64,000 nt of DNA from Macrostomum hystrix (Eukaryota; Animalia; Platyhelminthes), in contig CATNEN010000038.1 of the NCBI GenBank assembly GCA_950097015.1, forward strand, positions 10,540,001 to 10,604,000. The letters are read 5' to 3'. This document shows positions 1 to 64,000 of this stretch, one piece after another. Numbering within the stretch: the first letter of the stretch is position 1; the number at the start of each line of letters is the position of its first letter. Made by a program: the position numbers and the translations under genes. The notes beneath the pieces were generated by a model. That model was not told the DNA's origin. It did no database searches and was given only the letters and a program-made list of their open reading frames with translations.

Positions 1-501
1 TTGCGCGATACACAATTATGTGCTCAAAATTGGTGCTGTTTGTGATTCTGTGGTACGAACTTAGCTCTTTGCAAGAAAAAGAATTTAGGCACCCTTTGCG
101 CTCGAATGAGGTAATTTCTACACGACGGAACTCAAAATGACTTTGTATTGTAAAGTTTCAGCAAGTTCAATTCAATATTACTCAAAAACATGCATGCATT
201 CTAAGCTCGTATTTAAACTCATCGGTGCTGTTTGACACTGATGTGTGCTAACAGTCGATTTCAATGCTGTAGCAGTGCACAAGAGTCTAGAGAAGCTGTC
301 ATAAAGGGTTCACAATTAGTTGTATCGCGCCAGGTAACAAGCTAATCACAAGCTCGACAAGTGAAATTTTGGTGCAAAAATAAATAGGTAATGAACAGCT
401 TTTTTAATTATGATCAACCTTGAACTAGTGAGCATAGGGAACAAACGTGTCCTTTGCTTTGCTTTGCCAATGAACGATTGCGACTATCTTGAGAATGCAA
501 A

Positions 502-22009
<21,508 letters not shown>

Positions 22010-23612
22010 CGCTCCGCTGAAGTCTGTTTCGGAGTCTGTTTCGGAGTCTGTTTCGGAGTCTGTCTCGAATATTAACGTAGAGCAGAGAGCTATAAAATAA
22101 ACGAAAAATTGTACTCTTGTGAGCACTTTTTGCACTCCTTGAGAGGTAGAACTCAATCTGTACAGCGGCAGTGTGCCTGTGCCTTGGCCAATGATAATTT
22201 AACTGGTCCGAAAGCCAATGACTTTTTGGTATGGCCTACAGATAGCGGGTGCGTTCCCGCGCGAATCACAAAGACTCAGCTTCCAAAAAGGCAGCCATAG
22301 AGGGCAGCCTCAGATATAGAAAATTCTCAGATTCTGCGATTCCCGACGGAGCTGTTTATCCTCTCTGTTTGTTTCGCCACCCTGCCTTCTCTCTTTAGTT
22401 CCCTATAGCTGGCCTCTTAAAGCTACGAGGCCTCTCTTCCCATTTTCTCCGTCTCCTCTAAGGGGCCCCACCTCCAGCCGAGATATCGCTGTGCAAAGAA
22501 AACCCTCAGTTTTCATGCTTTCTCGTCTCTCTCCACTCTCTCGCCCTCTCGCCCTCTCGCCCGTCATATTCTAAAAAGCCTTGGCCTATACTGCCGCCAG
22601 CTTGTCCGAACGGATGATGAGGAACGAGTGCGAAAGGCAAAATAGGAAGACAGGCAGACGGAGAGAGCCAGTGCAGTGCACCAGGGCAACCTGAGGCATG
22701 GCGGAGCCAACCAAAAGTCCCCGGGGCTATAGAACATGGGGTGAATATTTTCTTTTGTCATACGGCGAGTACCGGGACCAGAAGCAGACGTTGTGGCGGG
22801 GAGACGGGAGACGACAAGATGGGAGCGAAAAAAATGGCGGGTTTGAATAGGTAATCAGAGATCAGCTTGCGTGTACAGGGGGGCCTGCTGTGTACCTTAA
22901 AGCAACACGCACATGCACTAGCAGCAGCAGCAGCAGCAGCGGTGCTGGCAGCTCGGCCAGGGAAATGAAGACAAATAAAACACTGTCGCTGCCCTGCCCT
23001 GTTTCTGTCCAGCTTTTGCCGGGGTTGGCGACACCCCTAGAAGCTGATAGCTTCGAGTATCAGTGAGCTCAACAGATAGACCTACATAATTACCTATTCA
23101 CTTTGCCAGCTTTTAATCTGCAATTCTGTTTGGACTTAATCCAGCAAATACAACTGACAATAGCTAGACGATTAGTGCTTATAGAGGCTTACCTTAATCT
23201 GCCAGATATCGAGTTAAAAACCGAGGAGTAGAAAGTGCCCGATCCTAAAGCAAACAAAAATGGAGGGAAGGAAAAAGCTTTTTGACTGAAACAGACGAAC
23301 GAGAAGGGAAAGAGAGCGACAGAGAAGGACCTGCAGCCTATGAGCACGCTTGCTAACGATCGATGAGCTCAGAGAGTAGTGAAATAGGGGAGGCTGAGCA
23401 AGGCTGTGGGGTTGGCCGAGACAAAAGGACTTTCAGTTGAGATGAGCTGCAAGCGCGATGGAGCAGCTGTGAGTATCTCAGCTGGCGTTCGGCGACAACA
23501 GGACTGCTGGTGGCAAGTCAAGAGGATTTTGGACTGGCCGACTCATTGTCAACTGTCGATGGGATTCATTTTGGCCGGGAGAAAACAGTTGCGATCTGCT
23601 TGTGGGAGTGCA

Positions 23613-26600
23613 CTGGATTGCTAGTCTATATCGTGTGATATGTATTGCTAGTCTATCTCGTGTGATATGGATTGCTAGTCTATCTAATGTGATATGGATT
23701 GCTAGTCTATCTCGTGCCATATGGATTGCTAGTCTATCTCGTGTGATACGGATTGCTAGTCTATCTAATGTGATATGGATTGCTAGTCTATCTCGTGTGA
23801 TATGGATTGCTAGTCTATCTCGTGTGATATGGATTGCTAGTCTATCTAATGTGATATGGATTGCTAGTCTATCTAATGTGATATGGATTGCTAGTCTATC
23901 TCGTGCCATATGGATTGCTAGTCTATCTAATGTGATATGGATTGCTAGTCTATCTAATGTGATATGAATTGCTAGTCTATCTAATGTGATATGAATTGCT
24001 AGTCTATATCGTGCCATATGAATTGCTAGTCTATATCGTGCCATATGAATTGCTAGTCTATATCGTGCCATATGGATTGCTAGTCTATATCGTGTGATAT
24101 GGATTGCTAGTCTATATCGTGTGATATGGATTGCTAGTCTATCTCGTGCCATATGGATTGCTAGTCTATATCGTGTGATATGGATTGCTAGTCTATATCG
24201 TGTGATATGGATTGCTAGTCTATATCGTGTGATATTGATTGCTAGTCTATATCGTGTGATATGGATTGCTAGTCTATCTCGTGTGATATGGATTGCTAGT
24301 CTATATTGTGTGATATGGATTGCTAGTCTATCTCGTGCCATATGGATTGCTAGTCTATATCGTGTGATATGGATTGCTATTCTATCTCGTGTGATATGAA
24401 TTGCTAGTCTATATCGTGTGATATGGATTGCTAGTCTATCTCGTGTGATATGGATTGCTAGTCTATATCGTGCCATATGGATTGCTAGTCTATATCGTGC
24501 CATATGGATTGCTAGTCTATATCGTGTGATATGGATTGCTAGTCTATCTCGTGGCATATGGATTGCTAGTCTATATCGTGCCATATGGATTGCTAGTCTA
24601 TCTCGTGTGATATTGATTGCTAGTCTATATCGTGTGATATGGATTGCTAGTCTATATCGTGTGATATGGATTGCTATTCTATCTCGTGTGATATGAATTG
24701 CTAGTCTATATTGTGTGATATGGATTGCTAGTCTATCTCGTGCCATATGGATTGCTAGTCTATATCGTGTGATATGGATTGCTAGTCTATCTCGTGTGAT
24801 ATGGATTGCTAGTCTATCTCGTGTGATATGGATTGCTAGTCTATCTCGTGTGATATGGATTGCTAGTCTATATTGTGTGATATGGATTGCTAGTCTATCT
24901 CGTGCCATATGGATTGCTAGTCTATATCGTGTGATATGGATTGCTATTCTATCTCGTGTGATATGAATTGCTAGTCTATATCGTGTGATATGGATTGCTA
25001 GTCTATCTCGTGTGATATGGATTGCTAGTCTATATCGTGCCATATGGATTGCTAGTCTATATCGTGCCATATGGATTGCTAGTCTATATCGTGTGATATG
25101 GATTGCTAGTCTATCTCGTGGCATATGGATTGCTAGTCTATATCGTGCCATATGGATTGCTAGTCTATCTCGTGTGATATTGATTGCTAGTCTATATCGT
25201 GTGATATGGATTGCTAGTCTATATCGTGTGATATGGATTGCTAGTCTATCTCGTGTGATATGGATTGCTAGTCTATATTGTGTGATATGGATTGCTAGTC
25301 TATCTCGTGCCATATGGATTGCTAGTCTATATCGTGTGATATGGATTGCTAGTCTATCTCGTGTGATATGGATTGCTAGTCTATCTCGTGTGATATGGAT
25401 TGCTAGTCTATATCGTGTGATATGGATTGCTAGTCTATCTCGTGTGATATGGATTGCTAGTCTATATCGTGCCATATGGATTGCTAGTCTATATCGTGCC
25501 ATATGGATTGCTAGTCTATATCGTGTGATATGGATTGCTAGTCTATCTCGTGGCATATGGATTGCTAGTCTATCTCGTGTGAAATGGATTGCTAGTCTAT
25601 CTCGTGTGATATGGATTGCTAGTCTATATCGTGTGATATGGATTGCTAGTCTATCTCGTGTGATATGGATTGCTAGTCTATATCGTGTGATATGGATTGC
25701 TAGTCTATCTCGTGTGATATGGATTGCTAGTCTATATTGTGTGATATGGATTGCTAGTCTATCTCGTGCCATATGGATTGCTAGTCTATATCGTGTGATA
25801 TGGATTGCTATTCTATCTCGTGTGATATGAATTGCTAGTCTATATCGTGTGATATGGATTGCTAGTCTATCTCGTGTGATATGGATTGCTAGTCTATATC
25901 GTGCCATATGGATTGCTAGTCTATATCGTGCCATATGGATTGCTAGTCTATATCGTGTGATATGGATTGCTAGTCTATCTCGTGGCATATGGATTGCTAG
26001 TCTATATCGTGCCATATGGATTGCTAGTCTATCTCGTGTGATATTGATTGCTAGTCTATATCGTGTGATATGGATTGCTAGTCTATATCGTGTGATATGG
26101 ATTGCTATTCTATCTCGTGTGATATGAATTGCTAGTCTATATTGTGTGATATGGATTGCTAGTCTATCTCGTGCCATATGGATTGCTAGTCTATATCGTG
26201 TGATATGGATTGCTAGTCTATCTCGTGTGATATGGATTGCTAGTCTATCTCGTGTGATATGGATTGCTAGTCTATCTCGTGTGATATGGATTGCTAGTCT
26301 ATATTGTGTGATATGGATTGCTAGTCTATCTCGTGCCATATGGATTGCTAGTCTATATCGTGTGATATGGATTGCTATTCTATCTCGTGTGATATGAATT
26401 GCTAGTCTATATCGTGTGATATGGATTGCTAGTCTATCTCGTGTGATATGGATTGCTAGTCTATATCGTGCCATATGGATTGCTAGTCTATATCGTGCCA
26501 TATGGATTGCTAGTCTATATCGTGTGATATGGATTGCTAGTCTATCTCGTGGCATATGGATTGCTAGTCTATATCGTGCCATATGGATTGCTAGTCTATC

Positions 26601-28185
26601 TCGTGTGATATTGATTGCTAGTCTATATCGTGTGATATGGATTGCTAGTCTATATCGTGTGATATGGATTGCTAGTCTATCTCGTGTGATATGGATTGCT
26701 AGTCTATATTGTGTGATATGGATTGCTAGTCTATCTCGTGCCATATGGATTGCTAGTCTATATCGTGTGATATGGATTGCTAGTCTATCTCGTGTGATAT
26801 GGATTGCTAGTCTATCTCGTGTGATATGGATTGCTAGTCTATATCGTGTGATATGGATTGCTAGTCTATCTCGTGTGATATGGATTGCTAGTCTATATCG
26901 TGCCATATGGATTGCTAGTCTATATCGTGCCATATGGATTGCTAGTCTATATCGTGTGATATGGATTGCTAGTCTATCTCGTGGCATATGGATTGCTAGT
27001 CTATCTCGTGTGAAATGGATTGCTAGTCTATCTCGTGTGATATGGATTGCTAGTCTATATCGTGTGATATGGATTGCTAGTCTATCTCGTGTGATATGGA
27101 TTGCTAGTCTATATCGTGTGATATGGATTGCTAGTCTATCTCGTGTGATATGGATTGCTAGTCTATATCGTGTGATATGGATTGCTAGTCTATCTCGTGT
27201 GATATGGATTGCTAGTCTATATCGTGCCATATGGATTGCTAGTCTATATCGTGCCATATGGATTGCTAGTCTATATCGTGTGATATGGATTGCTAGTCTA
27301 TCTCGTGGCATATGGATTGCTAGTCTATCTCGTGTGAAATGGATTGCTAGTCTATATCGTGTGATATGGATTGCTAGTCTATCTCGTGTGATATGGATTG
27401 CTAGTCTATATCGTGCCATATGGATTGCTAGTCTATATCGTGTGATATGGATTGCTAGTCTATCTCGTGGCATATGGATTGCTAGTCTATCTCGTGTGAT
27501 ATGGATTGCTAGTCTATATCGTGCCATATGGATTGCTAGTCTATATCGTGCCATATGGATTGCTAGTCTATATCGTGCCATATGGATTGCTAGTCTATAT
27601 CGTGCCATATGGATTGCTAGTCTATATCGTGTGATATGGATTGCTAGTCTATCTCGTGGCATATGGATTGCTAGTCTATCTCGTGTGATATGGATTGCTA
27701 GTCTATATCGTGCCATATGGATTGCTAGTCTATATCGTGCCATATGGATTGCTAGTCTATATCGTGTGATATGGATTGCTAGTCTATCTCGTGTGATATG
27801 GGTTGCTAGTCTATATCGTGTGATATGGATTGCTAGTCTATCTCGTGTGATATGGATTGCTAGTCTATCTCGTGTGATATGGATTGCTAGTCTATCTAAT
27901 GTGATATGGATTGCTAGTCTATCTCGTGCCATATGGATTGCTAGTCTATCTAATGTGATATGGATTGCTAGTCTATCTAATGTGATATGAATTGCTAGTC
28001 TATCTAATGTGATATGGATTGCTAGTCTATCTAATGTGATATGGATTGCTAGTCTATCTCGTGTGATATGGATTGCTAGTCTATCTAATGTGATATGGAT
28101 TGCTAGTCTATCTCGTGTGATATGGATTGCTAGTCTATCTAATGTGATATGGATTGCTAGTCAATGTCGTGTAATATGGATTGCT
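23613..28185. repeat. 27-bp satellite (~170 copies) with higher-order structure
   Basis: Unit ggattgctagtctat(a/c)tcgtg(tg/cc)atat; variant marker units recur at 567-bp and 1431-bp periods. Confidence 0.97.
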
Positions 28186-29054
28186 TATATATTTTGTGTG
28201 ATAGTACATTGCACCTATTGCTTATCTATTACATGCATCATGGTTCAGTGCCGCTGGAGGTATGCAACAGATGGAGTTGCTAATGGCAACCATTTTTCTA
28301 CTTACGCTACGAAGACTTCAGACTGTTGGCTGATATAGTGCACTTTGGCCAAGCAAAATATTCTTAATATGCATTTTTCCGCTGCCGTATTACGGATCAG
28401 TTGCTAGTCGGCACATTGGAACAGCCATCCAACTCTTCAGAGGCTTTCGGTACTGAGCGAGAGGGACAGCGAGAGTGATATAAGGGCGTGGAGTTTTTAA
28501 AGCGATGAAAAATCTGTCTTACTATGCAAACTGTGGGTTTGTTTTAATCTGCTTCCTGGGCCTGGGGGGTATTGGGTGGTGGCTAATGTTTAGGGCAGAG
28601 ATAGCCAATACTGGCGCTTTTTATATTAACTGCTCTCTCTCTCTCTCTCTCTGGTCCGTTTGCATAGCAATCTCTCGCACTGCTGCCTGGCATTTTCACA
28701 ACGCTGCGCGCCCAACTATGGAGCTCGACTGAACTAGAGGGCTGCGGCTGCGGCTGGGGCTCGGTGTGGCAGGGATATGCGTGGGAGTGTGGGGAAACCT
28801 ACTGGATTTGTCCAAACTTGACTCGCCACACTGAGAAGCCGCGCCTGTTCCCAACTCAAACTCTGCTTGGATTGCAATCCTAGCAAATCTATGTTTAGCG
28901 AAATGAGCGTGTGGCATGAGTGAGGAAATATTTTTGATTATCAATCTAATCTCCCTATCGACACTGACTTACTGATCGAAATTCTTCGCTGCACATGCGA
29001 GACGGCTCAAAGCTAGACTAGAAAATTGTCAAATATCGAATATAACGATGGGAT

Positions 29055-29500
29055 ATGCGAGAGATTAGACAGGGGAGAGATGAGACAGGGGAGAGGAGAG
29101 ACAGGAGAGAGATGAGACAGGGGAGAGATAAGAAAGCGGAGAGATAAGACAGGGAGAGATAAGACAGGGGAGAGATGAGAAAGTGGAGAGATGAGACAGG
29201 AAGGAGATGAGACAGGAAGGAGATGAGATAGGGGAGAGATGAGACAGGGGAGAGATGAGACAGGGGAGAGATAAGACAGGGGAGAGATTAGAAAGTGGAG
29301 AGATGAGACAGGAAGGAGATGAGACAGGAAGGAGATGAGATAGGGGAGAGATGAGACAGGGGAGAGATGAGACAGGGGAGAGATGAGACAGGGGAGAGAT
29401 GAGACAGGGAGATATGAGACAGGGGAGAGATGAGGCAGTTGAGAGATAATACAGGGGAGAGATGAGACAGGGGAGAGATGAGACAGGGGAGAGATGAGAG
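29055..29500. repeat. 17-bp minisatellite (gagacaggggagagat), inverted member of the 6706-7290 family
   Basis: Direct reading. Confidence 0.92.
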
Positions 29501-31261
29501 ATTGTTGGCCAATTTCTCATTCATATCAGAGACTAAAACATAAATATGAAAAGTGCAGTTGCAAAAGCCAACAGAGAGAACAGTGCGGGCTTGTGAGGCT
29601 GCTTGCAAATTTATGACTGTGTATAATTTGAATATCCAACATTGTAACTTATCCCCTGTTTAGAGCACCAGATCGGAATCGAGGTCTTTGAGCTTCTCTG
29701 TGCTCAACTCAGAATAAAGGCCTGAAAGGACTTCGCATAGCCGCTACATTTTATAAGCGAAAGCAGAAGATAAGCGAAAGCAAATCAGTGAGAATGTGCT
29801 CATTCAGGAGCAGAGATGGAACAAGATAAAAGAGTTTATCACGCAGCCAGCCTTCAGAAGCAGCTCAAATGGCTCGGCATTAGAAAGCTAGAATCACGAA
29901 GAGACAGCCGGACAGAAACTTGGTCGTGCATCCCTGCGAATACTAAACTAGTGTTTCATAATTCGCTTTTCGAAACTGCCGCAGAAAGTACTTTGTAGTT
30001 TAGAATATTTAAAATGAAATGAATTTTATCGTGCACGTTGCGATCTACGCTCGTATATGTATAAAAGGCTATTTATTAAATACGTCACTACTTTGGCAAA
30101 ACCTGCTGTTGATTTTATCTGCAATTTTATGTGCTGGCTGACTATAGCTCCTGGTGACACAATAAAACTTGAAAATAGACGTCACCTCACCCTCTCAAGG
30201 TATCCATATCAATAGTTTAAGTGAGAGGTCACCTGACCTAAAAAGAATACCAAGGAAATCTGTTGGTAATTTAGCAATTACTTTGCAGTAAACCTTAAGT
30301 AACTCAATACTCCGAGAGAACGACTCTGGAATTGAGTAAATTCACATTTCAGAGCAGAAATGCCCGAGAGACACAGCGAAAATCGCTTGTTACTTCTAAT
30401 AATCCGAGCATGAATAACCAGTTCGCCTGGCAAGCGTACTAATTGATAGCGTACTAATTGACAGCCGCTGTGCGCGGAAAGCGAGCGGGTTCATTCGTCA
30501 TCCGCCCGTGCATTGGTTGACGACTCGTAACACGGCTAGATCGAAGCTTGAGGCCGTGCTCACAGGCCGACACGCATCGGCACAAAACTGCTGGCAATTA
30601 ACCCCTGCCCAATAGGGCCTCCCTTTTCTCTTTTTTATCGATCTTGGGCTCTGGGGTACTTCGGCTTGCGAGCCCGGATTCGCTTATTTGGCCACAGAGT
30701 TTGAGTCGAGAGAGTTTGAGCTCTGCCGGCCGGGAGGGGGAATCGGTTCGGTTTAAGACGTGTGGGATAACAGAGGGGCCGTTAATCCCACCGGGTTGGG
30801 ATGCGGGCGAGGCCAATAGAAGCGGTGGAAGCGGTGTTGTTGAGATCGATCTGATCTGCCCCCGGCCACTGAGGGAGAGACGCCGCGGACAAACTGAACG
30901 GCAATAAACTGCGTTGTGGAACTGAAGATCCTTTAATCTTGTCCCCCCGCAAACCTTTGGAGCCAAAATGAGCTGCTCGGATGCTCAACCCCAGTCTGTA
31001 GCCCATGCTCACAGCTTGCAGACCTTCAGCAGTGTGTCAGAGGGGCGAGACATACTCGCTGTATCGGCTGGAAAACATCCGGCTCTCCGTCTCTACCGCA
31101 TTGATCCAATGCTGCAATTTTTCACCGTTTAGCTGATCTACAAAGTATAAAGGGCAACTCAGGATTAGAATACAATGAGAGCTGACTGCTTACTTTTATT
31201 TAGTTCCCCAGGACAATTTTAATGACAAAAACTAAGGTGAATTCAATGCAAACTATAATCA

Positions 31262-32452
31262 CAAACCTCCGAATCTTCAGGACAAACGCTGGACACTAAG
31301 CTCCGTATCTTCAGGACAAACGCTAGACACTAAGCACTAAGCTCCGTATCTTCAGGACAAACGCTGGACACTAAGCACTAAGCTCCGTATCTTCAGGACA
31401 AACGCTGGACACTAAGCTCCGTATCTTCAGGACAAACGCTAGACACTAAGCACTAAGCTCCGTATCTTCAGGACAAACGCTGGACACTAAGCACTAAGCT
31501 CCGTATCTTCAGGACAAACGCTGGACTCTAAGCACTAAGCTCCGTATCTTCAGGACAAACGCTGGACACTAAGCTCCGTATCTTCAGGACAAACGCTGGA
31601 CACTAAGCTCCGTATCTTCAGGACAAACGCTGGACACTAAGCTCCGAATCTTCAGGACAAACGCTAGACACTAAGCACTAAGCTCCGTATCTTCAGGACA
31701 AACGCTGGAAACTAAGCTCCGTATCTTCAGGACAAACGCTGGACACTAAGCTCCGTATCTTCAGGACAAACGCTGGACACTAAGCTCCGTATCTTCAGGA
31801 CAAACGCTGGACACTAAGCTCCGTATCTTCAGGACAAACGCTGGACACTAAGCTCCGTATCTTCAGGACAAACGCTGGACACTAAGCTCCGTATCTTCAG
31901 GACAAACGCTGGACACTAAGCTCCGTATCTTCAGGACAAACGCTGGACACTAAGCTCCGTATCTTCAGGACAAACGCTGGACACTAAGCTCCGTATCTTC
32001 AGGACAAACGCTGGACACTAAGCTCCGAATCTTCAGGACAAACGCTGGACACTAAGCACTAAGCTCCGTATCTTCAGGACAAACGCTGGACACTAAGCTC
32101 CGTATCTTCAGGACAAACGCTGGAAACTAAGCTCCGAATCTTCAGGACAAACGCTGGACACTAAGCTCCGTATCTTCAGGACAAACGCTGGACACTAAGC
32201 TCCGAATCTTCAGGACAAACGCTGGACACTAAGCACTAAGCTCCGTATCTTCAGGACAAACGCTAGACACTAAGCACTAAGCTCCGTATCTTCAGGACAA
32301 ACGCTAGACACTAAGCACTAAGCTCCGTATCTTCAGGACAAACGCTAGACACTAAGCTCTAAGCTCCGTATCTTCAGGACAAACGCTAGACACTAAGCTC
32401 CGTATCTTCAGGACAAACGCTAGACACTAAGCACTAAGCTCCGATCTTCAGG
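31262..32452. repeat. 34-bp minisatellite (ctccgtatcttcaggacaaacgctggacactaag, 41-bp variants) upstream of DEG/ENaC copy 1
   Basis: Direct reading; contiguous units without spacers. Confidence 0.95.
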
Positions 32453-32655
32453 AAAATTCGCTCAAGCAAGAAAATAAAAAAAGACAAAATTGCTTATCTG
32501 CTCGTTGCATAAGAATTAATGAGACATCTGTCCGAATGCTGATATGGGAGTCACTTGGCCCTTCGGGAAAGGTCGGTGAGCATAAAAGGGATTCAAAGGA
32601 AATAATAAATTCCATGACAGTCAGAGACACCCAAGCACCGAAATAGAAGCTAAAC

Positions 32656-35006
32656 ATGGCTGCAATTCATCAGCTGCAGCAGCAACACGAGCAGGACTCA
32701 GCTGCGGCTGCAGCACTGAGCAGAGGCAACAGCGGATCTTCACTGACGTCAACGACCGTTTCCAGACTGCTGCTGGACTGCCTGGTCAAGAGCTCTGTGC
32801 GCGGCCTGCCGAGAATCTTCAGCAGCGGTTCGCGCCAGCTGCGGCTTCTCTGGTCGTGCAGCGTGCTGGCCTTCTTCTGCCTGCTGGTGTTCAACATCTA
32901 CCGCGTCGCCGTAGTCTACCGGCGCGGCGACGTTGTCATCGCACTGAAGCCCTGGCTGCCAAGGCCGCCCTTTCCCAGCCTGACAGTCTGCGACTCCAGG
33001 TAAACTGAGATCTAAGATTCTAAGGGGACCTGATATTTGAGTAGTTCGCATCCCAAGAGGAGTCGAGTTGAATAAGTTGATGGCGTCAAATTCTCAGAAA
33101 ATTCGACAGCACACAATCATGAGTGCCGGGGTGTGTTTGCGATGGTCCCTTCAAAGAGCATTTCGAAGAGGATTTGAGAGGCTGTGAGAAATTCTCATTC
33201 CCTCAGGAGGCATCGGGTTGAGTAAATAGATAGTTGAATGAAAATGCGACGTCACATAACACCATGTGTACTCGTGTGCGTTTAAGATCTAGACTACTTA
33301 TTAAAAGTAGTATGTTTATCAAGATGCTCTGGCGTCTCATTTAACTCTCCGCGGTCGCAGTCCCATGCCATTCACAGGTATGCGCCGGTTGCCAATGACG
33401 CCAAGAGACTACACGCGACGCATTAACTCGCTGTCAGCGGCCTCCTCTACACCACTCGCGCCGCATCTGCTCAAGGAGCTGCTCACACCGGCCGCTTATC
33501 ACGACCACCTGCCGCAGCGTCAACTGCTGGCCGAGGCAGCCGATAGCGAGCTGGTGCTGTTAGAGAGCTGCCAGGTTGAGCTGACAGACCCTCATCACCG
33601 CGGCCGGCTGCGAAGCGAGCCCTGCCACTTGGCGACCAGGGCCAGCGTACCGGGCTACGTGGCCTGCACCACCATCAGCGCTCCGGATGAGAACAGTGAG
33701 CACGCTTGCCGACTGACGCTCCACCTACTGCTGGACTCCGAGACGGATCCGCTGCGCTGCGGCAAGTGCATCGCCGACCATGTCGAATCGTTAAAAACAG
33801 GTGCCATTGCCTACCTGCACGAGGCCGGCTCGCATCCCATTGACATCAGCGATGGTGTGCGACTATCACCGGGGACACAGAGCTTCATCCACGTCAAGGC
33901 GGCGAAATCTGAGCGTCAGCGGTGCTCTAACAATGCCCCAAAGACTCTGACGCTGAGACCGACGCAGCTTCTTCCAGCCATTTCGACAGCATATTCCGAG
34001 CAGCTCTGCCACGCCCTGAACAGGCAGGTGATGCGCAAGATCGCCTGCGGCTGCGTCATGCCTCGCGAGCCAATGCCTGACGATCTCGACGGCGATCTGT
34101 TGCCGCCCTGTCGGTTGCAGGACTTAAATGCCACCGCCCTGAACTTGACGCAGATGTCGTGCGCAACTGACTTGTGGGAAGCGTCCAAGGACGTTGAAGG
34201 CGACAGTGGATCGGGAGACGATGCTGAATATGCTGATGGCACCTCGGCAGCATCTGATAGCATCTGCCCCAGACCGTGCAGTCAAGTAAGTTTGAAGCAG
34301 TGCTTTTCTGAAGATCTTTTGAGCTTTTGCAATACAGCTTGAATTCCTCACCATTCCCAGGTGATTTTCACGGTGGCTCGCAGCGAAGCACGCGGAATCG
34401 ATGCCAACTCAGCTCTGGACATTTTCGAACGCTACGTCTACAACACCAGCGCGTTTTTTCGACTTCGCGATCGCCTATGGCAGTACGAAACAGCTCTGCT
34501 GTTGCGCCAGGCCGGTAAGGACGATGCGGCGCGCGAAGTACTGGCCAACAGCACCTATTTGCAGGTAAATTTCTATAATGATTTAACTAATTAATTAAGG
34601 ATCGATAATGATCTATTTGCTGTGGCTCTCATAAAAATACCAATTTGACTAAAAATACCAAGGTGAGATGTAGTTTTGATATTTTCTTTCATTTAACCTA
34701 CAACAGGACAATCTAATTACCATGGCGCTGCAGTTCAACTCGCGTCAGGCCAAGAGAGTGGCTGAGAACTATATCCTGGGCCTCGCTGCATTCGTCAGCC
34801 AAATTGGCGGTCTGTTGTCTTTGTTTAGCGGCATAACCGTCATTTGCCTCACAGAAATTGCTGAGCTAGCTTGGCTGATTTTAAAATACACCTTATCTAA
34901 AAGTGAGCGCGAAGGAAGCAAAAATAGGAATAGAGCAACGGGAAGCAGTGAGGAGCTGAACACGATTGAGAGGCAGATGCGGCAAGCTGAAACTGTACAT
35001 GTTTAA
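32656..35006 (+). CDS. DEG/ENaC (amiloride-sensitive/ASIC-like) sodium channel subunit, copy 1, ~590 aa
   Basis: Exons 32656-32999, 33361-34285, 34361-34564, 34707-35006 (GT-AG, phases 2/0/0). Pre-TM1 SSVRGLPRI, TM1 RLLWSCSVLAFFCLLVFNIY, FPSLTVC, G...YLHEAG...G.RLSPG, YSEQLC...CGC thumb cysteines, C..PC, and TM2 FVSQIGGLLSLFSGITVICLTEIAEL. Confidence 0.9.
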
Positions 35007-35536
35007 CATAAATATTCTTCTGAAAACTGATCATACTAATTTGTAGTCGAGTACATTTGCTAAATACTATGATATTATTCGCGAGGAAATGGCGAGACAC
35101 TTATGGCATTATATTGGTCTTTTGTACAAGAGCGTAAGTTTCAGAATTTTTTAAATAATGGCTTAAAAATGCAAGCGCAGTTTAAAATAAAAATTATCGC
35201 GTCGTCGATTATAACTCGTCGATAATATTTAAAACATTTTAGATAAACTTTGTTGAATAAAAAAAATTTATATAGTTCCATTATACTACACAATACTCCT
35301 CACGCTTTTTTAACTTTTTTTAACTTGTCACATTTTTGCGCGAATATTCGATTTGTAACGTTTCAAGGAATTTCACAAGAATATTGTATGTACAATACTA
35401 TAATTGGTGCAACTGTTACTCACCTGATTTGCTGATTCGTCGGCTGTTGTATAGACAGGTTTTATAATAAACCTGTCTATAATAAGACATATAAAGCATA
35501 TAATAAGCATCACATCTACTTGATCAACTGTAACAG

Positions 35537-38048
35537 ATGGTTGAGGTATGTCTTTAACAAGTATAGTTGACACTACTGGCTATTTTTATTTGAGTGGTAC
35601 GAATGACTGAAATTAAGGTAATGGCATTCTAATCGTAGCTACTTGCCCTCATGTAATTTATTTTGCCCACCAAATACTCATTTCTCCTTGTAGTGGTCAA
35701 TACATATTGCACTTGCACAATCACAAGTTTTTGTAGTGGCTTAAAGCGAGTGTTTGACACAAAACTATTTTTTTAACATTGAAAACTTTAACTTGTTTAA
35801 TTTACAAGAATAAAAAATAAATACATACAAAGATTGTGAGATGTAGACACTTAATATTTATGCTGCTATGACTGTATACAGCATAAGCTATAACTAGCTA
35901 GCTATTTCCAGTTGATTTAAGTTGAGCTCAGCAAAACATAAAATCCAAATAGCAACATATAGCTAGCTAGCACCCACTTCATCATTCAGAAGTATTGGCA
36001 TACCAATTTTTCAGCTTTTTGGTCTACAACGTATTATAACTGGCTGGTCTAGTAATAATTCTCAGAGCCCTCTAGCTTGGCCTAATAATTAAAGACTTTT
36101 TATTTAATAGGATTTTTTATAAAACTTTTTACAATTTAGAGCACAGCAAAAACTCTTTTTAATTTAAGCAAAAATATAATTTGTAATGTTAAGAATGAAA
36201 TAAATATAAATATCAATATATATAATTATAAATATAACATAAATTATTTGTATATTCTAAGTAGAAGGTAGGCTCATATCCTAGCTATTTCAAACAGCAC
36301 AAGTAAAGATTTGCACTGAATATGAATATCTCCATTGTATTGTTGTGCAGGCCAGTAAATTTACACAAATTAGTTAACAAGCAAGTTGTCATTTTCTGAG
36401 ATTGCTTTTTCAAGTCCTGATGCTAAATTTAAAAAACATGCTAAGATGCTAGATATGGCATTTAATAGCCAGAAGTAATAGATGTTGTTCAAAAGCTTGA
36501 TACATAGCCATACCTTTGAATTAAATTTCAGAGCAAAGCAGACATTCATTTGAGCCGGACTCTTGCATGGCTGCTTCGTCATGGCGCTGTGCAAGAGGGC
36601 CTGCAGTTTATCGATGGCTGTTTTCTAAACGTTGATGACGTGTTGAAGCACCGAAAATTTCGTGACTTCAGGCTTGAAGATATTGAAAGGTTGGCGGCTT
36701 TTTGTTGTCTTAATTACGATTGCTAATTTAACACTATCACAGCTGCACAAGTTTACTTGTATCTTTCCCGGCATGCTAGTAATAATAATAATAATAGTAA
36801 TAGTAATTGCAGGAGGGTAGTAATTGCAGCTGCACGCAATGGCACATCATTTAGTGACACTAGACACGCAGCCAGCGAGAAGGCAATTCTGCCCATTTCG
36901 CTGACTCCTGAGCACACACGCACACGGATACTGTACGCTGGCAAACGCTCAAACAGGTGTGAACATCTGCCCTGACTTTCTCATCGTCAGGCAGTGAAAA
37001 TTTCAAGCCCCCAAGCCTTCTCTCCGCGACTGCGACTTAAATGTGTCCTCGCTGCGGAATCGAGTTCAGGGACCGTGGTGCGAGAGGCAAAAGCATTAGT
37101 CCGCTCTGCCACTCAAACCCTCTGCAGAGTGGTTGCTAATGACAGCAAACGTCGTTACGAGCTGCGCTCATCTCCAATGGATGGTAGGCATCAGATTCGA
37201 GCTGTGCAGGGACACTCAATCCAGGTGGATGGCCTGGATCTCGTGCCAATCACGCTGGACACTATCCACCTGTACCCGGAGGTTGTGCACGGAACCTACA
37301 CTAAGTACTGGTCAAGCATAGCAGCCCAGGGTCTGAAAAGAATGAAACGAACCCATATTCATTTCGCAACTAATGCCGGAACTGACGGCCAGGTAATTTC
37401 CGGTCTGCGCCGCTCGGCTGATGTGGTTATCTATGCGGACCTGGCCAAAGCGCTGGCGGGTGAGCAATCGACAATGCGCGAATGGGGTGGCTAGAGACAA
37501 GGAGAGAATGAGACTGCGGGTGAGATAAAGAGAGAATGAGACTGCGGGTGAGATAAAGAGAGATTTAAAGACTGTGACTGGGATGGTGAGGTTGTAAGTG
37601 ATTGTTATCTGGTAAAGTAGCATTGAGCGGACATCAGTCATAGGTATTTTGAGTCGATTTGAGTTTTGTCTGTTAGATTTCGATATGCTAAACTAACATA
37701 TCCTCCGATACTACCAAGCTGCAGCATATGCGTGGGATAGTCAGGATGGTGTATGACTATTTAAAGTGATTTATAATGCTAAATTACTAGCAGATACGTA
37801 TTATTATCCACTATTATCGCTGCAGACGGTTTCAAATTCTCCGTCTCGCTCAACAATGTCATCCTCTGCGATGGTGACGCCACCGGCACCCTGCCACCAG
37901 CCTACTTCAAGGAGGTCTGGAAGCTGCGGCCCTGTAAGAAATCTATAGGGTCAGATTTGCCTAGTTCAATAGGCACATTCAATAAAACAAAAATAATTCA
38001 ATTTCAGATCGATTGTTGATCTTTGCCAATGGTCGGCCGGTGGAGTGA
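35537..38048 (+). CDS. TRPT1: tRNA 2'-phosphotransferase (Tpt1/KptA family), copy 1, ~215 aa
   Basis: Exons 35537-35545 (MVE, tentative), 36532-36689 (LSRTLAWLLRHGA), 37128-37459 (DSKRRYEL, IRAVQGHS, VVHGT, MKRTHIHF, ISGLR), 37826-37933 (SLNNVILC..G.LPPAYF) and 38008-38048. These are the Tpt1 signature motifs. Confidence 0.92.
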
Positions 38049-39182
38049 AGAAGCGATGAAATCTACACGACCTCATTTGCCAAGCATTCTGTAATCCAGC
38101 TGAACAGCGTGACGTATGGGTAGTTCTCAAAACTTGGGTTAGAGTTTATGAAGCAAAAGTAAAGTGCAAGATTTATTTTAAATACTCTGTTAAGTTTTTC
38201 TGATACTACTGTATATGCCTTAAAAGGCAATTTAAAGCACATAAAAACGTCCTGGGGATTTGTTATGGTGAATTTTGCTCACTCGTTTAAGATACCGGAG
38301 AAGAAGCACAAAACAAGTCAAAACAAGTCAAAACAAGTTAATTCATTTTAGTATTTCTATTTTTTTGTAAACGTACAAGTAGTTTATTAAAATTTTTTTA
38401 TTTACAACCTTTAAAACTTGAGATTTTTTACTGATTTTGTTAAACTAAATAAAAGTACGTTTTTTAACGTTAACTTTTTCCAAGTTAATAAAGTAAAGGC
38501 TAGCTGCTTGATAGAGCATAGTCTGCAAACGGTGTGAAAAATATGATCCAACTTTACAAGTTATTAATTAGTTATGTGCCCGTTAACAGAAGAAAATTAT
38601 AAGGCAAATGAACTTTTCATTGTTTTAAACCTTGAGAGCAACTTAATACGCACTAAACTATTTAGTACCTGTAGGTTTCTTACAGAATCTATTAAGTTAC
38701 TCAACGGTAACATTTTTAATAGTAATTAATCTTCAATGAATTTTCGCGCAATCAATGGCTGCTAGGCAACAATAAAAAAATATATGGTGTATTTTGTCTT
38801 ATTAGATTTTCTAGTAGTGATATTCAGGCCTTTAATGCTCTTTTGTTTATTATTTGGAAAATTTAGTGACTTTTTTGTTTTGATGCATCAACCGAAATTT
38901 TGAGAACTACCTGTATACTGTAACACCAACTCTGTCTTTGAAAAAAGGATCATTCTGTTTACTCGTTACAAGATTGATCTCGCTTGGGTGGTGGCTCGAC
39001 GAGAGGGTGGTGGGTTTGAGGCAGAGCTTAAAGCTCTAGTCTATGGTAATAATCACACGGAAAGAACAAAAAGTTAAAATAATTTTAATGTAAGAATATA
39101 TACCGGCTATCGAAGGTATCAATGGCTGTGACCGAGGAGGCGCAGCGCCTGAGGTCATAGACATTGATACCCGAAATAGCCG

Positions 39183-39297
39183 GTGTGTATTTTCATTGAG
39201 CAACGCTGGGGTTCGCCAGCGGTTCTGTTTGCACCATAGACATTCCACCGGGGTTTAAATGGCGGGAATCCCAGCGTTGCTCAATGAAAATACACAC
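39183..39297. mobile_element. MITE-like inverted repeat (28-bp perfect arms), copy 1
   Basis: GTGTGTATTTTCATTGAGCAACGCTGGG (39183-39210) and its exact reverse complement (39270-39297). CATAGAC motifs recur nearby. Confidence 0.55.
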
Positions 39298-40409
39298 TTA
39301 ACGTTAGAAATACAAGAATCCTGTCGGAATTCCCCATAGACATAGTTTAACGATGTTCATTAAAACCCTTGCTCAGCGTTGTTCAATGCCATCATAACTG
39401 CCAAGCCAAACTGCATGGGTGATCCGTTTTAAAGAACCGTTGCACACATTTATAATAACACCAATTATTATATAAACTAAGTAAGTCTGTTAGTTTTCGG
39501 AAAAACCTAAAGTAAAATTTATACACCCTCATAAATTATACAATAAATAAAGTTAACAGTATTGCAATCTATATTTTTATTACAATGTAACAGAATCTTA
39601 TACCTTTATGACCTTTGAACTTTCACACCTTACACTCCAGGTTAATTATCTCTACAAGCTAAGTAATTTAATTACACTTCAGTACCTGCCCATATCTTAA
39701 ATGGACGAACCTGTTGAAAAGAAGTAAAGGCAAAAAGCAATTATTAATTTACGATCTCTGACACAAGAGTAACTCTCCAGAAGAGTAACTCTTGGGCTCT
39801 GGGGTACTTCGGCTTGCGAGCCCGGATTCGCTTATTTGGCCACAGAGTTTGAGTCGAGAGAGTTTGAGCTCTGCCGGCCGGGAGGGGGAATCGGTTCGGT
39901 TTAAGACGTGTGGGATAACAGAGGGGCCGTTAATCCCACCGGGTTGGGATGCGGGCGAGGCCAATAGAAGCGGTGGAAGCGGTGTTGTTGAGATCGATCT
40001 GATCTGCCCCCGGCCACTGAGGGAGAGACGCCGCGGACAAACTGAACGGCAATAAACTGCGTTGTGGAACTGAAGATCCTTTAATCTTGTCCCCCCGCAA
40101 ACCTTTGGAGCCAAAATGAGCTGCTCGGATGCTCAACCCCAGTCTGTAGCCCATGCTCACAGCTTGCAGACCTTCAGCAGTGTGTCAGAGGGGCGAGACA
40201 TACTCGCTGTATCGGCTGGAAAACATCCGGCTCTCCGTCTCTACCGCATTGATCCAATGCTGCAATTTTTCACCGTTTAGCTGATCTACAAAGTATAAAG
40301 GGCAACTCAGGATTAGAATACAATGAGAGCTGACTGCTTACTTTTATTTAGTTCCCCAGGACAATTTTAATGACAAAAACTAAGGTGAATTCAATGCAAA
40401 CTATAATCA

Positions 40410-41600
40410 CAAACCTCCGAATCTTCAGGACAAACGCTGGACACTAAGCTCCGTATCTTCAGGACAAACGCTAGACACTAAGCACTAAGCTCCGTATCTT
40501 CAGGACAAACGCTGGACACTAAGCACTAAGCTCCGTATCTTCAGGACAAACGCTGGACACTAAGCTCCGTATCTTCAGGACAAACGCTAGACACTAAGCA
40601 CTAAGCTCCGTATCTTCAGGACAAACGCTGGACACTAAGCACTAAGCTCCGTATCTTCAGGACAAACGCTGGACTCTAAGCACTAAGCTCCGTATCTTCA
40701 GGACAAACGCTGGACACTAAGCTCCGTATCTTCAGGACAAACGCTGGACACTAAGCTCCGTATCTTCAGGACAAACGCTGGACACTAAGCTCCGAATCTT
40801 CAGGACAAACGCTAGACACTAAGCACTAAGCTCCGTATCTTCAGGACAAACGCTGGAAACTAAGCTCCGTATCTTCAGGACAAACGCTGGACACTAAGCT
40901 CCGTATCTTCAGGACAAACGCTGGACACTAAGCTCCGTATCTTCAGGACAAACGCTGGACACTAAGCTCCGTATCTTCAGGACAAACGCTGGACACTAAG
41001 CTCCGTATCTTCAGGACAAACGCTGGACACTAAGCTCCGTATCTTCAGGACAAACGCTGGACACTAAGCTCCGTATCTTCAGGACAAACGCTGGACACTA
41101 AGCTCCGTATCTTCAGGACAAACGCTGGACACTAAGCTCCGTATCTTCAGGACAAACGCTGGACACTAAGCTCCGAATCTTCAGGACAAACGCTGGACAC
41201 TAAGCACTAAGCTCCGTATCTTCAGGACAAACGCTGGACACTAAGCTCCGTATCTTCAGGACAAACGCTGGAAACTAAGCTCCGAATCTTCAGGACAAAC
41301 GCTGGACACTAAGCTCCGTATCTTCAGGACAAACGCTGGACACTAAGCTCCGAATCTTCAGGACAAACGCTGGACACTAAGCACTAAGCTCCGTATCTTC
41401 AGGACAAACGCTAGACACTAAGCACTAAGCTCCGTATCTTCAGGACAAACGCTAGACACTAAGCACTAAGCTCCGTATCTTCAGGACAAACGCTAGACAC
41501 TAAGCTCTAAGCTCCGTATCTTCAGGACAAACGCTAGACACTAAGCTCCGTATCTTCAGGACAAACGCTAGACACTAAGCACTAAGCTCCGATCTTCAGG
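40410..41600. repeat. 34-bp minisatellite, duplicated copy
   Basis: Same length and variant order as 31262-32452. Confidence 0.95.
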
Positions 41601-41803
41601 AAAATTCGCTCAAGCAAGAAAATAAAAAAAGACAAAATTGCTTATCTGCTCGTTGCATAAGAATTAATGAGACATCTGTCCGAATGCTGATATGGGAGTC
41701 ACTTGGCCCTTCGGGAAAGGTCGGTGAGCATAAAAGGGATTCAAAGGAAATAATAAATTCCATGACAGTCAGAGACACCCAAGCACCGAAATAGAAGCTA
41801 AAC

Positions 41804-44154
41804 ATGGCTGCAATTCATCAGCTGCAGCAGCAACACGAGCAGGACTCAGCTGCGGCTGCAGCACTGAGCAGAGGCAACAGCGGATCTTCACTGACGTCAA
41901 CGACCGTTTCCAGACTGCTGCTGGACTGCCTGGTCAAGAGCTCTGTGCGCGGCCTGCCGAGAATCTTCAGCAGCGGTTCGCGCCAGCTGCGGCTTCTCTG
42001 GTCGTGCAGCGTGCTGGCCTTCTTCTGCCTGCTGGTGTTCAACATCTACCGCGTCGCCGTAGTCTACCGGCGCGGCGACGTTGTCATCGCACTGAAGCCC
42101 TGGCTGCCAAGGCCGCCCTTTCCCAGCCTGACAGTCTGCGACTCCAGGTAAACTGAGATCTAAGATTCTAAGGGGACCTGATATTTGAGTAGTTCGCATC
42201 CCAAGAGGAGTCGAGTTGAATAAGTTGATGGCGTCAAATTCTCAGAAAATTCGACAGCACACAATCATGAGTGCCGGGGTGTGTTTGCGATGGTCCCTTC
42301 AAAGAGCATTTCGAAGAGGATTTGAGAGGCTGTGAGAAATTCTCATTCCCTCAGGAGGCATCGGGTTGAGTAAATAGATAGTTGAATGAAAATGCGACGT
42401 CACATAACACCATGTGTACTCGTGTGCGTTTAAGATCTAGACTACTTATTAAAAGTAGTATGTTTATCAAGATGCTCTGGCGTCTCATTTAACTCTCCGC
42501 GGTCGCAGTCCCATGCCATTCACAGGTATGCGCCGGTTGCCAATGACGCCAAGAGACTACACGCGACGCATTAACTCGCTGTCAGCGGCCTCCTCTACAC
42601 CACTCGCGCCGCATCTGCTCAAGGAGCTGCTCACACCGGCCGCTTATCACGACCACCTGCCGCAGCGTCAACTGCTGGCCGAGGCAGCCGATAGCGAGCT
42701 GGTGCTGTTAGAGAGCTGCCAGGTTGAGCTGACAGACCCTCATCACCGCGGCCGGCTGCGAAGCGAGCCCTGCCACTTGGCGACCAGGGCCAGCGTACCG
42801 GGCTACGTGGCCTGCACCACCATCAGCGCTCCGGATGAGAACAGTGAGCACGCTTGCCGACTGACGCTCCACCTACTGCTGGACTCCGAGACGGATCCGC
42901 TGCGCTGCGGCAAGTGCATCGCCGACCATGTCGAATCGTTAAAAACAGGTGCCATTGCCTACCTGCACGAGGCCGGCTCGCATCCCATTGACATCAGCGA
43001 TGGTGTGCGACTATCACCGGGGACACAGAGCTTCATCCACGTCAAGGCGGCGAAATCTGAGCGTCAGCGGTGCTCTAACAATGCCCCAAAGACTCTGACG
43101 CTGAGACCGACGCAGCTTCTTCCAGCCATTTCGACAGCATATTCCGAGCAGCTCTGCCACGCCCTGAACAGGCAGGTGATGCGCAAGATCGCCTGCGGCT
43201 GCGTCATGCCTCGCGAGCCAATGCCTGACGATCTCGACGGCGATCTGTTGCCGCCCTGTCGGTTGCAGGACTTAAATGCCACCGCCCTGAACTTGACGCA
43301 GATGTCGTGCGCAACTGACTTGTGGGAAGCGTCCAAGGACGTTGAAGGCGACAGTGGATCGGGAGACGATGCTGAATATGCTGATGGCACCTCGGCAGCA
43401 TCTGATAGCATCTGCCCCAGACCGTGCAGTCAAGTAAGTTTGAAGCAGTGCTTTTCTGAAGATCTTTTGAGCTTTTGCAATACAGCTTGAATTCCTCACC
43501 ATTCCCAGGTGATTTTCACGGTGGCTCGCAGCGAAGCACGCGGAATCGATGCCAACTCAGCTCTGGACATTTTCGAACGCTACGTCTACAACACCAGCGC
43601 GTTTTTTCGACTTCGCGATCGCCTATGGCAGTACGAAACAGCTCTGCTGTTGCGCCAGGCCGGTAAGGACGATGCGGCGCGCGAAGTACTGGCCAACAGC
43701 ACCTATTTGCAGGTAAATTTCTATAATGATTTAACTAATTAATTAAGGATCGATAATGATCTATTTGCTGTGGCTCTCATAAAAATACCAATTTGACTAA
43801 AAATACCAAGGTGAGATGTAGTTTTGATATTTTCTTTCATTTAACCTACAACAGGACAATCTAATTACCATGGCGCTGCAGTTCAACTCGCGTCAGGCCA
43901 AGAGAGTGGCTGAGAACTATATCCTGGGCCTCGCTGCATTCGTCAGCCAAATTGGCGGTCTGTTGTCTTTGTTTAGCGGCATAACCGTCATTTGCCTCAC
44001 AGAAATTGCTGAGCTAGCTTGGCTGATTTTAAAATACACCTTATCTAAAAGTGAGCGCGAAGGAAGCAAAAATAGGAATAGAGCAACGGGAAGCAGTGAG
44101 GAGCTGAACACGATTGAGAGGCAGATGCGGCAAGCTGAAACTGTACATGTTTAA
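41804..44154 (+). CDS. DEG/ENaC sodium channel subunit, copy 2
   Basis: Exons 41804-42147, 42509-43433, 43509-43712, 43855-44154; identical translation to copy 1. Confidence 0.9.
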
Positions 44155-44684
44155 CATAAATATTCTTCTGAAAACTGATCATACTAATTTGTAGTCGAGT
44201 ACATTTGCTAAATACTATGATATTATTCGCGAGGAAATGGCGAGACACTTATGGCATTATATTGGTCTTTTGTACAAGAGCGTAAGTTTCAGAATTTTTT
44301 AAATAATGGCTTAAAAATGCAAGCGCAGTTTAAAATAAAAATTATCGCGTCGTCGATTATAACTCGTCGATAATATTTAAAACATTTTAGATAAACTTTG
44401 TTGAATAAAAAAAATTTATATAGTTCCATTATACTACACAATACTCCTCACGCTTTTTTAACTTTTTTTAACTTGTCACATTTTTGCGCGAATATTCGAT
44501 TTGTAACGTTTCAAGGAATTTCACAAGAATATTGTATGTACAATACTATAATTGGTGCAACTGTTACTCACCTGATTTGCTGATTCGTCGGCTGTTGTAT
44601 AGACAGGTTTTATAATAAACCTGTCTATAATAAGACATATAAAGCATATAATAAGCATCACATCTACTTGATCAACTGTAACAG

Positions 44685-47196
44685 ATGGTTGAGGTATGTC
44701 TTTAACAAGTATAGTTGACACTACTGGCTATTTTTATTTGAGTGGTACGAATGACTGAAATTAAGGTAATGGCATTCTAATCGTAGCTACTTGCCCTCAT
44801 GTAATTTATTTTGCCCACCAAATACTCATTTCTCCTTGTAGTGGTCAATACATATTGCACTTGCACAATCACAAGTTTTTGTAGTGGCTTAAAGCGAGTG
44901 TTTGACACAAAACTATTTTTTTAACATTGAAAACTTTAACTTGTTTAATTTACAAGAATAAAAAATAAATACATACAAAGATTGTGAGATGTAGACACTT
45001 AATATTTATGCTGCTATGACTGTATACAGCATAAGCTATAACTAGCTAGCTATTTCCAGTTGATTTAAGTTGAGCTCAGCAAAACATAAAATCCAAATAG
45101 CAACATATAGCTAGCTAGCACCCACTTCATCATTCAGAAGTATTGGCATACCAATTTTTCAGCTTTTTGGTCTACAACGTATTATAACTGGCTGGTCTAG
45201 TAATAATTCTCAGAGCCCTCTAGCTTGGCCTAATAATTAAAGACTTTTTATTTAATAGGATTTTTTATAAAACTTTTTACAATTTAGAGCACAGCAAAAA
45301 CTCTTTTTAATTTAAGCAAAAATATAATTTGTAATGTTAAGAATGAAATAAATATAAATATCAATATATATAATTATAAATATAACATAAATTATTTGTA
45401 TATTCTAAGTAGAAGGTAGGCTCATATCCTAGCTATTTCAAACAGCACAAGTAAAGATTTGCACTGAATATGAATATCTCCATTGTATTGTTGTGCAGGC
45501 CAGTAAATTTACACAAATTAGTTAACAAGCAAGTTGTCATTTTCTGAGATTGCTTTTTCAAGTCCTGATGCTAAATTTAAAAAACATGCTAAGATGCTAG
45601 ATATGGCATTTAATAGCCAGAAGTAATAGATGTTGTTCAAAAGCTTGATACATAGCCATACCTTTGAATTAAATTTCAGAGCAAAGCAGACATTCATTTG
45701 AGCCGGACTCTTGCATGGCTGCTTCGTCATGGCGCTGTGCAAGAGGGCCTGCAGTTTATCGATGGCTGTTTTCTAAACGTTGATGACGTGTTGAAGCACC
45801 GAAAATTTCGTGACTTCAGGCTTGAAGATATTGAAAGGTTGGCGGCTTTTTGTTGTCTTAATTACGATTGCTAATTTAACACTATCACAGCTGCACAAGT
45901 TTACTTGTATCTTTCCCGGCATGCTAGTAATAATAATAATAATAGTAATAGTAATTGCAGGAGGGTAGTAATTGCAGCTGCACGCAATGGCACATCATTT
46001 AGTGACACTAGACACGCAGCCAGCGAGAAGGCAATTCTGCCCATTTCGCTGACTCCTGAGCACACACGCACACGGATACTGTACGCTGGCAAACGCTCAA
46101 ACAGGTGTGAACATCTGCCCTGACTTTCTCATCGTCAGGCAGTGAAAATTTCAAGCCCCCAAGCCTTCTCTCCGCGACTGCGACTTAAATGTGTCCTCGC
46201 TGCGGAATCGAGTTCAGGGACCGTGGTGCGAGAGGCAAAAGCATTAGTCCGCTCTGCCACTCAAACCCTCTGCAGAGTGGTTGCTAATGACAGCAAACGT
46301 CGTTACGAGCTGCGCTCATCTCCAATGGATGGTAGGCATCAGATTCGAGCTGTGCAGGGACACTCAATCCAGGTGGATGGCCTGGATCTCGTGCCAATCA
46401 CGCTGGACACTATCCACCTGTACCCGGAGGTTGTGCACGGAACCTACACTAAGTACTGGTCAAGCATAGCAGCCCAGGGTCTGAAAAGAATGAAACGAAC
46501 CCATATTCATTTCGCAACTAATGCCGGAACTGACGGCCAGGTAATTTCCGGTCTGCGCCGCTCGGCTGATGTGGTTATCTATGCGGACCTGGCCAAAGCG
46601 CTGGCGGGTGAGCAATCGACAATGCGCGAATGGGGTGGCTAGAGACAAGGAGAGAATGAGACTGCGGGTGAGATAAAGAGAGAATGAGACTGCGGGTGAG
46701 ATAAAGAGAGATTTAAAGACTGTGACTGGGATGGTGAGGTTGTAAGTGATTGTTATCTGGTAAAGTAGCATTGAGCGGACATCAGTCATAGGTATTTTGA
46801 GTCGATTTGAGTTTTGTCTGTTAGATTTCGATATGCTAAACTAACATATCCTCCGATACTACCAAGCTGCAGCATATGCGTGGGATAGTCAGGATGGTGT
46901 ATGACTATTTAAAGTGATTTATAATGCTAAATTACTAGCAGATACGTATTATTATCCACTATTATCGCTGCAGACGGTTTCAAATTCTCCGTCTCGCTCA
47001 ACAATGTCATCCTCTGCGATGGTGACGCCACCGGCACCCTGCCACCAGCCTACTTCAAGGAGGTCTGGAAGCTGCGGCCCTGTAAGAAATCTATAGGGTC
47101 AGATTTGCCTAGTTCAATAGGCACATTCAATAAAACAAAAATAATTCAATTTCAGATCGATTGTTGATCTTTGCCAATGGTCGGCCGGTGGAGTGA
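44685..47196 (+). CDS. TRPT1: tRNA 2'-phosphotransferase (Tpt1/KptA family), copy 2
   Basis: Exons 44685-44693 (tentative), 45680-45837, 46276-46607, 46974-47081, 47156-47196; identical to copy 1. Confidence 0.92.
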
Positions 47197-48330
47197 AGAA
47201 GCGATGAAATCTACACGACCTCATTTGCCAAGCATTCTGTAATCCAGCTGAACAGCGTGACGTATGGGTAGTTCTCAAAACTTGGGTTAGAGTTTATGAA
47301 GCAAAAGTAAAGTGCAAGATTTATTTTAAATACTCTGTTAAGTTTTTCTGATACTACTGTATATGCCTTAAAAGGCAATTTAAAGCACATAAAAACGTCC
47401 TGGGGATTTGTTATGGTGAATTTTGCTCACTCGTTTAAGATACCGGAGAAGAAGCACAAAACAAGTCAAAACAAGTCAAAACAAGTTAATTCATTTTAGT
47501 ATTTCTATTTTTTTGTAAACGTACAAGTAGTTTATTAAAATTTTTTTATTTACAACCTTTAAAACTTGAGATTTTTTACTGATTTTGTTAAACTAAATAA
47601 AAGTACGTTTTTTAACGTTAACTTTTTCCAAGTTAATAAAGTAAAGGCTAGCTGCTTGATAGAGCATAGTCTGCAAACGGTGTGAAAAATATGATCCAAC
47701 TTTACAAGTTATTAATTAGTTATGTGCCCGTTAACAGAAGAAAATTATAAGGCAAATGAACTTTTCATTGTTTTAAACCTTGAGAGCAACTTAATACGCA
47801 CTAAACTATTTAGTACCTGTAGGTTTCTTACAGAATCTATTAAGTTACTCAACGGTAACATTTTTAATAGTAATTAATCTTCAATGAATTTTCGCGCAAT
47901 CAATGGCTGCTAGGCAACAATAAAAAAATATATGGTGTATTTTGTCTTATTAGATTTTCTAGTAGTGATATTCAGGCCTTTAATGCTCTTTTGTTTATTA
48001 TTTGGAAAATTTAGTGACTTTTTTGTTTTGATGCATCAACCGAAATTTTGAGAACTACCTGTATACTGTAACACCAACTCTGTCTTTGAAAAAAGGATCA
48101 TTCTGTTTACTCGTTACAAGATTGATCTCGCTTGGGTGGTGGCTCGACGAGAGGGTGGTGGGTTTGAGGCAGAGCTTAAAGCTCTAGTCTATGGTAATAA
48201 TCACACGGAAAGAACAAAAAGTTAAAATAATTTTAATGTAAGAATATATACCGGCTATCGAAGGTATCAATGGCTGTGACCGAGGAGGCGCAGCGCCTGA
48301 GGTCATAGACATTGATACCCGAAATAGCCG

Positions 48331-48445
48331 GTGTGTATTTTCATTGAGCAACGCTGGGGTTCGCCAGCGGTTCTGTTTGCACCATAGACATTCCACCGGG
48401 GTTTAAATGGCGGGAATCCCAGCGTTGCTCAATGAAAATACACAC
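48331..48445. mobile_element. MITE-like inverted repeat, copy 2
   Basis: Duplicate of 39183-39297. Confidence 0.55.
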
Positions 48446-50149
48446 TTAACGTTAGAAATACAAGAATCCTGTCGGAATTCCCCATAGACATAGTTTAACG
48501 ATGTTCATTAAAACCCTTGCTCAGCGTTGTTCAATGCCATCATAACTGCCAAGCCAAACTGCATGGGTGATCCGTTTTAAAGAACCGTTGCACACATTTA
48601 TAATAACACCAATTATTATATAAACTAAGTAAGTCTGTTAGTTTTCGGAAAAACCTAAAGTAAAATTTATACACCCTCATAAATTATACAATAAATAAAG
48701 TTAACAGTATTGCAATCTATATTTTTATTACAATGTAACAGAATCTTATACCTTTATGACCTTTGAACTTTCACACCTTACACTCCAGGTTAATTATCTC
48801 TACAAGCTAAGTAATTTAATTACACTTCAGTACCTGCCCATATCTTAAATGGACGAACCTGTTGAAAAGAAGTAAAGGCAAAAAGCAATTATTAATTTAC
48901 GATCTCTGACACAAGAGTAACTCTCCAGAAAGTTGCGCGCGCGCGACGCAACGGCTTCGAATTGCGAACTCGGAAAATAAATATATATACTGATAGTACG
49001 TATATATAAACATATAGCATAATCATATATTCAGATATATATGCATTTTCATATAATTCATAAATAACACATGTCAGATGAGAGCAGGGTGAGGAAATTC
49101 TAAATATATAAGCTGAGAATGCCGGCACATTACACACGGAGACAGACGGAGCAACGGAGTAAATGTGAATTAAAAAAAGTACAGAACAACGCGTTGCACT
49201 TTTATTATAACAATAATAATATTTCTAAATCACAACAGGTGCGTGTGTGAGACAGTGTAAGTCAATGACATCAGGTAGATTTTTATCCTTTCATTTCGCA
49301 TGGCTGATTTTTCTTGGAATTAAAAAGAAGGAGAAAAAGAAACTAAAATTTGAAAATATCGGCTGCTTCATTTTTTTAAATTTACTAATGGTAAAGCGAG
49401 GCACACTTATTGATTGGATTGGAGAAATCGATACTGGTAGAACTTCACTTCATCCCTAACAGTAAGTTACTGTTTACAGATAGTCAATCACAGAGGAATT
49501 ACAAGACTCGGTTGCAATTTATTGTACAAGGTACAGGCAGAAGAATTACCAACCGAACGACGCGAAGAGAAATAAAAATTTGAATCAATGAGAAAGGATG
49601 ATAAAATTGCCGAGATTAAAAGCGGATTCATTGTTTCGAAGCAACACACTTTATTGAAGGCTTCGTGCAAGCGTAGAATGTGAATTATATAAATAGTTAT
49701 TGATTTTTCGACTGCGTTCGGCACAATGAGACAATAGATGGGACTGATAGCGAGGGGGCAAGAACAATAAAGAATGCAATTTTTGCTGAATATAATTCCT
49801 TAAGTGAATGGGGGTGAATAGATCCAACAGTAACTGGGGAATAGCCGCATTAAAGCTAGATATACGCGGCCCATTTTTAACTTAAAACAGAATAGGTTTT
49901 CTTTGGGTTAAGTTTGGGCAGAAACTGCTTCTTGGAATAGTTCCGATTCGCTAGATTTCTGTACTGAATTACCGAAGCTACAAATAGCAGGATTACGTTG
50001 GTTAAAGGTGAAAAAGCGAAAGCTCTGCTTAGTGATGAAACATATAAAAAATAGAACATTTATTACTTGCTTCACCTATAAGCCAAGCCAGTAAACATTA
50101 AAATTTGATTCAGTAATAAGTATATATTATAAAGAAAAGGAGAAAGTCA

Positions 50150-50690
50150 AAGGGGCTGTCTGACTACCGTAGATTCAACAAGGACTATAGATCAAAGGAG
50201 CCGCCTGACTACCTTAGATTCAACAAGGACTATAGATCGATAAGGAGCCGCTTGACTACCTTAGATTCAACAAGGACTATAGATCGATAAGGAGCCGCTT
50301 GACTACCTTAGATTCATTAATAATAACAATAATAATAATTGATTACACCTGCCCCAATCGGGTCAGATGTGCAGCCGACAGCACAGCCGCAGCTAATGCG
50401 CGGCGCATCTGAAGGCTGCGTACAGCTGTTCAGTCCATGGACTGGGGGGACGCCACACCCACCTTCAATTATCCCAGCTGATGCTGGTACCCATTTAACA
50501 GCTGGGTGAACTGAAGCAATGCAGAGTTAAGTGTCTTGCTAAAGGACACAAATTGTTCAGGGGAGTCGGGAATCGAACCCCCGACCTTTAAGTCGTGAGT
50601 CCGACGCCCTAACCACTAGGCTACAACCTAGGATTCAACAAGGACTATAGATCAAAGGAGCCACCTGACTACCATAGATTTAATAAGAAC
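50150..50690. repeat. ~44-46-bp minisatellite (gactaccttagattcaacaaggactatagatc...aggagccgc) interrupted by a SINE
   Basis: Units on both sides of the SINE at 50317-50625. Confidence 0.85.
50317..50625 (-). mobile_element. tRNA-derived SINE (~310 bp)
   Basis: On the minus strand: A box GTAGCCTAGTGG, B box GGTTCGATTCC, a conserved-domain-like TGTGTCCTTTAGCAAGACACTTAAC...CACCCAGCTGTTAAATGGGTACC, and a (TTA)n tail. Imperfect TSD accttagattca / acctaggattca. Confidence 0.85.
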
Positions 50691-51121
50691 CTAGCAACCT
50701 CAGATAAATGATTTGTTTCAGGTATTTATAGCTTTATTCTTATCTCGGAGCATAAAAACATTTATTTAATTCGGCAAAAAAAAGAGTTTTTATGCTCAAA
50801 AAGCTATCGTTTTGAACTCAAACAATGGAAACAAGCTTTGACGTCAGAAACTGAACTCTAAGCAACAACGCGGAGAAATTAATCTGCTTCAGAAGACGCA
50901 ACTCCACAAGGCAACAAGCAACTGAACATAGGGAAAAAAGCGAGCAAGGTACATCGGAACAAAGAGCGAGACAGCAACAAACAATAAACGGATATGCGTG
51001 AGAAAACTATATCCTTGCAGTAGCAGTTGCTCATCAGTACTCAAACTTACAACAGATGGAGAGAGAACTTTCAACACCAGGCTGTGTTGGCGCCATGTTG
51101 ACCCCAAAGCGGCTCTCCTGG

Positions 51122-54100
51122 CTAAATTCCCGCCCCCTCTGCTGAGGCCGCCGATGCTCCGGGCGTCGCAGCCGCTGTCGGAGGCGGCGGAGGCAGGGGG
51201 CGCAAATCACGAATCTGCTTGACCAGGTATTGCTTCTCTTCACTAAACTGATTGTCGCACTGCCGATCGGTTTGAAAATTTTGCAAGAATTCCACTAGCC
51301 GATCTTGATTCTGTACTAGAATGTTGTGCACCGCCCTGGGCTTGTTGGGATTGGCTACGAACACCTGGTGTCGGGGATTTGGCCAGTATTCCAATTAGTC
51401 AACAGCTCTGTTAAACAAATTTGAAAATATTAAATCCTCACCTTGAAACAGTGAAAAGCTTCGAAAGCAATTTGTTTCTGACGACTCTTCAAAGCGTTCA
51501 TGATCAGCTTGAGGTTCTCGGCGTTTGTAATGTAGCGAGTCATCACGTTGTAGTTGTAGCGGTCCAGTAGCAACTCGCCAAGCAGCTGCAGCAAAATGAA
51601 TAGAAAAAGAATTACAGACTATGGATACACTGGTGCAGACAGCTACAACTGACGAGCCAGGCGTCTGGGCTCTAACTAGGGCCAACTGCGGCATGCCAGA
51701 CTGCTTGTAAGGTCTATGGCATCTAAGGCTGTATTTGTTATAATTCCGAAACTAGGATCTAAAAACTGGTTTATGACAGCCCACACTGAGGATCTAAAAC
51801 TGGTTCATGACAGCCCACACTGAGGATCTAAAACTGGTTCATGACAGCCCACACTGAGGATCTAAAACTGGTTTATGACAGCCCACACTGAGGATCTAAA
51901 AACTGGTTCATGACAGCCCACACTGAGGATCTAAAAACTGGTTTATGACAGCCCACACTGAGGATCTAAAAACTGGTTCATGACAGCCCACACTGAGGAT
52001 CTAAAAACTGGTTCATGACAGCCCACACTGAGGATCTAAAACTGGTTTATGACAGCCCACACTGAGGATCTAAAAACTGGTTCATGACAGCCCACACTGA
52101 GGATCTAAAAACTGGTTCATGACAGCCCACACTGAGGATCTAAAAACTGGTTTATGACAGCCCACACTGAGGATCTAAAAACTGGTTTATGACAGCCCAC
52201 ACTGAGGATCTAAAACTGGTTTATGACAGCCCACACTGAGGATCTAAAACTGGTTTATGACAGCCCACACTGAGGATCTAAAAACTGGTTTATGACAGCC
52301 CACACTAAGGATCTAAAAACTGGTTTATGACAGCCCACACTGAGGATCTAAAACTGGTTTATGACAGCTCACACTGAGGATCTAAAAACTGGTTTATGAC
52401 AGCCCACACTGAGGATCTAAAACTGGTTCATGACAGGCCACACTGAGGATCTAAAACTGGTTTATGACAGCCCACACTGAGGATCTAAAACTGGTTTATG
52501 ACAGCCCACACTGAGGATCTAAAAACTGGTTTATGACAGCCCACACTGAGGATCTAAAACTGGTTTATGACAGCCCACACTGAGGATCTAAAACTGGTTT
52601 ATGACAGCCCACACTGAGGATCTAAAACTGGTTCATCAAAGCCCACACCGAGGATCTAAAACTGGTTCATGACAGCCCACACTGAGGATCTAAAACTGGT
52701 TCATGACAGCCCACACTGAGGATCTAAAACTGGTTTATGACAGCCCACACTGAGGATCTAAAACTGGTTTATGACAGCCCACACTGAGGATCTAAAAACT
52801 GGTTTATGACAGCCCACACTGAGGATCTAAAACTGGTTCATGACAGCCCACACTGAGGATCTTAAACTGGTTTATGACAGCCCACACTGAGGATCTAAAA
52901 CTGGTTTATGACAGCCCACACTGAGGATCTAAAAACTGGTTTATGACAGCCCACACTGAGGATCTAAAACTGGTTTATGACAGCCCACACTGAGGATCTA
53001 AAACTGGTTCATGACAGCCCACACTGAGGATCTAAAAACTGGTTTATGACAGCCCACACTGAGGATCTAAAAACTGGTTCATGACAGCCCACACTGAGGA
53101 TCTAAAACTAGTTTATGACAGCCCATACTGAGGATCTAAAAACTGGTTTATGACAACCCACACTGAGGATCTAAAACTGGTTCATGACAGCCCACACTGA
53201 GGATCTAAAACTGGTTCATGACAGCCCACACTGAGGATCTAAAAACTGGTTTATGACAGCCCACACTGAGGATCTATAAACTGGTTCATGACAGCCCACA
53301 CTGAGGATCTAAAAACTGGTTTATGACAGCCCACACCGAGGATCTAAAAACTGGTTTATGACAGCCCACACTGAGGATCTAAAACTGGTTTATGACAGCC
53401 CACACTGAGGATCTAAAACTGGTTTATGACAGCCCACACTGAGGAACTAAAAACTGGTTCATGACATTCCATACTGAGGATCTAAAAACTGGTTTATGAC
53501 AGCCCACACTGAGGATCTAAAACTGGTTCATGACAGCCCACACTGAGGATCTAAAACTGGTTTATGACAGCCCACACTGAGGATCTAAAACTGGTTTATG
53601 ACAGCCCACACTGAGGATCTAAAACTGGTTTATGACAGCCCACACTGAGGATCTAAAACTGGTTCATGACAGCCCACACTGAGGATCTAAAAACTGGTTT
53701 ATGACAGCCCACACTGAGGATCTAAAACTGGTTCATGACAGCCCACACTGAGGATCTAAAACTGGTTTATGACAGCCCACACTGAGGATCTAAAACTGGT
53801 TTATGACAGCCCACACTGAGGATCTAAAACTGGTTCATGACAGCCCACACTGAGGATCTAAAAACTGGTTTATGACAGCCCACACTGAGGATCTAAAACT
53901 GGTTCATGACAGCCCACACTGAGGATCTAAAACTAGTTTATGACAGCCCACACTGAGGATCTAAAAACTGGTTTATGACAGCCCACACTGAGGATCTAAA
54001 ACTGGTTCATGACAGCCCACACTGAGGATCTAAAACTGGTTTATGACAGCCCACACTGAGGATCTAAAAACTGGTTTATGACAGCCCACACTGAGGATCT

Positions 54101-57100
54101 AAAACTGGTTCATGACAGCCCACACTGAGGATCTAAAAACTGGTTTATGACAGCCCACACTGAGGATCTAAAACTGGTTCATGACAGCCCACACTGAGGA
54201 TCTAAAACTGGTTTATGACAGCCCACACTGAGGATCTAAAAACTGGTTCATGACAGCCCACACTGAGGATCTAAAAACTGGTTTATGACAGCCCACACCG
54301 AGGATCTAAAAACTGGTTTATGACAGCCCACACTGAGGATCTAAAACTGGTTCATGACAGCCCACACTGAGGATCTAAAACTGGTTTATGACAGCCCACA
54401 CTGAGGATCTAAAACTGGTTTATGACAGCCCACACTGAGGATCTAAAACTGGTTTATGACAGCCCACACTGAGGATCTAAAAACTGGTTTATGACAGCCC
54501 ACACTGAGGATCTAAAACTGGTTTATGACAGCCCACACTGAGGATCTAAAACTGGTTCATCAAAGCCCACACCGAGGATCTAAAACTGGTTCATGACAGC
54601 CCACACTGAGGATCTAAAACTGGTTTATGACAGCCCACACTGAGGATCTAAAACTGGTTTATGACAGCCCACACTGAGGATCTAAAACTGGTTTATGACA
54701 GCCCACACTGAGGATCTAAAAACTGGTTTATGACAGCCCACACTGAGGATCTAAAACTGGTTTATGACAGCCCACACTGAGGATCTAAAACTGGTTCATG
54801 ACAGCCCACACTGAGGATCTAAAAACTGGTTTATGACAGCCCACACTGAGGATCTAAAAACTGGTTCATGACCGCCCACACAGAGGATCTAAAACTAGTT
54901 TATGACAGCCCATACTGAGGATCTAAAAACTGGTTTATGACAACCCACACTGAGGATCTAAAACTGGTTCATGACAGCCCACACTGAGGATCTAAAACTG
55001 GTTTATGACAGCCCACACTGAGGATCTAAAACTGGTTCATGACAGTCCACACTGAGGATCTAAAAACTGGTTTATGACAGCCCACACTGAGGATCTATAA
55101 ACTGGTTCATGACAGCCCACACTGAGGATCTAAAAACTGGTTTATGACAGCCCACACCGAGGATCTAAAAACTGGTTTATGACAGCCCACACTGAGGATC
55201 TAAAACTGGTTTATGACAGCCCACACTGAGGATCTAAAACTGGTTTATGACAGCCCACACTGAGGATCTAAAAACTGGTTCATGACATTCCATACTGAGG
55301 ATCTAAAAACTGGTTTATGACAGCCCACACTGAGGATCTAAAACTGGTTCATGACAGCCCACACTGAGGATCTAAAACTGGTTTATGACAGCCCACACTG
55401 AGGATCTAAAACTGGTTTATGACAGCCCACACTGAGGATCTAAAACTGGTTTATGACAGCCCACACTGAGGATCTAAAACTGGTTCATGACAGCCCACAC
55501 TGAGGATCTAAAAACTGGTTTATGACAGCCCACACTGAGGATCTAAAACTGGTTCATGACAGCCCACACTGAGGATCTAAAACTGGTTCATGACAGCCCA
55601 CACTGAGGATCTAAAACTGGTTCATGACAGCCCACACTGAGGATCTAAAAACTGGTTTATGACAGCCCACACTGAGGATCTAAAACTGGTTCATGACAGC
55701 CCACACTGAGGATCTAAAACTAGTTTATGACAGCCCACACTGAGGATCTAAAAACTGGTTTATGACAGCCCACACTGAGGATCTAAAACTGGTTCATGAC
55801 AGCCCACACTGAGGATCTAAAACTAGTTTATGACAGCCCACACTGAGGATCTAAAAACTGGTTTTTGACAGCCCACACTGAGGATCTAAAACTGGTTCAT
55901 GACAGCCCACACTGAGGATCTAAAAACTGGTTTATGACAGCCCACACTGAGGATCTAAAACTGGTTCATGACAGCCCACACCGAGGATCTAAAAACTGGT
56001 TTATGACAGCCCACACTGAGGATCTAAAACTGGTTTATGACAGCCCACACTGAGGATCTAAAACTGGTTCATCAAAGCCCACACCGAGGATCTAAAAACT
56101 GGTTCATGACAGCCCACACCGAGGATCTAAAAACTGGTTCATCACAGCCCACACTGAGGATCAATAAACTGGTTCATGACAGCCCACACTGAGTGTTTTT
56201 GCAATACTAAGATCTAAAAACATAATGTCCACTGCATTCTGAAATAAACATACGTCAGCTTCATAAGAAAAATCTAAAGATTGTCAGGCTGAAGACGATG
56301 CATATGAGAATATCAAAATGAGAAAACTGAAATGAAAAATACTGGTCATGTGGCCGGCCTAGTAAAAGCCCCAGTCCGTGCCAGAGTCGACAGTGTGGAC
56401 CGGGGCTTCCAGTTAGGCAGGCCTCACCCGGACAGACAGTCTGTCCGCAATGTCCAGTAACCAGACTGTGCTGTGCATTGAATCAGTTGTAAAACAGTCG
56501 GAGTGTATGTTTGCCAGTACAGTGTGGTTCATTCAAATAATTTCTACTTTCTCCGGATGTTGCAACGCTAAATTGAGCATTTTAAGTCAATTTATTTTTT
56601 ATTTTCTTTTTTAAACGTTCAATTTAAGTCCGATGATTCTTTTGCACAGCTATGTGGCCAGCTTGGCAAAAGCCCCAGTCCGAGACAGAGAATTTGGACC
56701 GGGGCTTCCAGTTAGGCAGGCCTCACTTTTCAATATAGGGCCTTAAAAATATATGTAAAGCACTTTTCACCTGTTCAGTTTAGAGCACTGGCTGACGACA
56801 GCGAACACATGGGGCCATTTTGATGCAGTAATTTGGTATAGTTTTATAGATTTGCAGGGGTTGCAGCCTTATGGTTTGAGTGTCAGAGTAGCGCTTAGTT
56901 ACCTTCAGCAAAGTAAAAGTAGCCCCAAGACTACGATTAATCACTGGCCGCCCATTTCATTTTTAGCTAGATTAATTAAAATAGTAGCCATGTGGCATGC
57001 TTGGTAAAAGCCCCCGTCCGAGTCTCATATTGTGTGGGCCAGGGCTTCCAGTTAGGCAGGCCTCACCCGGACAGACAAGTCTGTCCGCAGTGTCAAATAT

Positions 57101-60100
57101 AGGCCTTCATAACCAGACTGTGCTGCTCAAGAGTCAGTTGCAAAACAGTCTGAATTGAGTGTGCGATTGGCCAGCATAGTGTGCGTCATTCAATATGTTA
57201 TTTTACTGTTCCCAGATTTTGCAACACTTCAATTTAAATTAGAGTAAATATATTTACATTTTCTTTCGGAACGTCTACGATAAGTCCGATGATTCTGTTA
57301 TAACAGACATGTGGCCAGCTTGGTAAAAGCCCCAGTCCGAGACAGAGAATGTGGACCGGGGCTTCCAGTTAGGCAGGCCTCACTGTTCAATGTAGGCCCT
57401 TCAAACATAAGTGTGCAAAGCACTGTTCGCCTGTTCAGTATAGAATACTGGCTGACAGCGAACACTTTGGGCCATTTTAATTAACTGGTTTGCAGTAATT
57501 TGGGATAGTTAAAGGATTTGCAGGGGGTAGTAGCATAGTTGTCAGAGTGTTAGACACACGAATTAAAGGTCCGTGGAACGTCTACATTAAGTCCTATGAT
57601 TACACAGCAATGCGGCCTGACTGCAAAGGTACAAGCTAGGACCAAAGAACTGTTTTCGTCAACAAGTTTTTTACAACGCCGAGACATGGACCCTGACTGA
57701 GGCGCTGGAGCGTTAAGTCGATACAGCGCACGCTGGCCTGCTGCGCGCTGCCTTTAGAATCGGCTTTGATCAGCACGTCACCAACGCGGCACTTTATCAC
57801 CGAGCCGGCCTGGCCTGCACGAGCGACCTACACCTACTGCGCCGTCGGCTACTACAGCTGGCAGGCCACCTGATCCACGCCGAGGATTACTGTCCCCAGC
57901 CTGCGCAGGAGGTGCAGCTGCTAACGCTGCAGGCCCCTCTTCGGCGGGGGCAGGCGCGAACTCGGCAGTACGTCGACTGCCTGTTAACCAACGCCGGCGC
58001 CCCGGACACTGCCGGAGGCCTTGCCTACGTGCGCGCCCAGGCCTTGAAACATTCTTTCTGAGGCTTAATTCTAACTCTGGCGTATATTGCTGTTGTTGTT
58101 GCTGTGGCCTGCTTGGTAAAAGCCCCAGTCCGTGCTAGACAAGTGTGGATCGGGGCTTCCAGTTAGGCAGGCTTCACCCGGACAGACAGACAGCCTGTCC
58201 GCAATGTTCAATATTGGCCCTCACAACAAGACTGTTGCACAAACAAATAAGCAGCGAACAGCCCGATCTTAGTGAATGTTGGGCCATACCTTCTTTTTCA
58301 AACTGAGGTTTTTTCTTTTTTCAATGTTACGAGAGTAACTAATACTCATATGAAAATTGTTGTTTTATTTTACGTTAAGATACACCGCCATGTGGCCTGC
58401 TTGGTAAAAGCCCCAGTCCGAGTTTGTGTGGACCGGGGCTTCCAGTTAGGCAGGCCTCACTGTTCAATGTAGGCCCTTCAAACATAAGTGTGCAAAGCAC
58501 TGTTCGCCTGTTCAGTATAGAATACTGAACAGGCGAACATTTGGGGCCAAGAAATCTTTGGTTACTAATTATCCTGATTAATATTTGAACCGCCAGGCAT
58601 TAAATACACTTTAGTCCTTAGAGGACTGATTTAGTTAAAAGGCTTTAGAAAGTTATATATAACTGCTAAAAGTACAGTTTGTATATTTTTTATGAGCGAA
58701 AAGCGTAAGAAACTGCCATTTCGTGTGTATCTGCTCTCGCTGACTGTTAGCTTAACTTAGCAAGATCGAGTTAACAATTAGTTTTATATGAGCCAAACCA
58801 TTTAATAGTGCAACATTAGCGACAAACTTTAGATAGGTCCCGGTTTCAGAATAAATTCCGACAATGACATCGCACGAAAAAATGCGAACACTTAGAAGTC
58901 ATATCTAAATTTAATTTTGACTGTCGATATCGAGATGGTCTTTCCCCGAACTTGCGACTCTATCAAGGTCATCTAATGGACTGTGACTCTATCAAGGTCA
59001 TGTAATGGACTGTGACTCTATCAAAGTCATCTAATGGACTGTGACTCTATCAAGGTCATCTAATGGACTGTGACTCTATCAAGGTCATCTAATGGACTGT
59101 GACTCTATCAAGGTCATCTAATGGACTGTGACTCTATCAAGGTCATCTAATGGACTGTGACTCTATCAAAGTCATCTAATGGTCATCTAATGGACTGTGA
59201 CTCTATCAAGGTCATCTAATGGACTGTGACTCTATCAAGGTCATCTAATGGACTGTGACTCTATCAAAGTCATCTAATGGACTGTGACTCTATCAAAGTC
59301 ATCTAATGGACTGTGACTCTAACAAAGTCATCTAATGGACTGTGACTCTATCAAGGTCATCTAATGGACTGTGACTCTATCAAAGTCATCTAATGGACTG
59401 TGACTCTATCAAGGTCATCTAATGGACTGTGACTCTATCAAGGTCATCTAATGGACTGTGACTCTATCAAAGTCATCTAATGGACTGTGACTCTATCAAG
59501 GTCATCTAATGGACTGTGACTCTATCAAAGTCATCTAATGGACTGTGACTCTATCAAGGTCATCTAATGGACTGTGACTCTATCAAGGTCATCTAATGGA
59601 CTGTGACTCTATCAAAGTCATCTAATGGACTGTGACTCTATCAAGGTCATCTAATGGACTGTGACTCTATCAAGGTCATCTAATGGACTGTGACTCTATC
59701 AAAGTCATCTAATGGACTGTGACTCTATCAAGGTCATCTAATGGACTGTGACTCTATCAAAGTCATCTAATGGACTGTGACTCTATCAAAGTCATCTAAT
59801 GGACTGTGACTCTAACAAAGTCATCTAATGGACTGTGACTCTATCAAGGTCATCTAATGGACTGTGACTCTATCAAAGTCATCTAATGGACTGTGACTCT
59901 ATCAAAGTCATCTAATGGACTGTGACTCTATCAAGGTCATCTAATGGTTTGTGAATTTACCAAGGTCATATTCTAAAAGAGTGTAGCATAGTGTCATGCA
60001 ATTGACTTAGGCACTGTCATTCAGGGGTTTATTTAGTGGACTGTGGACACTATTTAGATCGTTCAGTGGAATTTCAACACTGAACCTAGACTATTGAGTA

Positions 60101-60894
60101 AATCTCATATTTTAATAAATTAAAAGCTCAAATTTAAAACGACTCACCTTTAAAGCCTGCCGCTTTGTGACATAGTTTTCGGACTCGATCAAGACCCTAT
60201 AATTGTCGAAGAACTGATTGAAATTGGCCTCGAGAAATTTCGCCACCATAGCTTTGTGCCTAGTCAGCAGGTCCTTCAATGTGGTGAAAGCATCAGAGCT
60301 AACATCGAAGGCGGTGCCGTGAACGTGCGCGAATAAATCGTAGAAGCGCGGATCCCATAAGAACTTCTCGGCTATCTTCTCGTGCCGACAGGCCTCGCGA
60401 AGCATACCGCCGAAGCTGATGGCGTGCTCCGGCCGATGATAACCTTCAACCAGGCGGTAAAGCACGTTTATGTTGTCAATGACGTATTCAATGGCCGGAT
60501 GCCTATTAGCCACCTTTTTAGACATCAGGTGAGTGAACAGGTGCTCAACAAATTTCGAGCACTCAAAGTCAATCTTGTCGATGTTATCCAACAGTAGTGG
60601 AATTGTGTTGCGACACTCGGCGCTGAAAATCTCCTGCGAGATATCTGTCAGGGCGTCGCTAATTCTCGCCTTCTCTGAATTGGCCTCGGCCTCCTTAGAG
60701 CTGGGATCCACTCGCTCGGTTAACAGAGTCTTGATAGATGTCAGCGCTTTGGCTACATCCTCCTGGGCCTTCTTAAGGTCGCGCGCGCCCGTTGCGCCGC
60801 CGCCGCCGTCAGCAGCCAGCACCCTCAGGGCATTGTGTAACTGGACAACCAAATCTTTTGGCGTCTTCTGCCGGCCAAGTTTGAACATATTCAT
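51122..60894 (-). CDS. CAB39: MO25 / calcium-binding protein 39, ~377 aa
   Basis: Exons 60894-60148 (…[11 protein letters not shown]…[19 protein letters not shown]…[12 protein letters not shown]), 51585-51442 ([19 protein letters not shown]…ENLKLIMN…[10 protein letters not shown]) and 51364-51122 (VFVANPNKP…[15 protein letters not shown]). All junctions are phase-0 GT-AG. Confidence 0.95.
51754..56193. repeat. 32/33-bp satellite (~135 copies) in the MO25 intron
   Basis: Unit gaggatctaaaa(a)ctggtt(t/c)atgacagcccacact. Confidence 0.97.
56346..56517 (-). ncRNA. H/ACA snoRNA-like RNA, copy 1 (type A; hinge box and base of 5' hairpin deleted, possibly degenerate)
   Basis: Conserved 3' hairpin ending GGCC-ACA (56351-56349) plus hinge hairpin CGGACAGA.../TCTGTCCG. 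Confidence 0.55.
56650..56818 (-). ncRNA. H/ACA snoRNA-like RNA, copy 2 (type B)
   Basis: 5' GGCCC..GGCC hairpin, ATATTGA hinge, conserved 3' hairpin, ACA at 56655-56653. Confidence 0.65.
56988..57174 (-). ncRNA. H/ACA snoRNA-like RNA, copy 3 (type A)
   Basis: 5' hairpin with CAGACTGT/ACAGTCTG upper stem, ATATTTGA hinge, extra hinge hairpin, 3' hairpin, ACA at 56993-56991. Confidence 0.65.
57307..57475 (-). ncRNA. H/ACA snoRNA-like RNA, copy 4 (type B)
   Basis: As copy 2; ACATTGA hinge, ACA at 57312-57310. Confidence 0.7.
57620..58102 (+). mobile_element. 5'-truncated RTE-type LINE fragment (pseudogenised ORF C-terminus)
   Basis: 57672-58061 translates as [29 protein letters not shown]...VTNAALY...[11 protein letters not shown]...P...[15 protein letters not shown], the post-RT C-terminal motif set of RTE-like LINEs. 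A short 3' UTR and a (TTG)n tail follow. Confidence 0.8.
58100..58287 (-). ncRNA. H/ACA snoRNA-like RNA, copy 5 (type A)
   Basis: 5' hairpin TGGCCC...GGGCTGTT/AACAGTCT...GGGCCA, ATATTGA hinge, extra hinge hairpin, 3' hairpin, ACA at 58105-58103. Confidence 0.7.
58388..58550 (-). ncRNA. H/ACA snoRNA-like RNA, copy 6 (type B)
   Basis: 5' hairpin with an 18-bp perfect stem, ACATTGA hinge, 3' hairpin GGCCTGC-CTAACTGG-AAGCCCCGGTCC..GGACTGGGGCTT-TTACCAA-GCAGGCC, ACA at 58393-58391. Confidence 0.7.
58955..59968. repeat. 29-bp minisatellite (gactctatcaa(g/a)gtcatctaatggactgt, ~35 copies)
   Basis: Direct reading. Confidence 0.96.
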
Positions 60895-61638
60895 CCTGGC
60901 TGCACTGTGGTCTGAGTCTTGTTTTTAATATTTTTTTACCTTACTGAGCAATGGGATCAATGCTTAACTGAGCCTGAATGACAAATTAATTAATCAGCCT
61001 TTTCTATGCTAAACTTTAGCTATGCCAACCTGAAATTTATATGGAAATTAGTTACCAATTGGTGGCGAATATTTTCATTTAAAAGTATTTTAAAAAGGCA
61101 AAAAAGTAACATTATACAAAAATTATTTTACTTAAAATTAAACTTACCTACTTAGTACTTGTACTTATACTTTAACCTTATACTTCTACTTTTATACCAT
61201 ATTTGAACATATTATTATGGAGAGGGTCAATAAACTCCAAATACATACAGTCGAATTATAATTGCTATATCTCATACTTTTGCTATCTGAAGCTAATCTA
61301 TATTCAATATAAGTCCTAGGCTTAAGCTAAGCTTCTATGGACTATGGGTACAATTGGAAAGTATAACTCATATACGAGCATATTGGTACCAATAATATAT
61401 TTCACAGGCATAGTTACTTAAGAAAAAATAAGAGATATTACCAATGGTTAATTATATTTAATTTGGGTTGTAATTTAATACTTGAGTTCATTTGCTGCAA
61501 TATAGCTAGATAGTTACATGTTATGAGGAGCAAAAACATAAAAAGAATAAATAGCTGCTAATATAATATAGCCAAATGCTAGCTACATGCAACATGTCAT
61601 GTTTAATTTTTAATAGACCATTTGTATATTATATAAAT

Positions 61639-62368
61639 ATACAACTGGTGTTGCAAACATTTTTAGACTGTGATTGCTATGCAGGAAAAGAATATCCAAA
61701 TGAGCTGAAATTTCAATCACAACCTCTTACTTATCTGCTCTATTGAATGGTAAAGCAGCAAAACAATTACACATACTGAACAAAACTTATAGCCGCTTTA
61801 AACGTGTACACAAATTTTATAATACAATTTCGAACTTGGCTTGCTATATGTGTTTGCCATCCATGTCAATGCACTTTTGGTAGCAATCAGTGAGTTTCTT
61901 GAAGCCAGTATCCTAGAAAATTAGATCCAGTGGATGCAATGTTTTTGGCATCATTGATAACCTGCTCATGCATAGTGAAGAGTACACTTTGCATCAGAAT
62001 CTTCATTGGGCCAAACAGATAAAAGTCAGTGATGGCAAGGTCTGGACTATAGGCTGAGTGCTTAAGTTGCTGGAAGCCAGCATGCAAGAAGGATGTCATA
62101 ATTGGCTCTCTCTTGATCTGGATTTAAACACTTTTTATGGCTGATTCATCAAGTTGTTTGAGTGAGTAAAAATGTTTGCTGAAAAAGTGCAAGTCACTCT
62201 GTGCTTAGTTTGATTTCATGCACTTCCCCAATGACATTCAAAATCAAAATGTATTTGGCTCATGCTTAGCTGCTTCATCATTTTTGGGAATAAACTTGAT
62301 AAAACTTCCCTAATCAGCAAGTCTGGAACCCTTGTTCTTATTGAATGATTTGTGTTGCATGTTTTAAA
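61639..62368 (-). pseudogene. Old degenerate mariner transposase relic
   Basis: ORF 62099-61887 retains HSAYSPDLAITDFYLFGPMK (the mariner YSPDLAP.D..LF motif). A TIR-like tacaactggtgttgcaaac lies at ~61639. The rest is broken by stops and indels. Confidence 0.65.
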
Positions 62369-62370
62369 TA

Positions 62371-63740
62371 CTTCGGGTGTCCGGAAAGTCATGAGAATGT
62401 GTTATTCTAACTACTTAGACACAAGCTATTGACAAGATACTGTACCATTCTAACACTTGACTTAATATATGTCTATGGCTGAAAGAGCTAGATTCTAGCT
62501 TCAAATTTGGGGGTAAGGCTGATGGTTATAACTTAGAAGTCTAGGCCACTGCAACGCAGAGGCAAAGCAAGCATCTATCGTTACTTTTTTCTTCATTGAT
62601 CCTTGCTGCTGCTTTGAGATGGACGAGTTTCAAGCTTATGCTTATACCAGGTATAAGCTTGGTATATGTGCTCCTGATTGCCATGGAGAACTGCTGAAAG
62701 TGCATGGAGATGTGGCGCCAGGTCTGTCGTCAGTGTACCGATGGTACACAAGGTTCCGTGACGAGTCGTACCCACTGGCCCAAGCTGCCCGTACTGGCCG
62801 GCCAAGATTGACGAGAACACCAGAGCTGATCGAGACCTGCAGAAATCTCGTGAAAGAAGACCCAAAAGTGACTGATAGAGATCTTGCTGACTTCATGGAG
62901 GTTGGGAAATCAACAGTGCATGAAATATTGACTGAAGACCTGCAACTTCGCAATGTGTCTGCCGTGTGTCCCGCATGTTCTCTCCGAGGAGAACAAGGTT
63001 GCTCGCGTCAATTGTGCCAAGCAAATACGTCGGATTTTTCATACCGAGGGCATGACCAGCTTCTGCAACAAGTACGTGGTGGAGGACGAGACGTGGGTGT
63101 ACCTTAAAAACACTGGTACACGGCAGAACAACCGGTGCTGGCTGGGTCAAGGCGACCATCGACCTCAAGTTGTGAGACACTCAGTCGGGGACCCAAAGAC
63201 AATGCTGGTAGTCGCTTTCACCCCAAGCAAGAGATTCTCTATCATGTCAATGGCGCCAAAGCAGACTGTTGATGCCAATCGCATTGTTGAATTCGTTCGA
63301 CACACAGGTGACCTATGGCGGAGCCTCAGATCACAGCCAATTCATTTGTCCGAAGTCTTGTGGCAGTGGGACAACGCACAACCTCATGTGGCCCAGCCTG
63401 TGCAGCAGTACATGGAGACTCGTGGAGTTCAACTGCTTTTTCAGAGTCCCTACAGCCCTGATTTCAATTTATGCGACCGTTTTTTCTTCAATTGGCTGAA
63501 ATCGGACTTCTCGAAGCGGGAGTTCAGCAGCCACGATGAGGTCCGCGAGGCCGCGTTGCAGTGGGCGAGGGGTCTGGATGCAAACTGCTTGAAACGCGAG
63601 GTTCTACGGCTCGTGGAGCACTGCCAATCTGTGATTGACTTCAGGGGAAATTACATTACTGATTAGTAAAGTTTCACTGTTCTGCTCGTTTTTATAATTA
63701 ACCTTTTGTAGTTTTCTCATGACTTTCCGGACACCCGGAA
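62371..63740 (+). mobile_element. Full-length (1,370 bp) DD34D mariner transposon with frameshifted transposase
   Basis: 27-bp TIRs (cttcgggtgtccggaaagtcatgagaa / ttctcatgactttccggacacccggaa) flanked by TA. HTH ORF from 62619 (VYRWYTRF...RTGRP) and catalytic ORF to 63666 with EDETW, WDNAQPH and YSPDFNLCD; 34 residues separate the 2nd and 3rd D. Frameshift at ~62967. Confidence 0.93.
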
Positions 63741-64000
63741 TAACTATAAGTTTTGCTCAGTATCTTTAATTACTAGCCTCATTACCATTCAGTAGAGCAG
63801 ATGTGTAAGGAATAGAGTAAAATTTTAGCACATTTGGACATTCTATTCCTGAACAGCGACCACAGTATAGAAAGTTTTGCAAAACAGTAGTAAAATAGGG
63901 TTCATGTGCTAAACACAAAAATTTTATATTTAGAAGGAGTTATCTAAGCAATATTAAAAATATTAAATCTACAATCTACAAGGGGTGTCTAAAAGTCCTC

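Follow-up and report, generated by a model that had tools for sequence, protein, structure and literature searches.

Six candidate box H/ACA-type snoRNA genes in tandem within an intron of the Macrostomum hystrix MO25 gene

A hairpin-forming element recurs within a single intron of the MO25/CAB39 gene of the flatworm Macrostomum hystrix, which raises the question of what kind of RNA, if any, these repeats encode. We addressed it in a window of 64,000 nucleotides, the whole stretch of genomic DNA analysed, to which the coordinates below refer. A first-pass annotation of this DNA had proposed an intronic array of six H/ACA-like RNAs. At somewhat better than even confidence, we favour the interpretation that the six units are lineage-specific box H/ACA-type snoRNA genes, amplified in tandem in the MO25 intron. 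If expressed, they would form an H/ACA snoRNA family, so far undescribed and restricted to this lineage, in a flatworm genus that serves as a model of regeneration.

Six sense-strand units in the MO25 intron

Coding exon 1 of MO25 lies on the minus strand (60148..60894), with its ATG at 60894 and a product ending in ...RQALK; this product shares 96% identity with a Mo25 protein of Macrostomum lignano that carries Pfam PF08569, and the orthologous gene there is BOX15_Mlig032685g1. The adjoining host intron, also on the minus strand, measures 8,562 nt (51586..60147) and has its GT at 60147-60146 and its AG at 51587-51586. The intron is rich in tandem repeats. As the first-pass annotation had it, the six copies all lie on the minus strand and are flanked by two satellites without assigned strand: a 34-nt repeat on the side of exon 2 (54000..56193, continuing below 54000, the edge of the query) and a 29-nt repeat on the side of exon 1 (58956..59969). 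The copies span 56346-58548, and their length of 161-186 nt is typical of H/ACA RNAs. Units and MO25 share the minus strand, which gives the array the usual setting of animal H/ACA RNAs, a sense-oriented position in a Pol II gene intron. Copies 2 and 3 are separated by a spacer with an insertion, a GC-rich piece of a dispersed repeat resembling a LINE 3′ end (57640..58045, plus strand), which is outside the RNA units; the repeat has 40 or more copies in the genome, at 76-84% identity.

All units start with TGGCC and fall into two subtypes, A and B, whose 5′ domains cannot be aligned with each other. Copy 1 (type A, 58388..58548, minus strand, 161 nt) consists of a GGCCC-closed 5′ domain, a hinge and a 3′ pocket hairpin (58456-58391, minus strand; fold −41.1 kcal/mol) that includes an ACA at 58393-58391 and is followed by 3 nt. 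Copy 2 (type B, 58100..58285, minus, 186 nt) has a mini-hairpin in its hinge (CGGACAG..CTGTCCG) and one A-C mismatch in the upper stem, and copy 3 (type A, 57307..57473, minus, 167 nt) has a U-U mismatch in the lower stem. Copy 4 (type B, 56988..57172, minus, 185 nt) forms the weakest hairpin (−25.6 kcal/mol), having lost three pairs, two in the upper stem and one in the lower, and changed one C-G pair to U-G; it is possibly decaying. In copy 5 (type A, 56650..56816, minus, 167 nt), the 3′ pocket strand reads UUGCCAA, an A-to-G change. Copy 6 (type B, 56346..56515, minus, 170 nt) is probably degenerate: its 5′ closing stem and hinge are deleted, and its pocket has closed through two changes on the 3′ strand. 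Counted from the hairpin through ACA plus 3 nt, the 3′ modules of copies 1 to 6 occupy 58456-58388, 58173-58100, 57379-57307, 57062-56988, 56722-56650 and 56423-56346. Subtypes A and B alternate and B has the extra hinge mini-hairpin, so the array amounts to approximately three A-B dimers.

With up to one mismatch allowed, six matches to the 15-mer CTAACTGGAAGCCCC were found, compared with 0.09 expected by chance. A dispersed element in hundreds of copies, the outcome that the first-pass annotation had set against a snoRNA, is excluded: there are exactly six copies, at one locus and on one strand, and neither blastn, covariance model R1 nor a pocket-plus-ACA pattern found another in the 220-Mb genome. 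Since these are the only copies, the element is not a SINE or MITE. The family is tandem, confined to a single locus and sense-oriented in its intron. A scan of metagenomes with a gapped pocket pattern gave 0 matches.

Anatomy of the 3′ hairpin and the 5′ domain

In all six copies, the 3′ hairpin comprises a 7-bp lower stem, an 8/7-nt pocket and a 12-bp upper stem; across the copies, 93% of the pair cells are paired and 8 are unpaired. The pocket is formed by the 5′ strand CUAACUGG and the 3′ strand UUACCAA, and is invariant but for the 3′-strand changes of copies 5 and 6. ACA is present in all six copies, directly 3′ of the lower-stem strand GCNGGCC. As first described, the hairpin fits box H/ACA geometry, with a lower stem, a bipartite pocket, an upper stem and, for the 12-bp upper stem as drawn, ACA at 14 nt from its base, where H/ACA RNAs have 14-16 nt. 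The spacing shrinks to 11 nt in the minimum-energy fold, where UGG pairs with UUA and GUG with CAU; the extra U-A, G-U and G-U pairs reduce the internal loop to 5×4, leaving a smaller pocket and a partly buried ACA. The G-U pairs, earlier taken as proof of the strand, are weak evidence: each upper stem contains one, and folding energy favours the plus strand in two of the six copies.

The 5′ half is less regular. The second, GGCC-closed hairpin predicted upstream folds in five copies, its closing stem being lost in copy 6. By direct reading, none of the six hinges contains an ANANNA H box. Their sole H-like feature, which looks like a degenerate H box, is an ACA or AUA that lies one base past the GGCC-closed stem and precedes UUG or UUU; the 5′ domain has no pocket 14-16 nt away from this motif. 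In form, that domain resembles a structural hairpin that does not act as a guide. The hairpin-hinge-hairpin plan of the first-pass annotation is therefore canonical in its 3′ half, while hinge and 5′ domain depart from it. The missing H box should be of note to snoRNP specialists. Trypanosomatids, Euglena and archaea have H/ACA-like RNAs in which all recognisable function resides in a single guide hairpin and the ANA box after it; such single-hairpin RNAs measure approximately 70 nt, have an AGA box in trypanosomatids and are not known from animals. Unlike them, the MO25 units share a 5′ boundary and conserve a 5′ domain, which suggest a two-domain RNA.

Conservation and competing explanations

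Loops and spacers have diverged, whereas stems, pocket and ACA are kept, as had been noted at first sight. Identity reaches 100% in the 5′ pocket strand and in ACA, 92-97% in the upper stem and 85-97% in the stems overall, and falls to 53% in the loop; the 3′ hairpin, variable loop included, is 78-96% identical. GUGA, which precedes the hairpin, is invariant. For most pairs of copies, the spacers are 55-60% identical, which is background (58.7% for shuffled sequence), and the six bases past ACA are 44% identical. In both subtypes, similarity runs from the shared TGGCC to 1-3 nt beyond ACA. The invariant pocket strand, ACA and GUGA, the background-level spacers and the stop after ACA point to selection on an RNA that ends in ACA-NNN. 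The covariation check suggested by the first-pass annotation came out empty: no pair is altered on both sides, and the C-G to U-G change is the only one of its kind. With six paralogues under concerted evolution, a test for compensatory changes has little power.

Selection on the RNA would be dispensable if the array were a relic, such as a former snoRNA, or another non-functional tandem repeat with hairpins, in which gene conversion and quasi-palindrome (template-switch) correction keep the arms alike. Tandem repeats do fill this intron. Copies 1 and 3 share an identical tract of 101 nt amid saturated flanks, which shows that conversion does act in the array, and copy 1 contains a perfect 18-bp palindrome that is imperfect in copies 3 and 5. 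Nearly all stem changes disrupt pairs and none is compensated; damage is visible in copies 4 and 6, and the changes in copy 6 close the internal loop. We nevertheless regard this explanation as unlikely. Conversion tracts of approximately 100 nt would also even out loops of 10-19 nt, and the difference of loops between identical arms argues for selection rather than for gene conversion alone. Palindrome correction would remove the non-complementary pocket, yet no copy has a change in its 8-nt 5′ strand, and five of the six keep the pocket open. Nor does a relic account for the sharp end of conservation after ACA.

A different kind of structured intronic RNA, unrelated to pseudouridylation, might instead be under selection, for instance a hairpin that binds protein, or a cis element acting on the splicing of MO25 or the stability of its intron. 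Such an element would fit the strong sequence constraint that bears on the GUGA flank and the unpaired nucleotides, as well as the lack of a canonical H box, of a significant family match and of a validated target. The position of ACA and its 14-nt spacing would then be a coincidence (an ACA at a fixed place has a chance of approximately 1 in 64), the layout resembles that of other snoRNA arrays in the same genome, and a six-fold element of this type is without precedent; we judge this reading to be very unlikely.

Least probable, and in our view likewise very unlikely, is a microRNA-like cluster, in which the hairpins would be pri-miRNAs cut by Drosha and Dicer, with the arms as mature and star strands: two conserved arms with variable loops and flanks, a hairpin length of 66-75 nt, GUGA/ACAU flanks that lengthen the basal stem to approximately 11 bp below the internal loop, and a weak, non-significant resemblance in shape to the plant MIR2084 model are offset by an internal loop of 5×4 (or 8×7) exactly at the expected Drosha cut, whereas animal precursors have stems of approximately 33-35 bp free of large internal loops, a putative 5p strand paired at only ~15 of 22 positions where a precursor needs at least 16, the absence, by direct reading, of a conserved basal UG at −14, an apical UGU and a downstream CNNC, the lack of a match to any animal miRNA family in Rfam, and a conserved 5′ boundary approximately 100 nt upstream and a stop at ACA plus 3 nt that it leaves unaccounted for.

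The Rfam check proposed in the first-pass annotation did not bear out an H/ACA assignment: no H/ACA family matched the minus strand at E values up to 10, a permissive search with one dimer included. Three hits were at chance level, namely SNORD72, located beyond the units (E 4.2), a Tetrahymena H/ACA family (wrong strand) and MIR2084 (E 0.36; 18.6 bits, where the gathering score is 100). A hammerhead or other ribozyme lacks Rfam support, as do C/D boxes, for which there is also no C box, and we rejected both readings. The literature on Macrostomum snoRNAs and miRNAs contained nothing touching this element.

Related arrays, predicted processing and candidate targets

Several units per intron had been presented as unusual, which is overstated. 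Intronic clusters of H/ACA genes have been described for Drosophila (Huang et al. 2004, J Mol Biol 341:669, cited in PMC5932544), and clusters of the same organisation for rice (PMC2780460). The gene organisation is thus already known, and the kind of gene is a fairly ordinary one. Like the Drosophila clusters, the MO25 array consists of tandem-duplicated H/ACA-type units that lie in a single intron and share the sense of their Pol II host gene; the isoforms have a common guide pocket, and the spacers have diverged. The candidate MO25 genes differ in having no sequence or Rfam homology to any Drosophila family and no canonical H box.

A closer comparison comes from a second array in the same genome (G000:C38:16237000-16242500), with nine units of approximately 160 nt that carry an AGAUUA H box and ACA and weakly match the nematode H/ACA family ceN88. 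Both arrays contain many copies, with a unit spacing of approximately 300 nt and units of approximately 160 nt ending in ACA. The second array has the canonical AGAUUA, and eight of its nine copies are 89-96% identical over the whole unit; in the MO25 array, in contrast, strong conservation is confined to the 3′ hairpin, and the 5′ domains of the two subtypes are unalignable. The MO25 array adds to a picture of Macrostomum amplifying snoRNA genes as tandem arrays in long introns.

If the units are H/ACA-type snoRNA genes, they would be transcribed within the MO25 pre-mRNA. Dyskerin/Cbf5, Nop10, Nhp2 and Gar1 would assemble on every unit, with ACA bound beside the lower stem. Tandem arrays within introns need endonucleolytic RNA release, the vertebrate pattern being one snoRNA per intron; here, endonucleolytic cuts and exonucleolytic trimming would clear the AT-rich spacers, and the products would be RNAs of approximately 160-190 nt with their 3′ end 3 nt past ACA. 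The two strands of the 3′ pocket would then pair on either side of a target uridine.

Among rRNA sites, the best complement of the minus-strand pocket surrounds LSU U3348, with 13 pairs (6 + 7), including two G-U, and one mismatch. The statistics are modest (P 0.02-0.03 with shuffled guides as the reference and 0.08 with random ones), and the plus-strand control gave P 0.87. This complementarity makes U3348, which lies 14 nt 5′ of the sarcin-ricin loop adenine, a suggestive best candidate target. A second candidate by complementarity is 18S ~U589, in the GGUAAUUCCAG 530-loop region, with 5 + 4 Watson-Crick pairs; at least 9 pairs arise in approximately 30% of shuffles. If the units are expressed, they may place a new pseudouridine in one of two functional cores of the ribosome, next to the sarcin-ricin loop or in the 530-loop region of 18S rRNA. 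We know of neither U3348 nor 18S ~U589 as a pseudouridine in human or yeast, nor of any human snRNA sequence containing GGUAAU. By our own count, the known human pseudouridines near the LSU candidate lie 12-15 nt further 5′ and do not coincide with it; Gm4618 in H95 (PMC12288042) served as the anchor for locating them. The fullest version of the H/ACA interpretation seems to us quite improbable as a whole. It posits, for an animal, an H/ACA-type RNP RNA that works with just one guide hairpin and has, in place of a canonical H box, only an ANA motif following a fast-evolving non-guide 5′ domain; this RNA would direct an undescribed pseudouridine to LSU U3348.

A search of the genome for the full pocket complement with up to two mismatches returned 93 hits, none of them perfect, compared with 59 for a control pattern, and a recurring hit, TTGGTGATGCCAGATAG, apparently lies within a dispersed coding repeat rather than an RNA gene. 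Within the UUACC guide segment, the changes in copy 5 (A to G) and copy 6 (C to U) keep the pairing with GGUAA through G-U pairs.

The MO25 intron and its six units

A 260-aa ORF at 60112-60894 (minus strand) represents exon 1 of MO25; the encoded protein shares 96% identity with a Macrostomum lignano protein that has a Mo25 Pfam domain. The exon ends with ...RQALK at 60148 and is followed by GTGAGT, and the next coding exon begins at 51585, preceded by a polypyrimidine tract and CAG. These boundaries place all six units, in sense, in a single 8,562-nt intron. Upstream of MO25, two adjoining ORFs of 162 and 237 aa (62619-63666, plus strand) are mariner/Tc1-type transposase-like.

The six elements reported in the first-pass annotation are visible on the minus strand of 56000-59000, and a repeat finder places them in register. 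With up to one mismatch allowed, the window contains six occurrences of the core 15-mer CTAACTGGAAGCCCC, all of them on the minus strand; chance alone would give 0.09. Each copy reads GGCCUGC, CUAACUGG, AAGCCCCGGUCC, a 10-19-nt loop, GGACUGGGGCUU, UUACCAA, GCAGGCC and ACA. Numbered from the exon 1 side, the hairpin-ACA-NNN segments lie on the minus strand at 58456-58388 (copy 1), 58173-58100 (copy 2), 57379-57307 (copy 3), 57062-56988 (copy 4), 56722-56650 (copy 5) and 56423-56346 (copy 6). The six-way similarity starts at a shared TGGCC ~95-115 nt upstream, so that each unit spans 161-186 nt. Satellites flank the array on both sides, one with a 34-nt repeat (up to 56193) and one with a 29-nt repeat (from 58956). 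Between the latter and copy 1 lies a weak SNORD72-like match with degenerate C and D boxes (58749-58828, minus strand; 22.9 bits against a gathering score of 43, E 4.2), probably a chance hit.

Two subtypes alternate: type A (copies 1, 3 and 5) and type B (copies 2, 4 and 6), the hinge of which carries an inserted 19-23-nt mini-hairpin, CGGACAG...CUGUCCG. In copy 6, the 5' closing stem has lost its 3' half and the hinge is incomplete; in copy 4, three stem pairs no longer form and one has changed from C-G to U-G. Units start ~283-340 nt apart, except for copies 2 and 3, whose starts are separated by 794 nt owing to a ~400-nt dispersed-repeat fragment in that spacer. The fragment (57640-58045, plus strand, antisense to MO25) is GC-rich (60%) and has at least 40 genomic copies at 76-84% identity; the open frame in it resembles the C-terminus of a LINE ORF2.

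In the 220-Mb assembly, no copies beyond the six were found by blastn with one hairpin as query, by R1 (a covariance model made from the six copies) or by a pattern comprising both pocket strands and ACA; one metagenome scan gave no matches elsewhere. The SINE or MITE identity considered in the first-pass annotation is ruled out by this copy number.

Fit to box H/ACA RNAs

On balance, we lean towards reading the units as a tandem intronic array of a new box H/ACA-type snoRNA family, possibly an orphan one, in which two copies are decaying. In the 3' hairpin, a bipartite pocket separates the lower from the upper stem; ACA lies directly 3' of the lower stem and, with the upper stem drawn as 12 bp, 14 nt from the upper stem. 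Unit size and sense orientation within an intron also fit. In the minimum-energy fold, UGG pairs with UUA, which reduces the loop to 5x4 and the distance to ACA to 11 nt, and GUG pairs with CAU, partly burying ACA; these extra pairs are weak and could be displaced by a substrate.

Other parts of the H/ACA assignment fit poorly or not at all. Reading every A-started hexamer, we found the H box ANANNA in none of the six hinges; the sole H-like feature is an ACA or AUA that lies one base past the 5' closing stem and precedes UUG or UUU. The 5' domains have consensus folds with GGCC-closed hairpins, in which no pocket is found 14-16 nt from the H-like motif. The Rfam search proposed in the first-pass annotation returned no match to the units, even for one A-B dimer alone with lax filters. 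No base pair has changed on both sides and one has changed from C-G to U-G, a count of low power given six paralogues under concerted evolution, which speaks neither for nor against the structure; eight pair positions across the six copies are unpaired, three of them at one lower-stem position. Less probably, the units are some other structured intronic RNA.

Sequence conservation and gene conversion

The 100 nt on each side of the units show 52-65% pairwise global identity for most pairs, as against 58.7% for shuffled sequences aligned identically; the spacers are therefore saturated. For the two youngest pairs, 3/5 and 4/6, flank identity is no higher than 64-71%, and type A and type B 5' domains do not exceed background (54-59%). 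Among copies, identity of the 3' hairpin is 78-96%, variable loop included. Mean pairwise identity is 100% for the GUGA before the hairpin, 95% for the 5' strand of the lower stem, 100% for the 5' strand of the pocket, 92% and 97% for the two strands of the upper stem, 53% for the loop, 86% for the 3' strand of the pocket, 85% for the 3' strand of the lower stem, 100% for ACA and 44% for the six bases after it.

Copies 1 and 3 share a 101-nt tract that is 100% identical (57350-57450 and 58427-58527), with flanks at background: a recent gene conversion with its edge at the hairpin loop. Conversion tracts of ~101 nt would homogenise the loops too, yet loops between identical arms stay diverged. 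From these identities we infer purifying selection on an RNA ending ~3 nt after ACA, with the pocket hairpin most constrained.

A neutral repeat whose copies stay similar through conversion and palindrome correction has some support. The 5' domain of copy 1 (58500-58540) contains a perfect 18-bp palindrome, of which the counterparts in copy 3 (57424-57465) and copy 5 (56770-56810) are imperfect, and two changes in copy 6 close the internal loop of the 3' hairpin. The copy 1 palindrome looks like the product of DNA-level quasi-palindrome (template-switch) correction, and copy 6 appears similar. However, neutrality leaves both the invariant unpaired pocket and the diverged loops unexplained. A miRNA cluster would account for conserved arms and variable loops, but does not fit the large internal loop where Drosha would be expected to cut, the only ~15 paired positions, the lack of conserved Microprocessor motifs, the 5' boundary conserved ~100 nt upstream and the end of conservation at ACA + 3.

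The spacers also contain a 27-nt motif (minus strand, AAUCAUCGGACUUAUCGUAGACGUUCC) at 56612-56638, 57268-57294 and 57575-57601, either 13-40 nt downstream of units or next to the LINE fragment. Able to fold into a small stem-loop, the motif may serve as a processing signal, or it may simply be left over from the ancestral spacer.

Candidate rRNA targets and a second array

For the H/ACA-type reading, we scanned the worm's own rDNA (18S and ITS-5.8S-28S) for 5'-[complement of 3' pocket strand]-U-N-[complement of 5' pocket strand]-3'. When pairing had to be contiguous, 18S ~U589 ranked first (GGUAA-UU-CCAG; 5 + 4 Watson-Crick pairs), which is not significant: at least nine pairs occur in ~30% of shuffled guides. 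With one mismatch tolerated in each arm, LSU U3348 (UGGUAA-UC-CUGCUUAG) came first. It lies 14 nt 5' of the sarcin-ricin adenine and forms 6 + 7 pairs, two of them G-U, with one mismatch. P is 0.02-0.03 relative to shuffled guides and 0.08 relative to random ones; the plus-strand pocket, taken as a control, gives P 0.87. The two changes in UUACC (A to G in copy 5, C to U in copy 6) keep the pairing with GGUAA through wobble. To our knowledge, neither site is a pseudouridine in yeast or human; the nearest human pseudouridines are presumably 12-15 nt further 5' of the LSU candidate. For this comparison, Gm4618 in H95 served as numbering anchor (PMC12288042). A target assignment for the pocket is therefore suggestive only.

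The first-pass annotation considered several H/ACA units per intron unusual, a view that is overstated: intronic clusters with several H/ACA snoRNA isoforms in one intron were described in Drosophila by Huang et al. 2004, cited in PMC5932544. The observation in that annotation is confirmed and its interpretation partly supported. A second H/ACA-like array in the same genome (contig C38, 16237000-16242500) comprises nine ~160-nt units, spaced ~300 nt apart, that carry ACA and a canonical H box, AGAUUA; seven full-length copies are 89-96% identical to the reference copy, and the ninth, a partial one, is 83% identical. An intronic layout with many copies is therefore habitual in this genome and not a peculiarity of MO25. 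One unit of the second array weakly matches the nematode H/ACA family ceN88 in Rfam (E 0.05), whereas the MO25 array is set apart by having no family match, no canonical H box, and a frozen 3' hairpin next to a free 5' domain.
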